Assembly (NCBI GenBank): GCA_963763775.1
Contig: CAVXPZ010000001.1
Span: 736,001 to 800,000, forward strand
Source of the DNA: an uncultured Chloroflexia bacterium
GTDB lineage: Bacteria; Chloroflexota; Limnocylindria; Limnocylindrales; CSP1-4
Direction: 5' to 3'
Length of the DNA: 64,000 nt
Shown: positions 1 to 64,000 of the stretch, one piece after another
How positions within the stretch are numbered: the stretch's first letter is position 1
Layout of the letters: every line of letters begins with the position of its first letter
Program-made: the position numbers and the translations under genes
The notes under the pieces: generated by a model
Told to the model about the DNA's origin: nothing
What the model saw: the letters and a program-made list of their open reading frames with translations, nothing else
Databases searched by the model: none

Positions 1-295
1 CGTACTCCGCGAGGATCCCGATCCTCGGGCCGTCGCCGGCCCGCCCGCCCCGCCGCACCGCCCGGATCGCCGTCGCGAGGCTGCCCGCGGGGAACTCCAC
101 CTCGAAGCCGTGCCGGCTGAGCGCCTCGGCGATCGCGGCGGCCGCGTGATGTTCCTCGAACGCCGGCTCGGGATCCGCGTGGATCCGATGCGACAGGTCG
201 AGGATCTCGGCGCGCGCGGCTTCGACGCTCGCGGCCAGGCGAGCCTTGGCGTCGGCGTGGGGTTCCGCGGGGCGCGTCGTCGTGAGCGAGGGCAA
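1..295 (-). CDS. M20 family amidohydrolase, N-terminal part (runs off window edge)
   Basis: Own translation of the minus strand: ...AEILDLSHRIHADPEPAFEEHHAA...GPRIGILAEY; TTG start preceded by AGGAGG. Confidence 0.8.
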   Translation of the reverse strand, partial: MPSLTTTRPAEPHADAKARLAASVEAARAEILDLSHRIHADPEPAFEEHHAAAAIAEALSRHGFEVEFPAGSLATAIRAVRRGGRAGDGPRIGILAEY

Positions 296-392
296 GGCGA
301 CCCTCCTGGGTGGTGGCTAGGCGGGTGGGTGGCAAAGCCTATCGCCCGCCGATGAAGGCCGCGGCCTCGTCCCGGCCCGTGCGCGCTCCGCG

Positions 393-767
393 TCAGCGCT
401 CCGCCGAGAGGGTCGACTCCGCGACCACCGCGAGGGCGATCATGAACAGGGCGATCGGCCACTCCAGGAGGTCCTGGATCCGCAGGACGACGAGCACGGT
501 CACGAGGACCCCGACCCACGCCCCGCGACGGACGGCGCGGACCCAGTCGCCGCGATAGGCGATCCGGCGATGGCGGGCGAACACCACGAGCCAGAAGACG
601 GGGATCAGCGTGAGTCCGACGGCGAGGCCCATCAGGGCCGCGCCGACGAACCCGGCCCCTGGCTCGAGGACCGGGTCCCGGGTGGTGACGACGAGCCCGA
701 CGAGCACCCACACGACGGCGGCGGCCGCGAAGATCCCGAGGTTGGCGAGGCGGTCGCGTGACTCCAT
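393..767 (-). CDS. Small membrane protein (about 4 TM), hypothetical
   Basis: Hydrophobic ORF starting MESRDRLANLGIF; TAGACT -10-like hexamer 8 nt upstream of the ATG. Confidence 0.7.
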   Translation of the reverse strand: MESRDRLANLGIFAAAAVVWVLVGLVVTTRDPVLEPGAGFVGAALMGLAVGLTLIPVFWLVVFARHRRIAYRGDWVRAVRRGAWVGVLVTVLVVLRIQDLLEWPIALFMIALAVVAESTLSAER

Positions 768-792
768 CCGGTGCGAGTCTAGGGGAGCGGAG

Positions 793-995
793 GGCGGAGG
801 GCGAAGGTCGGCCTGCGCGCCTCTCACGATCGCTCGCGCTGCGTGGCGCTCGCTCTCGATATCGGCGCGGCTGCCGACCTTCGCCCTCCGCCGCACGCCG
901 GCACCCGCAGGCCGGGTTGCTGGTGGTGGCGCTCGCTCTCGATGTCGGCGCTCGCTGCCGACCTCCGCCCTCCTGGCACCGACCCCCGCAGGCCG
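793..995. repeat. REP/BIME-like intergenic repeat: perfect 20-bp inverted repeat plus two ~70-bp degenerate direct copies
   Basis: 793-812 GGCGGAGGGCGAAGGTCGGC is the reverse complement of 873-892; unit GTGGCGCTCGCTCTCGATRTCGGCGC..CTGCCGACCTYCGCCCTCC..CCCGCAGGCCG occurs at ~843-914 and ~926-995. Confidence 0.75.
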
Positions 996-1010
996 TGTCG
1001 GTGAGGTGGG

Positions 1011-1430
1011 CTACATCGCGTCGATCTGGACCAGGCGTTCTCGGACGATCTGCTCGATGAGGGCAGGCGGGATGGGGTGGTCGGGGGTGAAGCGGATCGT
1101 GCCTTTCGCCGTGTCGTACCCGGCCAGCTCGTCCGCGTGCCGCTCGATCAGCTCCGGGCTCATCGGGAAGAACGAGCAATGGTGCTTCGACGCCGCGTAG
1201 GCGACGAGCGCCCGGCCCTGATACCGGAAGGCGGGGGCCCCGTAGCTGATCGCCTCCTCGGCGCCGACGGCGACCCGCGCGATGATCGCGCGCACGTCCT
1301 GCATCGCCGCGCGCTGCGCCGGGGGCAGCGCCGCGAGCGTCGCGTCGATCGTCACCTCGGCGCTCGATCTCGAGTCACCCACCGTCGTCTCCTCACTCGC
1401 GAACGCCCGCTTGCCGGCCGGTCGCGACAT
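1011..1430 (-). CDS. DUF1801 / YdhG-like protein
   Basis: Motifs EEAISYGAPAF, YAASKHHCSFFP, KGTIRF typical of the family. Confidence 0.8.
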   Translation of the reverse strand: MSRPAGKRAFASEETTVGDSRSSAEVTIDATLAALPPAQRAAMQDVRAIIARVAVGAEEAISYGAPAFRYQGRALVAYAASKHHCSFFPMSPELIERHADELAGYDTAKGTIRFTPDHPIPPALIEQIVRERLVQIDAM

Positions 1431-1471
1431 GGTCGCAGCCGGCGCCTCTCACGCGCATCCCCACGGCGACC

Positions 1472-4400
1472 CTACTTGGCCGCGCTCGCCGGGCAGATGT
1501 CCCGGAAGGCGCAGTAGGTGCAGGCGAGGTAGTCCGGTCGCGGCGTGTAATCCCGGGCCCGCATGCCCGCCGCGGCCGTCGCGATCTTGTCCTTCGCCTT
1601 CGCGAGTCGTTTCGGGTCCACCTCGACGCGGCCGACCAGCCCGGACTCCAGAAAATGTAGCGCGACGGCGTCCGGCAGCCGGCCGGTCATCGCCTCATAG
1701 CCCATCGCATAGATCTGGAGCTGGAGCGAGTCACGGGCCCGCTGTCGCGCCTTGACCGGGTCGCGCACATCCGAGGACTTGTAGTCCGTGATCGTCACGC
1801 GCTCCGGACCCATGATCCCGAGGGTCGGCGACAGGACGTCGGCCGATCCGACGCCGACGTCCGCCGGCTGGACCTGGGGCTCGCCCGTGCCCGCGACGAT
1901 GGGCTCGATGTCGACGCGGTCCCACCGGCCGCGGACCCGGTCGCCATCGAGCGTGAAGCTGAACTCGCGCTCGACGTAGGTCGGGATCACGGCCCCCGGC
2001 TCGATCTGCGCCTGGCGGAACCGACGGAGCGCCTGCCGCCCGGCCTCGAGCCGCGCTTCCTCGTGCTCCCGGCTGACGAACCCGACGTTCGACCACGCCG
2101 ACTCGAAGACGGCGTCGAGCTCCGCCTCGGACATCACCTCGCCGCGGGCATGTCGCTGGTGGAACAGCTGGACGGCCTTGTGAAGGGCCGCGCCGTAGAT
2201 GATCGCGTGGTGCGGCGCGAGCGGGATCCGGAGCACGTGTGCGTACTTGTACTTGAGCGGGCAGGTGAGGTAGTCGTCGATCTGGTAGAAGCTCAGCGAG
2301 AGCGGCTCATCGATCGGCCCGCGGCTGACCTCCGGGCGTGCCGCGGCCGCCTCGAAGGCCGCGAGGCGATCCGTCGGGGACGGCGTCCCGGCGCCGGCGC
2401 CGGGTACGGCCGCCCCGGCCGGAAGGTCGAGGGCTTCCAGGACGAACGGGGACACGCGTCGCGCCCGGGCGCCGCCGTAGTCGGCTGCGTGCGTCAGGAT
2501 CAGCTCGTCCCTCGCCCGCGTCATCGCGACGTAGCAGAGGCGCCGCTCCTCGGCGAGCGCGAGCTCGGCACTCGGCGCCAGGCCACGCCCCAGGTCGGCC
2601 GGCAGGCTCGAGCGGGTCGGTCCGATTCGTCGACGGGAACCGGCCGGCGACCAGCCCGGGCAGGAACACCACCGGGAACTCGAGGCCCTTCGCCTTGTGG
2701 ATCGTGAGGACCGCGACCGCGTCGGTATCGGGATCGAGCTCCGCGGTGGCCGGGTCGTCGCCCGCGTCGATGAGCGTCTGGAGGTGCGGCGCCAGGAACA
2801 CCGCGCGGTCCTCGGTCAGCAACGCGGACTGCGCCCGCACGATCTCGAAGAACCGGGCGATGTTCGAGAGGGCCTCCTCGGACGCGACCGAGGCCGTCGC
2901 CGCGAGCCGTGCCAGGATCCCGCTGCCCCGCAGGAACCCGTAGAGCAGCTCCCCGGTCGGACGGTCGTGCGCGATGTCGCCGTAGCGCGTCAGGTCGGTC
3001 ACGAGCTTGTGGACCGTGGCGCGCGTCCCAGCCTCGACTCGCAGGATCCCGGGTTGGGCATCGAGCTCGACGAGCACCGCCCAGACGGACCGATTCCGGC
3101 GCCGGGCGCTGTTGACGATCGCGGTGAGGTCCTCGCCGCCCAGGCCGTACACCTCCGACGCGGCCAGCGCATAGAGGTCGACGCTGGACTCCGGGTCCGC
3201 GACGACGCGAAGGAAGGCGAGCAGCAGCCGGACCTCGGGGCGGGCGTACAGCCCCGACGTCCCTGAGAACCGCCACGGGATGCCGGCCATGTTGAGCGCC
3301 CGGAGGAACGGGTCGGCGTGCCCGTTGGCCCGGACGAGGACCGCGTGGTCGCGCGGCGCGGCGCCGGCCTCGATGCGACGGCCGATCTCGGCCGCGATCC
3401 AGTCGGCTTCGTCCGAGCCGGTCGCGAACGCCTCCAGTCGGACCGGAGGCGGCGCCGGGTCCAGGCGCTCGGCGCGCAAGCGCTTGCCGACGCCGGCGCG
3501 GACCTCGAGGCGGTCGGGATCATTGAACCGGACGAGGCGATAGGCCGCGTCGAGGATCGGCGCCTTCGACCGGTAGTTGCGTCGCAGCACGACGGTCCGA
3601 CTCCCCGGGTACCGGTCCCGGAACCCGAGGATGTTGTCGATCGCCGCCCCGCGGAAGGCATAGATCGCCTGGTCGTCGTCGCCCACGACAGTGACGTTGC
3701 GGTGCGCCTCGGCGAGCAACCCGACCAGCTCGGCCTGCGCGCGGTTCGTGTCCTGGAACTCGTCGACGAGCACGTACCGGAACCGCGACGCGATCTCCGC
3801 CCTCGCGGCCGGCGAGGTTCGGACCAGCCGCAGGGCGAGCGCCACCTGGTCGCCGAAGTCGATGCAGCCGCTGGTCGACAGCAGCCGCTGATAGATCCCG
3901 TACGCACGGGCCAGCTCCGCCTGGCGCCGGGCGGACTCCGCGGCGGCCGACGCCGCGTCGCGCGCCGTCTCGGCCGCGTCGGAGCCGGCCGCCGCCACGG
4001 TCTCGGCGAGTGCCGCGGCCTCGGCGGCGACGCGCTCGGCATAGGTCGTGTAGGCCGACGGCGCGATGTCCTCGTCCTTGCACCGGCTGAAGAGGGTCGC
4101 CAGGGCATCGAGGAACCGCGTGGGGTCGCCGAGCGGCCGATACAGGTCGAGCCCGAGCTCGAAGAGGTGCTCGCGCAGGAAGATCACGACCTCGGGCCGG
4201 GTCAGGACACGCACGTCCGACGGCAGGCCGAGCTCCAGCGCGTACTGGCGGATGAGCCCGTCCCCGAACGCATGGAACGTCGAGATGGCGGTATCCGTGT
4301 ACCCGTACGGGACGAGCTGGTCCACCCGGACGGCCATCTCCTCGGCGGCCTTGTCGGTGAACGTCAGCGCGAGGATCTCGGACGGCCGGGCGCGCCGCGT

Positions 4401-4730
4401 GGCGATCAGCCAGGCGATCCGGCGGGTGATGACCTGCGTCTTGCCGGTGCCGGCGCCCGCGACGACCAGGAGCGGGCCGTCCTCATGCGTCACGGCCCGC
4501 CGCTGGTCGGCGTTCAACCCGCCCAGCAGGGCTTCGAGCCCTGGCTCGACTTCGGTGGTGAGCGCCGGGTCCATGACCGGCACCAGATCGTTCCATGCCG
4601 GCAGCTGGTCCAGTATCGCGGGCTCGCGACGGCGTCGGACGCGGGTCCTGGTCACCGCCGGAGGGAGACTGGCTTCGGCGACCGAGGTCGCGGGGATCGG
4701 GCGGGGCGTGTCGGTCGTCGTGGGGGCCAT
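1472..4730 (-). CDS. UvrD/PcrA-type SF1A helicase with C-terminal Fe-S PD-(D/E)XK nuclease (AddA/AdnAB-like); frameshift near 2610
   Basis: AGAGTGKT, LTFTDKAA, VDEFQD, VGDDDQAIYAFRGA, NYRS, TIHKAKGLEF; after the shift EERRLCYVAMTRARDEL; nuclease GRWDR, DYKS, QLQIY; Cys in YLTCP and CTYCAFRDIC. Start could be 4574. Confidence 0.85.
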
Positions 4731-4767
4731 GCCCGCACCATCGCCGACCGCCGTGCCAGCTAGCCTG

Positions 4768-5265
4768 TCAGGCCGTGGCCTGCTTGATGGCCGCGGCCTC
4801 TTCCTCGGACAGGGCCGCGTCGGAGCGACCCGCGCCGATGGCCTTCGCATAGACCCTCGTTCCTTGCCGCGCGTGCAGGCTCGAGAGCACCCAGCCGTCG
4901 CCGTTCGCGTCCAACAGGGCGAGCGCGAAGCTCTGGTTGCCGCCGGTCTCCTCGAACGGGTTGTACCGCACGAGTCCGACCCGCGAGAACGCGCGGCGCG
5001 ATGCGGCTTCGAGGATCGCGGTCCGACTGGTCAGGTCATCGACCTGGCGGGCCAGCGAATGGACCTGCTCGAGGTGCGCGTCGAGCACCGCCTCGAGACT
5101 CCGCCCTTCGGCGCCTCGGGTCATGTCGCTCAGCCGCGCCTCGAGCCGCGCCATGCGACGCGCCAGCCAGACGGCGAGCGCGAGCAGGACGATGGTGGTG
5201 ACCGCGAGGATGGCGACGATCACGCCGGTGGTCGAGCTACCGAGATCGATGGGACGGTCCTCCAT
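4768..5265 (-). CDS. DUF4446 family membrane-anchored protein
   Basis: N-terminal TM, coiled coil, VGLVRYNPFEETGGNQSFALALLD and RVYAK motifs. Confidence 0.8.
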   Translation of the reverse strand: MEDRPIDLGSSTTGVIVAILAVTTIVLLALAVWLARRMARLEARLSDMTRGAEGRSLEAVLDAHLEQVHSLARQVDDLTSRTAILEAASRRAFSRVGLVRYNPFEETGGNQSFALALLDANGDGWVLSSLHARQGTRVYAKAIGAGRSDAALSEEEAAAIKQATA

Positions 5266-5504
5266 GTGCGGCCGGTCCGAGTCCGGACGACCGTCACCCT
5301 GATGATGCGCAGCGCAACGAGACGTTGTCCAGAACGGTCGTCCAGAACGTCGCCCGGGTGGGCTCCGGGAGGCGCTCGCGGTCGTCCTCATCACGTCGAG
5401 CGCGGGTCGACTGGCTCGGCCGGGATCCAGCGGTCGGGCGACGCGGTGCTATCCTCTCCGCCGACATCGACGCCCGCCACCTGAACCGAGGACCACGCCC
5501 GACC

Positions 5505-5906
5505 ATGGCCAAACGCGCGCGCGGCAGCCACAGACCCGGCCAGCGACCGCCGCTCCAGAAGGCGACCGTCACTCCGAAACCCGCGGCGACGTCCGCGACC
5601 GCGGCGACCGCCACGCCGAAGCCCGCGACCCTGACCGAACAGGAGGAGGCCCGCGCGGCGGAGCTCGAGGCCCAGATCGTGGCCGAGGAGCGCGCTGCGG
5701 ACGACGCCCGCCGTCGCTCCGGTCGCCGACGGGAGCCGAGCCCCGTCGAGGCCGCCCCGCGCGCCTCGCTCGCGATCAGCGCGGCCGAGGAATACGCCTA
5801 CGTCGGCCGGGACGTCCGCCGGATCGCCGTCATCGGCGGCTCGCTGATCACCTTCCTCATCGTCCTCTCGATCGTCTCGCACGTGAGCGGCGCCGGCCCG
5901 ATCTGA
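5505..5906 (+). CDS. Hypothetical protein with C-terminal TM anchor
   Basis: Starts MAKRARGS; ends EEYAYVGRDVRRIAVIGG plus a TM segment; GAGGA upstream. Confidence 0.65.
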   Translation: MAKRARGSHRPGQRPPLQKATVTPKPAATSATAATATPKPATLTEQEEARAAELEAQIVAEERAADDARRRSGRRREPSPVEAAPRASLAISAAEEYAYVGRDVRRIAVIGGSLITFLIVLSIVSHVSGAGPI

Positions 5907-5945
5907 GCCGGGAGTCCCGCGTCCGAGGGGCGCTACCATCGCGTC

Positions 5946-7466
5946 ATGCCCACCGCGCGACGTCCCGCCGGCGCTCGACCCGAGCCGCTCTTCCAGCCAC
6001 CGCCCGAGCGACAGCCGCTGGCCGCGCGCATGCGCCCGCGCGACCTCGAGGAGTTCGAGGGGCAGGCGCACCTCGTCGGCGAGCGCGGGCCCCTTCGCCG
6101 CAGCGTCGCCCGTGGTCACCTCTCCTCCACCCTGTTGTGGGGACCGCCGGGCACCGGGAAGACCAGCCTCGCGCGCCTGCTTGCCAACGCCATCGGAGCG
6201 CACTTCGTCTCCCTCTCGGCCGTCATGTCGGGCGTGGTCGAGGTCCGCTCGACCATCGCGGAGGCGCAGGAGCGACTGGCCCTCCACGGCGCGCGGACCG
6301 TCCTGTTCCTCGATGAGATCCACCGCTTCAACAAGGCCCAGCAGGACGCCCTGCTCCCGCACGTCGAGGACGGCACCGTCACGCTGATCGGCGCGACGAC
6401 CGAGAACCCGTATTTCGAGGTGAACGCCGCGCTCCTGTCCCGGATGCGCGTCTGGCGACTCGAGGCGCTGACCGACGACGAGGTCGGGACCGTGGTCCGG
6501 CGGGCGTTGACCGATGCCGAGCGAGGCCTGGCCGGCCCGCTCGGGCCCGAGGGCGGCGTCGACCTGTCCGAGGCGGCCTTCGAGCATCTCGTATCCCTGG
6601 CGGGCGGGGACGCGCGAACGGCCCTGAACGTGCTCGAAGGCGCAGCCGCGCTGGCGGAGGACGAAGGGATCCGCGACCAGCAGGGCCGCGTCTCGCCGCG
6701 CCTCGAGGACGTCGAGGCGGCCGCCCAGCAGCGGGTCCTCGCCTACGACCGGGCCGGCGACGGCCACTACGACACGGTGTCGGCGTTCATCAAGAGCCTC
6801 CGCGGCAATGACCCGGATGCCGCGCTGTACTGGCTCGCGGCCATGGTCGCCGCCGGTGAGGACCCGAAGTTCATCGCGCGCCGGCTGATCATCAGCGCGT
6901 CCGAGGACGTGGGGAACGCCGACCCGCGCGCGCTCCAGGTGGCCGTCGCGGCGGCCCAGGCGCTCGACTGGATCGGGCTGCCCGAGGCCCAGTACGCCCT
7001 GGCCCAGGCGACGACGTATGTCGCGACCGCCCCGAAATCGAACCGGTCGGGGGCCGCGTACTGGGCGGCCGTGTCCGATGTCGAGGCCCGTGGATCCCTG
7101 CCCGTCCCGCTGCACCTTCGCAACGCCGCGCATCGGGGGATGAAGCAGCACGGCATCGGCGTCGGATATCGCTACACGCACGACTTCGACGGCGCCGACA
7201 TCGAACAGCAGTACCTGCCTGATCTCCTCGCCGACCGTCGCTACTACCTGCCCACCGACCAGGGGTATGAGGCGACGCTCGCGGCCCGGATGGCCGCCAG
7301 GGTGGAGGCCCGCTCGGCGGCGAAGGCCGCCGGCAAGACGCCGCGCACCCGGACACCGGCGCCCACGGTCACGCCGCACGCCGGCGACGGCATCCTCAAG
7401 ACGCGCGAGGCGAACCGCAAGAAGCTCGCGGACACGGAGAAACGCGACGCGGGCGACGCCGGCTAG
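5946..7466 (+). CDS. rarA: Replication-associated recombination protein A (RarA/MgsA AAA+ ATPase)
   Basis: PLAARMRP, WGPPGTGKT, FLDEIHRFNKAQQD, GATTENP, SAFIKSLRG, SEDVGNAD, APKSN. Confidence 0.95.
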   Translation: MPTARRPAGARPEPLFQPPPERQPLAARMRPRDLEEFEGQAHLVGERGPLRRSVARGHLSSTLLWGPPGTGKTSLARLLANAIGAHFVSLSAVMSGVVEVRSTIAEAQERLALHGARTVLFLDEIHRFNKAQQDALLPHVEDGTVTLIGATTENPYFEVNAALLSRMRVWRLEALTDDEVGTVVRRALTDAERGLAGPLGPEGGVDLSEAAFEHLVSLAGGDARTALNVLEGAAALAEDEGIRDQQGRVSPRLEDVEAAAQQRVLAYDRAGDGHYDTVSAFIKSLRGNDPDAALYWLAAMVAAGEDPKFIARRLIISASEDVGNADPRALQVAVAAAQALDWIGLPEAQYALAQATTYVATAPKSNRSGAAYWAAVSDVEARGSLPVPLHLRNAAHRGMKQHGIGVGYRYTHDFDGADIEQQYLPDLLADRRYYLPTDQGYEATLAARMAARVEARSAAKAAGKTPRTRTPAPTVTPHAGDGILKTREANRKKLADTEKRDAGDAG

Positions 7467-7559
7467 GAACGCCGACGAACGCGGCCGGCCCACCTGGCGC
7501 CGCGGACCCCGCCGTGACGGACGACGCATCGGCGTCACCGCGTCCGTCATCATCGGGCA

Positions 7560-8951
7560 GTGGGAACCGTCGACCGAGCCCGCACCCTGCCTGGCGGCGC
7601 CGCCGTCGTCGGCCTCTTCGAGCGGTTCGTGCCGCGCGGCGCGATCGTCCTGTCCCTGTTCAGCCTCGGCTACTTCGCGATGGGCGTCATCCGCAACCGG
7701 GTCTTCGCGAACACCTACGGCGCCGGCGCCGAGCTCGACGCCTACAACGCGGCGTTCCGCGTCCCCGAGATCCTGCTCGACGTCCTCGTGGCGGCCGGTC
7801 TGACGGCGCCGTTCGTCCCGATCTTCAGCACGCTCCGGCGCGACGCCGAGGAGGCCGCGAACGACTTCGGACGGACGGTCCTGACCGCCGCGGTCGCGGT
7901 GATGGCGGTCGCGTCGGCGATCCTCTTCGTCGCGGCGCCGTGGCTGGCGGGGGTCATCGGTGCGAGCTTCGACGCGGCGACCCAGGCGCTCTACGTCGAG
8001 CTGTTGCGGATCAACTGCCTGGCCCAGCTGACCTTCGCCGCGTCCATCGCGCTCGGCGAGATCCTCGTCGCGAACCGCCGGTTCGTCTTCTACGCGCTCG
8101 CCCCGATCCTCTACACGACCGGGATCATCCTCGGGACCGTGCTGTTCGCGTCCACCTACGGGATCGTGGCGACCGCCTGGGGTGCGGTGGCCGGCGCCGT
8201 GGCGCACCTCGCCGTCCGGGCCATCGGCACCCTCCGGACCTCGTTCCGGATCCGGCCGATGTTCCGCGTCCGCACGCCCGCGTTCCGCGAGTTCGTCCGC
8301 CTGATGATCCCGCGGATGATCAGCTCGCCGGTCGAGCCGCTGATCTTCACGTACTTCACCGTCCTCGCGGCGAGCATCGGCGTCGGGAGCGTCTCCTCGG
8401 TCAACTTCGCCGCGGACTACCAGGTCGTCCCGGTGAGTCTCATCGGCGTGTCGTTCTCGCTCGCGATCTTCCCGACGTTGTCGGCGGCGTACGCGGACGG
8501 GGAACGCAGCCGGTTCACGGCCCTGCTCCGGCGGAACCTGGTCGTCATCGCCGCGCTCACCAGCCTCGCGGCCGTGGCGCTCTTCGTCCTGTCCGGCAAG
8601 CTCGTCGAGGTCCTGCTGGGTGGCGGCGCATTCGATGCCGAGGATGTCGCGCGGACATCGGCCGTCGTCGCCGCCTTCGCCATCTCGATCCCGTTCGACG
8701 CGCTCGCCTACCCGCTCTCGCGCGGCCTGTTCGCCACCCACGACACGGCCCGACAGGTCGTCGCCTCGTTCGCGGGACTCGGCACGGTCGTGCTCGCGTC
8801 GCAGCTCCTCGTGCCGGTGGTCGGGATCCTCGCGATCCCGCTCGGCTACGCCGTGGGGATGGCCGCCAAGGACGCGCTGCTCGCGGTCTTCCTCATGACC
8901 CGGATGCGCCGGGCCTGGCCGGTCACGACGCCGCCGATGCCGACGCCTTGA
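7560..8951 (+). CDS. murJ: Lipid II flippase MurJ (MviN family)
   Basis: YGAGAELDAYNAAFRVPE, FVPIF, multi-TM MOP-type profile, RGLFATHDT. Confidence 0.85.
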   Translation: MGTVDRARTLPGGAAVVGLFERFVPRGAIVLSLFSLGYFAMGVIRNRVFANTYGAGAELDAYNAAFRVPEILLDVLVAAGLTAPFVPIFSTLRRDAEEAANDFGRTVLTAAVAVMAVASAILFVAAPWLAGVIGASFDAATQALYVELLRINCLAQLTFAASIALGEILVANRRFVFYALAPILYTTGIILGTVLFASTYGIVATAWGAVAGAVAHLAVRAIGTLRTSFRIRPMFRVRTPAFREFVRLMIPRMISSPVEPLIFTYFTVLAASIGVGSVSSVNFAADYQVVPVSLIGVSFSLAIFPTLSAAYADGERSRFTALLRRNLVVIAALTSLAAVALFVLSGKLVEVLLGGGAFDAEDVARTSAVVAAFAISIPFDALAYPLSRGLFATHDTARQVVASFAGLGTVVLASQLLVPVVGILAIPLGYAVGMAAKDALLAVFLMTRMRRAWPVTTPPMPTP

Positions 8952-9918
8952 CCGTCGGCACGACCACGATGTACTTGCCGTCACGCGCGGCGTAGTTGCC
9001 CTCGGGCCGCTTCCACTTGAGGAAATTGCGGATCATCTCGCTCCCATCCTGGAACGTCCCGGGCGGGTCGGACGGGCCCCAGATGCTCGAGACTCGCGGG
9101 TACCAGGGATCGAGGATGTACGTGCCGTCGATGTGCGCGTCCTTGAAGATCGCGGGGTCCGCGTCAGCCCGGTAGCCCGTCATGACCCACGTGTGCGCAC
9201 CGCGCCACGCCATGAGGAGCGCGGGCGACCCGGTCGTCTTGATCGCCTTGGCGGCGCCGCGGAGGGCGCCCTGCCGCGAGTTGTACGCCCGGACTTCGTA
9301 GCCCGGGGCGCCGTACGCCTTCAGGGCGAGGACCATCGCGGCCGGCCCCCATTGCCCGTTGTGACTGTCCGAGTAGCTCTCCCAGCGGCGGACCTTGCTG
9401 TTGATCTCGGCCTGCGTGTGGTCGGAGGTGTCCACGAGCCCGAGCACCGCCAGCGCCATCTGGACGCCGGCCGGGGCGCACCAGTCCTTGTCGACCTCGG
9501 AGGCGAAGACCTTCTTCGGGTGCTTGACGATGTTGACGTCCACGGCCTTGCGGACCGGGGCGGGCGTGGGGGTCGGGGTCGGGACGGGCGTCGGCGGGGG
9601 TGTCTCGCCCGGCTCGAGCGACGGGGTCGGCGTGGGGACCGGCGTCGGCGTCGGGACCGGCGTCGGGGTGGCCGCGGCGGTCCCGTCCTCGTCGTCGGTC
9701 TCGGTGTCGGTCGGGTCCTGGACCTCGATCGTGGCCACCGTCGGGCGGTCGGGCGGCGGGCCGGCGATGAACCGGTCGATCTTCGCGACGAGCCGCTCGA
9801 ACCGGTCCCCCGCCCCGAACGCGTTCACCCCGACCGCGCCCGCCCCGAGCGCCAGCCCGAGCAGGAACACGACGAGGAAGACGGCGACGAACTGCGTGCG
9901 GCGCGAGCGACGGTCCAT
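8923..9918 (-). CDS. Secreted or membrane-anchored protein with Pro/Thr linker and C39-like cysteine peptidase domain
   Basis: N-terminal hydrophobic segment, (PT)n/PVPT repeats, WCAPAGVQM, AHTWVMTGY, ILDPW (Cys-His-Asp order). Confidence 0.65.
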   Translation of the reverse strand: MDRRSRRTQFVAVFLVVFLLGLALGAGAVGVNAFGAGDRFERLVAKIDRFIAGPPPDRPTVATIEVQDPTDTETDDEDGTAAATPTPVPTPTPVPTPTPSLEPGETPPPTPVPTPTPTPAPVRKAVDVNIVKHPKKVFASEVDKDWCAPAGVQMALAVLGLVDTSDHTQAEINSKVRRWESYSDSHNGQWGPAAMVLALKAYGAPGYEVRAYNSRQGALRGAAKAIKTTGSPALLMAWRGAHTWVMTGYRADADPAIFKDAHIDGTYILDPWYPRVSSIWGPSDPPGTFQDGSEMIRNFLKWKRPEGNYAARDGKYIVVVPTVKASASAAS

Positions 9919-10029
9919 GGGCGATCGGGTCCTTCCGCGGGTCACTCTACGGCGGAACGACGACGGAGGCCGTGGAGATGCGACGCCGGACCCCACGGTG
10001 GTGGTGCCGCGCCGCCGCTCGTCCCGGCG

Positions 10030-10443
10030 TCATGGCTCGAGGTCGAACGTCCGGACGTGGACCGGTCGGAAGACGGCGATCGGCCGGCGATCGAACGTCG
10101 CGATGCGCCGCACGCCGAGCCGTTCCGCGGTCGCGACGAGCACGGCGTCGGCGAGCCGGGGCCGATGCTCGCCAGCCTCGACCAGATGCTCGGCGGCTCG
10201 GTCCAGGTCCGCGTCCGTCGGGGCGACGAGCCGGATGCCGCCGCCCGTGATGCTCCGGACGAGCGCGAGCGTCGCCTCGAGCCCGAGCTCGCGCTGGAGC
10301 AGCGCGTCCAGCTCGGCGAGCGACAAGGCCCCGAGCAGGAGCGGCTCGTCCGCCCGCGCGAACCACGCCACGGCCGCCGCATGATTGAGGTCCGCCTGGT
10401 CGGCCGCCGCCAGGATCGCGCTCGTGTCGAGCAGGATCGCCAC
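10030..10443 (-). CDS. vapC: VapC-type PIN domain toxin
   Basis: ILLDTSAIL, D..H, AEL, LADA, IATFDRR acidic PIN motifs. Confidence 0.85.
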   Translation of the reverse strand: MAILLDTSAILAAADQADLNHAAAVAWFARADEPLLLGALSLAELDALLQRELGLEATLALVRSITGGGIRLVAPTDADLDRAAEHLVEAGEHRPRLADAVLVATAERLGVRRIATFDRRPIAVFRPVHVRTFDLEP

Positions 10444-10450
10444 GGGCGGG

Positions 10451-10702
10451 TCAGCGCGACCCGGTCGGGCGACGCCCGGCTTCGCGGCGCGTGATCGAGC
10501 GTCCGTCGAGCGACAGGCGACCGTGCTGGCTGCGCCCGATGGCGACGAACGGCAACTCGGGGGCCGCCTCGCGCTCGGCCAGGTACGCCTCGAGGGCCGC
10601 GGTGATCACCGCCGTCTTCGTCGTCCGGGCGTGCGACGCGAGCCTCGCGACGCGGTCGAGCAGGTCCGCGTCGGCCAGGATCGTGGTGCGTTTGATCGCC
10701 AT
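10451..10702 (-). CDS. Ribbon-helix-helix (CopG-like) antitoxin
   Basis: MAIKRTTILADADLLDRV...VITAALEAYL; directly upstream of the PIN gene. Confidence 0.8.
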   Translation of the reverse strand: MAIKRTTILADADLLDRVARLASHARTTKTAVITAALEAYLAEREAAPELPFVAIGRSQHGRLSLDGRSITRREAGRRPTGSR

Positions 10703-10785
10703 ATGACGGCATATATGACACGGTGGCGGCGAACGGTCAAGCCGTGCGACCATCCCGCCACATCCGCACCCCCGGAGGCCTGCTC

Positions 10786-11970
10786 GTGGACCGCTTCGAA
10801 CCCAATCTCCGCATCCCCGGCCCCACCGCCCTGCCGCCGTCCGTCCGGGTCGCCGGCGGACGCCAGATGATCAACCACCGCGGCCCGGAGTTCGCCGCGA
10901 TGCTCGAGCGGATCCTGTCGGGGATGCGCCCGTATTTCGGGACGACGTCGGACATCGCGGTCATCACGACCGCGGGCTCGGGCGGCCTCGAGGCGGCCGT
11001 CGTCAACGTGCTGTCCCCCGGCGACAAGGTCCTGGGCGTCTCGATCGGCTCGTTCGGGGACCGGTTCGCCAAGATCGCCGGCATCTACGGCGCGGACGTC
11101 ACGAAGGTCGACGCCGAGTGGGGCTTTGCCGCGGCGCCCGAGGAGGTCCGCGAACGCCTCCGCGCCACACCCGGCGTCAAGGCCGTCCTGCTGACCCACA
11201 ACGAGACCTCGACCGGCGTCATGAACCCGATCCCCGAGCTGGCCGCGGCCATCCGCGAGGAGGCGCCCGACGCGCTCATCCTCGTCGACAGCGTCTCGGC
11301 CCTGGGCGCCGTGCCGTTCGAGATGGACGCCTGGGGCGTCGACGTCGTCGTCACCGGGTCGCAGAAGGCCTGGATGTCCGCGCCGGGCCTCGCGATGATC
11401 GCGGCGTCGCCGCGGGCGTGGTCGGCGATGGAGACCGCGACGATGCCGCGGTTCTACCTGGACCTGCGCGCGCATCGCGATGCGGCCGCGAACGGCCAGA
11501 CGCCGTTCACCCCGGCGATCGCCGTCGTCTACCAGGTCGACGAAGGCCTGCGGCTGATGGCCGAGGAGGGCCAGGACGCGGTCTTCGCCCGGCACGAGGT
11601 CTGTGCCGCGGCGTCGCGTGCCGGCCTCGCGGCCCTCGGCTTCGAGCTCTTCGCCGACCCGGCGGTAGCCTCGCGGACCGTGACCGCCGCGTGGGTGCCC
11701 GAGGGCCTCGACTGGAAGGCGTTCAACGGCGAGGTCAAGCGCCGCGGCGTCGTCCTCGCCGGCGGCCAGGGCAAGCTCACCGGCAAGATCTTCCGGCTCG
11801 GCCACCTGGGGTCGGTCACGCTCGAGGAGATCCTCGGCGCGATCAGCACGCTCGAGATCGTCTCGCTGACGACCGGGCGACCCGTCGAGCCCGGCTCCGC
11901 CGTCGCGGCCGCCCAGCGTGCGGCCCTCGCGGCGCAGGGCATCGCCGCTCTGACGGTCGCCGGCGCGTGA
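10786..11970 (+). CDS. Class V PLP aminotransferase (alanine-glyoxylate/serine-pyruvate family; probable phosphoserine aminotransferase role)
   Basis: RIPGPT, HRGPEF, HNETSTG, VDSVS, GSQKAW (PLP Lys), FRLGHLG; GTG after GGAGG; coupled to serA. Confidence 0.88.
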   Translation: MDRFEPNLRIPGPTALPPSVRVAGGRQMINHRGPEFAAMLERILSGMRPYFGTTSDIAVITTAGSGGLEAAVVNVLSPGDKVLGVSIGSFGDRFAKIAGIYGADVTKVDAEWGFAAAPEEVRERLRATPGVKAVLLTHNETSTGVMNPIPELAAAIREEAPDALILVDSVSALGAVPFEMDAWGVDVVVTGSQKAWMSAPGLAMIAASPRAWSAMETATMPRFYLDLRAHRDAAANGQTPFTPAIAVVYQVDEGLRLMAEEGQDAVFARHEVCAAASRAGLAALGFELFADPAVASRTVTAAWVPEGLDWKAFNGEVKRRGVVLAGGQGKLTGKIFRLGHLGSVTLEEILGAISTLEIVSLTTGRPVEPGSAVAAAQRAALAAQGIAALTVAGA

Positions 11971-13550
11971 GGATCCTCGTCGCCGAACCCGTCGCCGAGG
12001 AGGGCGTCGAGCTCCTCCGCGCCCAGCACGACGTGGACGAGCGCCACGGCCTCAGCCGGGACGAGCTCTGCGCGATCCTGCCCGAGTACGACGCGCTCAT
12101 CGTCCGGAGCCAGGTCCAGGTCGACGCGGGCCTGATCGCCGCAGGGACGCGCCTGGTCGTCATCGGGCGAGCCGGCGTGGGTGTCGACAACGTCGACCTG
12201 GACGCCGCGACCCGTGCCGGCATCACGGTCGTCAACGCCCCGACCGGCAACACCATCGCCGCGGCCGAGCACACGCTCGCGCTCCTCTACGGACTGGCCC
12301 GCCGCGTCGCGCCGGCGGACGCCTCGGTCCGGCGGGGCGAGTGGAAGCGCAGCCAGTTCACCGGCCTGGAGCTTCGCGGGCGCACCCTCGGGATCGTCGG
12401 CCTCGGGAAGATCGGCCAGGCCATCGCGCTCCGCGCACGAGCGATGGAGATGACCGTGCTGGGCGTCGACCCGTTCGTGACCGCAGAAGGCGCGGCGAAC
12501 CACGGCGTCGAGCTCGTCGAGCTGGACGAACTGCTCCGCCGCGCCGATGTCGTCAGTGTCCACGTGCCGCTGAACCGCGCGACCCGCGGACTGATCGGCA
12601 AGGACGCGATCGCGAAGATGAAGCCGGGCGCGATCGTGCTCAACGTGGCCCGCGGCGGGGTGCTCGACGAGGCTGCGGTGGCGGACGCGCTGCGCGACGG
12701 CCGGCTCGGCGGCGCGGGGGTGGATGTCTTCGAGACGGAGCCGCCGGTCGGGTCGCCGTTGCTCGATGCCCCGAACACGCTCCTGACGCCGCATCTCGGC
12801 GCCTCGACGGCGGAAGCGCAGATCCTCGTGTCCGAGGAGGTCGCCGCGCAGGTCCTCGACGTGCTCGACGGGCGCAGCGCCCGCTATGCGGTCAACGCCC
12901 CGCTCCTCACGCCGGAGACGGCCCGGGCGATCGCGCCCTACCTGCCCCTCGCGGAGATCCTCGGGCGGTTCTTCGCGCAGTTCTCGCGCGGCGGGGTCAA
13001 GACCCTGACCCTCGAGATCGCGGGTGACCTCGCCGAATTCGATGGGACGCCACTCACCGCGGCGGTCCTGCGGGGTCTTCTCGAGACGACCACGACAGAG
13101 CGGGTCAACCTCGTCAACGCCGGCGCTCTGGCGAAGGCTCGCGGGATCACCCTGATCGAGCGCAAGACGCCTGACGCCGGCGCGTTCGCGGCGCAACTCA
13201 CGCTCTCGAGCGAGGGCCGGGGGCACGCGACGTCGGTCGCCGGCACCGTCGCCGGTGGCGAGCCGCGGATCACGAGGCTGGACGACTACCGGCTCGACAT
13301 GGCGCCGTCCGAGGTGATGCTCATCACTCGGCACATGGACCGGCCCGGCACGGTCGGTCGGATCGGCATCCTCCTCGGCGAGGCGGACGTGAACATCAGC
13401 GCGATGCACCTGGCGAGGAGCCGGCCGCGCGAGGATGCGCTGATGATCCTGGCGCTCGACGATGACGTTCCGGCCGGTGTCGGCGACGCGATCCGGGCCC
13501 ACGAGAACGTGACCGAGCTCTGGACGATCCGACTGGGCGGCGAGCACTGA
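11967..13550 (+). CDS. serA: D-3-phosphoglycerate dehydrogenase (type I, with ASB and ACT domains)
   Basis: GRAGVGVDNVD, GLGKIG, NVARGG, DVFETEP, TPHLGAST, C-terminal DRPG..NISAM; GTGA overlap with the previous gene. Confidence 0.95.
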   Translation: MRILVAEPVAEEGVELLRAQHDVDERHGLSRDELCAILPEYDALIVRSQVQVDAGLIAAGTRLVVIGRAGVGVDNVDLDAATRAGITVVNAPTGNTIAAAEHTLALLYGLARRVAPADASVRRGEWKRSQFTGLELRGRTLGIVGLGKIGQAIALRARAMEMTVLGVDPFVTAEGAANHGVELVELDELLRRADVVSVHVPLNRATRGLIGKDAIAKMKPGAIVLNVARGGVLDEAAVADALRDGRLGGAGVDVFETEPPVGSPLLDAPNTLLTPHLGASTAEAQILVSEEVAAQVLDVLDGRSARYAVNAPLLTPETARAIAPYLPLAEILGRFFAQFSRGGVKTLTLEIAGDLAEFDGTPLTAAVLRGLLETTTTERVNLVNAGALAKARGITLIERKTPDAGAFAAQLTLSSEGRGHATSVAGTVAGGEPRITRLDDYRLDMAPSEVMLITRHMDRPGTVGRIGILLGEADVNISAMHLARSRPREDALMILALDDDVPAGVGDAIRAHENVTELWTIRLGGEH

Positions 13551-14341
13551 GCGGCTCGCCGATCCCGGAGGGCCTGGACGCGACGCTCGTCCTCGTCCGG
13601 CACGGCGAGAGCGAGTTCATCGTCGAGGGCCGTTTCCAGGGCCAGGCGGACAGCCCGCTCTCGGCTGCGGGACGGGCGCAGGCGGGGCTGGTGGCGGCGC
13701 GACTCGCCGATCCGTGGCGCTCCCCTGCCCTGCCGATCCCGGCCGGGAACCCCGTCGAGATCGCCCACTCGCCGCTCGGACGGGCGGCCGAGACGGCCAC
13801 GGCCGTCGCCTCGGCGCAGCCCGAGGCCGTGCCGACCCGTCCTGACGCCGGCTTCGCCGAGATCGGCCAGGGCGAATGGGAGGGCCTCCACCGAGACGAG
13901 ATCACCGCGCGGTATGCCACCGAGCTCGCGGGCTGGCGCCAGCGTCCGACTGCCGTCTGGGCACCGGGCGGCGAATTGCTCGCGGACGTGGCCACACGCG
14001 TCCGGCCCGCCCTCGCCACGATCCTGGCCGGGCTCGCGAGCCGACCGGCCGCCGTGACCGCCGACCCTGTCGCCGGCTATGCCGGGGCGCGGGCCACCGG
14101 CCCGTGGAGCATCCTCGTCGCGCACGATGGGGTCTTCAAGGTCGCGATGCTGACCCTCTTCGACCTGCCGCTCGACCGGTTCTGGATGTGGAGCTTCGAC
14201 CTGTGCGGGATCACCGTCGTGGACATCCGGGCGGGACGTCCGGTGCTCCGGGCCCACAACCTGACCGAACACCTGGCGCCACAGCAGGACGCGGCGGCCC
14301 TGGCGGAACGACAGGCACGCGAGGCGACCGGCGCGCTCTGA
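13547..14341 (+). CDS. Histidine phosphatase family protein (probable metal-independent phosphoserine phosphatase)
   Basis: The frame extends upstream of the ORF-track start to LVLVRHGESEF..GRFQGQADSPLS; also HSPLGRA, EIGQGEWEG, VAHDG, NLTEHL. Start uncertain (CTG at 13547). Confidence 0.8.
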   Translation: MSGSPIPEGLDATLVLVRHGESEFIVEGRFQGQADSPLSAAGRAQAGLVAARLADPWRSPALPIPAGNPVEIAHSPLGRAAETATAVASAQPEAVPTRPDAGFAEIGQGEWEGLHRDEITARYATELAGWRQRPTAVWAPGGELLADVATRVRPALATILAGLASRPAAVTADPVAGYAGARATGPWSILVAHDGVFKVAMLTLFDLPLDRFWMWSFDLCGITVVDIRAGRPVLRAHNLTEHLAPQQDAAALAERQAREATGAL

Positions 14342-14381
14342 CCTGGATGGCGGCCGACCGGCGGGTGGCCGGCGCCGGTCG

Positions 14382-16682
14382 CTAGCGGCGCTTGCGGTCC
14401 CGGCGACGGAACGCGAGGCGCAGCAGGTTCAGCCGCAGCCGGCGCTCGGCGAGCCGCAGCGCCCGGATCCGGTCGTCGCCCAGGATGCCGCGCCCGTAGG
14501 CGGTCTCGACCTTCGCCGTGGCGACGGTCTCCAGCTCGGGTCTCATGATCGGCAGGACGTCGCCGAGGACGCCCGAGTACTCGTATACGGTCTGGTCGGG
14601 CCGCGGGCCGAAGCCGAACCGGGCCGCCAGGCGCGTCACGGTGCGGTAGGCGTGGTCGGCGGTCGTCCCTGACCGCGGCCCGCGCTGCCACGCGATGAAC
14701 GCGAGCCCCCCGACGATCGCGGCGAGGAGCAGGCCGATGGCGATGAACGACCCGATCGGGAAGCCGCGCTTGGCCGTCGAGGTGTTGTTGTTCGGATCGA
14801 ACTCCGACTCACGAGGGCGGGTCGGCGCCGCGACCGGCGGTCGCGAGCCGATCGGCGGGAGTGTCGCCCCGGCGACGCCGGGCGGCAGCACTTCCTGTTT
14901 CGAGACGCTGCCCCCGGTGGGGTCGAAGCCATACCACCCGTACCCGGGGAAGTAGACCTCCACCCATTGGTGCCGGCTGCCGCCCTTGATGACCTCCAGG
15001 CCCTGGGGGTTGCGCGTCCCGGGCAGGAAGCCCTCGACGACCCGGGCCGGGATCCCCTTCTCCCGCAGGAAGATGGCCATGGTCGAGGCGTACCACTGGC
15101 AGAAGCCCACGCGGTACGTCGAGAAGCACTCGACCACGGAGATGTCCTTGCACTCCCCGGCGAGGAGGTAGTTGACATCGGTCTGATAGTCGAAGAACCC
15201 GCCGTCCTTCTGGGACTGGACGAAGCGCCGGCGCAGGTAGTCGGCGAAGTCGTAGGGCGTCGTCAGGTCCTTGGCCTCGGTCACGAGCTGCTGGTAGAGC
15301 GCCGTGGCATTCGGGCCCATCGCCCCGTCGGGCACGGCCGTGTAGAGGCTCTCGATCTCCGGCGGGTAGTTCGTTCCCGCGGCCTCGAGGGCGGCGACGT
15401 TGAGCTCGCCGGGGTCGTTGCCCTCCGGTCGGATCCGGGCAGTCACGGTGTAGGGATCGCCCGATCGTCGGTTGGCGATGTTGAGATAGCCGTCGTCCCC
15501 GACGACGCTGGCGGACGTCGGCGTGTCGACCGCGATCGGCGTCAGCGGGGACAGGAGGAATGACCCCGCGCCGGCGGCCGGGGTGACCTCGATCTTCTCG
15601 GTCACGAGCCCATCGGCGACCTGGTCGGCCGTCTCCATCGCGGCCGTCGCGAGCAATGGGTCGCCAGCGGCGATATCGACCTTCGTCGCCTGCTCGCTGG
15701 GGACCCAGCCGTTCATGACGAACTTGTCATACGTGACGACCCGCCAGTAGTAGTGACGCTTGTCGGTCACCGGGACCTTGACGGTCGCGATGTCGACGTT
15801 GTTGGGCTGCCACTTGCCCCGGATGCTGGTCGAGCTGGCATCGAAATCGCTCCCGAACGGGCGCGTGTTGCCGCCGGTCGGCACGAACCGCTCGATATAG
15901 CGGGACAGGTCCGCGAACGTGTTGCTGAACCCCGACCACGAGCCTTCGAGGGGCGCGGACCGAGCGACGTTGGTCAGGAGCAGCGACCCCACCACGGCGA
16001 CGGCGATGAAGATCGAGCCGCCCCGCAGGTACACGCCGGAGATCGAGGCGGGATCGCCGATCCGTCGCCGCACCCACTCGGTCTGCTCGTCGAGGACGTG
16101 GAAGCGGACGAGCAGGAACATCGAGGCGAGGGTGAACAGCACCAGGTAGACGAGCTGGTCGCTCAGCGACAGCGACATGTTGACGAGCAGCAGCAGCCCG
16201 ACGACGACGATCGCGTTGAGCGGCCGGTGGTGCCCGAAGACCGCGTACGACGCGAACATCGACGTGGCCCACACGAGAAGCCCGAGGAACAGCATGTAGT
16301 GGGCGTACTCGTTGGTCAGCGGCAGCCCGATGACGACGAGGTCGATGACCGCCTGGACCATCGAGGTCGCCGTCGCGTCGAACGCGGCCGTGAGGGACGG
16401 CTCGACGTCCGGCAACTGCGCCCCGACGATGAGTGGCACGATCAAGGCAGCGAAGCAGGCCCCGACCAGGTACGTCAGCCAGCGGCCCCACCCGACTTTC
16501 GGCCCGACGAACCCGAACAGGACGCCCATGACCGCGACCGGCGCCAGGAAGTCGGTGAAGGCGCCGTTCCCCAGGACGAGGGCGACGTCATCGATGGACC
16601 ACGCCATCGTCAGGCACAGGACCATGACGAGCCCGAGCGTGATCCAGCCCTCCGCGGGTGCGAGCGGGATGCGGCGATTCAT
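14382..16682 (-). CDS. Membrane transglutaminase-like protein (TgpA type)
   Basis: N-terminal TM bundle; GFCQWYASTM, GIPARVVEGF, HQWVEVYFPGYGWYGFDPT (Cys-His-Asp); C-terminal TM. Confidence 0.9.
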   Translation of the reverse strand: MNRRIPLAPAEGWITLGLVMVLCLTMAWSIDDVALVLGNGAFTDFLAPVAVMGVLFGFVGPKVGWGRWLTYLVGACFAALIVPLIVGAQLPDVEPSLTAAFDATATSMVQAVIDLVVIGLPLTNEYAHYMLFLGLLVWATSMFASYAVFGHHRPLNAIVVVGLLLLVNMSLSLSDQLVYLVLFTLASMFLLVRFHVLDEQTEWVRRRIGDPASISGVYLRGGSIFIAVAVVGSLLLTNVARSAPLEGSWSGFSNTFADLSRYIERFVPTGGNTRPFGSDFDASSTSIRGKWQPNNVDIATVKVPVTDKRHYYWRVVTYDKFVMNGWVPSEQATKVDIAAGDPLLATAAMETADQVADGLVTEKIEVTPAAGAGSFLLSPLTPIAVDTPTSASVVGDDGYLNIANRRSGDPYTVTARIRPEGNDPGELNVAALEAAGTNYPPEIESLYTAVPDGAMGPNATALYQQLVTEAKDLTTPYDFADYLRRRFVQSQKDGGFFDYQTDVNYLLAGECKDISVVECFSTYRVGFCQWYASTMAIFLREKGIPARVVEGFLPGTRNPQGLEVIKGGSRHQWVEVYFPGYGWYGFDPTGGSVSKQEVLPPGVAGATLPPIGSRPPVAAPTRPRESEFDPNNNTSTAKRGFPIGSFIAIGLLLAAIVGGLAFIAWQRGPRSGTTADHAYRTVTRLAARFGFGPRPDQTVYEYSGVLGDVLPIMRPELETVATAKVETAYGRGILGDDRIRALRLAERRLRLNLLRLAFRRRDRKRR

Positions 16683-17935
16683 CGGGTCAGGATCTCGCCG
16701 AGCGGGCGCCCGGGCGTGATCGCGTACGAGGGGAGCTCGTACTCCGCGAGGGCGTGGCGCAGCGCGCGCACTCGTTTGGCGTTGGCCTCCTCGACCGCCG
16801 GGTCGACGGTGGACCGCTCGCCGGTGACGGCGGCGGTGGCCTCGCGGGCCGCCTTGTCATAGGCGGACGCGTCGAGCGTGATGGCGACGCACGAGACGCC
16901 GCGGGAGCGCAGGCTCGCCAGCGGCCGGACCCAGGACGGGTCGAGCGACGAGGTGATCACGACGGCGGTCATGCCTCGCCGGAGCCGGCCGACCGAGCCC
17001 ACCAGGGTCTCGACGAGTGGCGACGGGCCGTCGGCCTCCACGGCCGCGAGGAGTTGCATGATCTTCTGATGCTGCCGGCCGCCGCGATCGGCGGGCAGGA
17101 ACGCGGTCCGACCGGCGTTGACCGTCATGCCGACGGCGCGGTTCTCGGCGATCGCCTTGTCCGAGATGGCGGCGGCGGCGCGGATCGCCGCCTCGGTCGT
17201 CGATTCGTCGCCGCGACCGCCCGCGATCCCGCGCTGGAGATCCAGGATGATCCACGCGTCGGCGGTCTGCTCGAGGTCGAACTCCTTGACCTGGATCTCG
17301 CCATGCCGGGCCGTCGTCTTCCAGTGGATGCGATTCATGCTGTCGCCCGGGGCGTAGGGGCGCACGGTCGTGGCCAGCGGCGTCGTCTGGAGGGTTCGCA
17401 CCGGAGCGGCGTGGCTGCCCTCGAGGATGGCCGACGGCAGACGCCACGCCGGGATCGGCTCGAGCCGCGGATAGACGACCACCGAGACCCCCTGGCCGAC
17501 GGTCGCCGCGGCCTCGAAGAACCCGAACGGGTCGCCGGTCCGGATATGGAGCGGCTCGATGCGGAAGTGGCCGCGCCGCGTGAGGGGCACGCGGATCAGC
17601 CACGACCGCTCGTTGTGACCGGGCAGCGTGATGGCGCGACCCGGGAGACCGCCCGGCAGGGTCGTGGGGTTGTGGATCTCCAGCCAGAGCTTCGGCAGCC
17701 GACTGCCGTTGCGGAGCGTGTACGTGACCCGCATCCGGTCGCCGACGTGGCCGTGGAGCTGGCTCACCGCGTACCCGGCCTCCAGATCGGTGAGCCCGAG
17801 GCGCACGAGGACGTAGGAGCCGCCGATGACGAGGATCGCGAGGTAGAGCAGGTAGAAGAGGAACGGCTGCCCCGTCGAGAACGCGGCGACCACGAGGACC
17901 GTGGCGACGATCAGCACTTCGAGGCGGCGGATCAC
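16679..17935 (-). CDS. DUF58 domain protein
   Basis: RRG...DPFGFF, VVYPR, VRPYAPGDSMNRIHWKTTAR, VKEF. Confidence 0.92.
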   Translation of the reverse strand: MIRRLEVLIVATVLVVAAFSTGQPFLFYLLYLAILVIGGSYVLVRLGLTDLEAGYAVSQLHGHVGDRMRVTYTLRNGSRLPKLWLEIHNPTTLPGGLPGRAITLPGHNERSWLIRVPLTRRGHFRIEPLHIRTGDPFGFFEAAATVGQGVSVVVYPRLEPIPAWRLPSAILEGSHAAPVRTLQTTPLATTVRPYAPGDSMNRIHWKTTARHGEIQVKEFDLEQTADAWIILDLQRGIAGGRGDESTTEAAIRAAAAISDKAIAENRAVGMTVNAGRTAFLPADRGGRQHQKIMQLLAAVEADGPSPLVETLVGSVGRLRRGMTAVVITSSLDPSWVRPLASLRSRGVSCVAITLDASAYDKAAREATAAVTGERSTVDPAVEEANAKRVRALRHALAEYELPSYAITPGRPLGEILTR

Positions 17936-17977
17936 GCGCTCAGGCCTCCGCGCGGCATCGCTGGGTCGATCCTGTCC

Positions 17978-18985
17978 CTACGCGCCCGGGACCGCCGTCG
18001 AGCCGGTCGCGTCCCGCAGGCCGGTCGGGCCTCCGGTCCCGGTCGGCCGGATGCCGTCGATGGACGTCGTCTCGAGCAGCTCGCGGACGACCTGGCCGGC
18101 CTGGACGTCGTGGATCGACGAGCTGGTCTTGATGATCAGCCGGTGGGCCAGGGCGGGCTCCGCGAGGGCCTTGATGTCGTCCGGGATCACGTAGTCGCGG
18201 CCGAGGAGCCCGGCGAGCGCCTGCCCGGCGCGATACAGCGCGATCGACCCGCGGGGCGAGGCGCCGAGGTAGACGTCGGGATGGTTCCGCGTCGAGTTCA
18301 CGAGGCGCACGATGTAGTCCGAGACGCTCGGGTCCACGTAGATCTCCCGGACCGAGTCCTGCAGCTCGCGCAGGTCGTCGACCGTGAGGACTTCCTCGAT
18401 ATCCTCGAGCGGGTGGCTCCGCTTCTGCTCGTCGAGGATCATGATCTCCTCGAGCGGCTGCGGGTAGCCGAGGCGGATGCGGAGCATGAAGCGGTCCAGC
18501 TGCGCCTCGGGGAGCGCGAACGTGCCCTCGTACTCGATCGGGTTCTGCGTCGCGATGACGAGGAAGGGATCCGGCATCTGGTAGGTCGTGCCGTCGATGG
18601 TCGCCTGCCGCTCCTCCATGCACTCGAGCAGGGAGGACTGCGTCTTGGGCGTCGCGCGGTTGATCTCGTCCGCGAGGACGACCTGGCTCATGATCGGCCC
18701 GGGCCGGAACTCGAACTCCTGGGTCTTCTGGTTGTAGATCGAGAGCCCCGAGACGTCCGACGGGAGCAGGTCCGGCGTGAACTGGATGCGCCGGAACGAG
18801 CAGCCGAGGCTGCGGGCGATCGCTTTCGCGAGGACGGTCTTGCCGGTCCCCGGCACGTCCTCGATCAGCAGGTGGCCGCGGCACAGCAGCGCGACCAGGG
18901 CGAGACGGACTTCGTGATGCTTGCCGACGATGACGCGCTCGACGTTGGCGAGGACTCGGTCGCCGGTCTCCTGGATCTTGCTCAT
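17978..18985 (-). CDS. moxR: MoxR family AAA+ ATPase
   Basis: [52 protein letters not shown]. Confidence 0.95.
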
Positions 18986-19083
18986 CGGCCTCTCTCGCGG
19001 GTTGGGCGTCGAAGGGGACGCCACGGGCGGGCGGGGGTCAGGGGTGCGACGAGCTCGAGTCGGCTCGTGTGTCGTCGCAGGAT

Positions 19084-19111
19084 AGTACGTCCTTCCATCC
19101 AAAACGGTTCC
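19084..19111 (-). promoter_or_regulatory. Putative ECF-sigma promoter of the moxR operon
   Basis: Minus strand GGAACC-N16-CGTACT in an AT-richer intergenic patch. Confidence 0.45.
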
Positions 19112-19195
19112 CGGGCCCTTCCTCCGGTCCTACCGTATAGATGCCATCCGGCACCGGAATCGTTCAATGGTTTCTCATCGGCGTCTCAGACGCGT

Positions 19196-19363
19196 TCAAC
19201 CGCGCAGGAGCGTCAGCGTCCCGACCCATAGGGTCATGAGGCAGCCGACCCCGCCCATCACCGCGAGGAACGGCTCGCCGCCGACCCACGACGCCAGGGC
19301 GACACCGCCGAACATGATCGCGAGCACGAGCGCGATGGCGGCCAGACCGATCCGCTCGAGCAT
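19196..19363 (-). CDS. Small 2-TM membrane protein (55 aa; below ORF-track cutoff; N-terminus may extend to 19473 across a frameshift)
   Basis: Own translation MLERIGLAAIALVLAIMFGGVALASWVGGEPFLAVMGGVGCLMTLWVGTLTLLRG*. Confidence 0.55.
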   Translation of the reverse strand: MLERIGLAAIALVLAIMFGGVALASWVGGEPFLAVMGGVGCLMTLWVGTLTLLRG

Positions 19364-19473
19364 CGGCCGAGGCTCCTTCGGCGTGGGCTGGGGCGCGGTC
19401 GCCTCAAGGCGCGTGCGCAGGCGCTTGCCGGCGCGGGGGTGTCAGGCGCGGTCGGCGCCGGCTCGTCACCCAC

Positions 19474-20970
19474 TCAGTCGCCCCGCAGGTAGCGGGTCAT
19501 GAGGTCGCCGGCGATCGGGGCAGCGACCTCGCCGCCACGTCCCGCCTGCTCGACGATGACGGCGATGGCGACGGTCGGCGCCTCGGCCGGGGCGAACCCG
19601 ATGAACCACGAATGCGGTTCGCCGGTCCCGCCCAGCTCGGCCGTCCCGGACTTGCCCGCGGTGGTCACCCCCGGGACCTTGGCGCCGGACGTGAACCGGC
19701 CACCGAGCGGGCCCTCCACCGCCTGGACCATCGCCGCGTTGATCTCGCGGGCCTCGGCTGCGGGCAAGACCTCGGCCATCCGGCTTGGCGAGATCGTCCG
19801 TGTGCCGCTCTGCTTGCCGGTCAGCCCGGTCACGAGGTGCGGGCTCATGAGGACCCCGTCATCCGCGACCGTGGACGCGACGAGCGCCATCTGGAGCGGT
19901 GTCACGAAGGTCTCCGCCTGCCCGTAGGCCGCATTGGCGAGCTCCACGTCATCGGTGAAGCCGCCGGGCTCGGGGCCGTCGCCGCCGGTCACCTGCGAGA
20001 CCGAGGTCGGGAGATCGAACGGGATCGGCGCATCGAAGCCCATGCGCTCAGCGTACCGGACGAGCTCCGCGCCGCCCGTCTTGAGTCCCGTCAGCGCGTA
20101 CCAGATGTTGCACGAGACCTCCGTCGCGTGGAGGAAGTCGAGCGCGGTCGAGCCGGTCTCCGGGTGATGGCCGTCGCGGACCCGGAAGCCATCGACCAAC
20201 AGGCCGGTCTTCTCAGCCTTGGGCTGTTCCTTGTACGTCGTCGCGGGCGTGACCGCGCCCGAGCCGATGCCCGCGATCGCGGTGACGATCTTGAACACCG
20301 ACCCGGGCACATACCGGCCGATGGTGGCGCGCGGCAGGAGCGGCTGGTCCGGATCGTCGATGAGCCCCTCGAACGTCTTCACCGACGTCGTCGGATCGGC
20401 GATGGCCGAGGCGTCGTACGTCGGCGTCGACGCGAGGGCGAGGATCTCGCCCGTCCGCGGGTCGAGCATCACGACGGCGCCCTTGTGCTTGCCGAGGGCC
20501 CGCACGGCGGCGCGCTGGAGGTCGAGCGACAGCGAGAGCGTCAGGGACTTCGGGTCGTACGGCGTGGCCCCGAACTTGCGCAGCGCGTCGGCGACCGGAT
20601 CGCCGGCCAGACCGGCGAGCTCCGCGTCGTACGAGCGCTCGAGCCCGGCCCGACCGTACCGCCGCGACGCATACCCCACGACCTGGCTGATCGCATCGCC
20701 GGCGTAGACCCGGTAGTACTCGCCGTTCGCATCCTTCTCGTTCCGTGCGAGGACCTTGCCGTCCCGGTCGAGGATCCGGCCGCGCGGCACGGTGCGCGCG
20801 GCCGCGACCACCGCCGGGTCGTAGGGCGACCGGACGAGTTCCGGCGCGCGCACGACGCCCCAATAGCCGAGGGCCGCCGCCAGGGTCCCGAAGCCGAGGG
20901 ACAGGACGATCGCGACGTGCATGATCCCGCGACCGAGCGGACGCCGGGTGGTCTCGATGGTTCGCGTCAT
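19474..20970 (-). CDS. pbpA: Class B penicillin-binding protein (PbpA-like transpeptidase)
   Basis: N-terminal TM, RGRILDR, SVFK (SxxK), SCN (SxN), KSG (KTG-type). Confidence 0.92.
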   Translation of the reverse strand: MTRTIETTRRPLGRGIMHVAIVLSLGFGTLAAALGYWGVVRAPELVRSPYDPAVVAAARTVPRGRILDRDGKVLARNEKDANGEYYRVYAGDAISQVVGYASRRYGRAGLERSYDAELAGLAGDPVADALRKFGATPYDPKSLTLSLSLDLQRAAVRALGKHKGAVVMLDPRTGEILALASTPTYDASAIADPTTSVKTFEGLIDDPDQPLLPRATIGRYVPGSVFKIVTAIAGIGSGAVTPATTYKEQPKAEKTGLLVDGFRVRDGHHPETGSTALDFLHATEVSCNIWYALTGLKTGGAELVRYAERMGFDAPIPFDLPTSVSQVTGGDGPEPGGFTDDVELANAAYGQAETFVTPLQMALVASTVADDGVLMSPHLVTGLTGKQSGTRTISPSRMAEVLPAAEAREINAAMVQAVEGPLGGRFTSGAKVPGVTTAGKSGTAELGGTGEPHSWFIGFAPAEAPTVAIAVIVEQAGRGGEVAAPIAGDLMTRYLRGD

Positions 20971-22409
20971 GCGGCAGCCCGGCGACCGAAGCGTCGCCAG
21001 CGTCGAGGAGCGGCGGGCGGTGGCGGTGGCTCGACCCCCTTGTCGGACAGGGCGAGCAGGAGCCCGATGACGAGGGCATTCGCCAGCAGCGACGAGCCGC
21101 CGTAGCTGATGAACGGAAGCGTCACGCCGGTCAGCGGCAGGACCTTGAGGTTCCCGGCCGCGATGATGAAGGCCTGGATCCCGATGACGAGCGACAACCC
21201 GATCGCGAGCAGCGCCCGGAAGTCGTCCGCCGCGGCCGCTCCGATGCGCAGGCCTCGCTCCACGACGACGAGGAACAGCCCCAGGATCGCCAGCACCCCC
21301 ACGATCCCGAGTTCCTCACCGAGCGCGGCCAGCGGGAAGTCCGTGTGGATCTCGGGGATCGGGAGGTTGCCGCTGACCTCGGGCAGGCCGGCACCGAACC
21401 CGACCCCGAGGAGGCCGCCGCGCGCGAACGCATGGAGCGCCTGGACGACCTGGTACCCGGTTCCCAGCGGGTCGGCGAACGGGTCGAGCCAGACGTCGAT
21501 CCGCACGCGGACGTGCTCGAACAGCTGGGCCATGAGGAAGCTGCCGAGCACGAACAGGACGAGGCCGATGATGACGAGGCTCACGCGACCGGTCGCGACA
21601 TAGACGAGCGCGAGGAAGACGCCGAAGAACAGCAGGGCCGCGCCGAGGTCGCGCTGGACCACCACGATGAGCAGGGCGATCGCCCACATCGCCACCATCG
21701 GGGCGAGGTACGGCAGCGGCGGCAGCCGCAGCGGCCCCACACGGGTGTCCTGCTCCACCAGGAGCGGGCGGTTCTCCGAGAGGTACCCGGCGAGGAAGAC
21801 GACGAGGATCACCTTGAGGAGCTCCGACGGCTGGCCGCCCAACGGGCCGACCTGGAGCGTGAGGCGCGTCCCGTTGATCTCGGTCCCGAGGACGAACGTG
21901 AGCAGCAGGAGGCCGACGCCGGCGGCGGCCCACGTGTACTTGTAGCGGCGCAGCCACGCATCGGACCGAACGACGATGCCGAGGGTCGTCGCGATGGCGA
22001 TGGCGAGGAGCAGCCACACGAGCTGGACCTGGGCGAGCCCGACGGTCTGGCCGAACCAGGTCTGTGTGACCAGGTCCTGCGGCAGCCGCTCCATCAACAG
22101 GAGGGAGATCCCGCCGAGCAGCCCCACCACCGGCAGGAGGACCTGGTCGGTCCGGCGTCCGGCGAGCACCTGCGCGAGATGCGAGGCCGCCAGCGCCCCG
22201 AGGTAGACGGCCATCGCCGCCGGGTCCGCGAGCGCGAGTCTCCCCTCGACGGTCGTTCCCAGCGACAGGCTCCCGACCACCAGGGTGATCCCGACCAGGA
22301 TGAGGAGCCGCCCTTCCTCCCCGCGCGGCCGTGGGCGGATCCGGCTCAGCGCTCGGGGCAGGGCTGGCGTCGTGCGCCGTGGCGTCGCCTCGGGTGTCGC
22401 CGCCGTCAT
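20967..22409 (-). CDS. rodA: SEDS family peptidoglycan polymerase (RodA/FtsW)
   Basis: QPSELLK, QRDLG, WLDPF, GYQ, HTDF..LGEELG, PLTGVTLPFISYGGSS. Confidence 0.92.
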   Translation of the reverse strand: MTAATPEATPRRTTPALPRALSRIRPRPRGEEGRLLILVGITLVVGSLSLGTTVEGRLALADPAAMAVYLGALAASHLAQVLAGRRTDQVLLPVVGLLGGISLLLMERLPQDLVTQTWFGQTVGLAQVQLVWLLLAIAIATTLGIVVRSDAWLRRYKYTWAAAGVGLLLLTFVLGTEINGTRLTLQVGPLGGQPSELLKVILVVFLAGYLSENRPLLVEQDTRVGPLRLPPLPYLAPMVAMWAIALLIVVVQRDLGAALLFFGVFLALVYVATGRVSLVIIGLVLFVLGSFLMAQLFEHVRVRIDVWLDPFADPLGTGYQVVQALHAFARGGLLGVGFGAGLPEVSGNLPIPEIHTDFPLAALGEELGIVGVLAILGLFLVVVERGLRIGAAAADDFRALLAIGLSLVIGIQAFIIAAGNLKVLPLTGVTLPFISYGGSSLLANALVIGLLLALSDKGVEPPPPPAAPRRWRRFGRRAAA

Positions 22410-22843
22410 CGGCGCGCCCGCTCGAGGCGCAGGCGGACCTGCCCGATCTGGATCTCGTCGCCGAACGTCAGCGGCGACACGCCCTCGACCGGCGAGCCGT
22501 TGATGAAGGAGCCGTTCGTGCTGCCGAGATCCTCCAGGTACCAGCCGCGACCTCGGAACGTCAGGATCGCGTGCTCGGCGGACGCGAACGGGTCGTCGAC
22601 GACGATCGAGTTGTTCACGTCGCGCCCGAGCGTGGTGATGGCATCGAGCGAGATCGCCGAACCGGCGGGCGGCTCACCGTCTGGCGAGGCGACGACCACG
22701 AGCCGCCCGAGCTCCGAGGCGCGCTCGCGCGTCGCGGCACCCAGGTCCCGCAGCAGGGCCCGGACGACGCGGTAGAGGAAGACGTAGAGGAGTCCGAGGA
22801 AGAGGATCCGGAGCAGCCAAAGGACGATGAGGATCCCGTCCAT
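22406..22843 (-). CDS. TM + FHA domain protein (FhaB/FipA-like)
   Basis: N-terminal TM LRILFLGLLYVFL; FHA motifs LGR, S.EHA, DLGSTNG. Confidence 0.9.
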   Translation of the reverse strand: MDGILIVLWLLRILFLGLLYVFLYRVVRALLRDLGAATRERASELGRLVVVASPDGEPPAGSAISLDAITTLGRDVNNSIVVDDPFASAEHAILTFRGRGWYLEDLGSTNGSFINGSPVEGVSPLTFGDEIQIGQVRLRLERARR

Positions 22844-23622
22844 CAGGACGGGGCCTCGTCCACCTCGACCTCGAGTGTCGTGGAACCGACGTGGATGCGG
22901 TCGCCGGCCCCCAGCACGACCTCGGTCACGCGATGGCCGTTGACCTCGGATCCGTTCGTGCTCTCGAGGTCGCTGTAGACCAGCGTGCCGCGTCGGCCGG
23001 CGATCCGTCCGTGGTGCCGAGAGACGCGCTCGTCGCGGAGCACGAGGTCGTTGTCGGTGGCGCGTCCGATGGTGACGCCCGCCCCGATCCCCACTTCGCG
23101 CGTCGCGCCGGACCCGTCCGTCACGCGGAGGCGCGCGCGCGGCGCGCTCGGCCGCGGCACCGCGAAGACCATGGTCGCGAGCGGGTCGGTCAGGTCACCC
23201 GGGGCCTCGACCCCCGCGCTGCTGTCCTCCGGCGGTCGGACGCGGCCGCCGATCGGGTCGGCGAATCGCGCGTCGACGCGGATATCCGACCGCTCGACGG
23301 CGGGATCCGCGAGCAGGTCGACCCGAGGGCGGTCGACCAGCGTGTAGTGATGCGCCCGCGCGAACAGCAGCGCGGCATCCGCGAGCTCGGTGGCGAGCGA
23401 TCGCTCGATGTCCTCGAACCCGGCCAGATCGGACGGGTGGAGGTGCACCACGAACCGGTTCGGCACGAGCGTCCGGTCCGACGCCGCCAGTCGTTCGGCC
23501 TCCATCGCGCGCTCGATGCGACGTTGTACCTGGACGGGCTGGAGTCGGGTCCGGAACAGCCGGGCGGACGGGCGCTCGAAGAGGCGTTCGAAGAACCGCT
23601 CGATGGCGGCTAGCGGCGGCAT
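22843..23622 (-). CDS. DUF3662 + FHA domain protein (FhaA-like)
   Basis: LQPVQV..RAME, VPNRFVVHL; FHA motifs IGR, VSRHHG, DLESTNG. Confidence 0.9.
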   Translation of the reverse strand: MPPLAAIERFFERLFERPSARLFRTRLQPVQVQRRIERAMEAERLAASDRTLVPNRFVVHLHPSDLAGFEDIERSLATELADAALLFARAHHYTLVDRPRVDLLADPAVERSDIRVDARFADPIGGRVRPPEDSSAGVEAPGDLTDPLATMVFAVPRPSAPRARLRVTDGSGATREVGIGAGVTIGRATDNDLVLRDERVSRHHGRIAGRRGTLVYSDLESTNGSEVNGHRVTEVVLGAGDRIHVGSTTLEVEVDEAPS

Positions 23623-23806
23623 GGTCGGTGGCGGAGGCTACCACAGGGCCGCGAAATACCCGGCCAAGAAGGTGGTGCGCCCCGGGACCATCCGCGATAT
23701 GGCCCGGTACCCCCGTCGGGGGAACGCTGGAACCCCTGGGATATACTCTCGGCCCTGTTCGGACGGTCCCGATCGTCCTTGCATGTCCGACGCGCACCGG
23801 GGCACC

Positions 23807-25943
23807 ATGACCGAGATCCTGACCGAATCCTTCTGCGAACGATGTGGCTCACGCTACACGTTCGAGTCCGCGGTCCCCAAAGACCGTCTGCGGAAAGTCA
23901 AGGTGCTTTCGCGCGGTCTGAAGACGTTCGTGCTGGACGACAAGACGTCCATGGACGAGGCGATGGCGGCCGCCCGGAGCGACACGGACCGAGCGGTCAC
24001 GTCCTCGCAGCTCGACGCGTTCCACAAGACCTTCAACTTCTGCATGCAGTGCCGGCAGTACACGTGCCCGAACTGCTGGAACGAGGAGGAGGGTCGCTGC
24101 CTCACGTGTGCGCCCAACCTGAGCCGGGAGATCCTCCCGGCCCCGTTCCCCGATCTCCAGCCGGCCAACGGCCTGGGCGCCGCCGCGATCGCGACGAACG
24201 GGGCGCTCGGGACCCCCGCCGCGTCGGCGAACGGCGCCGCCGGTTCCAATGGCACAGCCACGAACGGCACGAACGGCACCAACGGCCATGCGCCCGATGA
24301 CGGCCTGTACGGCCTCGACGCGATCGCCCGCCTGGACGCGCTGTCCGGCTACACCGCCCCGGTCGTCGCGGACGAGCCGGTCGTCGCGTCCGAGCCGGTC
24401 GCGGCCACCGAGGTCGATGAGCCGACCGTCCTGGCCATCGCCGACGAGCCGATCGTCGCGGCCGAACCTGTCGCGGAACCGGTCGTTTCGCCGTCGATCG
24501 TCGTCGAACCGCCGGTCGCGCAGATCGCCGACGAGCCGATCGCCGATGTGGCGCTGTCCGAGCCGACCGTCGACGCCGTCGCGGAGCCCGTCGTCGACGA
24601 CGCCGCGCCCGAGCCGATCGCCGCCATCGCCGACGGTCGCGGGGCCCGTCGCCACCGAGTCGCCGGTCGCCGAGACGGCGGTCCCGGAAGCCGCGGTCCC
24701 GGAAGCCGTGGTCGAGGCCACCGTCGCCGAACCGGTCGTCGAAGTGGTCGGGGCCGACGCCGTCACGGAGCCGGTCATCGAGCCGCTCGACGACCTCGTG
24801 TTCGAAGCCGATCTCAGCGGGATCGTCCCGCCGACCGACAACGCCATCGAGGAGGTCGTCCTCGACCTGACGCCGGACGCCGCGCCCGCGGCCACGGTCC
24901 AGACCACCGAGGTGGAACCCTTCGTCGTCGCCACCCAGGCACCCGACCTGGACCAGGACGGGACGGATGCGCGCGCGGCCGCCGCGGCCGCAGCGACGAG
25001 CGCCATGTTCGCAGGCCTGCGACCCGGGCAGAGCCTCGACGACGCGATCGATGCCTACGAGCGAGACGAGCCGACGTCGGAGCCGACGGAGGCGTCCTCG
25101 GAGCCGCTGAGCGACCTCCCCGTCGCGACCGAGCTGGAGATGCTCGCTGCCGAACCCGAACCCGTGATCGGGACCGCCGACGTCGACCTCCCGGTGGCCG
25201 CGTCCGCCCCAGAGCCCGGGCCGGTCGTCGCCGCCGCGGAGCCGGAGCCGGTCCTGGGGCCCGAAGCGGCGCCCGAACCCGTCGTCGAAGCGGTGGAGCT
25301 CGAGGCCGTCGCCGCGGATCCGGCGCTGGTCGTCCCCATCGCGGGACCGGAGCCCGAACCCGTCGCTGCGGAGCCCGTCGCGAACGAGCCTGAGCCGGTC
25401 GCCGCCGAGCCCGAGCCGGTGGCCGCGATCGCGCCGCTCGTCGCCGCGGAACTCCTTGTCGCGCCGGAGCCCCCGGTGGTCGTGCCGGAGCCCCCGGTGG
25501 TCGCGCCGGAGCCCGCGGTGGTCACGGCGGAGTCCCCGGTCGCCGCGCCCGCCGTCGAGCCCATCGCGGCCACGCTCGCGACCGAGCCCGGCGTCGCGGC
25601 ACCGGCCGCGGACGTCGTCGCCCAGCCGACATGGACGATCGTCGCGCCCGATCCGACCGCGACCAACGGCGCCGCCGCACCCGCGCCGACGGCCGAGCCG
25701 GAATGGCCGACGACACCACAGTGGCCGTCGCAGAAGACGTCGCCCGGCCTGCCGTTCCTCGGGCGGCCCGCTGTCCCGACCGGCGGCGTCGATGCCCTGT
25801 GGGCCGCCTCCGATCAGGCGGTCACCGCCACTCCCGGCAACGATCGCGCTCCCGCGGTGGTGCAGGCCTGCGTCAGCTGCGGCCTGTCACTCTCCGCCAC
25901 CGCCCGCTTCTGCCGGCGCTGCGGGACCGCCCAGCACGCCTGA
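23807..25943 (+). CDS. Large protein with N-terminal Cys-rich Zn-binding region, long acidic Pro/Glu/Ala/Val linker and C-terminal double zinc ribbon; frameshift near 24640
   Basis: CERC, CMQC, CPNC, CLTC in the first frame; EP-rich repeats continue in the second frame, ending CVSC...CRRC. Confidence 0.7.
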
Positions 25944-26778
25944 GGCGGCGTCGTTCCGGACGTGCACCCACGCGGCCCCATAGAGCAGCGTCTGGAAGGT
26001 GAATGACAGCCAGGCCAGCGCGATGAAGGCCGCCGCGAGCGATCCCGCCAGCACCACCGAGCCGACGAGCCTCGGGACCAGGAACGTGAAGATCTGCGCC
26101 AGCACGACGATCGCGAGACCGACGACCACCGCCGGGACCCGGATCGCCTGCCACGTCGGCGCTTCGGGCGGCATCACCCGGTAGAGGAACATCACGGTCG
26201 AGACCGAGAAGATCGTCAGCGCCAGCGGGCGAGGTGGCGATCGCCGAGATCCGGCTCGCGACCGGCATCGTGGTGGGGATCAGCGAGTCGAACACCGTCG
26301 CGAGTGCGCCGAGCACGAGGAGCACGACGACCACCCCCAGCAGGATCGCGACCCACAGGAAGCCGCGTGCCGTTCGACGGACGATGTCGCGCTCCGGGTG
26401 ATCGGAGAAGATCCGCGCGAACGCGACATCGAGCGCCCCCTGGAACTGGCTCACCGTCCACACGAGGCCGATGAGGCCGACGATCGAGGTGAGGGCCGCC
26501 GCGTCCGTGATCGACGCGAGGATGGCGTCGAGCAGTTCGCGCAACGGCGGGAAGGCCGCCGCGAGCGCGTCGACGAGTGCCTGCTGGACCGCCGCGTCCC
26601 CGGCCAGCCAGCCGGCAAGACCCAGCACGAGCAGCACGGTCGGGATGACCGCGAAGAGCGCCGAGAAGGCCAGCCCGTTGGCGAGCAACCCGCCCGCGGC
26701 CCGGCCGTAGGTGTCCAGGACCGCCCGCACGAACGCGACCCGAGGTCGATCCAGGAACCGCTCGAGGACGGCCGTCAC
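25887..26778 (-). CDS. YihY/virulence factor BrkB family membrane protein; frameshift near 26220
   Basis: GGLLANGLAFSALFAVIP, multi-TM; C-terminal YRVMP...WLSFTFQTLLYGA in the second frame. Confidence 0.8.
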
Positions 26779-26795
26779 GTCCGTCGCGTCGGGCC

Positions 26796-27035
26796 TCAGC
26801 GGTCCAGGTCCTCGAAGAGGACGGGCTGGAGGTCGGCAGAGCGGACCCGCCGCGGCGCGGCGATCAGCGCCCTGATCTCGCCCCGCCGGACGTAGCGGCG
26901 GCCGCCCAGCTTGATGCTCTGGAGGCGCCCGGCACGCGCCCACCCGCCGATCGTGGAGGGCGTGAAGTGGACGTTCGCGGCGGCGAGGATCTCGGCGGCC
27001 TCGGCCAGGGTGATCCAGTCAGCCGCGGCAGGCAT
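26796..27035 (-). CDS. Small excisionase/MerR-like (HTH_17, BldC-like) DNA-binding protein
   Basis: WITLAEAAEIL...STIGGWARAGRLQSIKLGGRRYVRR. Confidence 0.75.
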   Translation of the reverse strand: MPAAADWITLAEAAEILAAANVHFTPSTIGGWARAGRLQSIKLGGRRYVRRGEIRALIAAPRRVRSADLQPVLFEDLDR

Positions 27036-27037
27036 CG

Positions 27038-27394
27038 TCAGTCGGTCGCGGAGGCGCCGCTCTTCGCCTCCGGCTTCGGGTCGGGCTTGGCGTCGCCCTT
27101 CTGGGAGGCCGAGTCGCCCTTGGACGATCCGCCACCGTCGGAACCGCCACCGGCACCACCTTCCGAGCTGCTCGTGCCTTCCGCGGTCGACTTGGACGAG
27201 CCCGGGGATGCGGTCGCGCGGCGCTCCTTCTTGGCCCAGCCGGAACCCTTGTAGTGGACCGCGGGCGCGGTGATGGCCTTGCGAACGGGTCCGCCGCCGC
27301 AGAGCGGGCAGGTCGTGGGGCTGTCGGCATGGACGCCGTGGATGACCTCGAATCGCCGGCCGCAGTTCGCGCAGTCGTAGTCGTAGAGCGGCAC
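27038..27394 (-). CDS. FmdB family zinc ribbon protein
   Basis: PLYDYDCANCG.RFE...CPLCGG...YKGSGW plus low-complexity tail. Confidence 0.9.
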   Translation of the reverse strand: MPLYDYDCANCGRRFEVIHGVHADSPTTCPLCGGGPVRKAITAPAVHYKGSGWAKKERRATASPGSSKSTAEGTSSSEGGAGGGSDGGGSSKGDSASQKGDAKPDPKPEAKSGASATD

Positions 27395-27411
27395 GACCCC
27401 GGTTCGCCCGC

Positions 27412-28170
27412 CTAGCCGCGAAGGAGGCGCATACCGCACTTCGGGCAGTAGAACGCCCGCTCGTGCGCCGAGGCGAAGCCGCAGTGGGCGCAGACGAGGC
27501 CGCCGCGGCCGGCGGCCGGGACCGGTCGCTCGATCGCCGCGATGCCCTGGGCGTACTGGCTCGCCAGGATGTTCGTGAGGATGCCGGCCAGCAGCTTGGC
27601 CCCGATGCGGTCCGTGTCGCCCCGGACGCCTCGACCGCCCCAGCCCACGACCGCCCGGCAGATCATGTCGCCGGTGGCCTCATCCCAGTGCGAGGCGACG
27701 CCGCCCAGGATGGCGTTGTACTCGGGGTAGCCGGCCGTGTCCACCTCGCCGTCGAGCAGCGCGCAGGCGAAGGTGTCGAACGCCAGGTCGACCGCATCGA
27801 TCGATTCGAGGACGACCAAGGCGTGGCGGGTGATCGGGGAGTGCACGTGATGGGCGTTGAGCCACTGCATGGCCTCCGACGGTCGGGCGATCGTCGGGGC
27901 GGCCTGGCTGAACTCGATCGGGAGGGGCTCGACGACCTCGATCTCGGACTTCGCGAGACCAGCGAGCATGCCCGGCAGCTCCGCCAGGGCTTTCGGCCCC
28001 GACTTCATCCGGACCCCTTCGCTGCTCTTGCCGGCGTAGTACAGCTTGAGCTGGTGGTCCTGCGCGACGACCTCTTCGGGCATCGTCAGCCCGGACGCGC
28101 TCGCGGGCGCCGCGGCGGCCTCGACCGGCACGTCGGTGTTACCGCGTTTCTTCAGGAACTCGAGCGGCAC
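27412..28170 (-). CDS. Hypothetical protein with C-terminal double zinc ribbon
   Basis: Starts VPLEFLKKRG after GGGAG; ends CAHCG...FYCPKCGMRL. Confidence 0.7.
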   Translation of the reverse strand: MPLEFLKKRGNTDVPVEAAAAPASASGLTMPEEVVAQDHQLKLYYAGKSSEGVRMKSGPKALAELPGMLAGLAKSEIEVVEPLPIEFSQAAPTIARPSEAMQWLNAHHVHSPITRHALVVLESIDAVDLAFDTFACALLDGEVDTAGYPEYNAILGGVASHWDEATGDMICRAVVGWGGRGVRGDTDRIGAKLLAGILTNILASQYAQGIAAIERPVPAAGRGGLVCAHCGFASAHERAFYCPKCGMRLLRG

Positions 28171-28222
28171 GTGGCATCTCCCCGATGAGCGACTGGCTCC
28201 CACGGCATGGTAGCAGCCCGAC

Positions 28223-29906
28223 TCAGCCCGCTTCGACCACCGACACGATGCCTTCGAACGGCCGGAGGGCGACGCGGGCGCCGCCGACGAGGCGATCCGG
28301 GGGGTCGCCGTGCGTCCCGGCGACCGGTCGCCAAGGCTGGCCGGCCCGACCCGGCACCGCGACTTCCGCGCCATCACGGCCGAAGGCCACCATGACCACG
28401 GAGGCCGGACCGGGGTCGTCCCGGATGAAGGCCAGGACCGTGGGATCTTCGACATGGACCAGGCGAAGTCGGCCCTCCTGGAGCGAGCGCAGCGTCCGCC
28501 GCGCCGTCAGCAGTCGCCGATAGCACGACAGCACGGAATCCGGATCGGCAGCCTGGGTCGCCACGTTTCGTCGGGCGACATCGTCGCCGAGCCGCAGCCA
28601 TGGCGGGCTTGCGCTGAATCCGCCATTCGGACCGTCGCCCCATGGCAGCGGCGTCCGCGCCTGCGAGCGGTCCCACCATGGGAAATCCGGACCCACGCGC
28701 GCCGCCGGGGGGTCGACGCTCTCGGCGGGCGGGATGGCGACATCGCCCATCCCGATCTCCTCGCCGTAGTAGAGGAACGGCGTCCCTCGAAGTGTGAGCA
28801 GGACCACGGCCGCCGCCTTCGCGACGGCGTCCCGATCCGAGGCAGGCAGCCCGGCCGAGGCGACGAGACGTGATGCCTGCCGCGGCTGGTCGTGGTTCGA
28901 CAGGACGACGGTCGGCCACCGGTCCGGTCCGAACGCCCGCTCGCGGCGACGGATCGCGGACGCGAACGACGCTGCAGACCACGGCCGGGTGAGCAGCTCC
29001 CAGTCGAAGACCAGGTGTCGGTCCGTCGTCAGTGCCGCGGCGCCCTCGGTCGTGCCGACGAAGAGCTCGCCGACCGACATGCGACCGCGATACTCGTCGA
29101 CGAGCGCCCGGAACCTCGTGAGCAACGCGGGCAGGTCCGGCTGGTCGATGTCGTACACGATGCACCTGACGCGTCCAGGCCGAGTCGCCGCGGCGAACCG
29201 GGTTCGAGCGCAGACCAGGGTCCTTGAGGAACACGTTGAAGGTGTCGAGCCTGAGTCCGTCCACCCCGCGGTCGAGCCAGCCCCGGACCATGTCGAACTG
29301 CGCTGCCTCCACCGCAGGCACTCGCCAGTCGATCTCCGGTTGCTCGGCGAGGAAGGTGTGGTGGTAGAACTGTCCGCGGCGCGGCTCGAAGGTCCACGCA
29401 GGCCCGCCGAACCACGAGACCCAGTTGTTCGGCGGGATGGGTCGGCCGGCCCCGTCGATGCCCTTGGGGTCTGCCCAGAGGTAGTCCGGCGAATGCGGTC
29501 CCGTCCGCGAAGCGCGCGACGCCGCGAACCACGGGTGTTCGTCACTCGTGTGGTTCATGACGAGATCGAGGACGATGCGGATCCCGCGGTGATGCGCTTC
29601 TGACACGAGCCGGTCGAAGTCGGCCTCGGTCCCGAACCGCGGGTCGACGCGCGCGTGGTCGCTGACGTCGTATCCGCCGTCCTTCCCGGGAGACGGATAG
29701 ATCGGCGAGAGCCAGATGGCGTCCACGCCGAGGCCGCTCGGGCCGAGGTGATCGAGGTGATCGATGATCCCCGGAAGGTCGCCCACGCCGTCGCCGTCGG
29801 CGTCCGAGAAGCTCCGCGGGTAGATCTGGTAGATCACCCCGCGACGCCACCAATCGTCCGGCCCGAAGGTCGCGGTCCGCTCCAGGACCCGTCCCGGCTC
29901 CGTCAA
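28223..29906 (-). CDS. GH13 alpha-glucosidase; frameshift near 29165
   Basis: WWRRGVIYQIYPRSF, GYDVSD, DLVMNHTS, PPNNW, GLRLDT (nucleophile), GE, SNHD, YYGEEIGM. Confidence 0.9.
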
Positions 29907-29988
29907 TGCCGACCTCTCGTGTCGAAGATCTGTCACTCGACTGTCACGCTCCGGCATCGGGCCGCGAAGCGAGCGTAGCGATTCGGTC

Positions 29989-30040
29989 TTGACAATGTAG
30001 CGCGCAGGCGTCATTGATACGCGTTACTGACACGCGTTAG
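29989..30040 (+). promoter_or_regulatory. lacI promoter region with tandem LacI-type operator-like sites
   Basis: TTGACA at 29989; TGATACGCGTTAC (30015-30027) and TGACACGCGTTAG (30028-30040), CG-centred quasi-palindromes. Confidence 0.5.
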
Positions 30041-30088
30041 TCGACCACGACGACACCGCGGCGTCAAGTGGAGGAGTCGGATCGACCC

Positions 30089-31235
30089 ATGCCGAAACGA
30101 CCGACGAGCGCGGATGTGGCGCTGGCCGCCGGGGTGTCGCGGACGACCGTCTCGTTCGTGCTGAACGGTCGTCAGGACGTGAAGATCCCGCTCGAGACCC
30201 GCGAGCGAGTCCTGGCGGCGGCGGAACGAGCTCGGGTACCACCCGCATGCGCCCGCCCGCCAGCTCGCCGGCGGACGCTCGCACATCGTCGCACTCGTCC
30301 TGCACCAGACGCCCGAGCAGGTCGCCGGCGACGCCGTCCTGGCCGAGACGCTGCGTGGCTTCGCGTCGGCCGCGCGTGCGGCAGGGGCTTCCGGGTCATG
30401 GTCGAGCCCCTGGCACCCGACGGCCCGCACTCCACGTACACGGACCTGCTTCGCGCCCAGCACGCCGACGGCCTCGTCGTGTCCGGACCGCGTATCGACG
30501 ACCGATCCCTCCTGGAGCTGGTGCGCGATGGCTTCCCGATCGTGCTGCAGGGGTCGCTGCCCGACGTGGCGGTGTCGAGCGTCGACGTCGACAACGTCGC
30601 CGGCTCCCGGGGTGCGGTGGAGCACCTGATCGCCCTCGGGCATCGCAGGATCGCCTGCATCACCAACGCGCCGCTCGTCTACACGGCGGCCCGCGACCGG
30701 CTCGCGGGGTACCGCGAGGCGCTCAAGGCCGCCGGTATCGACGCTCGACCCGGCCCTCGTCGCGGAGGGCGGCCTTCGACGCCGCCGAGCGGCCACACCG
30801 CGATGGCCGGCCTCCTCGCGACCACGCTCCTTCGATGCCGCGTTCGTCGCGAGCGATGTCGTCGCGCTGGGCGCGATCGGTGCCCTGCGCGAGGCCGGGC
30901 GGCGGGTCCCTGATGACGTTTCGATCGTCGGCTTCGACGACATCCCGCTCGCGGGGTACTTCGATCCCCCTCTTACCACCGTGCGCCTGCCGGCCTTCGA
31001 GCTCGGCCAGGCTGCCGGACGGTCCCTCATCGACCGGATCTACGACCGACCGGTACCGGAGCGGACGCTGCTGCCGACCGAGCTCGTCATCCGGTCGTCG
31101 ACACGCCACGCCACCGCGGCGCGGAACGCGACCGACCGGGACGACCCGGTCACTGGAGGAGGCCGGCGTCGGACCACGGCGTCCACGCCCGGAGGAAGGC
31201 GCACGACGAGATCGTCGTCGCCGGGAAAGGAGTGA
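30089..31235 (+). CDS. LacI family transcriptional regulator (several frameshifts)
   Basis: TSADVALAAGVSRTTVSFVLN HTH; VDNVAG, LGHRRIA; later frames give VPDDVSIVGFDD, PPLTTV, TELVIRSST. Confidence 0.85.
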
Positions 31236-31240
31236 CACCG

Positions 31241-32630
31241 CATGCACATCGGCGTCAGACCGCCAGCGCCGGATGATCGCGCTGCTCGGCGGCAGCGGCG
31301 ATCGTCCTGGCGGCGTGCTGCATCGAGCGACGCTCGAGCTCCGCGCCCTGCGGCTGCCGACGTCCGCGGCGCATCGAGCGCGCCGACGACGGCCGCGTCC
31401 GCTGGCGAGTCGCCGGCCGCGTCGTCGGCGGCCAGCTCGGCGGCTCGGTCTCGGTCATCGGGACCTGGACCGGCGCCGAGCAGGAGTCGTTCATGGCGAT
31501 GGTCAAGCCCTGGGAGGACCAGACCGGCGCCAAGGTCCACTACACCGGCACGCGCGACATCAACGCGATCCTCTCGACCGGCATCGCAGTCCGGCCTGCT
31601 GCCCGACCTCGCCGGCCTGCCCGGCCCCGGCCAGATGCGCGGAGTACGTCCAGGCTGGCGCCCTCAAGCCGCTGAACGACGTCATCGACATGACGGCGTA
31701 CACGGCCGACACGGCGCCCGGCCTCGTCGACGCTCGGCACGGTGAACGACAAGCTCTACGGCGATCTTCATCAAGGCCGACATCAAGGGACTGTTCTGGT
31801 ACAACACCGGCGTCTACAAGGCGGGCGCGCCCGTCGACCTACGACGACCTGCTCGCGAAGGGCAAGCAGACCGCCGACGGGATCGGCGGCGATGCCAAGA
31901 CCTTCTGCGTCGGCCTGGAATCCGGGGCGGCTAGCGGCTGGCCGGGCTCCGACTGGGTCGAGCAGTTCGTGCTCAACCAGAGCGGCCCCGATGTCTACGA
32001 CAAGTGGGTCGCCGGGCAGCAGAAGTGGACATCGCCCGAGATCAAGCAGGCCTTCGAGGCATTCGGCAACGTCATCGCCAACACCTTCGGCGGCGGCAAG
32101 AACGCCAACGCCACCAACTTCGTCGCCTCCGGCGACAAGCTCTTCTCGAACCCGCCTGGCTGCGTCTTCGTCAACCACGGCGACGTTCATCACCGACGCG
32201 TTCAAGAAGACCGGTGGGGCGACGGACGGCCAGTTCGACTTCATCCCCTTCCCGACGATCAACCCGGCCTACGCGGGGGCGGTCGAGGGCGCGGGCGACC
32301 TGTTCGGCATGTTCAACGACACGCCGCAGGCCAAGTCGCTCATCGCCTACCTCACCACGCCGGAAGCCCAGTCGATCTGGGTCGGTCGAGGCGGCGCGCT
32401 GTCGGCCAACAAGCAGGTCACCGAACTACCCGAACGACATCCTGAAGAAGGCCGCGGCGGCACTCGTCGAGCGCGACGACCTTCCGGTTCGACGGCGGCG
32501 GACAACATGCCCCAGGCCATGAACGACGCGTTCTTCAAGGCCATCGTCAGCTACGCCCAGGATCCGTCCAAGCTGGACTCGATCCTGGCCAACCTCGATA
32601 GCGTCCAGGCGAGCTCCTACACGCCCTGTA
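31241..32630 (+). CDS. Sugar ABC transporter substrate-binding protein (alpha-glucoside, AglE-like); multiple frameshifts, ends approximate
   Basis: Fragments in several frames: WTGAEQESFMAMVKPWEDQTG, KGLFWYN, CVGLESGAASGWPGSDW, GDLFGMFNDTPQAKSL. Confidence 0.75.
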
Positions 32631-32697
32631 GCCAGCGATCGCCGGCGGGGCGGCATCGGCGCCGTCCTGCCGGCGCCCACCTCGACGCGGAGGCGTG

Positions 32698-33676
32698 ATG
32701 GATACCCGGCTCGTGGCGGCGATCCTCATCGTCGTCGGCCTTCCCGCCCTGTTGATCGGCTACATCCTGCTCATCGAGGCCGCTGCTCCGGCTGCTTCCC
32801 GGCCGCTGGCAAGCGGCGGCTCCGGCCGTGGCTCTGGATCGCGCCGGCGCTGTCGTTCCTCGGCTTCTTCCTCGTCTACCCGACGTTCAACACGATCCTG
32901 CTCAGCCTGCAGGACAAGTTCTCGAAGACGTTCGTCGGCCTGGCGAACTACCAGCTACTTCTTCAGCAGCCCCGACACGCTCGTCGTCGCTGCGCAACAA
33001 CGTCATCTGGCTGGTCCTGCTGACGGCGCTCGCGGTCGGGCTCGGCCTCCTGATCGCGGTGCTCGTCGACCGGGTCCGCTACGAACCGGCCGCCAAGTCG
33101 GTCATCTTCCTGCCGCTGGCGATCAGCTTCGTCGGCGCCGGGATCATCTGGCGGTTCGTCTACGACTACGCGCCCTCGGGATGAGCCGCAGACCGGTCTC
33201 GCTCAACGCCGCGGTCACGGCGGCCGGGCTCCCGCCGCAGACCTGGCTCCAGGACGCCCCGACCAACACGATCGCCCTGATCATCGTGGCCGTCTGGATC
33301 TGGACCGGCTTCTGCATGGTCATCCTCTCGGCCGCGCTCAAGAGCATCAGCGCGGAGCTGATGGAGGCCGCCCGCGTGGACGGCGCCAACGAGCTGCAGG
33401 TCTTCCGCCGGATCACGTTCCCGCTCCTCCTGCCGGCGATCGCCGTCGTCGCCACGACGATGGTCATCACGGCGCTCAAGGCGTTCGACATCGTCTACGT
33501 CATGACGAGCGGCAACTTCGACACGAACGTGGTCGCGAACCAGATGTACAAGGAGCTGTTCACGAACGGCCAGCCCGGACGCGGCCAGCGCGATCGCCGT
33601 GGTGCTCCTCGTCCTCATCGTCCCGGTGATGTTCATCAACATCCGGCGGTTCCGGCAGCAGGAGGCGATCCGATGA
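32698..33676 (+). CDS. Sugar ABC transporter permease 1 (frameshifted)
   Basis: NNVIWL, AKSVIFLPLAISFVGAG, WIWTGFCMVILSAALK, EAARVDGANE, LKAFDIV. Confidence 0.8.
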
Positions 33677-34593
33677 CCGTCGCAGCCACCACCGACCGCG
33701 ACGTGGCCGCGGCCAAGCCGCGCCGCCGGCCGGCGGAACTGGGGCCGCGCTCCTCCTCCACGCCTCGATCGTCGTGCTGATCATCATCTGGCTGCTGCCG
33801 ACGATCGGGCTGTTCATCAACTCGATTCCGGACGCCGATCGACGTCGCCCGGTACCGGCTGGTGGACGTCGTTCCTGCCGCCGTGGGACTTCACGCTCGA
33901 CAACTACGCTCAGGTCCTCGCCAAGAACGGGATCGGCGCAGGCGTTCGTCAACAGCCTGCTCATCACGATCCCGGCGACGATCATCCCGATCGCGGTCGG
34001 CTCGTTCGCGGCCTACGCCTTCTCGTGGATGACGTTCCCCGGGCGGGACTGGGCTCTTCGTGATCGTCGTGGCGCTGCTGGTCATCCCACTCCAGACGAC
34101 GTTCGTGCCGCTGCTCACGATGCTCGGGCCGAAGGGCATCCACCTCCTTGGCGCCGGCCGGGCGCCTTCGTCGCGGTCTGGCTCGCCCATACCGGGTACG
34201 GTCTGCCGTTCGCGATCTTCCTGATCACGCGGCTACATGCGCGGGCTGCCGCGGGAGGTCTTCGAGTCGGCGGCGATCGACGGGGCGGGCCACGCCTCGA
34301 TGTTCTTCCGGCTCGCGATGCCGATGAGCATCCCGGTGATCGCGGCGCTCGCGATCTTCCAGTTCCTGTTCGTGTGGAACGACCTGCTCGTCGCGCTGAT
34401 GTTCATCGGCGCGCAGAACGCGGCGAACCTCCCGTTGACGATGGCGATCGCGAATCTGTCGACCTCGCTCGGCGGCGACTGGCAACTCCTCATGGCGGCC
34501 GCGTTCATCTCCATGGCGCTGCCGCTGATCGTGTTCTTCGCGCTCCAGCGGTACTTCGTCCGCGGCATCACGGGCGGCGCGGTCAAGGGCTGA
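33673..34593 (+). CDS. Sugar ABC transporter permease 2 (frameshifted)
   Basis: NSLLITIP, AAYAFSW, HTGYGLPFAIFL, ESAAIDGA, FQFLFVWNDLL, QRYFVRGITGGAVKG. Confidence 0.8.
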
Positions 34594-34634
34594 TCGTCAG
34601 AGACGGGTGGGCGACCCGGCAGGCCGCGGCCCGG

Positions 34635-37364
34635 TCAGCGCTCGAGGCGATCCCGCAGGCGCGCGACCTGGTCCGCCAGCTCGGCCTCGCGGGCCCGTGC
34701 GCCGTCCACGACGGCCGGCGGGGCCTTGGAGGTGAAGGCCTCGTTGGCGAGGCGCGCCCGGGCCGCGGTCAGCCAGCCCTCGGCCTCGGCGAGATCGCGC
34801 TCGAGACGCGTCCGCTCGAGGGCGACCGAGTCCTCGCCGGCCTGGGTCGGCCGGATGCGCGCCTCGATGTCCCCGCCCGGGACGATGACCGCGAGGTCGT
34901 CCGCCGCGGCGGCCGCGTGAAGGGCTTCCGACGTCAGCGTGCGCTCGAGCGGCCTGGCGCGCGCGAGCCGCTCGATCCCCGGTCGCAACGCCTCGAACGA
35001 CGGGCCGATGTCGGACGGGACGTAGACGCGGGTCTCCAGCCAGTCGCCCGCCGGCACCTTCGCGGTGGTCCGCGCATTCCGGATCTCGGTGATCAACGCG
35101 ATGACGTCGGCCAGGTCGCGTTCGGCCGCGTCGTCCCGCTCGCCCACCGCGGGCCAGCGCGCCACGATGAGGAGACCCGGGTCGGTCGCACGGTGCGGCA
35201 GCGCGTCCCAGAGGGCCTCGGTGATGAACGGCATCACCGGGTGGAGCAGCCGCAGGTACGTGTCGAGGACCTCGACCATGGTCCACCAGGTCGCCTCGCG
35301 ATCGGCTGCCGGCGTGGCCTCGTCGGAGAGCCGCACCTTGGCGAATTCCACGCCCCAATCGCAGTACTCGTTCCAGATCGCGTCGTACAGGAGTCGCGTG
35401 ACCTCCCCGTAGGCGTGGTCCGCCATGGCGGCGTCCACGGCCGCGGTCGTCGCCGCGGCCCGGGACAGCAGCCATCGGTCGGCCGGTCCGAGATGGGCGC
35501 GGTCCGGCAGCCGTCGCTCAGCGTCGTCGGCGATCGTGTCGGGCCGCGCCCCGACGACGAACCGCGTCGCATTCCAGAGCTTGTTCGCGAAGTTCCGGGC
35601 GTTGTCGAGCTTGGCCGCCCCGAACCGCTGGTCGTTGCCCGGCGTCGTCCCGTGGATGAGCGCGAAGCGCAGCGCGTCGGCGCCCGACTCGTCGATCACG
35701 CCGAGCGGGTCCACGGTGTTGCCCGTGGTCTTGGACATCTTCTTGCCGAACGGATCGCGGATGAGCCCGGACAGGTAGACGGTGTGGAACGGCTCGCGGT
35801 CGGTCAGGTGCAGGCCCAGCATCACCATCCGGGCGACCCAGAAGAAGATGATGTCGTAGCCGGTCTCCATGACCGAGGTCGGGTAGTACGTCGCGAGGTC
35901 CGGCGTCTCGTCCGGCCATCCGAGGGTCGAGAACGGCCAGAGCCCCGAGCTGAACCACGTGTCGAAGATGTCCGGGTCCTGCTGGAGCTCCGATGCCGGT
36001 CGGCCGCAGGCCTCGCACGCGGTCGGGCCGGTCGCCTCAGCCGAGACCGTGACATGCCCGTCGGGGCAATACCACGCGGGGATCCGGTGACCCCACCACA
36101 GCTGACGGCTCACGTTCCAGTCGCGGATGTTCGTCAGCCAGTGCTCCCACGTCTTCTCGAACCGCTCGGGGAGGATCCGGATCCGCCCGGACCGGGTGGC
36201 GTCCAGGGCCCGGGCCGCGAGCGGCGCCGTCCGGATGAACCATTGCGTCTTGAGCCGCGGCTCGACGACGTCGTCGCTGCGCTGGCAGCGCCCGATGACC
36301 ATCTCGTGCGGCGCGCTGCCCACCAGGTCGCCCATCGCCTCGAGGTCCGCGACCATCCGGCGACGGGCCTCGTAGCGATCGAGGCCGTCGTAGACCGTGC
36401 CGGTCCCGGCGATCGTGGCGTCGTCGGCCAGGATCGTGATCGAGGCCAGCCCGTGCCTCCCGCCGGTCGCGTGGTCGTCGTGGTCGTGGGCGGGGGTGAT
36501 CTTGAGCGCGCCGGTGCCGAATGCCCGGTCGACGACCGCGTCCGCGATGATCGGCACGTCGCGATCGACGAACGGGATCCGGACGCGCCGGCCCACGAAG
36601 GCGGCGTAGCGCGGATCCTCGGGGTGGACCGCCACCGCCGTGTCACCGAGGATCGTCTCCGGCCGGGTGGTGGCGACGGTGATCGTCGCGTCGGGATCGG
36701 GCCGGCCGGTCGTCTCGTCGATGAGGTGATAGCGGATCGACCAGATCGTGCCGGTCTCCGGCGTCGCGATGACCTCGAGGTCGCTGACGCTCGTCATGCA
36801 GCCGGGGCACCAGTTGACGAGCGCTTCGGTCCGGAACGCGAGGCCGTCGCGGTACAGCCGCTCGAAGGCGACGCGGACGGCCTTCGCCGACCCGTCGTCC
36901 ATCGTGTAGCGGAGACGGCCCCAGTCGGCGGATGCGCCGACGCGGCGTTGCTGGCCGAGCATCACCGGCTTCGTGGAATCGCTGAAGGCGCGCATCCGCT
37001 CGAGATAGCGCTCGCGTCCCAGCGACGCCCGGCTCTCGCCTTCCCTGGCGAGGATCCCGTCGAGGACGAACTGCGCGGCGATGCTCGCGTGGTCGAGCCC
37101 GGGCAGGAACAGCGTCCGGTGTCCGCGCATCCGGGCGTGCCGGATCATCAGGTCCTCCACCGCGGTCCGCTGCGCGTGGCCGAGGTGGAGCGAGCCGGTC
37201 ACGTTGGGCGGCGGCTGGATGACGGTGAAGCTCGGCAGGGCGGCGTCGGCGGTCGAGCCGGCGCCGTCGGGCGCGAAGACGTCCGCGGCCATCCAGCGCT
37301 CGTAGATCGCGCCTTCGACCTCGCTCGGCGTGTAGGTCTTCTCGAGTATCGCCTTGGGTGCCAT
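34635..37364 (-). CDS. valS: Valine--tRNA ligase
   Basis: PPPNVTGSLHLGHA, DWNVSRQLWWGHRIP, DTWFSS, GYDIIFFWVARM, KMSKT, C-terminal coiled coil; Val T-box upstream. Confidence 0.97.
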   Translation of the reverse strand: MAPKAILEKTYTPSEVEGAIYERWMAADVFAPDGAGSTADAALPSFTVIQPPPNVTGSLHLGHAQRTAVEDLMIRHARMRGHRTLFLPGLDHASIAAQFVLDGILAREGESRASLGRERYLERMRAFSDSTKPVMLGQQRRVGASADWGRLRYTMDDGSAKAVRVAFERLYRDGLAFRTEALVNWCPGCMTSVSDLEVIATPETGTIWSIRYHLIDETTGRPDPDATITVATTRPETILGDTAVAVHPEDPRYAAFVGRRVRIPFVDRDVPIIADAVVDRAFGTGALKITPAHDHDDHATGGRHGLASITILADDATIAGTGTVYDGLDRYEARRRMVADLEAMGDLVGSAPHEMVIGRCQRSDDVVEPRLKTQWFIRTAPLAARALDATRSGRIRILPERFEKTWEHWLTNIRDWNVSRQLWWGHRIPAWYCPDGHVTVSAEATGPTACEACGRPASELQQDPDIFDTWFSSGLWPFSTLGWPDETPDLATYYPTSVMETGYDIIFFWVARMVMLGLHLTDREPFHTVYLSGLIRDPFGKKMSKTTGNTVDPLGVIDESGADALRFALIHGTTPGNDQRFGAAKLDNARNFANKLWNATRFVVGARPDTIADDAERRLPDRAHLGPADRWLLSRAAATTAAVDAAMADHAYGEVTRLLYDAIWNEYCDWGVEFAKVRLSDEATPAADREATWWTMVEVLDTYLRLLHPVMPFITEALWDALPHRATDPGLLIVARWPAVGERDDAAERDLADVIALITEIRNARTTAKVPAGDWLETRVYVPSDIGPSFEALRPGIERLARARPLERTLTSEALHAAAAADDLAVIVPGGDIEARIRPTQAGEDSVALERTRLERDLAEAEGWLTAARARLANEAFTSKAPPAVVDGARAREAELADQVARLRDRLER

Positions 37365-37384
37365 CGTCGCTCCGCCCCTGGGAT

Positions 37385-37620
37385 GCAAAACGCCCGCTCG
37401 TCCAGCGGACGAACGGGTCGTGGTACCACCTGCTGGTTCGGTGCCCGGGTCGGACCGCTCATCGCGGCCGGCGGTTCCTGGCACCCTCTCGACGCGCTAT
37501 CGGGCGTCGACCGTCACGGCTCGCGAGCGACCTTCACGTCAGGGGTTTCCCGTGCGGCTCGCACCGTCCCGCACTCGCTCGGGGGCCCGTCCCGACGCTA
37601 CTCTTCTCGGTCGTCACCGT
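37385..37620 (-). ncRNA. T-box riboswitch (Val) with intrinsic terminator
   Basis: Minus strand: GAAGAGTAG, GGTGCGAG loop, GAAG-GTC specifier (Val codon, 37529-37531), GGTGGTACCA T-box (37421-37430), hairpin CCCGTTCGTCC-GCT-GGACGAGCGGG then CGTTTT; TGCTACACT -10 upstream. Confidence 0.88.
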
Positions 37621-37784
37621 GAGGCCGGGAGTGTAGCACGCGGTCTCCAGCCCCCAAGACGGCGATCCAAGCCGGCCGGATGGGATCATCCGTCGAACGA
37701 CCGATGCCCGACGGCCCCCCAGCCGTTACCGTATCGAGCACCAGACTCACGTGAGACCGGTACACGAACAAGGAGGACGGCCAG

Positions 37785-38036
37785 ATGGCGAAGTTCATGG
37801 ACGTGCACGACGGGTTCTTCGGCGTGTCGGCGCAGCAGCTCGCCGAGGCGCATCAGCGCGACCTCGACCTCGAGGGTGACGAGGGCGTCCACTACGAGCA
37901 CGCTTGGCTCGATCCGGAATCGGGCAAGGTCTTCTGCCTGGCGACCGGGCCGTCGAAGGAGGCCGTGATGCGCGTGCACGAGAAGGCCGGGCACCCGACG
38001 CCCCAGGTCTACGAGGTCCCGATCGAGGTCTCCTGA
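37785..38036 (+). CDS. SCO4226-like nickel-binding / DUF4242 protein
   Basis: FMDVH, AEAH..DL, KVFCL..GPS.EAV..VH..AGH; AAGGAGG RBS. Confidence 0.85.
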   Translation: MAKFMDVHDGFFGVSAQQLAEAHQRDLDLEGDEGVHYEHAWLDPESGKVFCLATGPSKEAVMRVHEKAGHPTPQVYEVPIEVS

Positions 38037-38064
38037 CCGATCGGACGACCGGTTCGCCGAGCGG

Positions 38065-39375
<1,311 letters not shown>

Positions 39376-39390
39376 GTGCCCGTCTTGCTC

Positions 39391-40086
39391 CTAGTCCTTC
39401 GACTTCTTCGGCGCCGGCTCGGGCGTCTCCGCGACGGCCGAGCCTTCGCCGCCGGTCAGACCGGCGTCGTGTGCCTGCGCGATGAGCGAACTGCTCTCGA
39501 CCGCGTAGACCGCGTCGATGATGCCATAGTCCTTCGCATCCTCGGGAGACATGAAATGGTCCCGGTCCGTGTCCTTCTCGACCTTGTCGAGCGGCTGACC
39601 GGTGTGACGGGCCAGGATCCCGTTGTTGACCTTGACCAGATGCTCCCACTCGCGCATCTGGATCACGGCGTCGGGCGCATTGCCGCGGAAGCCGCCGGAG
39701 CCCTGGTGGATCATGATCCGGCTGTTCGGCAGCGCGTAGCGCTTGCCCTTCGCCCCGGCGGAGAGCAGCACGGCCGCCATCGATGCGGCGAGGCCGATGC
39801 AGATCGTGCTGACGGGGGCGCGCAGGTACTGCATGGTGTCGTAGATCGCGAGGCCCGACGTGACCTGGCCGCCTGGCGAGTTGATGTACAGGCTGATGTC
39901 CTTCTCCGGGTCCTCGGACTCGAGGAAGAGCAGCTGGGCGATCACGAGGTTCGCGAGGTGGTCCTCGATCGCGTCGCCGAGGAAGATGATCCGCTCGCGC
40001 AGGAGCCGCGAGTAGATGTCGTAGGCGCGTTCGCCACGACTGCTGGACTCGATGACCATCGGGACGAGCATCTTGGGTCTCTCCAT
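39391..40086 (-). CDS. clpP: ATP-dependent Clp protease proteolytic subunit
   Basis: [31 protein letters not shown]. Confidence 0.97.
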
Positions 40087-40111
40087 CGTGTTCGCTGGTC
40101 TGGGGAAGCGG

Positions 40112-41536
40112 TCAGCCCGCGACGGCCGGTTCGTCCTCGAGGATCGAGCCCGGGTCGGTCGCCCCGATCGCCGCGTTGGCCTCCGCGCCGTCCCCGTCGA
40201 TGACCGACGGCTGGGCGTCCTCGAGATGGGGGAGTGGTGGATGCTCGGGGTGGTCGGCCAGCCAGCCGTCGACCAGGGTCTCGACGACGCGGCTGCGACG
40301 GATCGTGCTTCGGATGAACGCTCGACCGCGGTCGGATTCGAAGTAGTCGATGAGCTTCGGGTCGCCCGCGTATCGTTCGCGGCCTCGAGCCACCTCGGCC
40401 TGGATCTCGGCCTCCGGGACCTCGATCCCTTCGGCGTCGGCCACCTTCGAGAGCACGAGCAGGGTCTTGACCCGCTTCTCGGCGCCGGGCCGGAAGTCGG
40501 TGTGGAGATCGGCCTCGGTCTTGTCGACGACCTTGAGGTACGCCTCCTCCGTGATGCCCTGTCGCGCCAGCGAGCCGCGGAACTCGTCGTGCATGACCTC
40601 GACCTCCTGGTCGACCAGGATCTCCGGCAGGTCGAGCGTGGCGTTGGACACGGCGTACTCGATGATCTTGTCGGCGAACTCGTGCCGGGCGCGGTCGATG
40701 GCGTTGCCCTCGAGACGCTGCCGGATGTCGGCCCGGAGTGCCGGGAGGTCGGCGAAATCGCCGAGCTGGTGGATGAACTCGTCGTCGAGGTCCGGCTGGA
40801 CCTTCTCGCGCAACTCCTTGAGGTCGACCGCGAACTGGACCTCCTTGCCGGCGAGTTCCGGCTCCCCGTAGTCGTCGGGGAAGGTGATGTCGAATGCGGT
40901 CGACTCGCCCGGCGTCAACCCCAGGAGGTGGGTCTCGAAGCCGGGGACGAGCCGCTCCTGGCCGAGGATCAGGGGCATGCGCTCGGTCGTGCCGCCCTCG
41001 AAGGGCTCGCCGTCCCGCGTGCCGACGAACGCGATCACGGCGTAATCGCCGTCCTTCGCGCCGCGGTCCTCGACCGCGGCGAGCGTCGCGTTCTGGTCGC
41101 GCAGTTCCTCGACGACCTGGTCGATACGGGCGTCGTCGATCGTCTCGATCTCGGGCGCGAAGTTGAAATGCTTGTAGTCGCCGAGCGTGACCTCGGGCCG
41201 GACCTGGACCGACGCCTTGAAGATCAGCGGCTTGCCTTCCTCGGCCTGGACGACCTCGACGTCAGCGTTCGTGAGCGGGACGATGTCCTTCTCGACGAGC
41301 GCCTCGCGGTACGCCGTTTCGACGAGATGCTCGACGGCATCGTCGAGCACCGCGCCGGGTCCGAGCGCCCGCTCGAGCACGGGGCGCGGCGCCTTCCCGG
41401 GGCGGAACCCGGGCACGCGCGTACGCTTGGACAGGTGCTGCACGGCGTCGCGGATCGCGCGGTCGAGGCGATCTGGCGGGACCTCGATCTCGAGGTCGAG
41501 GGTGGAGTTGGGGCCTGGCGTCGTGGTGATCTGCAT
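40112..41536 (-). CDS. tig: Trigger factor
   Basis: PGFRPGKAP ribosome-binding motif, FKBP-like domain; tig-clpP-clpX synteny. Confidence 0.95.
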
Positions 41537-41636
41537 CGCCGGGGCAGTATAGGGCGGAGGCCGGTCCCCGGCCGGACGGGGGGCGTGGCGGCCCGGTCGC
41601 GCGATCAGTCGACCCGCCGGGCGGACCGGTGCGAGG

Positions 41637-41724
41637 TGGTAGGCGAGGTCGGGGTCGAACCGACACGCCGCTCACGCGGCACCGGCTCCTAAGGCCGGCG
41701 CGTCTGCCATTCCGCCACTCGCCC
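41637..41724 (-). tRNA. tRNA-Leu (anticodon TAG)
   Basis: GGGCGAG/CTCGCCT acceptor stem plus ACCA, GGAATGGCAGAC D-arm, CCGGC-CTTAGGA-GCCGG anticodon arm, long variable arm, GGTTCGAC T-loop. Confidence 0.95.
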
Positions 41725-41764
41725 GCCGCGAGTGTAGCCGGTCCTCCGAGGCGCCCGGTCTGCG

Positions 41765-42346
41765 TCAGACGCCCGTCGGCGGCTCCTCGTCCGGACCGCC
41801 CTTGGCGCCGCGGGCCTTGTCGCGGTCGGCGAGTTGCCGTTCGGCCCGGCCGCGGACATGTTCGAGGCGGTCGGCGAACCCGACCTCGTCCACGCCGAGC
41901 AGCCACTCCCCCGCCCGTTTGCCGGCACGTTCGAGCAGCGGCCGGGCGAGTGACAGCAACAGGATGTTGCGCGTCCCGCTCCGGTCGCGTGCGGCCTGCT
42001 TCGCGTAGCGCGCGAAGTCGCGTTCGATCGTGCCGCGGACCTGGTCGCCGTCGCTGCCGAGCGCCCGCAGGGACTTCTCGATCTCCTCGGGCAGCATCGA
42101 CTTGGGCAGCGGCTTCGTGGGGCCGCGGACGACGCGCTTGCCGGCCCGGAAGAGGCGCTGGGGTCCCTTGAGCGCCACGAACCCGACCCCGCCCGCGACC
42201 GCCGCGGCCTTCGCGGGGCTGCGCTTGACCTTCGCGGGGATGTCGATGGCGGCGCGGGCCGACGCTTCGAGATGCTCGAGCTCGGTCCCGAAGTCGGCTC
42301 GAGCCGCGATCACCCGATCCCGGGCGGCATCCGTCTCTGTAGCCAC
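41765..42346 (-). CDS. Hypothetical protein (DUF3618-like N-terminus), partner of the upstream membrane protein
   Basis: VATETDAARDRVIAARADFGTELEHL...; AAGGAG RBS; overlaps the upstream gene. Confidence 0.6.
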   Translation of the reverse strand: MATETDAARDRVIAARADFGTELEHLEASARAAIDIPAKVKRSPAKAAAVAGGVGFVALKGPQRLFRAGKRVVRGPTKPLPKSMLPEEIEKSLRALGSDGDQVRGTIERDFARYAKQAARDRSGTRNILLLSLARPLLERAGKRAGEWLLGVDEVGFADRLEHVRGRAERQLADRDKARGAKGGPDEEPPTGV

Positions 42347-43305
42347 TCGAGTGTCTCCTTGCTGGTCTCGATCGTCTGGGTCGGCGTGAATCGGCGCTTG
42401 AGCGCCTCCGTATCGATGCCGGTCCGCGCCACGTCCATCGCCATGGCGACCATCCACACGGCGTACCCGACCGTGATGCCGATGCCGGCGGCGACCTGCG
42501 GGTTGAAGGTGATGGCCGTGAAGGCCCCGAGCGCGGCGCCGAGCAGCGTCAGGCCGAGGACGATGCCCACGCGCGTCCCGGCACTGGCCGGACGGCGTGC
42601 GGCGAGGATGATCCCGGCGATCAGGCCGATGAGGCCGATGAGGACCGCGCCCGCGATGAGCGGCGCCGACGCCGGATCGACGGCCACGCCGGTGGCCTCG
42701 CGGACGGCGGCGTACAGGCGGTTCGGCAGGTTGAACCCCAGGACGAGGCCGACGACCACCCCGGCGACGACGCCGATCGCGAACGCGCGGACGAGGCGGC
42801 GCGCCGAGATCCCCAGGGCGACGAAGACGCAGGTCATCGCGACGGCCAGGCTGGCCTCCATGCCGTTCACGATCCCCCAGCCCATCGACCCCAGGAGCCA
42901 TTCACCGAGGAACAATGAGGTACCGAGGACGAAGAGCGTGACAGCACCGATCGCCAGGACGATCGCGATCGCGACCAGGGCGGCGGCCTGCGCGACCTGA
43001 CCACCGATCTCCGAGGCCTCGGCCTTGGCGAGGTCGATGTGGGCGACCACCAGCCGCACGGCCGCGTCGCGAGTCTTGCCGAACTGCTCGCGGAGGCCGG
43101 GGCGCTTGGACTTGGGACCCTTCGGGCCGCCGCCCCCGGGCGGGGTGCCGGGACGAGCTCCGGGAGGCGGGCCCGGAGGCTCGCCGCTGCCGCTGCCCGC
43201 GCTGCCCGCGCTCCCCGCGCGACCTGGGGGCGTGCCCGAGTCACCGGTGGATGCGCCCGGCGGCGTGCCGGGACTGCCCGACGCGCTCGGCGGCGTGCTC
43301 GGCAT
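42310..43305 (-). CDS. Holin-X/YqjE-like membrane protein with extra TMs and Pro/Gly-rich N-terminus
   Basis: LVVAHIDLAKAE...TMs...PTQTIETSKETLEWL; start uncertain. Confidence 0.6.
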   Translation of the reverse strand: MPSTPPSASGSPGTPPGASTGDSGTPPGRAGSAGSAGSGSGEPPGPPPGARPGTPPGGGGPKGPKSKRPGLREQFGKTRDAAVRLVVAHIDLAKAEASEIGGQVAQAAALVAIAIVLAIGAVTLFVLGTSLFLGEWLLGSMGWGIVNGMEASLAVAMTCVFVALGISARRLVRAFAIGVVAGVVVGLVLGFNLPNRLYAAVREATGVAVDPASAPLIAGAVLIGLIGLIAGIILAARRPASAGTRVGIVLGLTLLGAALGAFTAITFNPQVAAGIGITVGYAVWMVAMAMDVARTGIDTEALKRRFTPTQTIETSKETLEWLQRRMPPGIG

Positions 43306-43540
43306 GCCTGCGTCGACAGGGCCCTTCGTCGTCGGGTCGGGGTCGGGCGTGGGGTCCGGTCCGGGGACGCCGGCCGCGGGGTCCGGGTTCGGATCGCCGG
43401 GCGGGTTCGGGTCGGGGGTCGGGTCGTCCAGGGCGGTGGCTCCGGTGGCGGGCGAGTCTCGCGGGGTTGACTCGATGATAGCAGCGCACCGGTCCCCTTC
43501 CGAGGTCGCACGAAGCGGATGCGTTCGCTACGCTCCCTCG

Positions 43541-44836
43541 ATGGCCGATGTCCCCGACGATGGCGCGACGCGACCCCGCCGCATCCTGAGCGCGACGCTC
43601 GTGAGTGTCGGGAGTGAGCTCACGGTCGGCGACACGCGCGATACCAACTCCGGCGAGCTCGCGAGGGCCTTGACGGCGCGCGGCGTGGCGATCCGCCGGA
43701 TCACGGCCTTGCCCGACCACCTTGGCGACGTCCGCGACGCGTTCGTCGACGGGCTGGCCCGCGCGGACCTCGTGATCTCGACCGGCGGGCTCGGCCCGAC
43801 GCCCGACGACCTGACGCGTGAGGCCATCGCCGCGGCGTGCGGCGAGACGCCGACCGTCGACCCTTCCCTGGAAGCCTGGCTCCGGGACATCTGGCGGCGG
43901 CGCGACCTGCCGTTCCCGGAGATCAACCTCAAGCAGGCATGGCGCATCCCCGCCGCGGAGGCGCTCCCGAACCCGAACGGGACCGCTCCCGGGTGGTTCG
44001 TCCGGCGCCCGGACGGCCGGGTGATCGTCGCACTGCCCGGTCCGCCGCGGGAGATGCGGCCGATGTGGTCCGAGCACGTGCTGCCGCGCCTCGAGGCGAT
44101 GGGGCTGGGGGCCGAGACCGCCACACGCACGTACCGGCTGTCGGGGATCGGCGAGTCCCAGGTCGCGGATCTCCTCGGCGACGCCTTCCTCCGCCGCACG
44201 AACCCCGTCGTCGCGACGTATGCCCGGGCGGAGGCCGTCGACGTGCGGATCTCGGCAGTGCGCGACGAGTCGGCCGCGGCCGAAGACCTGGTCGAGGCGG
44301 CTGCGACGACCGTGCTCGACGCCCTCGGCTCGTTCGTCTGGGCGACCGGCGAGACGACATGGTCGCAGGCGATCGGCGCGCGGCTGGAGTCGCTCGGCTG
44401 GACGCTCTCGATCGTGGAGATCGGCACGGCCGGGCAGGTGGCCGCCCTGCTCGGGGACGTGCCGTGGCTCCGCTTCGACGAGACGCTCGCCGCGGGTTCG
44501 CCGGCCGCGACCGTGCACGGGGCCACGGGCGCGACGAGCCTCGACGATCCGGAGAGCGAAGCCGCCCTCGAGGCCTTCGCACGCCGCGGCCGTGACCTGG
44601 GAGGGAGCGAGGTCGGCGTCGCCGTCCGGGCGATGCCCCGGACCGGCGACACGGTGGTCTCGGTGGCCGTGGTGACCCCGACCTCGACCAGCCATCAGCG
44701 GAGGCTCGTCTTCCTGGACGGCGCCAACGGTCGGACGCGTTCCGCGCTGACGACCGCGATGATCCTGTTCGAGGTGCTCGGGACCGGCGGGATCCCGGCC
44801 GACGGCCCGTCCGAGGGCCCGACAGGGGCGACCTAG
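43541..44836 (+). CDS. cinA: Competence/damage-inducible protein CinA-like (MoCF domain plus degenerate PncC domain)
   Basis: VGSELTVG...DTN, TGGLGPTPDDLTRE, NPNGTAPG, LPGPPREM, GIGES. Confidence 0.85.
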   Translation: MADVPDDGATRPRRILSATLVSVGSELTVGDTRDTNSGELARALTARGVAIRRITALPDHLGDVRDAFVDGLARADLVISTGGLGPTPDDLTREAIAAACGETPTVDPSLEAWLRDIWRRRDLPFPEINLKQAWRIPAAEALPNPNGTAPGWFVRRPDGRVIVALPGPPREMRPMWSEHVLPRLEAMGLGAETATRTYRLSGIGESQVADLLGDAFLRRTNPVVATYARAEAVDVRISAVRDESAAAEDLVEAAATTVLDALGSFVWATGETTWSQAIGARLESLGWTLSIVEIGTAGQVAALLGDVPWLRFDETLAAGSPAATVHGATGATSLDDPESEAALEAFARRGRDLGGSEVGVAVRAMPRTGDTVVSVAVVTPTSTSHQRRLVFLDGANGRTRSALTTAMILFEVLGTGGIPADGPSEGPTGAT

Positions 44837-45528
44837 CGGCGGGAGGCCCGGGCGAGGCCGTCGATGTCGGTGACCACGATCGCGTCGCGCTCGAGGCGCA
44901 GGTAGCCGTCGCTGGTGAACTGGCCGAGCAGCTTGTTCACGCTCTGCCGCGTGCTGCCCACCATCGCGGCGAGGTCGCCTTGCGTGAGCGAGGTGCGAAG
45001 GCGGATGGCGCCGTCGTCGAGGGCCGTCCCGCCGTCGGCCATGCGGACGAGGCAGGCCGCGAGGCGCCCGGTGATGTCGAGGAAGTGCAGCTCCTCGACC
45101 TGCGTCGTCAGCCGCCGGAGCTCGCCGGCCAATGAGGCGAGCAGCGCGTCGCGGACGACCGGCTCCTCGGCGATGAGCTCACGGAACCTCGCCCGGGGGA
45201 GGACGACCGCCTCCACGACCCCGAGGGCGGTCGCCGTGGCGGAGCGGGGCGCGCCGTCGAGGAGCGCGAGCTCGCCGAAGACGTCCCCTTGCTGGAGACG
45301 CACGAGGATGGCCTCGTCGCCGCTCTCGGACGGGAGGGAGATCTTCACCTCGCCGGCCACGATGATGAAGAGCGCGTCCCCCGGGTCGCCAAGGTGGAAG
45401 ATCACCTCGCCACGCCGGAAGCGGCGGCTCCGCATGCCGGCCGCGACGCGTTCGAGGGCGTCCGCGCCGAGTCCCGAGAAGAACGGGATCGACGCGAGGG
45501 ATTCGGCGAGACGATGGTCGACGGACAT
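44833..45528 (-). CDS. Crp/Fnr family transcriptional regulator (cNMP-binding)
   Basis: IFHLGDPGD, FGELALLDGAPRSATA phosphate-binding cassette, LTQGDLAAMVGSTRQSVNK HTH. Confidence 0.92.
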   Translation of the reverse strand: MSVDHRLAESLASIPFFSGLGADALERVAAGMRSRRFRRGEVIFHLGDPGDALFIIVAGEVKISLPSESGDEAILVRLQQGDVFGELALLDGAPRSATATALGVVEAVVLPRARFRELIAEEPVVRDALLASLAGELRRLTTQVEELHFLDITGRLAACLVRMADGGTALDDGAIRLRTSLTQGDLAAMVGSTRQSVNKLLGQFTSDGYLRLERDAIVVTDIDGLARASRR

Positions 45529-45529
45529 C

Positions 45530-45641
45530 GCCGCCCATCCTAGCCGCTCGACCCGGCTCGAACGATGCTGTCCGCGGGCCGACAGGCTCCACGTCGGTCC
45601 GGCGTCGCCAGGCACCCATCGTCCCGAGTAGGATGGGCGGC
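45530..45641. promoter_or_regulatory. Mirror-image divergent leaderless promoters (13-bp inverted repeat)
   Basis: GCCGCCCATCCTA (45530-45542) and TAGGATGGGCGGC (45629-45641); each TAGGAT lies 8 nt before an ATG. Confidence 0.6.
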
Positions 45642-45642
45642 C

Positions 45643-46497
45643 ATGACCCCTCCGACGTCCGCCGGACGCCTGCGACTGACCGTGCTCGGCTGCAGCACGG
45701 CGGCCCCGCACGAGGACTGGCCGGCCGCCGGGTTCCTCGTGGACTGGGGCGGGACGACCATCATGCTCGACGCGGGACAAGGGACCATCCGACGCCTCCA
45801 GCGGCTGATGGACCCCACGCACCTCGACGCCCTGGTGGTCGGACACATGCACGCCGACCACTACCTCGATGTCGTCGGCCTGCGCTATCTCTTCCCCTGG
45901 GGCGAGGCCGCGCCTCGAGCCTTGCCCGTCCACCTGCCACCGGGTGGACGAACCCGACTCGATGCGCTCGCCACGGCCATCTCGGAGCGTGAGCGGTTCT
46001 TCGATGCCGCCTTCGACGCCGTCGAGTACGACCCGGAGCGCCCGCTCGCCATCGGGCCGCTCACGATCCGGTTCGTCCGCGGTCGCCACTACGTGCCCGC
46101 CTGGGGGGTCGTCATCGAGGCACCCGACGGCAGCCGGCTCGCGTACACCGGCGATACCGGCCCGAGCGACTCGGTGGTCGAGGCGATGCGTGATGCGGAT
46201 CTGCTGCTCATCGAGGCCGCCCTCCGCCTGCCGAGCCACGACGATCCCGAGCGCGGCCACCTCACCGCCGAGGAGGCGATCGACATGGCGACGCGCTCCG
46301 GCGCCCGGTCCGCCCTGCTCGTGCACTACGCCCCGGCTCGACGGCACGAGTTCGAGACCCTGTGCCAGGCGGCGGGCCCGTGGATCAAGCCGGCCGTCGC
46401 CGGCCTCACGGTCACGGTCAGCCGGCCGGCGATCGACGACCGGGCGGCCTACGAGGCGCGGACCCCCTCGAGCGCGGCCGCAGCCCGCGAGCGGTAG
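45643..46497 (+). CDS. MBL-fold metallohydrolase, probable cyclic-nucleotide phosphodiesterase
   Basis: LTVLGCS..P...PAAGFLV, LDAG.G, HMHADH, H, YTGDTG, GHLT, LVH. Confidence 0.8.
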   Translation: MTPPTSAGRLRLTVLGCSTAAPHEDWPAAGFLVDWGGTTIMLDAGQGTIRRLQRLMDPTHLDALVVGHMHADHYLDVVGLRYLFPWGEAAPRALPVHLPPGGRTRLDALATAISERERFFDAAFDAVEYDPERPLAIGPLTIRFVRGRHYVPAWGVVIEAPDGSRLAYTGDTGPSDSVVEAMRDADLLLIEAALRLPSHDDPERGHLTAEEAIDMATRSGARSALLVHYAPARRHEFETLCQAAGPWIKPAVAGLTVTVSRPAIDDRAAYEARTPSSAAAARER

Positions 46498-48560
46498 TCC
46501 GCCGCCGTCACCGGGTCCCCGGACAGCTCCGCGGCCGTGCGCCAGAACGCGGCCGCCTCCGACGCGGCCCCCATGGCCAGCGCGGCCGCGCCTGCCTCGT
46601 CCAGCAGGGGGATCGCCCGCGCCGAGTCCCCGGATGCCGCGCGGTGGACCGCGATGAGGGTGATCTTGGTCGGGTCCCCGGATGCCTCGAGCTGGTCCGC
46701 GAGCGCGGCATGGAGCTGCCGTCGGCGCGACGTGAGCAGGCCCGCGTAGGCCGCATCGTGGATGAGCGGGTGCCCGAACCGCCAGCCGTCGTCGTCCCCG
46801 GGCAGGATCAACCCGGCGTCCACGAGGCGGTCGATCGTCCCGGCGTCGATCGCGGCGCCCATGAGCCCTTCGACCGACGTCTCGCTGAAGGCCATGCCGA
46901 CGACCGACGCGACGCCGATGGTCGTACGGGCGTCGGGCGGCAGCGCGTCGATCCGGGCGCCGAGCACGGCCCGGAGCGTCAACGGCACCGTGGTGATGGG
47001 GACGTCCGCGAGCGTCACGCGGCCGTCGTGCCAGGCGAGCGTGCCGTCGTCCAGATACGCGAGGACGGTTTCCGTGACGAACAACGGATTGCCCGCCGTG
47101 CGCTCGTGGATCCGGCGGGCGTCGTCGGCATCGACCGCGGCGCGCGCGACCTCCGTCGCGAGTTGCGCGGTCTCGGGCATCGCCAGCCCGCCGAGGCTGA
47201 TCCGTTCGACCCACGGCAGGTCGGCCCAGTACGGGGCGGGGCCGGGGCGCATCCCCGCGAGCACGACCAGTGGTCGCCGCGCGGTCCGGTCGACGAGGAT
47301 CTCGACGAGCCCGACACTCGAGGGATCCATCCAGTGCAGGTCGTCGATGACCACGACCCGTGGTCCGGCCGTCTCCGCGATCCGGTCGATGTAGCGGCCG
47401 GCGACCTCGATGAGGGCCACGATCACCGCGCTCGGGTCCGCCGGGGTGTGGAACGCCTCCGCCTCCCAGCCGCTGAAGGCGGCATCGCGGGCGATCGCCG
47501 CCACCGCACCGCCGAATCGACGTGCATCCTCTTCGCTGGTGTCGGGCGTGAACAGCATCTGTCGGGCGAAGCTGCCCGAGTCCATCTCGTGCTCGTCGGC
47601 CACGATCTGGGCGAACAAGCGGGCGAACCGGTACGGCTCCGACTGGCCGTACGACGTGTTCTCGGTCCACGTCCAGCCGAACCCGCGCTGGCGCACGTCG
47701 GCCTCGACCTCGGCGAGCAGTCGGGTCTTCCCGATCCCGGCTTCGCCCACCACCAGGATGACCCCGCCCGTCCCGCTGTCGGCGAGGCGGTCGAGCATCG
47801 CCCCGATCCGGTCGAGTTCCGCGGCCCGGCCGATGAGGCGTCCCGGCGACCGCGGTCGAGGCAGGCCGTACCCGCCGAGGCCCAGCTCGCCCCCGAGGGC
47901 GTGGATCGCGACCGCCTCGGACTGGCCGCGCAGGACGACGGAGCCGCGGTCGGCGACCACGAGTCGTCCACGGGCCGCCGACAGCGTCGCCGCGTCGAGG
48001 AGGATCTCGCCGGGCCGCGCCAGCGACTGGATGCGCGCGGCCGTCGTGATCGCCCCGCCGGTCAACGCGAGGTCGTCAGGCGTCGATGTCGACCGCCGGG
48101 TGGTGACGACCTCGCCGGTCGCGATGCCGATCCGGACCTCGAGGGGCTCGCCGTCGTCGTGGATGTCCGCCAGGGCCGAGCGGATCCCGAGCCCGGCGAG
48201 GGCGGCGCGGATGGCATCGTCGTCGTGGGCCTGCGGCCACCCGAACACGGCGAAGACCGCGTCGCCGATGAACTTCTCGCGGGTGCCCCCGAACCGCTCG
48301 ATGACGTCGGCCATCGCGCTGAGGGCGACTCGGACGCGCTGCCGGACATCCTCCGGGTCGTGCTCGGCCACCATCCGCACATACCCGACGAGGTCGGCGA
48401 ACAGCGCGGTGACGACCCGCCGGTCGCCGGCCTCGCCCGGGTCAGCCGCGGCACGCCCCGTCCCCGCGGCCGGGACCGGGGATCCGCAGCGGTCGCAGAA
48501 TCGCGCACCGTTCGCGGCATCGGCGCCGCAGGCGTCGCATCGCATCGCGGGGCTGGGCAA
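46449..48560 (-). CDS. Class III adenylate/guanylate cyclase with N-terminal double zinc ribbon and AAA/STAND ATPase domain
   Basis: CDAC..FCDRCG; LFADLVG, EKFIGDAV, RIGIATG, AARIQ; GEAGIGKT, DDLHWMD, GNPLF, FGHPLIHDAAY. Confidence 0.9.
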   Translation of the reverse strand: MPSPAMRCDACGADAANGARFCDRCGSPVPAAGTGRAAADPGEAGDRRVVTALFADLVGYVRMVAEHDPEDVRQRVRVALSAMADVIERFGGTREKFIGDAVFAVFGWPQAHDDDAIRAALAGLGIRSALADIHDDGEPLEVRIGIATGEVVTTRRSTSTPDDLALTGGAITTAARIQSLARPGEILLDAATLSAARGRLVVADRGSVVLRGQSEAVAIHALGGELGLGGYGLPRPRSPGRLIGRAAELDRIGAMLDRLADSGTGGVILVVGEAGIGKTRLLAEVEADVRQRGFGWTWTENTSYGQSEPYRFARLFAQIVADEHEMDSGSFARQMLFTPDTSEEDARRFGGAVAAIARDAAFSGWEAEAFHTPADPSAVIVALIEVAGRYIDRIAETAGPRVVVIDDLHWMDPSSVGLVEILVDRTARRPLVVLAGMRPGPAPYWADLPWVERISLGGLAMPETAQLATEVARAAVDADDARRIHERTAGNPLFVTETVLAYLDDGTLAWHDGRVTLADVPITTVPLTLRAVLGARIDALPPDARTTIGVASVVGMAFSETSVEGLMGAAIDAGTIDRLVDAGLILPGDDDGWRFGHPLIHDAAYAGLLTSRRRQLHAALADQLEASGDPTKITLIAVHRAASGDSARAIPLLDEAGAAALAMGAASEAAAFWRTAAELSGDPVTAADYRSRAAAALEGVRAS

Positions 48561-48646
48561 CCTCCGTCTGTCGCACGCTCGGTGCGCGACAGTCTAGGTC
48601 CCGCCGGCGAGTGTCAAGCGGCCGTCCCGGGGACGGCCGGGCGTGG

Positions 48647-49726
48647 TCAGGAAACGGTGAGGATCGGGCGGTCGGCCGCCTGGGCGGCGCGGACGCTCAT
48701 GCGGGCCGCGACCGCACCGGCGACCGCGGTCAGGGCGCGCGCGGCCGGACCGGGCTCGCGCTGCGCGACCGCCGGGACGCCGACGTCGCCACCCTGGCGG
48801 ACCGTGATGTCGAGCGGGACCCCGCCCAGGAACTCGATCCCGTGCTCCGCGGCGAACCGCTCGCCGCCACCGCGGCCGAAGATCTCGGTCAGCTCGCCGC
48901 AGTGCGGGCACGCGAACGCCGTCATGTTCTCCACGAGCCCGAGGACCGGGACGCTCATCCGCTTGAACATCGCGAGCGCCTTGGCGACGTCCGAGAGGGC
49001 GACCTCCTGGGGCGTCGTCACCAGCACCGCTCCCGAGATCGGCACAGCCTGCGCGAGCGTGAGCTGCGCGTCGGAGGTGCCGGGCGGGAGGTCGATGACC
49101 AGGTAGTCGAGCTCGCCCCAGTCGACATCGCGGAGGAACTGCTGGATGGCCCCGCCGATGAGCGGACCGCGCCACACGATCGGCTGGCCCTCCGGGACGA
49201 AGAACTGGATCGAGATCGTCTTGACGCCGTGCCGCTCGAGCGGGGCGATCTTGTTCGCCTCGGTCGCCTTCGGCTGCCCGTCGATGCCCATCATCATCGG
49301 GATGTTCGGACCCGTGATGTCCGCATCGAGGAGGCCGACCGAGGCGCCCGCCTGCGCGAGGGCGACCGCGAGGTTGACGCTGACGGTGCTCTTCCCGACG
49401 CCACCCTTGCCCGAGGCCACGGCCAGGACGTTCTTGACCCCCGGCAGCAGCTGCTCCGCCTGGCGCGGCTGCGCCCGCCGGACCATCGCGCCCCACGTGA
49501 TGTCGATCCGTTCCGCGCCGATCCCGCCGAGGACGGCCCGCGCGTTGCCCTCGATCTCATCCTTGAGCGGGCAGGCGGGCGTCGTCAGCTCGATGGTGAA
49601 GGCGATGGCGGTGCCGTCGATGGCCACGTCCTTGACCATGTCGAGGGTGACGATGTCGCGTCCGAGCTCGGGCTCCTGGACGGCGCGGAGCGCCTCGATG
49701 ACGTCGTGCTCGGTGAGGGTGGGCAT
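48647..49726 (-). CDS. mrp: Mrp/ApbC (NBP35 family) Fe-S cluster carrier ATPase
   Basis: N-terminal DUF59 (EPEL, TTPACP), SGKGGVGKST, WRGP, DLPPGT, CPHC. Confidence 0.93.
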   Translation of the reverse strand: MPTLTEHDVIEALRAVQEPELGRDIVTLDMVKDVAIDGTAIAFTIELTTPACPLKDEIEGNARAVLGGIGAERIDITWGAMVRRAQPRQAEQLLPGVKNVLAVASGKGGVGKSTVSVNLAVALAQAGASVGLLDADITGPNIPMMMGIDGQPKATEANKIAPLERHGVKTISIQFFVPEGQPIVWRGPLIGGAIQQFLRDVDWGELDYLVIDLPPGTSDAQLTLAQAVPISGAVLVTTPQEVALSDVAKALAMFKRMSVPVLGLVENMTAFACPHCGELTEIFGRGGGERFAAEHGIEFLGGVPLDITVRQGGDVGVPAVAQREPGPAARALTAVAGAVAARMSVRAAQAADRPILTVS

Positions 49727-49891
49727 CGGTGGTGGGTCCCTTCGCGGCGTGGTCGTGGGCCGTTCTGACGGTCGAAGCGTCGATATCCTACCGCGCCGCC
49801 CGGAACCGGCCCGCGAAGGCCCGCTGTCGGCCGCCCGACGGCGGCCGACCAGGCCGACGCCGACCCACGAACTTCGTCGCACCCGACCGCT

Positions 49892-49966
49892 GATTCGTAC
49901 GAATCTCGCAGAACGTGCGCGGCGACGCGCGTTCGATTGACACGCTGCCACGCGCAACCCTATCCT
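49892..49966 (+). promoter_or_regulatory. Sigma70-type promoter of the pot operon with upstream palindromic operator
   Basis: TTGACA (49937)-N18-TATCCT (49961); perfect palindrome GATTCGTACGAATC at 49892-49905. Confidence 0.65.
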
Positions 49967-50002
49967 CGCGCCCATCCGACCCCCCTAGGAGTGCCTGCGA
50001 CC

Positions 50003-52423
50003 GTGCCCACCGTGGACGTCCGGCTCGTCGACGTGGTCAAGAAGTACGGCGAGAACTATGCCGTCGACCACATCAACCTCGAAGTCCAGACGGGGGAGTT
50101 CTTCAGCCTCCTCGGACCGTCCGGCTGCGGCAAGACCACCACCCTGCGGATGATCGGCGGGTTCGAGGCGCCCACCTCCGGCCTGATCGAGCTCAAGGGC
50201 GAGGACGTCACGTGGCTGCCGCCGTACAAGCGCCACGTCAACACCGTCTTCCAGAACTACGCGCTGTTCCCGCACCTGACCGTGTACGAGAACGTGGCCT
50301 TCGGCCTTCGGCGCTCCAAGGTGCCCGATGCCGACGTCAAGTCGCGCGTCACCGAGATGCTCAAGCTCGTCGAGCTCCCCGGGTTCGAGGGTCGCAAGCC
50401 GACGCAGATCTCCGGTGGGCAGGCGCAGCGCGTCGCCCTGGCGCGGGCGCTCATCAACCGGCCGTCGGTCCTGCTCCTTGACGAACCGCTCGGTGCCCTC
50501 GACCTCAAGCTGCGCAAGCAGATGCAGGTCGAGCTCAAGCGCATCCAGCAGGAAGTGGGGATCACGTTCATCTTCGTGACCCACGACCAGGAAGAAGCGA
50601 TGACGATGTCGGATCGCATCGCGGTGATGAACCACGGCAAGTACGAGCAGCTGGCCGATCCCGCCAGCCTGTACGAGCGGCCGCGGACGCGGTTCGTCGC
50701 CGGGTTCCTGGGCGTGAGCAACCTCCTGCCGACGACGTCCCAGGGCACCGACGGTGCGTATTCGGTGGCGAGCCTGGCGGACGGGTCGACGATCCGCGTC
50801 CCGACCACGCTCACCGAGGGCTTCGACCAGTACGAGATCGGCGTCCGCCCCGAGAAGATCCGCCTGCGCGAGCTGACCGACGCCGTGCCAGACGGCCAGA
50901 ACCAGATGACCGGCACCGTCGTCGACGCCTCGTACCTCGGCGTCTCGACGAGCTACATCGTCGAGACCAAGGCCGGTGGCCGCGTCACGGTCTACGAGCA
51001 GAACGTCGAGCGCGCCACGCGCGCCGAGCTGTGGACCCCGGGCGAGGATGTCCGTCTCACCTGGTCGCCCGACCACACCTTCGCCGTCCAGGCGGGCGGC
51101 ACGCCGCCGCCACAGGACCCGGGGATCCCCCTCGTCGCGGGTGACGACGGCGGCGTCCCGGTGCCGCCACCCGCCCCCGGCGTCTCGCGGCGCAAGTTCC
51201 TCATCGGCGGCGCCATCGCGGTCGCGGCCGTCGGGCTCGGCGCCTTCCTCGCCTCCACGTCGGGCGGCGGCGCGCCCGCGGCATCCGAGAGTGCGGCCGC
51301 CGGCGCCTCCTCGGCGCCGCCGGAACCGTCGGTCCCGGCCTCGGCCGGCGCCTCGGCCATCGCGTCCGAGGTCCCGCCCCCGAACCCGACCGGCCCGCTC
51401 CAGTGGGCGAACTGGATCGGCTATATCGACATCGACGAGGCCACCGGCACACACCCGACGATCGAGAAGTTCACCAAGGAGACGGGGATCCAGGTCAACT
51501 ACGTCGAGTCGATCGACGGCAACGAGGAGTTCTTCACCAGCAACCTCAAGGACCCGCTCCAGGCGGGGCTGCCGACGGCCTGGGACCTCATCGTCATGAC
51601 CGACTGGATGATCGACCGGTTGGTGCGGCTCGGCTGGCTCGAGGCGCTCGACCGCGACGCCATGCCGAACTTCGTCGCGAACCTCCTGCCGCTCTACGTC
51701 GGCCGCTCGTTCGACCCGGACACGCATTTCGCGGCGCCGTGGCAGTCCGGGATGACCGGGCTGGGGTTCAACCTCAAGAAGACCGGGCCGCAGGACTCGC
51801 TCGAAGTGCTCTTCTCCGACCAGTTCGCAAAGAAGCTCACGTATCTCACGGAGATGCGCGACACGGTCGGCCTGTCGGCCCTCCGCCTCGGCGTCGACCC
51901 CGCGACGATCACCGCCGACCAGTTCGCGGCGGCTCTCGCCGAGGTCGACAAGGCCGTCAAGGCCGGGTACGTCCGACAGGTCGAGGGCAACTCCTACGTC
52001 AACACCATGGCGTCGGGTGATGCGGTCATGGCCATGGCCTGGTCTGGCGACGTCCTGACCCTGCTCGTCCCGGACCAGACGAAGGACCAGGACTTCCAAT
52101 GGGTGCTCGCCAAGGAAGGCGGGATGCTCTGGACCGACAACATGGCCGTGCCGAAGGGCTCGCCGAACAAGGTCCTCGCCCAGAAGTGGATCGACTTCTA
52201 CTACGACCCGATCAATGCGGCGACGATCGAGGCGTACGTCAACTACGTGTGCCCGGTCAAGGGCGCCCGCGACGTGATGCTGACGATCGACCCTGACCTG
52301 GCGAACAACCCGCTCATCTTCCCGCCGCCCGACTACGTCGCCCGGCTCCACCAGTTCCGCTCGACCACGGCCGAGGAAGAGCAGGCGTGGAGCGAGGCGT
52401 TCACGAAGGTCATGGGGCTCTAG
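50003..52423 (+). CDS. Fused polyamine ABC ATPase (PotA) - TM segment - substrate-binding protein (PotD)
   Basis: GPSGCGKT, ISGGQ, LLDEP, VTHDQ, TOBE-like region; SRRKFL plus hydrophobic stretch; WANWIGYID, PWQSGMTG, AWSG, WTDNM, NNPLIFP. Confidence 0.85.
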   Translation: MPTVDVRLVDVVKKYGENYAVDHINLEVQTGEFFSLLGPSGCGKTTTLRMIGGFEAPTSGLIELKGEDVTWLPPYKRHVNTVFQNYALFPHLTVYENVAFGLRRSKVPDADVKSRVTEMLKLVELPGFEGRKPTQISGGQAQRVALARALINRPSVLLLDEPLGALDLKLRKQMQVELKRIQQEVGITFIFVTHDQEEAMTMSDRIAVMNHGKYEQLADPASLYERPRTRFVAGFLGVSNLLPTTSQGTDGAYSVASLADGSTIRVPTTLTEGFDQYEIGVRPEKIRLRELTDAVPDGQNQMTGTVVDASYLGVSTSYIVETKAGGRVTVYEQNVERATRAELWTPGEDVRLTWSPDHTFAVQAGGTPPPQDPGIPLVAGDDGGVPVPPPAPGVSRRKFLIGGAIAVAAVGLGAFLASTSGGGAPAASESAAAGASSAPPEPSVPASAGASAIASEVPPPNPTGPLQWANWIGYIDIDEATGTHPTIEKFTKETGIQVNYVESIDGNEEFFTSNLKDPLQAGLPTAWDLIVMTDWMIDRLVRLGWLEALDRDAMPNFVANLLPLYVGRSFDPDTHFAAPWQSGMTGLGFNLKKTGPQDSLEVLFSDQFAKKLTYLTEMRDTVGLSALRLGVDPATITADQFAAALAEVDKAVKAGYVRQVEGNSYVNTMASGDAVMAMAWSGDVLTLLVPDQTKDQDFQWVLAKEGGMLWTDNMAVPKGSPNKVLAQKWIDFYYDPINAATIEAYVNYVCPVKGARDVMLTIDPDLANNPLIFPPPDYVARLHQFRSTTAEEEQAWSEAFTKVMGL

Positions 52424-52428
52424 CCACC

Positions 52429-53424
52429 ATGCGACGCGCGGTGAGCTTCCGCACCATCGCCCCATATGCCCTGCTGCTGCCGGGCCTCCTCTGGCTCGCG
52501 ATCTTCTTCGTCTACCCGGCCATCCAGATGTTCCTCGTGTCGCTGTGGACCGGGTCCATCTCGACCGGGTTCACGCAGACGTGGAACTGGGGCATCTACC
52601 CGGAGGCGTTCTCCGAGTACTGGCCCTGGATCGGCCGCTCCATCGTGTATGGCGGCCTCGCCACGATCCTGGCGTTCTCGCTGGGCTTCCCGCTCGCGTA
52701 CGCGATCGCGTTCCGCGGCGGCGCCTACAAGAACCTGCTGCTGTTCATGGTCATCGCGCCGTTCTTCACGAGCTTCCTGCTGCGGACGATCTCCTGGAAG
52801 ATCATCCTCTCGGACGACGGGATCTTCCTCGGACCGCTCAAGACGATCGGGATCATCCCGGCCGACTTCCAGCTGCTCGCGACGCCAGCGGCCGTGATCG
52901 CCGGGATCACGTACAACTTCCTGCCGTTCATGACGCTGCCGCTGTACGTCGCCCTCGAGAAGATCGACCGGCGGCTGCTGGAGGCGGCGTCCGACCTGTA
53001 CGCCGGGCCGTGGCGCCCGCGCGGCACCATCGTCGGGGCCATCGTCGGCGGCGTCCTCGGCGCCATCGTCGGCATCGTCATGGACTACGGCCCGCTCTCG
53101 CTCGGCATCCCCGGGCTGATCCTCGGCATGCTCGTCGGGACGTTCCTGATCAGCGAGGCCTTCATCCGGGTCACGCTCCCGCTCGCCTTGCCTGGCATCT
53201 TCGCCGGCTCGCTGCTGGTGTTCATCCCGGCGGTCGGCGACTACATCAACGCGGAGCTGCTCGGCAACCCGCAGTCCCTGATGATCGGCAACGTCATCCA
53301 GGCGCGGTACCTCAAGGTGACGGACTATCCGACCGCGTCGGCGCTGTCGTTCATCCTCATGGCCGCGATCCTCGTCGGCGTCCTCATCTACACCCGACTC
53401 CTCGGGACCGAGGAGCTGGTCTGA
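52429..53424 (+). CDS. potB: Polyamine ABC permease PotB with hydrophobic insertion in the EAA loop
   Basis: GFPLAY, PFFTSFLLR, YNFLPFM.LPLY, EAASDL...RVTLPL, FIPAVGDY, MIGN. Confidence 0.9.
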   Translation: MRRAVSFRTIAPYALLLPGLLWLAIFFVYPAIQMFLVSLWTGSISTGFTQTWNWGIYPEAFSEYWPWIGRSIVYGGLATILAFSLGFPLAYAIAFRGGAYKNLLLFMVIAPFFTSFLLRTISWKIILSDDGIFLGPLKTIGIIPADFQLLATPAAVIAGITYNFLPFMTLPLYVALEKIDRRLLEAASDLYAGPWRPRGTIVGAIVGGVLGAIVGIVMDYGPLSLGIPGLILGMLVGTFLISEAFIRVTLPLALPGIFAGSLLVFIPAVGDYINAELLGNPQSLMIGNVIQARYLKVTDYPTASALSFILMAAILVGVLIYTRLLGTEELV

Positions 53425-54314
53425 TGGCTGTCGCGACCGTGGCCTCCACCCGTCCCGCGTCCCTTGGCGACCGGCTCCACCGGGCTGCCGATCGGTGGCT
53501 CCTGCCGATCTACGTCGTGGGCGTGACCCTGTACCTGATCCTGCCGGTCCTCGTGATGATCGCGTTCAGCTTCAACGACCCGGCCGGCCGGTCCAACCTC
53601 CAGTGGCGTGGCTTCTCGCTCGACGCCTGGATGAACCCGCTCGGGCGCCCGGGCCTCCCCGAGGCGGTCCGGAACAGCCTCCTCATCGCCTTCCTGTCGA
53701 CGATCGTCGCGACGATGCTCGGGACGCTGATCGCGCTGGCGCTCGTCCGGTACTCCTTCCGGGGCCGATCCGGGACGAACCTGCTGATCTTCCTCCCGAT
53801 GTCGACGCCGGAGATCGTGCTCGGAGCCTCGCTCCTGACGACGTTCGTGGCGTCGGTCAAGCTGCCGTTCATCCCCCAGGGGATCGTCTATCCGCTCAGC
53901 ATCACCACGATCGTCATCGCCCACATCATGTTCTGCATCAGCTTCGTGGTCGTCACCGTGAAGGCCCGGTTGCAGGGGTTCCCGAGGCACCTCGAGGAGG
54001 CGGCCATGGACCTCGGCGCCAACGAATGGACGACCTTCTGGAAGGTGACGTTCCCGCTCATCCTCCCGGGCATCGCGGCCGCGGGGCTGCTCGCGTTCAG
54101 CCTGTCGATCGACGACTACGTGGTGACGAGCTTCACGGCCGGCCAGACCCAGACCTTCCCGCTCTTCATCTACGGTTCCCAGCTGCGCGGCATCCCCGTC
54201 CAGGTGAATGTCATCGGCACCATCATCTTCGTGGTGGCGGTCATGTTCGTCCTCATGACGACGCTCTGGCAGCGTCGGGTGGCCGCGAGGGAGTACAACA
54301 GCGGCATCGTCTGA
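53424..54314 (+). CDS. potC: Polyamine ABC permease PotC
   Basis: FSFN, NSL.IA, PEIV.G, AH, EEAAMDLGA, FWKVTFP, SIDD. Confidence 0.9.
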   Translation: MAVATVASTRPASLGDRLHRAADRWLLPIYVVGVTLYLILPVLVMIAFSFNDPAGRSNLQWRGFSLDAWMNPLGRPGLPEAVRNSLLIAFLSTIVATMLGTLIALALVRYSFRGRSGTNLLIFLPMSTPEIVLGASLLTTFVASVKLPFIPQGIVYPLSITTIVIAHIMFCISFVVVTVKARLQGFPRHLEEAAMDLGANEWTTFWKVTFPLILPGIAAAGLLAFSLSIDDYVVTSFTAGQTQTFPLFIYGSQLRGIPVQVNVIGTIIFVVAVMFVLMTTLWQRRVAAREYNSGIV

Positions 54315-54342
54315 CGACGACCGCCATCCGGAGGCTTCTCGC

Positions 54343-55671
54343 ATGGTCGACACCGCCGACGCACCCGCTCGCGCCGCCGGGGCTCCCCTCCCCGACCACG
54401 CCGTGGTCCCGCCCGTCTGGGGCCGCATCACCAACCTCGACGTCGATCGCGGCGAGGGATCCTGGCTGATCACCCGCGACGGGGATCGCTACCTCGACTA
54501 TTCGTCGGGGATCGGGGTCACGAACACGGGCCACGCCCACCCACGGGTGGCGGCCGCCGTCGCGGCACAGGCGACGAAGCTGCTCCACGGGCAGCAGAAC
54601 ATCCTCTACCACGAGCCCGGGTTGCGGCTCTACGACCGGTTGCGGCACGTGCTGCCCGGCGGGCCGTGGCAGGCGTTCCTGTCGAACTCGGGCGCGGAGG
54701 CGGTCGAGGCGTCGGTGAAGCTGGCCCGCGCCGCCACGGGCCGCCCGGCGATCATGGCGTTCCGTTACGGCTATCACGGCCGGACCGCCCAGACGATGGC
54801 CCTGACGACCGCGAAGGACGTCTACCGGGCGGCTTTCGAGCCGCTGCCGGGGTCCGTGTACCACACGCCCTACCCGTACTGCTACCGGGCCGCGGGCGGT
54901 CCCCATCCGATCGACGCGTGTACCTGCGATTGGGAGGAGCAGCTCGACCTGACGTTCCACCAGTTCATCTACCCGGACCGCGTGGCGGCGATCATCATCG
55001 AGCCCGTCCTGGGCGAAGGCGGGTATCTCGTCCCGCCGACCGGGTTCCTGCCGCGGCTCCGCGAGATCACCCGCGAGCACGGGATCCTGCTGATCGCCGA
55101 CGAGGTCCAGACGGGCTTCGGCCGGACCGGCGAGATGTTCGCCGTCCAGCATTGGGGCGTCGAGCCCGACATCCTCGTGATGGCCAAGGGCATCGCGTCG
55201 GGCCTCCCGCTGTCGGGCATCCTCGCGCGCCAGGACCTCATGGCCGCCTGGAAACCCGGGACGCACGGCGGCACGTACGGCGGCAATGTGGTGTCATGCG
55301 CGGCCGCGAACGCGACCCTCGACGTCATCGAGGACGAGGGACTCGTGGCCAATGCGCGGGAGCGTGGCCGCCAGTTCCTCGACGGTCTCAGGACCCTGGC
55401 CGGCAAGTACGGGTCGATCGGCGACGTGCGCGGCCTCGGGCTGATGGTCGCGATCGAGCTGGTCAAGCCGGGGATCGGCGACGGCCGCACGCCGGACCCG
55501 GACCTCACGAAACGGATCCAGGCCGAGGCCCTCGCCCGCAAGCTGATCGTGCTGACCGCCGGCACCTACGTGAACGTGGTCCGGATCATCCCGCCCCTGG
55601 TCACGACGGCCGCCGAGGTCGACCAGGCGCTCGGCATCCTCGACGAGGCGCTGGCCGCCGCCGGGGCGTGA
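54343..55671 (+). CDS. Class III PLP aminotransferase (GabT/putrescine aminotransferase-like)
   Basis: NSGAEAVE, YHGRT, EPVLGEGG, DEVQTGFGRTG, MAKGIASG, GTYGGN. Confidence 0.9.
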   Translation: MVDTADAPARAAGAPLPDHAVVPPVWGRITNLDVDRGEGSWLITRDGDRYLDYSSGIGVTNTGHAHPRVAAAVAAQATKLLHGQQNILYHEPGLRLYDRLRHVLPGGPWQAFLSNSGAEAVEASVKLARAATGRPAIMAFRYGYHGRTAQTMALTTAKDVYRAAFEPLPGSVYHTPYPYCYRAAGGPHPIDACTCDWEEQLDLTFHQFIYPDRVAAIIIEPVLGEGGYLVPPTGFLPRLREITREHGILLIADEVQTGFGRTGEMFAVQHWGVEPDILVMAKGIASGLPLSGILARQDLMAAWKPGTHGGTYGGNVVSCAAANATLDVIEDEGLVANARERGRQFLDGLRTLAGKYGSIGDVRGLGLMVAIELVKPGIGDGRTPDPDLTKRIQAEALARKLIVLTAGTYVNVVRIIPPLVTTAAEVDQALGILDEALAAAGA

Positions 55672-56267
55672 CCGTCGTCGTCCTTCCTGCGACGCCCGAG
55701 CGGTGGGACGACGTCGCGGCCGTGTTCGCCGGCGACGGGCCCAAGGGCTGCTGGTGCCACGTCTGGCGCACGCTCAGCCCCATCCCGCCAGCGCAGGGTG
55801 ACGGCTCCGGCGAGCGGAACCTGCGGACCCAGGTCGAGACGGACCCGACGCCGCCCGGTCTGCTCGCCTACGACGATGGCGTCCCGTCAGGCTGGATCCG
55901 GCTCGGACCGCGTGACGGCATCGGGCGGCTCGTCCGGTCGAGGACGATCCCGCGGATCGACGACGTGCCCGTCTGGTCGATCGTGTGCTTCAAGGTCCTG
56001 CCCGGCCATCGCCGCAAGGGCGTCGCGCGGGCGCTGCTGGCTGGGGCCGTGGACTTCGCGAGCGGTTCGGGGGCCCCGGCGCTCGAGGCCTACCCCATCG
56101 ACGCGGGGGGCCGGCGCCTCGACGTGTCGTTCTCGTTCGTCGGCTTCACCTCGATGTTCGAGGCGGCCGGGTTCCGAAGGGTGGCCGAGACGAACGCCCA
56201 TAGCGCCGGGCGGCCGCGGATCCTCATGCGCCTCGACCTGACCGAGGCGGCCGTCACGGCCGGCTAG
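55668..56267 (+). CDS. GNAT family N-acetyltransferase
   Basis: GCWC, WSIVCF.V...HRRKGVARALL, LEAYP, F..AGF. Confidence 0.85.
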   Translation: MTVVVLPATPERWDDVAAVFAGDGPKGCWCHVWRTLSPIPPAQGDGSGERNLRTQVETDPTPPGLLAYDDGVPSGWIRLGPRDGIGRLVRSRTIPRIDDVPVWSIVCFKVLPGHRRKGVARALLAGAVDFASGSGAPALEAYPIDAGGRRLDVSFSFVGFTSMFEAAGFRRVAETNAHSAGRPRILMRLDLTEAAVTAG

Positions 56268-57535
56268 ACCAGCCCGACCTCGCGAGCCTCGCGGGTCAAG
56301 GCGTCGCGGTGGTCCGGGTGCGCGATCCCGATGAGGGAGGCGGCCCGCTCGCGCAGGGACCGGCCGAAGAGCTCGGCGACGCCATACTCGGTGACGATCG
56401 TCCGGGCATGGGCACGGGTGGTCACGACGCCGGCGCCCTCCTTGAGCGTGGCCACGATCCGGGACATCGATCCGCCGGCGGCGGTCGACGGCAGGGCGAT
56501 GATCGCGCGGCCCTCCGAAGCCAGCGCGGCGCCACGGATGAAGTCCATCTGGCCGCCGACACCGCTGTACACATGCGATCCGATGGAGTCGGCGACGACC
56601 TGGCCGGTCAGGTCGACCTCGATGGCGGAGTTGATCGCCGTCATCCGGCTGAACGAGCGGATGACGTGCGTGTCGTTCGTGAAATCGACCGAGCGCATCT
56701 CGATCATCGGGTTGTCGTGGACGAACCGGTACAGCCGGTCGCTGCCCATCATGAACGCCGTCACGATCTTCCCGCGGTTGCGCTCCTTGCGCGCTCCCGT
56801 GATGACGCCCGCCTCCACGAGGTCGACCACGCTGTCGGTGAACATCTCGGTGTGGACACCGAGGTCGCGGTGGTCGCGAAGCGCCAGGGCCGTCGCGGCC
56901 GGGATGGCCCCGATCCCCAGCTGGATCGTGGCGCCGTCCGGCACGAGCTCGGCGACGTACTGGCCGATCCGGCGCTCGATGTCGCCGATCGGGCCGACCG
57001 GCCGGGCGTACGGGGGGATGTCGACTTCGATCGCGAGGTCGATGTCGTCGACGTGGATGAAGCTCTCGCCGAGCGTGCGCGGGAGCGCGGGGTTGAGCTG
57101 GGCGATGACGGTCGTCGCCGCGCGGATCGCCGCATGCATCGCCTCCACCGAGACGTTCAGCGAGCAGAAGCCGTGGGCGTCCGGCGGGGTCACGTTCACG
57201 AGGACGGCATCGAGCGGGACCGCCCCGGATTCGAACAGCCGCGGCACGTCCGAGAGGAAGACCGGGACATAGTCCGCACGGCCCTCGCGGATCGCCGCCC
57301 GGGCGTTCGGCCCCACGAACAGGGCCCGGTGCCGGAAGTGCCCGGCCATCTCCGGCGCGAGGTGCGGGCCCGGACCTTCCGTGTGCAGGTGGACCATCCC
57401 CACGTCGCGCAACTCTGGCGCGCGCGCCACGAGCGCGTCGAGCAGGACGCTCGGCGCCGCGGCCGCGCATTGGACATAGACCTGGTCGCCGGAACGGATC
57501 CCGGCGACGGCCTCGTCAGGGGCGACGATTCGCAT
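56264..57535 (-). CDS. Acetyl-CoA hydrolase/transferase family (4-hydroxybutyrate CoA-transferase-like)
   Basis: QLGIGAIP, LGVHTEMF (catalytic Glu), NSAIEVDLTGQ, SGVGGQMDF, VTEYGVA. Confidence 0.9.
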   Translation of the reverse strand: MRIVAPDEAVAGIRSGDQVYVQCAAAAPSVLLDALVARAPELRDVGMVHLHTEGPGPHLAPEMAGHFRHRALFVGPNARAAIREGRADYVPVFLSDVPRLFESGAVPLDAVLVNVTPPDAHGFCSLNVSVEAMHAAIRAATTVIAQLNPALPRTLGESFIHVDDIDLAIEVDIPPYARPVGPIGDIERRIGQYVAELVPDGATIQLGIGAIPAATALALRDHRDLGVHTEMFTDSVVDLVEAGVITGARKERNRGKIVTAFMMGSDRLYRFVHDNPMIEMRSVDFTNDTHVIRSFSRMTAINSAIEVDLTGQVVADSIGSHVYSGVGGQMDFIRGAALASEGRAIIALPSTAAGGSMSRIVATLKEGAGVVTTRAHARTIVTEYGVAELFGRSLRERAASLIGIAHPDHRDALTREAREVGLV

Positions 57536-57672
57536 CCGGCACCGGTCGAGATCGTGACAGGAGGTTCATGAGGGACGTCATCGCGAACCCAGCATGCCGG
57601 TGCGGCGCGGGGCGTCCACACGGCCGGATGGCCCGGTCCGAGGGTCCGAGCGGCAGGTTCACGGTCCCGAAC

Positions 57673-58513
57673 CTACCCAGCCAGCAGCCGGTCTCGGACC
57701 GTGTCGTGGAGCAGGCCGTTCGAGGTCAGGAAGGAGCCGCTGTCGATCGCGCGACGGCCGTCGAGGTCCGTGACACGCCCGCCGGCCTCCTCGACGAGGA
57801 CCAGCGGCGCGGCGGCGTCCCACGACTTCAGCCCGACCTCGACCATGGCCTCGGCCGCGCCCTCCGCGACGAGCGCGTAGCCCCAGAAGTCGCCGAATCC
57901 GCGCTCGCGCCAGACGTCGTCGAGCAGGCCGCGTGAACCCGGGGGCGCGACCGGACGCGGCGATGTCGCGGGCCGAGCCGTAGAGCACCTGGGCGTCCTC
58001 GAGTGCCGCGACCCGGGACACCCGGATGCGCCGCGGTGGCTCGCCGCGGTGGCTCGCCCACGCCCCGCCGGCGCGCCAGGCCCACCAGCGCTCGTCGAGC
58101 GCCGGCGCCGACAGCACGGCGGCCTGCAACTCCCCGTCACGCTCGACGGCGAGCAGCGTCCCGAACAACGGCACGCCGCGGATGTAGTTGTGCGTCCCGT
58201 CGATCGGGTCGATGTACCAGCGGACCGAGGCATCGCCGGCCTCGGTGCCGTATTCCTCGCCGACCAGACCGTGGTCCGGGAACGCGTCCAGCAGCCGGCC
58301 GCGGATCATGCGTTCGATCGCGGTGTCCGCCTGGGTGACGAACGTCCGGTCCGGCTTGGTCTCGATGGTCAGGTCGCGTCGGAAGTGCTCGCGCGCGATG
58401 CCGTCGGCCTCGTCGCACGCCGCCATGGCCACGTCGAGCCAGCCGCGCAGCTCGGCGTCCGTGCCACGTCGACGCTCGGCGGACCACTCGGTCCCGTACG
58501 GCCGCTCGCTCAT
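57673..58513 (-). CDS. hisN: Histidinol-phosphatase, inositol monophosphatase family; frameshift near 57935
   Basis: KPDRTFVTQAD, GEE, WYIDPIDGTHN, RGFGDFW, WDAAA..VEEAGG. Confidence 0.8.
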
Positions 58514-60943
58514 GCGCGGATCCGCTCGCTGGCGGGGTCCCACAGCGGCTCGCGCATGACTTCGAACCCGACCCAGTCGCCGAAGACCTCCACTTCGCCG
58601 CGCGTGCCGATCGGCGCCGTCGGCGGGAGGTACGCATACGCGATCGAGCGCTCGACGGCGAAGCCGTAGCCGCCGGAGGTCACCCGGCCGACGATCTCGC
58701 CATCGACCCGGACGGGCTCGTTCCCGAGGCACACCGACCGCGGGTCGTCGAGGACGAGGCAGCGCAGGCGCTTGCGCGGGCCGGCGGCCTTGGCGGCGAC
58801 GAGGGCGTCGCGGCCCAGGAAGTCGGCGGCCTTGTCGAGGGCCACGGCGAACCCGAGCCCTGCCTCGAACGGCGTCTCGTCCGGGGTGATGTCGCTGGAC
58901 CACACGCGGTAGCCCTTCTCGAGCCGGAGGGCGTCGATGGCCCGGTAGCCGCCCGCGGCGAGCCCGTGCGCGGCGCCAGCCTCCCAGAGCGTGTCCCAGA
59001 GCGCCCGGCCGTACTCCGTGGGGGCGTAGAGCTCCCAGCCGAGCTCGCCGACGTAGGTCACCCGCAATGCCAGCACCGGGACGTTGCCCACCGTGATCTC
59101 GCGCGCGGTCAGGTACGGGAAGCCCTCGTCGGAGACGTCGTCGCGCGTGAGCGGGGCGAGGATGTCGCGCGCCCGCGGACCCCAGAGCCCGAAGCAGACC
59201 CGGGACGCGGTGATGTCACGCAGGGCGACGCTCCCGTCGTCGGGCAGGTGCTCCCGAAGCCACGCCGCGTCGTGGTTCCCGACGGCCGTGCCGGTCACGA
59301 GCAGGAACGTCTCGGGCTCGGTCCGCGTGACCGTGAGGTCCGCCTGGATGCCGCCTCGCCGATCGAGCAGCTGCGTGTAGACGATCGAGCCGACGGGACG
59401 GTCGATGACGTTGGCGCACATGCGCTCGAGGAACGCCACCGCCCCTGAGCCCGCTGACCTCGAGCTTGGCGAAGGACGTCTCGTCGAAGAGGCCCGCCGC
59501 GTGGCGCGTCGCCAGCGCCTCCGCGCCGATCGCGGGCGACCAGTGCTCGCCCGCCCAGCCGCGTGGCCGGAGCCCAGCGTCGCCGGCCGCCGCATTGGAC
59601 TCGAACCAGTTGGGCCGCTCCCAGCCTGACTTCTCGCCGAAGACGGCCCCGAGGCCCTGCAATGTCTCGTATGTCGGCGAGGTGCGGAGCGGGCGGCCGG
59701 ACTGGCGCTCCTCGTTCGGGTAGTGGATGTCGTAGTAGGTGGCGTAGTTCTCGATCGATCTCGCCAGCGTGTAGCGCTGCGACCGATAGGCGGGCCCGAA
59801 CCGGCGGATGTCCATCTTCCACAGGTCGAGCTCCGGCTGGCCGTCCACGATCCAGGTCGCCATCTGCCGGCCGATCCCGCCGGCACCGGCGATGCCATGT
59901 GCGGAGAACCCGGCCGCGACGAAGAACCCGCCGACCGCCGATTCGCCGAGGATGAACTCGTTGTCCGGCGTGAACGCCTCCGGGCCGTTGATCACGCGGC
60001 TGACCCGTGCCTCCTCCATGGCCGGCACGCGCCGGATGGCGCCTTCCATGATCGATTCGAACCGGGGCATGTCCGGGGCGAGCAGTTTGCCGTTGAAGTC
60101 CGCGGGGATGCCGTCGAGGCCCCACGGCGCCGGGTCGTGCTCGTAGCCGCCCATGCACAGCCCGCCCACCTCCTCGCGGAAGTAGACGAGGTTGTCCGGG
60201 TCGCGGAGCTGCGGCAGGCCGGCGTGGACGCCGTCGATGGCCTCCGTGAAGAGGTACTGGTGGGCCATCGGGATGATCGGGACGTTGACGCCGACCAGCC
60301 CGCCGATCTCGTTCGCGAACATGCCTCCGGCGTTCACCACGACGTCCGTGGCGATCTCCTGCCGCTCGCCGCGATGCTCGACCGTCACGCCGGTGACTCG
60401 GCCGCGCTCCGTGCCGATCGCGACGACCTTCGTGTGCTGCCGGATCGTCGCGCCGCGCTGGCGGGCGCCGGCCGCGAGCGCCTGCGCGAGCCCGGACGGG
60501 TCGAGCCAGCCGTCGGTCGGGAGCCAGACGGCCCCGAGCACGCCCTCCGTCGACATCAGCGGGAAACGGTCCTGCGCCTCCTTCGCCGAGATCAGGTCCA
60601 GCGGGAGTCCGAACGTCTTCGCCCAGCCGGCCTGCCGACGCAGTTCCTCGAAGCGTTCGGGCGTCGAGGCAAGTCGGAGGGATCCGACCTCATGCCACGA
60701 CGGGTCCGTCCCGGTCTCGGCCGCCAGGCGCCGGTAGAGGGCGGCGCCGTACATCATCATCTTCGTCAGGGTCACGGTGCTGCGCAGTTGCCCGACGAGC
60801 CCGGCCGAATGGAACGTGGACCCGGACGTCAGCTCCGCGCGGTCGACGAGCACGACGTCGGTCCACCCGAGCTCGGTCAGGTGGTAGGCGATCGACGTCC
60901 CGCCGACCCCGCCGCCGATGATGACCGCCCGTGCGTGCTCCAC
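58510..60943 (-). CDS. GcvT-family FAD-dependent oxidoreductase (dimethylglycine/sarcosine dehydrogenase-like); frameshift near 59450
   Basis: IIGGGVGG, TSGSTFHSAG, NGPEAFTPD, GWERPNWF, YVGELGWE, LRLEKGY, GRVTSG. Confidence 0.9.
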
Positions 60944-61035
60944 CGCTCGCTGCTCCCTCGTCCGATGTCCCCGACTGCCCCGAAAGCCTAGCCGGTACGC
61001 CGTGACGGCGACGGGGTGGATACGCTTGTGGTGAC

Positions 61036-61953
61036 ATGGCCAGACGAGCACGCCCGACCATCGACGATGTCATCGCGGCGATCCCCGAATGGTCGGGACG
61101 CGCGGTGACGGCCGAGCCGATCCCGGCGGGCCTGACCAACACCAACTACCGCGTGACCGTCGACGGGACGCCGATGTTCGTGCGGATCCCCGGCGCGGCC
61201 ACCGAGCTGCTCGCCGTGGACCGTGGCAACGAGTTGCACAACACGCGCGCCGCCGCCAAGGCCGGCGTGTCACCGCGGGTCGTCCACGCGCTGCCCGAGT
61301 GGGACGCCTTCGTGCTCGAATGGGTCAACGGGCGGACGATGTCGAACGCGGCCTTCGCGGCGTCAGGCATGCCGACGCGCATCGCGGGCGCGCTGCGGCG
61401 GCTCCATGCCGGCCCTCGGTTCCGCGACGACTTCGACATGTTCCGCCTGTCGGAGCGCTACCTCGCGCTGGTCGACGAGCGCGGGTTCGCCGTCCCGACC
61501 GGCTATCGGGAGCGCCTGGACCGGATCCCGAGGATCGAGGCGGCCCTCGCCGTCCATCCGCTGGCGACGGTCCCATGCCACAACGACCTGCTCGCCGAGA
61601 ACTACCTCGATGACGGCGAGCAGCTGTGGATCGTGGACTTCGAGTACAGCGGCAACGATGACCCGACGTTCGAGCTCGGGAACACCGCGCAGGAGCTCGG
61701 CTTCGACGAGGCGCAGGTCCGCGAGCTGTGCGCGGCGTACTTCGGCGAGGCCTCCCCCGCCCTGCTGGCCAGGATGCGGCTCCAGATGATCATGTCGGAC
61801 GTCGGCTGGACGCTCTGGGCGGCGATCCAGGCGCGGATCTCCACGATCGACTACGACTTCACGGCCTGGGCCGAGGAGCGCTGGGCGCGGGCGAGCGCGA
61901 TGCTCGACGGCCCCGAGTTCGAGGGCTGGCTGATGGCCGTCGCGGCCGGCTGA
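61036..61953 (+). CDS. Choline/ethanolamine kinase family phosphotransferase
   Basis: GLTNTNY, VRIPG, DR.NE, CHNDLLAEN (Brenner motif), VDFEYSG.ND. Confidence 0.88.
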   Translation: MARRARPTIDDVIAAIPEWSGRAVTAEPIPAGLTNTNYRVTVDGTPMFVRIPGAATELLAVDRGNELHNTRAAAKAGVSPRVVHALPEWDAFVLEWVNGRTMSNAAFAASGMPTRIAGALRRLHAGPRFRDDFDMFRLSERYLALVDERGFAVPTGYRERLDRIPRIEAALAVHPLATVPCHNDLLAENYLDDGEQLWIVDFEYSGNDDPTFELGNTAQELGFDEAQVRELCAAYFGEASPALLARMRLQMIMSDVGWTLWAAIQARISTIDYDFTAWAEERWARASAMLDGPEFEGWLMAVAAG

Positions 61954-61957
61954 CCCG

Positions 61958-64000
61958 TCAGGCGCGCATCCGGGCGCCGGTCGGGTCCACGAGGACGTCC
62001 GCCGCGACGGCCCCGGCCAGCCGTTCACCGAAGACGTCGACGGTGACGGGCGCCCCTTCTGCGGTGTCCGCCGGCAGGTAGACGTACCCGACCACGCGCT
62101 CCACGGTCGCGCCGTACGCCACGCTGCGCAGCCGGCCGACCACCTCGCCGTCGATGCGCACGGCCTCGCCACCGAAGACGGGCTGGTAGCCCGGCGCGTC
62201 GCCGATCACGACGGTCCGCAACCGCCGTCCTGGTCCGGCTGGGCTCGCTGCACGGCGGTCGACGAGCGCGGCCCGACCGATGAACTCGCCCTTGCCGGGC
62301 CGGACGAACGCCCCGAGGCCCGCCTCATCGGGCGTGTCGAGCATCGTCATGTCCGTTCCGAAGTAGCGGTACCCCTTCTCCACCCGCAGGGAGTCGAGCG
62401 CGCGATATCCGAATGGCTCGAGCCCGCGATCGGCGCCCGATCGGCGCAGGGCGTCCCACACGAGGACGGCGCCATCCACCGAGACGCTCAGCTCCCAGCC
62501 GAGCTCGCCGGCATAGCTGATCCTCGAGGCGAGGACGTCGGTCTCGGCCACGGCGATCGTGATCGCGCGGCGCGGGGGCAGCGCCGCATCGTCGACCGCC
62601 TCGAGCGTCGCGCCCGCCAGGACGTCCCGTGCTCGCGGCCCCCACAGCCCGATCGTGGCGATCTCCGCACTGGCGTCGCGGAGGGAGACCGCGTCGTCAT
62701 CCGCGACGTTGGCGCGCAGCCAGGCAAGGTCGGACGCGACGAAGCCGGACCCCGTCACGACGCGGAACCGATCCGCAGCCAACCGCGTGATCGTCACGTC
62801 GGCGACGCACCCACCGCGTTCGTCGAGGAACGGGCTGTAGACGATGCTCCCGACCGGGCGGTCGACGTCGTTGGCCGCGACGCGCTGGAGGAGGCCGAGG
62901 GCCCCGGGCCCACTGACCTCGATCTTGCCGAACGAGCTGAGGTCGATGATCCCGGCGCGGTCTCGGACCGCGCGCGCCTCCGCGACGACGCGGTCGAACC
63001 AGGGCGGCGGCCCCCAACCCCACGCACGCTGGTCACGACCGGCCCGCCGCCACGGCCGGCCGGGCTCGTGATGATCGGCGCGCTCCCATCCCGCCCGCGT
63101 CCCGAAGACCGCCCCGGCCTCCTGGAGCCGCCCGTGCAGCGCGGAGAGCCGCTTCGGACGGCCCGCGACGTCCGCGTCATACGGATAGCGGAGTCGGTAG
63201 TAGTCGGCGTACGTCTCGCGCGCGAGGCCCGCGGCGAAACCCGGATCGCGGTAGGTGTCGGAGAACCGCCACGCGCGGTACGGGCCGATGTCGACACCCG
63301 GGTCGCCGGCCGTGATCCAGCCGGCGATCGCCCGACCGATCCCGCCACCACCGCCGAACCCATTGAGCGACAGCCCGGCCGCCACCCAGAACCCGCGCAC
63401 GCCGGGGACCGGCCCCAGGAGCGGGTTCGCGTCGGGGGTCATCGCATCGGGGTGGCAGACGAGCCGGATCGCCTCGGCGTCGGCGAGGAACGGGAATCGT
63501 CGGATCGCTCCGGCCATCAGCGGGGCGAAGCGCTCGTAGTCGGGCGCCAAGGCTCGGGCGGCGTGATCCCACGGCACGCCATCCTCCCAGCGCGACACCG
63601 GGTCGGTCTCGTACCCGCCGAAGACCATCCCACCGTGCTCGCTCTTCCCGTAGACGAGGTTGTCCGGGTCGCGGAAGCACGGCATGTCCCGCGGCAGCTC
63701 CGATCCAGGCACGGCCTTCAGGGCGATGTGCTGATGGTCGACGGGTGTCGACGGGATGAACGCCCCGACCATCGCGGCGACCTGCGGCGCCCATATCCCG
63801 GCCGCGTTGACGACGATATCCGTGTCGATCGGGACGTCGTCGGTCAGCACGCGACGGATCTCGCGACGGGCCGTCAGCTCGAACCCCGTGACACGGACGC
63901 CCGTCCGGATCCGGACCCCGAGGGCGCGCGCCGCGTCGGCGACGGCGTGGGTCGCGGTGTGCGGGTCGAGGTGGCCATCGCTCGCGATGTGGACCGCGCC
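61958..64000 (-). CDS. Second GcvT-family FAD-dependent oxidoreductase (N-terminus beyond window edge)
   Basis: DG.LDP near the edge, VVNAAGIW, HPDAMTPD, GWERAD, YAGELGWE, LRVEKGY. Confidence 0.88.
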   Translation of the reverse strand, partial: GAVHIASDGHLDPHTATHAVADAARALGVRIRTGVRVTGFELTARREIRRVLTDDVPIDTDIVVNAAGIWAPQVAAMVGAFIPSTPVDHQHIALKAVPGSELPRDMPCFRDPDNLVYGKSEHGGMVFGGYETDPVSRWEDGVPWDHAARALAPDYERFAPLMAGAIRRFPFLADAEAIRLVCHPDAMTPDANPLLGPVPGVRGFWVAAGLSLNGFGGGGGIGRAIAGWITAGDPGVDIGPYRAWRFSDTYRDPGFAAGLARETYADYYRLRYPYDADVAGRPKRLSALHGRLQEAGAVFGTRAGWERADHHEPGRPWRRAGRDQRAWGWGPPPWFDRVVAEARAVRDRAGIIDLSSFGKIEVSGPGALGLLQRVAANDVDRPVGSIVYSPFLDERGGCVADVTITRLAADRFRVVTGSGFVASDLAWLRANVADDDAVSLRDASAEIATIGLWGPRARDVLAGATLEAVDDAALPPRRAITIAVAETDVLASRISYAGELGWELSVSVDGAVLVWDALRRSGADRGLEPFGYRALDSLRVEKGYRYFGTDMTMLDTPDEAGLGAFVRPGKGEFIGRAALVDRRAASPAGPGRRLRTVVIGDAPGYQPVFGGEAVRIDGEVVGRLRSVAYGATVERVVGYVYLPADTAEGAPVTVDVFGERLAGAVAADVLVDPTGARMRA

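What the first reader, a model, noticed from the sequence alone, without database searches (positions are those of the whole stretch)
50003..52423. ABC importer ATPase fused through a TM segment to its own substrate-binding protein (PotA-TM-PotD)
Seen in sequence: one uninterrupted ORF contains a complete PotA (Walker A/B, signature, H-loop, TOBE-like region), a Pro/Gly linker, SRRKFL plus about 18 hydrophobic residues (51185-51256), an Ala/Ser/Pro stalk and a complete PotD-like domain. The junction keeps GC-rich third positions in frame, and I see no Shine-Dalgarno ahead of the one internal GTG (51161). The end of the hydrophobic stretch reads FLASTSGG, with no lipobox Cys where Tat-lipoprotein SBPs usually have LAAC. 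Established: SBP-permease fusions (OpuA, GlnP) and NBD-TMD fusions are known; I do not know of a described NBD-TM-SBP single chain. Inference: a former Tat lipoprotein signal became a permanent internal anchor. That gives a membrane-spanning protein with cytoplasmic ATPase and external receptor, two SBPs per transporter, and possibly an internal Tat motif. Caveat: this assembly has many indel errors.
Basis: partly seen in the sequence, partly recalled or inferred. Interest (0 to 1): 0.9.

Follow-up and report, generated by a model that had tools for sequence, protein, structure and literature searches.

The report
ABC ATPase fused to its receptor
One gene encodes the cytoplasmic ATPase of a polyamine-type ABC importer joined, through a membrane-spanning segment that was once a lipoprotein export signal, to the transporter's own external binding protein, an arrangement that is conserved, evolved repeatedly and does not appear to have been described.

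Summary
Window 50003-52423(+) is one open 806-codon frame. It holds a PotA-type ATPase with a TOBE domain, a Pro/Gly linker, an S-R-R-K-F-L motif followed by the protein's only strongly hydrophobic segment, an Ala/Ser/Pro stalk, and a PotD/PotF-type binding domain.

It is not an assembly error. 91 other public proteins at 41-79% identity have the same layout, and so do 12 of the 35 same-genus genomes searched.

Both arginines are invariant in 92 of 92 fused proteins, and none has a cysteine after the hydrophobic segment. Split relatives instead carry a twin-arginine lipoprotein signal (RR, 17 residues, Cys).

ATPase-domain trees place fused forms in three separate positions among split forms, in lineages labelled Chloroflexi and Acidimicrobiia.

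Best reading: a single-chain ATPase, membrane anchor and external receptor, giving two tethered receptors per transporter. It is probably inserted by the Tat pathway as a "class V" substrate like FecR.

Topology, Tat dependence and expression are inferred, not shown. Five literature searches found no description of this layout. Verdict: a new variant of a known kind, interest about 0.7.

The parts
49937..49966 (+). sigma-70-like promoter match (TTGACA, 18 nt, TATCCT) ahead of the operon
   Evidence: 10 of 12 positions match. One such site was found in the region against 0.4 expected. This is a consensus match only.
50003..52423 (+). fused potA-TM-potD gene (806 codons plus TAG)
   Evidence: open frame; Pfam; full-length homologues
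50066..50491 (+). ABC ATPase core (residues 22-163), with Walker A, signature and Walker B readable in the translation
   Evidence: ABC_tran E 6.1e-35; the model's N-terminal half matches E. coli PotA (8y5f_A, TM-score 0.90 on the target, 43% identity).
50837..51085 (+). TOBE_2 regulatory domain (residues 279-361)
   Evidence: E 1.4e-18
51089..51184 (+). cytoplasmic Pro/Gly-rich linker (residues 363-394)
   Evidence: sequence; the distance from the TOBE end to RR is 29-38 residues in the 44 clade A proteins; pLDDT below 50.
51185..51202 (+). twin-arginine motif S-R-R-K-F-L (RR = 51188-51193)
   Evidence: R396 and R397 invariant in 92 of 92; motif [S/G]-R-R-x-[F/L/V]-[L/I/V].
51197..51259 (+). 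hydrophobic segment (residues 399-419), predicted N-in/C-out membrane anchor ending in ...FLAST where split relatives have ...FLAAC
   Evidence: mean hydrophobicity over 19 residues is 2.29, against 1.36 for a split relative's signal; comparison with split forms.
51260..51397 (+). extracytoplasmic Ala/Ser/Pro/Gly stalk (residues 420-465)
   Evidence: stalk length 44-59 residues in clade A; pLDDT below 50.
51398..52420 (+). PotD/PotF-type substrate-binding domain (residues 466-806; Pfam SBP_bac_8 on 487-772)
   Evidence: best solved relative is the putrescine-binding protein 7xjm (E 2.7e-31); fold matches to PotD 4eqb and PotF 6yec, TM-score 0.83-0.87 on the target.
52429..53424 (+). potB-like permease (331 aa), beginning 5 nt after the fused gene's stop
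   Evidence: BPD_transp_1, E 1.1e-05, 25.6 bits, just under the 26.4-bit cut-off; alignment with 32 relatives.
53424..54314 (+). potC-like permease; its ATG overlaps the potB stop (TGATG)
   Evidence: BPD_transp_1, E 1.4e-17; sequence of the overlap.
54343..55671 (+). class-III aminotransferase, followed at 55674-56267 by a GNAT acetyltransferase: a likely catabolic partner of the importer
   Evidence: Aminotran_3 E 1.2e-120; Acetyltransf_1 E 6.5e-09

Best explanation
The gene encodes one polypeptide that is both the ATPase and the substrate receptor of a PotABCD-type (polyamine or related amine) ABC importer.

Residues 1-362 (ATPase plus TOBE domain) stay in the cytoplasm and dimerise on PotB/PotC as PotA does. 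A proline-rich linker of about 30 residues leads back up to the membrane. Residues 395-419 are a twin-arginine signal that is no longer cleaved or lipidated. It works as a permanent N-in/C-out anchor. A flexible stalk of about 45 residues then tethers a PotD/PotF-type binding domain outside the cell.

Since one ATPase gene serves the operon, each transporter would carry two anchors and two tethered receptors. No separate binding-protein gene lies in the operon.

The anchor descends from the Tat lipoprotein signal that split relatives still use: the lipobox Cys was lost and the hydrophobic core lengthened. The C-terminal domain is most likely moved across the membrane by the Tat system from an internal, uncleaved signal. 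That is the 'class V' Tat substrate type so far exemplified by FecR.

Shown here: the open frame, the domains, the conservation, the RR invariance, and the contrast with split relatives. Inferred: topology, stoichiometry, absence of cleavage, Tat dependence, and the substrate.
For: Architecture.

Conservation:
- Of the 120 best hits, 93 align over more than 300 residues to both halves.
- 92 fused sequences (the window's protein plus 91 others) align at 41-79% identity.
- 12 of the 35 same-genus genomes searched carry an uninterrupted junction.

Selection on the anchor:
- RR is invariant in 92 of 92. The following residue is A 37, K 25, R 16, N 8, T 5, V 1.
- No Cys occurs within 45 residues after RR in any of the 92.
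- The hydrophobic core has a median of 20 residues (clade A, n=44) and 21 (clade B, n=48).

Origin: split relatives have RR + 17 residues + Cys in 33 of 41 loci by regex. The 19-residue hydrophobicity rises from 1.36 (split) to 2.29 (fused).

Recurrence:
- ATPase-domain trees put the fused forms at three places among split forms; starred branches force 3 changes among 116 rows.
- Clade A is monophyletic with support 99 (24 rows) and 98 (141 rows), nested in split PotAs of the same family.

No conserved internal start: 2 of 13 fused loci have no in-frame start codon in the 30 codons before RR, and only 2 of 13 have a Shine-Dalgarno-like motif.

Machinery: the genome has TatC, two TatA, three Lgt and LspA.

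Operon: potB and potC follow at +5 nt and with a 1-nt overlap, with no other binding-protein gene.

Precedent: a 2026 Tat review defines class V substrates, with an internal uncleaved Tat signal behind a folded cytoplasmic domain, FecR being the example (passage seen).
Against: There is no expression or protein evidence: no RNA run held the stretch.

No raw reads of the source sample were available. 45 nt of the TM-coding part (51193-51237) were covered only by diverged contigs.

AlphaFold2 gave no confident structure for residues 371-460 (pLDDT below 50; only residues 396-405 are helical). No dedicated TM, signal-peptide or Tat predictor was available.

The lengthened, more hydrophobic core could equally favour Sec/SRP insertion. 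RR may then persist as a positive-inside determinant.

All fused sequences come from metagenome-derived or unnamed records. I could name no cultured carrier.

A valine codon that could serve as GTG is common in the linker, so some internal initiation cannot be excluded.
Confidence: 0.7

Rival explanations
1. Assembly or gene-calling artefact: potA and potD are separate genes, and an indel error in this assembly removed the stop and merged the frames.
For: Relatives do contain frameshift-like breaks: G161 potA, L023 and L024, and L009 later in the SBP domain. In split relatives potD follows potA directly, sometimes in the same frame with a single stop between them (L008, L011, L027 and others).
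Against: The same uninterrupted layout occurs in 91 other proteins from three sources at 41-79% identity and in 12 of 35 same-genus genomes. The anchor differs systematically from the split signal: no Cys in 92 of 92 and a longer core. A single indel in a split gene pair would not produce those differences. Near-identical contigs from other runs show no indel over 50895-51192 or 51238-51415.
Confidence: 0.02
2. The frame is fused, but the mature proteins are separate. Either translation also starts inside the linker (for example at GTG 51161), or the chain is cut after the hydrophobic segment by a signal peptidase. Either way the cell ends up with a free PotA and a separate binding protein.
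For: 11 of 13 fused loci have at least one in-frame ATG, GTG or TTG in the 30 codons before RR. The stalk is rich in Ala, Ser and Gly, which can form peptidase sites.
Against: The candidate starts are not conserved in position. Only 2 of 13 have a Shine-Dalgarno-like motif, and 2 of 13 have no start codon at all. No Ala-x-Ala pattern is conserved after the core in the alignment (by eye). A cleaved, unlipidated binding protein would be lost from a cell without an outer membrane. If the join had no function, the frame would not stay open across three independent origins and 41% identity.
Confidence: 0.12
3. The single-chain topology is as in the best explanation, but the anchor is inserted by SRP with Sec/YidC. 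The twin arginines are only a retained positive-inside signal.
For: The core became longer and more hydrophobic than in the split Tat signals (2.29 against 1.36). From recalled work on E. coli signals, that change tends to redirect Tat signals to Sec.
Against: RR is never RK, KR or KK in 92 of 92 fused proteins, although Lys is common at the next position (25 of 92). The whole [S/G]-R-R-x-[F/L/V]-[L/I/V] consensus is kept in three independent fusions. Uncleaved Tat signal anchors with long cores are known, namely Rieske proteins (classes III and IV in the review passage).
Confidence: 0.25
4. The binding-protein-like domain stays in the cytoplasm as a regulatory sensor, as in cyanobacterial NrtC and CmpC.
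For: NrtC is an ATPase fused to a C-terminal domain about 30% identical to the binding protein NrtA, and that domain is cytosolic (passages seen).
Against: This protein has a 19-21 residue hydrophobic segment preceded by RR between the two domains. The operon has no other binding-protein gene to serve as receptor. The domain's closest relatives are exported Tat lipoproteins encoded at the same position in split operons.
Confidence: 0.03

Closest known systems
E. coli PotABCD / PotFGHI polyamine importers
   Same: The ATPase with its C-terminal regulatory domain, the two permeases and the binding-protein fold are all shared. The model's N-terminal half matches PotA 8y5f at 43% identity with TM-score 0.90. 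The C-terminal half matches PotD and PotF.
   Different: There, the ATPase and the binding protein are separate polypeptides and the binding protein is soluble. Here they form one chain joined through a membrane segment, and the gene order is A-D-B-C.
Binding domains fused to the permease (OpuA, GlnPQ type)
   Same: The receptor is covalently tethered to the transporter, giving two or more receptors per complex. This is recalled from van der Heide and Poolman 2002. An OpuA paper appeared in the listing. SBD/TMD fusion is described in passages of PMC8144104.
   Different: In those systems the receptor is joined to the membrane domain. Here it is joined to the cytoplasmic ATPase and needs an extra membrane pass of its own.
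NrtC / CmpC of cyanobacterial nitrate and bicarbonate importers
   Same: An ABC ATPase carries a C-terminal domain homologous to the system's binding protein (PMC10945777, passages).
   Different: The NrtC domain is cytosolic and regulatory, there is no membrane segment, and a separate lipoprotein NrtA is the receptor. Here a TM segment with RR intervenes and no other receptor gene is present.
Class V Tat substrates (FecR)
   Same: An internal, uncleaved twin-arginine signal lies behind a folded cytoplasmic domain and carries a folded C-terminal domain across the membrane (review PMC13673990, passage).
   Different: FecR is an anti-sigma regulator of diderm bacteria. Here the cargo is a transporter's receptor and the cytoplasmic part is an enzyme. 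Tat dependence is not shown here.
Rieske-type Tat signal anchors (classes III and IV; Keller 2012, Tooke 2017)
   Same: These are uncleaved twin-arginine signals used as membrane anchors, and in actinobacteria they are internal (listing and abstract starts; review passage). The Rieske Tat-signal Pfam model weakly hits residues 394-415.
   Different: Those substrates carry cofactors, and the internal ones follow Sec-inserted helices rather than a soluble domain.
Tat lipoprotein binding proteins encoded by the split relatives
   Same: They share the RRxFL motif, the same binding-domain types and the same operon position.
   Different: They have a lipobox Cys 18 residues after RR, a shorter core, and their own start codon.

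Membership tests
ABC importer ATPase of the PotA/MalK type | ABC_tran domain with Walker A, signature, Walker B and H-loop | tested here: met
   (E 6.1e-35). The motifs are readable and invariant.
ABC importer ATPase of the PotA/MalK type | C-terminal TOBE-type regulatory domain and PotA-like fold | tested here: met
   TOBE_2, E 1.4e-18; 8y5f_A, TM-score 0.90 on the target
PotD/PotF polyamine-binding proteins | Two-lobe binding-protein fold with sequence homology to PotD/PotF | tested here: met
   SBP_bac_8; 22 solved relatives, best E 2.7e-31; TM-score 0.83-0.87
PotD/PotF polyamine-binding proteins | Ligand-contacting residues that specify putrescine or spermidine | not tested
   The binding-site residues were not compared, so the substrate is inferred only from family and from the neighbouring aminotransferase.
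Tat substrate, class V (internal uncleaved signal) | Twin-arginine consensus followed by a hydrophobic stretch | tested here: met
   (RR in 92 of 92; [S/G]RRx[F/L/V][L/I/V])
Tat substrate, class V (internal uncleaved signal) | Signal preceded by a folded cytoplasmic domain and followed by a folded domain | tested here: met
   two confidently folded halves (1-370 and 461-806) flank the signal.
Tat substrate, class V (internal uncleaved signal) | Export depends on TatABC and on the RR pair; the signal is not cleaved | not testable with these tools
   Only the presence of tatC and tatA in the genome could be checked. The absence of a lipobox was shown.
Tat lipoprotein binding protein | Lipobox with Cys at the end of the signal | tested here: not met
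   0 of 92 fused proteins have a Cys within 45 residues after RR. Split relatives do have it.
Binding domain fused to permease (OpuA/GlnPQ type) | Binding domain on the same chain as the membrane domain | tested here: not met
   The chain holds an ATPase and no BPD_transp_1 domain. The permeases are separate genes.
NrtC/CmpC-type ATPase with a cytosolic binding-protein-like domain | No membrane segment between the domains, and a separate receptor gene in the operon | tested here: not met
   A hydrophobic segment scoring 2.29 lies between the domains. The operon has no other binding-protein gene.

The most novel reading that the evidence does not exclude
This is a previously undescribed class of ABC importer in bacteria that probably lack an outer membrane. 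The receptor is tethered to the ATPase, not to the permease or to a lipid, by an internal twin-arginine signal anchor.

The layout arose at least three times from Tat lipoprotein signals, in one Chloroflexi-labelled genus and twice among Acidimicrobiia-type sequences. In the window's genus, one ATPase-plus-anchor lineage has since been combined with three different receptor/permease cassettes.

If so, it would be the second natural family of class V Tat substrates, and the first in which the cytoplasmic part is an enzyme of the same machine.
Probability: 0.55. Interest if true: 0.78.

Novelty: new variant of a known kind. Interest (0 to 1): 0.7.

Why it matters
ABC importers are textbook modular machines. 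The known ways to attach the receptor are free, lipid-anchored, on its own N-terminal helix, or fused to the permease. A receptor fused across the membrane to the ATPase adds a fifth way.

It fixes the stoichiometry at two receptors per complex. It adds two membrane helices to the complex. It also physically links the part that senses substrate outside to the part that burns ATP inside.

Its repeated origin from the same kind of export signal is a clean natural example of a cleavable signal becoming a structural membrane anchor.

It would also widen the very small set of proteins whose internal Tat signal follows a folded cytoplasmic domain. That would give the Tat field a second, easily assayed model.

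The layout is rare: only two full-length fused representatives appear among the best 150 of 1.84 billion cluster representatives. General annotation pipelines label these proteins simply as ATP-binding proteins.

Tried and rejected
- No RNA holder was listed for the stretch. Only Logan contigs of four metagenome runs could be laid, no raw reads, and no piece spans the whole junction.
- Complex prediction with PotB, PotC and the anchor segment 378-445 returned no answer. It counts neither way.
- AlphaFold2 left residues 371-460 unstructured, so it says nothing about the anchor.
- Rfam found nothing in 45000-58000.
- Literature searches for a described ATPase-receptor fusion found none. The 'NBD-SBD' hits were Hsp70 papers, plus PMC8144104, where the dash means assembly and not fusion.
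- A second candidate fusion in the same genome (an SBP_bac_8 hit inside a 796-aa open frame) turned out to be an ordinary lipoprotein behind a spurious GC-rich open frame.
- G161, whose SBP match lay in an 828-aa open frame, is split, with a frameshifted potA.
- Matches that span both halves with one internal stop are split gene pairs that happen to share a frame.
- L054 and L055, the closest named records, are split.
- Of the 120 best hits, 27 were not used because they did not align over 300 residues to both halves. These were partial or frameshift-like, for example P0029, P0062 and P0066. P0002 (identical to the window's protein) and P0065 (741 aa, long branch, different junction) were dropped before alignment A2.
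- The Atlas clusters with ABC_tran plus SBP_bac_1 (665 aa, 82 members; 624 aa, 93 members, Bacillota) were not examined.
- Supplements of papers were closed. The lists of candidate families with internal Tat signals in Tooke et al. 2017 may sit there, and I could not check whether ABC proteins are among them.
Full report
WHAT IS THERE

The window holds one open frame, 49937..52423(+). From GTG 50003 it reads 806 residues without a stop. That GTG is preceded by AGGAG at an 11-nt spacing and matches the start of the homologues.

Pfam finds ABC_tran on residues 22-163, TOBE_2 on 279-361 and SBP_bac_8 on 487-772. It also gives a sub-threshold hit of the Rieske Tat-signal model on 394-415.

Between the two folded halves lie four elements:
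- a Pro/Gly-rich linker;
- the motif S-R-R-K-F-L (RR at 51188-51193);
- the protein's only strongly hydrophobic 19-residue window (399-417; mean Kyte-Doolittle 2.29, next best 1.17);
- an Ala/Ser/Pro/Gly stalk.

Third-position GC stays at 0.89-1.00 across all of this.

An AlphaFold2 model built on 92 sequences folds residues 1-370 and 461-806 confidently and leaves 371-460 below pLDDT 50. The N-terminal half matches E. coli PotA (8y5f_A, 43% identity, TM-score 0.90 on the target). The C-terminal half matches PotD and PotF (4eqb, 6yec; 0.83-0.87). No solved chain covers both halves. By sequence, the closest solved relative of the C-terminal domain is a putrescine-binding protein (7xjm, E 2.7e-31).

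The operon continues as follows:
- a potB-like gene 5 nt after the stop;
- a potC-like gene whose ATG overlaps the potB stop;
- a class-III aminotransferase and a GNAT acetyltransferase.

No other binding-protein gene is present. Upstream, on the other strand, lies an Mrp/NUBPL-type ATPase.

IS IT REAL?

Read evidence is thin. Only low-depth Logan contigs of four metagenome runs could be laid:
- Near-identical pieces cover 50895-51192, 51238-51415 and 51420-51609 without gaps.
- 51193-51237 is covered only by diverged pieces.
- One depth-2 contig has a compensating +1/-1 pair.
- No RNA run held the stretch.

Conservation is what settles it:
- The word-indexed protein search returned 7826 hits among 7999 scored candidates. 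Of the 120 best that were listed, 93 align over more than 300 residues to both halves.
- I dropped the window's own entry (P0002) and P0065, which has a different junction and a long branch. The remaining 91 plus the query align at 41-79% identity.
- They come from NCBI, ENA and JGI assemblies, on contigs from a few kb to several Mb.
- In whole genomes, 12 of the 35 genomes of the window's genus that were searched have an uninterrupted junction: G000, G003, G005, G010, G015, G017, G019, G020, G024, G180, G235 and G281. G024 has a later frame change inside the binding domain.
- No genome of the other genera or families sampled in that class showed a continuous match at the threshold used.

The threshold (E at most 1e-150) would have missed distant fused paralogues, and that search used a stricter first look. 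These counts are therefore floors.

WHERE THE ANCHOR CAME FROM

In split relatives potD follows potA directly and begins with a twin-arginine lipoprotein signal of the form (S/T)-R-R-x-F-L-Q-G ... A-F-L-A-A-C.

- By regular expression, 33 of 41 split loci have RR, exactly 17 residues, then Cys.
For L052 I did not establish why the pattern failed. Most show the same signal by eye.

The fused proteins keep the motif: [S/G]-R-R-x-[F/L/V]-[L/I/V], followed by G-G in most.

- R396 and R397 are the only invariant residues between position 313 and position 471 of the 92-sequence alignment.
- The residue after RR is Lys in 25 of 92, so arginine is not there merely because the genomes are GC-rich.
- None of the 92 has a Cys within 45 residues after RR.
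- The uncharged core has a median of 20 residues in clade A (range 18-30, n=44) and 21 in clade B (18-24, n=48).
- The 19-residue hydrophobicity rises from 1.36 in a split signal to 2.29.

HOW OFTEN, AND IN WHOM

An ATPase-domain tree of 24 loci puts the nine fused loci in one clade (SH-aLRT 99), nested among split PotAs of the same family. With 141 rows the clade holds 55 fused rows (support 98). A second group of 48 fused proteins lies on a separate long branch.

Adding named records (116 rows, FastTree, every third database protein) gives three placements:
- The window's clade sits among split genes of MAGs titled Chloroflexi or Chloroflexia.
- A second fused clade (L056, an Acidimicrobiales MAG, plus 15 proteins) sits with split genes of an Ilumatobacteraceae MAG and an Actinomycetota MAG (support 99).
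- One further fused protein (P0094; with P0076 and P0103) sits with split genes titled Microthrix, Iamiaceae, Mycobacterium and Acidimicrobiia (support 97).

Starred branches force three changes of state. These are FastTree local supports, and several rows have long branches. 'At least two' origins is therefore safe, and 'three' is likely.

Source names on clade B proteins are Iamia sp., Desertimonas sp., Microthrixaceae and Acidimicrobiia. The phylum label for the window's clade rests only on the titles of its nearest named relatives. I did not place the genome myself.

The layout is rare. In the library of 1.84 billion 50%-identity representatives, only two of the best 150 are full-length fused proteins (807 and 800 aa).

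MODULARITY INSIDE THE GENUS

The binding-domain tree contradicts the ATPase tree. Fused loci fall into three deep receptor types, each with split sisters:
- type I: L001-L005 with split L013 and L014;
- type II: L007 and L010 with split L008, L012, L020 and L025;
- type III: L006 with split L015-L018 and L024.

Holding the fused rows together costs 693 log-likelihood units (p-AU 5e-14). One caveat applies: I named the group after seeing the tree.

PotB and PotC identity follows the receptor type, not the ATPase clade. The same mixing of receptor types is seen among split operons in the ATPase tree.

The simplest reading is one fusion in this genus, followed by exchange of the receptor/permease cassette downstream of the anchor. 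The conserved G-P-L-x-F-A-N-W-x-x-Y-I-D start of the binding domain is a plausible crossover site. This reading is inference.

HOW IT PROBABLY WORKS

Shown: the domains, the anchor's properties, their conservation, and the presence of tatC, two tatA, three lgt and lspA in the genome.

Inferred:
- The ATPase half stays inside and dimerises on PotB/PotC, as PotA does.
- The linker of 29-38 residues climbs from the membrane-distal TOBE domain to the membrane.
- The RR-bearing helix spans the membrane N-in/C-out.
- The 44-59 residue stalk lets the receptor reach the permease.
- Each complex has two receptors and two extra helices.

For export, the closest precedent is what a 2026 review calls class V Tat substrates. 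These have an internal, uncleaved Tat signal behind a folded cytoplasmic domain, with FecR as the example. Class III and IV Rieske proteins use uncleaved Tat signals as anchors (passage seen). For Keller 2012 and Tooke 2017 I saw only the listing and the abstract starts. Passmore 2020 I know only through that review passage.

A conserved internal start is unlikely. 2 of 13 fused loci have no in-frame start codon in the 30 codons before RR, and only 2 of 13 have a Shine-Dalgarno-like motif.

The rivals are Sec-dependent insertion, internal initiation or cleavage, a cytosolic sensor like NrtC (passages seen), and an artefact. They are weighed in their own sections.

COMPARISON AND NOVELTY

The parts are ordinary members of the PotA and PotD/PotF families. 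The way they are joined is not ordinary.

Known receptor attachments fuse the binding domain to the permease. OpuA and GlnPQ are recalled; SBD/TMD fusion appears in passages of PMC8144104. The known ATPase-receptor-like fusion, NrtC, keeps the domain in the cytoplasm.

Five full-text searches found no description of an ATPase-TM-receptor chain. Database pipelines name these proteins 'polyamine ABC transporter ATP-binding protein' or 'spermidine/putrescine transport system ATP-binding protein'.

The library excludes most subscription journals and all supplements, so 'not found in these searches' is the correct wording. I rate the finding a new variant of a known kind.

VERDICT

Interest is about 0.7. 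The join is real, conserved and recurrent, and it is directly testable. Topology, Tat dependence and any functional advantage remain to be shown.

Noticed in passing
window 53011-53157 (PotB residues about 195-243); also L002-L005, L007-L010, L013, L014, L020, L025, L027-L030, L034-L036, L054: The potB-like permease carries an insert of about 46-55 residues directly after the E-A-A-x-D-L-Y-A-G-P-W-R-P stretch of its cytoplasmic coupling loop. The insert consists of two glycine-zipper-like hydrophobic stretches. It is present in fused and split operons alike, and absent from operons with the type III receptor and from others. Pfam gives only weak Gly-zipper hits. An extra hydrophobic hairpin in the loop that docks the ATPase is unusual.
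   Followed up: partly
L001-L030 (related loci of the same genus): The receptor/PotB/PotC cassette occurs in three deep types that do not follow the ATPase tree, in split as well as fused operons. This suggests frequent cassette exchange behind a conserved potA.
   Followed up: partly
L141 (G161), L023 (G012), L024 (G001), L009 (G024): Several relatives show frame changes inside potA or the binding domain. They look like indel errors of long-read assemblies or like pseudogenes.
   Followed up: partly
window 46449-48560 (-): A 703-aa protein combines an adenylate/guanylate cyclase catalytic domain with an AAA_16 ATPase domain.
   Followed up: no
window 54343-56267 (+): A class-III aminotransferase and a GNAT acetyltransferase follow the permease genes directly. 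This suggests that the imported amine is transaminated or acetylated.
   Followed up: no
ESM Atlas clusters, not in the window: Two other clusters combine ABC_tran with a binding-protein domain: one of 665 aa with 82 members, and one of 624 aa with 93 members, commonest in Bacillota. I did not check whether they have a membrane segment or are NrtC-like.
   Followed up: no
P0065, P0068, P0112 (proteins): These proteins of about 735-750 aa combine ABC_tran and SBP domains with a different junction (…T-R-R-x-L-V-Q-R-G-A-A-G… then L-P-G-L), preceded by segments that look out of frame. They may be frameshifted gene pairs or another kind of join.
   Followed up: no
window 49937-49966 (+): The only sigma-70-like promoter match in 49600-56600 lies just ahead of the fused gene. 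No such match lies near the junction.
   Followed up: no

Follow-up and report, generated by a model that had tools for sequence, protein, structure and literature searches.

The window, a stretch of 64,000 nucleotides from an uncultured Chloroflexia bacterium, includes a region of four consecutive open reading frames on the same strand: a fused potA-potD, potB, potC and a class-III aminotransferase gene. These genes, and the features within them that are referred to below, lie at the following positions.

49937..52423, + strand: fused potA-potD, 828 aa, with an ABC ATPase, a TOBE domain, a linker containing one membrane helix and a solute-binding domain
51185..51256, + strand: linker helix of the fusion, SRRKFLIGGAIAVAAVGLGAFLAS, derived from a Tat-lipoprotein signal, with the lipobox Cys lost
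52429..53424, + strand: potB, 331 aa, PotB/PotH-like permease (NCBIfam PotB NF007044, matched in two stretches; Foldseek)
52969..52998, + strand: EAA helix 1, the coupling helix, RRLLEAASDL, residues 181-190 (helix in the AF2 model; aligns with EAARDL of E. coli PotB)
53014..53154, + strand: 47-aa insert, R196-S242 (from the sequence and from alignment with E. coli PotB and insertless orthologues)
53020..53079, + strand: predicted insert helix a, R198-V217, with Gly at 199, 203, 207, 211 and 215 (AF2 helix 198-217, pLDDT blocks 87-93)
53080..53091, + strand: turn MDYG, residues 218-221, predicted to face the outside (AF2, hydropathy and comparison)
53092..53148, + strand: predicted insert helix b, P222-L240, with Gly at 226, 229, 233 and 237 (AF2 helix 222-240)
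53155..53184, + strand: EAA helix 2, EAFIRVTLPL, residues 243-252, running into the next core TM helix (AF2 helix 243-252; aligns with E. coli PotB from residue 193)
53424..54314, + strand: potC, with an uninterrupted, ordinary EAA loop (NCBIfam PotC NF007047, matched in one stretch)
54343..55671, same strand: class-III aminotransferase gene, the next consecutive frame

Pfam matches to ABC_tran (residues 44-185), TOBE_2 (301-383) and SBP_bac_8 (509-794) were found in the fused frame, and its PotA part passed the cut-off of the NCBIfam potA model (TIGR01187, 390.9 bits against 355.6). The top-scoring NCBIfam families were PotB/PotH for the first permease and PotC/PotI for the second, all of them below equivalog level: PotB scored 171.8 bits against a cut-off of 348 for PotB and 159.4 against 489 for PotH, and PotC scored 198.7 bits, under its cut-off of 326. 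PotB is therefore described as PotB-like rather than as a proven spermidine/putrescine PotB, and the system is named PotABCD-like. The Pfam permease domain BPD_transp_1 (PF00528) scored 25.6 bits in PotB against a gathering threshold of 26.4, and its match covered only the part that follows the insert (residues 258-336 of the 345-aa ORF); many close database relatives bear a precomputed PF00528 label. The insert splits this domain and lowers the scores below the cut-offs. The AF2 model of PotB (pLDDT 89) has the fold of a type I importer permease, its top Foldseek matches being chains 8y5f_B and 8y5i_B; the core was matched best by E. coli PotB 8y5f_B (E 1e-12, TM-score 0.86 on target). The operon supplies the expected partners, namely a PotA-type ATPase, a second permease (PotC) and a binding protein (SBP_bac_8). 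Its fold, the sequence on either side of the insert and its operon mark the protein as a PotB/PotH-like permease of type I importers; the spacing of its EAA motif and its equivalog scores depart from that description.

Permeases of type I ABC importers share a signature, the EAA loop, which passes ATP hydrolysis on to the membrane domain and is treated as fixed in length, with the canonical motif EAA-x3-G-x9-I-x-LP. Both halves of the motif are kept in the PotB of the window, and they stand 47 residues apart instead of at the canonical spacing. The region reads RRLLEAASDL-YAGPW-RPRGTIVGAIVGGVLGAIVGIVMDYGPLSLGIPGLILGMLVGTFLIS-EAFIRVTLPL, the 47 residues in the middle being encoded by nt 53014-53154. 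The NCBIfam PotB profile matched the protein in two separate stretches, the best of which paired residues 35-214 of the 345-aa ORF with profile positions 17-197. In a phmmer alignment with E. coli PotB (8y5f_B/8y5i_B), query residue 193 paired with chain residue 190 and query residue 243 with chain residue 193, and 49 residues of PotB took the place of two in 8y5f_B. Insertless orthologues in related genomes had the canonical spacing EAA-x3-Y-x9-V-x-LP, as in locus L047 (EAADDLYANRAAAFRRVTLPL), and the EAA loop of PotC in the same operon was ordinary (EEAAMDLGANEWTTFWKVTFPLILP). The 47-aa segment is an insertion relative to the family.

It is also coding. GC3 was 1.00 in the insert and 0.97 in the remainder of potB, and dN/dS was below 1 in all 15 pairs formed by six close relatives, with values of 0.19-0.74 for the insert and 0.08-0.23 for the rest of the gene; by this measure the insert evolves two to three times faster than the core. 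Among the database matches listed, 120 clusters comprised proteins of 325-335 aa that were 80-97 % identical over 98-100 % of the query. An assembly, frameshift or indel artefact was ruled out by the conservation of the segment over hundreds of independent assemblies and by the codon-level constraint. An intein or other removed element was likewise rejected: no domain of that kind was detected, and the segment is short (47 aa) and hydrophobic. When the genome of the bacterium itself was searched with a 53-aa query for a source of the insert, the locus was the sole match (next best E 0.016). An earlier examination of the letters alone (the sequence-only reading) had reported a clean in-frame insert in the EAA loop of PotB, free of indel artefact, beside a normal loop in PotC; all of this stood, the position of the insert to the base.

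The structure of the insert was modelled with AF2 from a 46-row alignment (mean pLDDT 89.0, pTM 0.84). The predicted order of elements was the coupling helix (181-190), a helix (198-217), the four-residue turn MDYG, a second helix (222-240) and the EAA helix 243-252, with pLDDT blocks of 87-93 over the insert. A second model, of the homologue from Rhizobium sp. Root1212 (39 % identical; first sequence in a 39-row alignment; mean pLDDT 87.8), gave the same architecture, with helices at 193-216 and 224-243 and pLDDT blocks of 89-97. Mean Kyte-Doolittle hydropathy over 19 residues was 2.40 for helix a and reached a maximum of 2.13 for helix b (residues 223-241); the median best values for 66 non-identical insert-bearing sequences were 2.17 and 2.08, and the core TM helices of the window's protein span 1.59-2.44. 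The insert contains 22.2 % Gly and 17.9 % Ala, compared with 8.6 and 9.6 % in the remaining protein. Arg is present in the flank on its N-terminal side (WRPRG). The turn consists of four residues here and of eight to about 14 polar residues elsewhere, and it is polar or acidic in all lineages.

Two extra membrane helices, which the sequence-only reading had put forward from two hydrophobic, GxxxG-rich segments, are the best reading of the insert, judging from the two models, the core-like hydropathy, the Arg at the cytoplasmic flank and the polar turn; both the helices and their place in the membrane are predictions. The Arg flank and the polar or acidic turn suggest an in-out-in hairpin that would leave the remaining topology of PotB unchanged. 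The hairpin could instead be re-entrant and not fully cross the membrane, the helices being only 19-20 residues long and starting below the membrane plane. Of the 66 insert-bearing rows, which span three phyla, all have G199 and G203 and 65 have G207; in helix b, which holds one Pro and four Gly, G233 was kept in 59, G229 in 48 and G237 in 44 of the 66. The conserved glycines are spaced i, i+4 and would lie on the cytoplasmic halves of both helices, and such GxxxGxxxG faces suggest tight packing at the base of the hairpin. Pfam searches with the insert alone returned only sub-threshold glycine-zipper matches (PF13488 Gly-zipper_Omp, 22.2 bits against a gathering threshold of 25; PF13441, 20.8 against 28.9; PF05433, 17.1 against 24.2). 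These motifs share with the insert a Gly at i, i+4 in a hydrophobic helix, a likeness that is probably compositional and for which no homology is claimed. A search of the ESM Atlas with residues 170-265 gave only generic BPD_transp_1 clusters, with scores under 0.9.

The distribution of the insert was followed at increasing distance from the window. Among 41 related genomes (the bacterium's own and 40 relatives), the PotB match ran through the insert in 15; in 24 others an orthologue-level match was broken at residues 193-196/243-244, and two (G013 and G023) had only weaker PotB matches. All 27 loci that were fetched had the order potA-potD-potB-potC, 15 with an insert of 47 or 56 aa and 12 without. 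When a 78-aa query was run against a phylum-wide sample of 401 genomes (E <= 1e-8), the insert was found in seven of the 23 other genomes of the window's own family and in no genome of 81 other families; a query this short would miss divergent forms. Two representatives of clusters at 50 % identity (P0148 and P0189), 37-40 % identical, had an insert at the same site. When these served as queries against one genome per GTDB species and the best 80 of 227 relatives were kept, 57 of the 80 loci carried the insert, a proportion that is not a frequency, since the query favours insert-bearing proteins. Within this set of the best 80, 47 of the 57 loci belonged to Chloroflexota, with inserts of 47, 56, 57 or 58 aa. 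Four were from Actinomycetota, with inserts of 53-54 aa (a Leucobacter MAG, Leucobacter sp. wl10, an Intrasporangiaceae MAG and Streptomyces sp. NPDC058045), and five from Alphaproteobacteria, with inserts of 53 aa (Rhizobium sp. Root1212, Pararhizobium sp. YC-54, a Rhodospirillaceae MAG, Shinella yambaruensis DSM 18801 and a plasmid of Ensifer sp. R-19); the last was a MAG labelled Eisenbacteria. The insert site is thus common to Limnocylindria-type Chloroflexota (47-58 aa), Actinomycetota and Alphaproteobacteria. In a plasmid collection, close relatives were present in three records only (Shinella twice and Ensifer canadensis), where they were annotated as 'ABC transporter permease' or 'hypothetical protein'.

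A PotB tree was reconstructed from 128 non-identical sequences with the insert columns removed (IQ-TREE, quick mode). A single starred clade (99) united the 66 insert rows with 35 insertless orthologues, and the 27 other sequences, all of them insertless PotB-like proteins, fell outside it. The insertless members with the same gene order (e.g. L045-L056 and L116-L143) were 53-57 % identical; they have no hairpin and show the canonical EAA spacing (e.g. DLYANRW-AAFRRVT). The 11 actinobacterial and alphaproteobacterial rows grouped together (100), and their long branch arose from within the 56-aa forms, a placement that is unsure. On the free tree the state of the insert has to change at least three times, with two changes forced by starred branches, so that it would have been cleanly lost or gained more than once. 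Forcing the 66 insert rows into one clade cost 18.19 log-likelihood units and was not rejected (AU p 0.226). All insert lineages have the flanks G-[PR]-[WC]-[RG]-x-x-G and [ST]-[EQ]-x-F in common. The unrejected constraint, the common flanks and the near-invariant glycines together point to a single origin of the insert, after which clean loss may have occurred in sister lineages. If the insert was lost there, the transporter works without it.

The reading that we favour is that PotB represents an old subfamily of PotB/PotH-like permeases with eight membrane helices instead of six. Inserted at the EAA loop's tip, the Gly/Ala-rich hairpin would follow the coupling helix, which docks into PotA, and precede the short helix before the next core TM helix; it would leave the cytoplasmic face after WRPRG, cross the membrane, turn outside at MDYG and return. 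According to the report on E. coli PotABC (PMC11414716), the coupling helices there lie in a cleft of PotA 'just beneath the inner membrane' and approach each other from 29.5 to 17.6 Å on ATP binding. With a cleft so close to the membrane, a hairpin that continues from the C-terminus of the coupling helix could reach and span the bilayer. We infer a peripheral, lipid-facing helix pair, rigidly tied to the coupling helix and outside the substrate path, which would have to move with that helix in every ATP cycle and, packing through its glycine faces, would anchor or buttress it in the bilayer. That PotB belongs to an eight-helix subfamily whose peripheral hairpin anchors the coupling helix, and is not an adaptation to the PotA-PotD fusion, we regard as probable when taken as a whole; the part that concerns function is held with less assurance.

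The same helices might instead form a regulatory or interaction module, whose glycine-zipper faces would bind PotC, a second transporter, a lipid-anchored PotD or a small protein, or which would sense the state of the bilayer and modulate the coupling of ATPase and permease. We consider this unlikely. It would account for the retention of three glycines in 65-66 of 66 rows over three phyla, which exceeds the need of a purely lipid-facing helix; in PMC12470825, GxxxG motifs are said to promote tight helix-helix packing, and the hairpin would be tied mechanically to a coupling helix for which PMC11414716 implies a movement of about 12 Å per cycle. The glycines may, however, just pack the two hairpin helices on each other or on the core. 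Moreover, no indel correlated with the insert was found in PotA, and none in PotC save for a C-terminal stretch that may be a trimming artefact, so that the partner proteins gave no hint of where the hairpin packs; only two class-specific residues were found in PotC, and these were counted without phylogenetic control. The gene neighbourhoods inspected, in Ensifer and Leucobacter, differed between the phyla and offered no shared functional hint, and no conserved extra small gene was noticed in them. The neighbours seen there included a LysR regulator, a metallo-beta-lactamase-fold protein and a phosphatase-family protein.

In a more specific form of this idea, the hairpin would act as a membrane 'lever or brake': closure of the ATPase dimer would drag the glycine-zipper helices through the bilayer and make polyamine import sensitive to the lipid state, the membrane potential or a bound partner, which could be a lipid-anchored or PotA-tethered binding protein. 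This is speculative and improbable; if true, it would give type I ABC importers a form of regulation that is not known in them.

The hairpin could also be a tolerated passenger, that is, an ancient in-frame insertion that left a harmless pair of peripheral helices with no function of its own. The faster evolution of the insert, a turn that varies from four to about 14 residues, the three state changes (with, on a single origin, clean loss in sister lineages that have canonical spacing) and the lack of a source sequence in the bacterium's own genome would all fit such a history. Against it, the insert has been kept in three phyla at 37-40 % overall identity, with near-invariant glycines and the conserved flanks GPW-R..G and S-E/Q-x-F, and dN/dS remained below 1 in every pair; an ill-fitting, unpaired hydrophobic hairpin in the docking loop would also be expected to be costly. 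We therefore hold a mere passenger to be very unlikely.

The sequence-only reading had taken the insert as a sign that this transporter was remodelled together with the PotA-PotD fusion, with a hairpin that may pack against the membrane helix of the linker. The fusion itself is a real evolved state, as indicated by the loss of the lipobox Cys, and it places a new membrane helix beside PotB in this genome. Unfused Limnocylindria-type PotD proteins in which the motif was found start with a Tat motif and lipobox (RRxF[LV]QG...FLAAC). The fused linkers without a lipobox (11 readable of 12; that of L103 was not captured by the linker motif search) keep SRRxF, and the position of the Cys reads FLAST, FLANT, FLANS, FLAAT, FLALT or FIAAT. 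One further locus, L100, has potA-potD in one open frame and yet keeps the lipobox, and is a doubtful fusion. Among 93 non-duplicate loci with a readable state, the two characters were combined as follows.

Insert, potA-potD fused: 13 loci (including the doubtful L100)
Insert, potA and potD split: 45 loci
No insert, potA-potD fused: 1 locus (L047)
No insert, potA and potD split: 34 loci

Although PotB bears the insert in 13 of the 14 fused loci, the insert is common beside separate potA and potD genes, which were found in 45 of the 58 insert-bearing loci, including all eight readable loci of Actinomycetota and Alphaproteobacteria; conversely, L047 is fused and its PotB is insertless. In a PotA tree (FastTree) the fused PotA parts formed one clade of 13 rows (support 100), whereas the fused state required six changes on the PotD tree and six on the PotB tree, which indicates that the fused module sits beside PotB proteins that have an insert of 47 aa, one of 56 aa or none. 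Only two phylogenetically independent contrasts between insert and fusion were available, too few to claim a statistical association. The fusion was seen in the Limnocylindria-type set alone, and the insert is by far the older of the two. The insert is not tied to the PotA-PotD fusion, the two do not group as one remodelling, and a hairpin that co-evolved with the fusion to pack against the linker helix is extremely unlikely.

Tethering of the binding protein to the transporter has parallels elsewhere. In GlnPQ and OpuA the substrate-binding domain is fused to the permease. The same is true of the Mycoplasma permease/substrate-binding protein described by NCBIfam NF043073; in the window the binding domain is joined to the ATPase through one membrane helix.

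The closest characterized counterpart of the window's permease is E. coli PotB of the PotD-PotABC system (PDB 8Y5F/8Y5I; PMC11414716), which is like it in fold and in the sequence on either side of the insert, in possessing an EAA loop whose coupling helix docks into PotA, and in its partners PotA, PotC and PotD. That report gives six membrane helices for PotB and six for PotC of E. coli, whereas eight are predicted for the PotB of the window; since the window's protein stays below the PotB equivalog cut-off, its substrate may also differ. MalF and other type I importer permeases likewise gained helices by insertions into a six-helix core, according to the accessible part of a TCDB survey (PMC3654945). 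In that part of the survey, the extra helices of other families lie at the N-terminus or the termini or arose by duplication, all six tabulated members of the polyamine/opine/phosphonate family have six TMS, and an insertion in the EAA loop is not mentioned. Our literature search, of partial coverage that excluded supplements and most subscription journals, found no description of a membrane hairpin inside the EAA loop. Within that literature the protein would appear to be an undescribed, predicted eight-helix variant of a known permease family.

A conserved pair of membrane helices inside the EAA loop, at one site in three phyla, would mean that the joint between ATPase and permease tolerates, and perhaps uses, a large membrane-embedded addition. 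The proposal is open to direct testing in cultured carriers, among them Rhizobium sp. Root1212, Leucobacter sp. wl10, Shinella yambaruensis DSM 18801 and the Streptomyces strain. The insert also has an effect on annotation: with the Pfam domain split and the family scores below their cut-offs, some copies of the permease are recorded as a 'hypothetical protein'.

The PotA-PotD fusion looks genuine on sequence grounds, and the features that bear on it and on its surroundings in the window are as follows.

49937-52423, PotA-PotD fusion ORF (linker helix at 51185-51256)
53424-54314, PotC (residues 75 and 238 differ between the classes with and without the PotB insert)
54343-55671, + strand, class-III aminotransferase, directly downstream of potC
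56264-57535, - strand, acetyl-CoA hydrolase/transferase family gene, beyond the aminotransferase

Among the potA-potD-potB-potC loci collected, twelve are fused and have no lipobox: L031-L033, L043, L044, L047, L074, L092, L097 and L103-L105. In 11 of these 12, the linker retained the Tat RR motif that once belonged to the PotD signal peptide, and another residue stood in place of the lipobox Cys; unfused relatives, where the motif was found, carried RRxF[LV]QG...FLAAC. This combination suggests that a single membrane helix would tether the binding domain to the ATPase. A doubtful further case, L100, has a single open frame spanning potA and potD, and its PotD still possesses the full Tat-lipobox signal (RRRFLQG...FLAAC); the joined frame reflects either read-through that arose recently or a mistake in the assembly. 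The fused PotA parts formed a single clade but the PotD and PotB sequences attached to them did not, suggesting that the fusion module has moved between operons.

The insertless PotB orthologues (L045-L056 and L116-L143) fell inside the clade of PotB proteins that carry the hairpin insert in the EAA loop, and, compared with their insert-bearing sisters, matched the canonical EAA spacing exactly (DLYA-x-R-W-x-AFRR). A single origin of the insert would imply at least two clean removals later on. Residues 75 and 238 of PotC were R in 83 % and T in 94 % of rows, respectively, alongside insert-bearing PotB, and W and V (81 % of rows each) alongside insertless PotB, all uncorrected for phylogeny.

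One contig (L108), from a MAG that bears the label Candidatus Eisenbacteria, also encoded a PotB with a 56-aa insert. This protein was 58 % identical to the window PotB and nested among Limnocylindria-type sequences, a placement that could result from gene transfer or from a misbinned contig. The sole other weak match to the insert peptide in the window's own genome lay outside the window, at G000:C1:717764-717889, with 49 % identical residues across 41 aa and an E value of 0.016. It falls within a 182-aa open frame that may encode a small Gly-rich membrane protein.

The genes downstream of potC are consistent with an amine or polyamine catabolic neighbourhood. In several relatives (L038/L073, L043, L044, L033 in potC, L045 and L052), potA, potB, potC or potD was split into two to three frames. 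The relatives concerned are assemblies of few contigs, and the splits look like indel errors of long-read assembly rather than pseudogenes.
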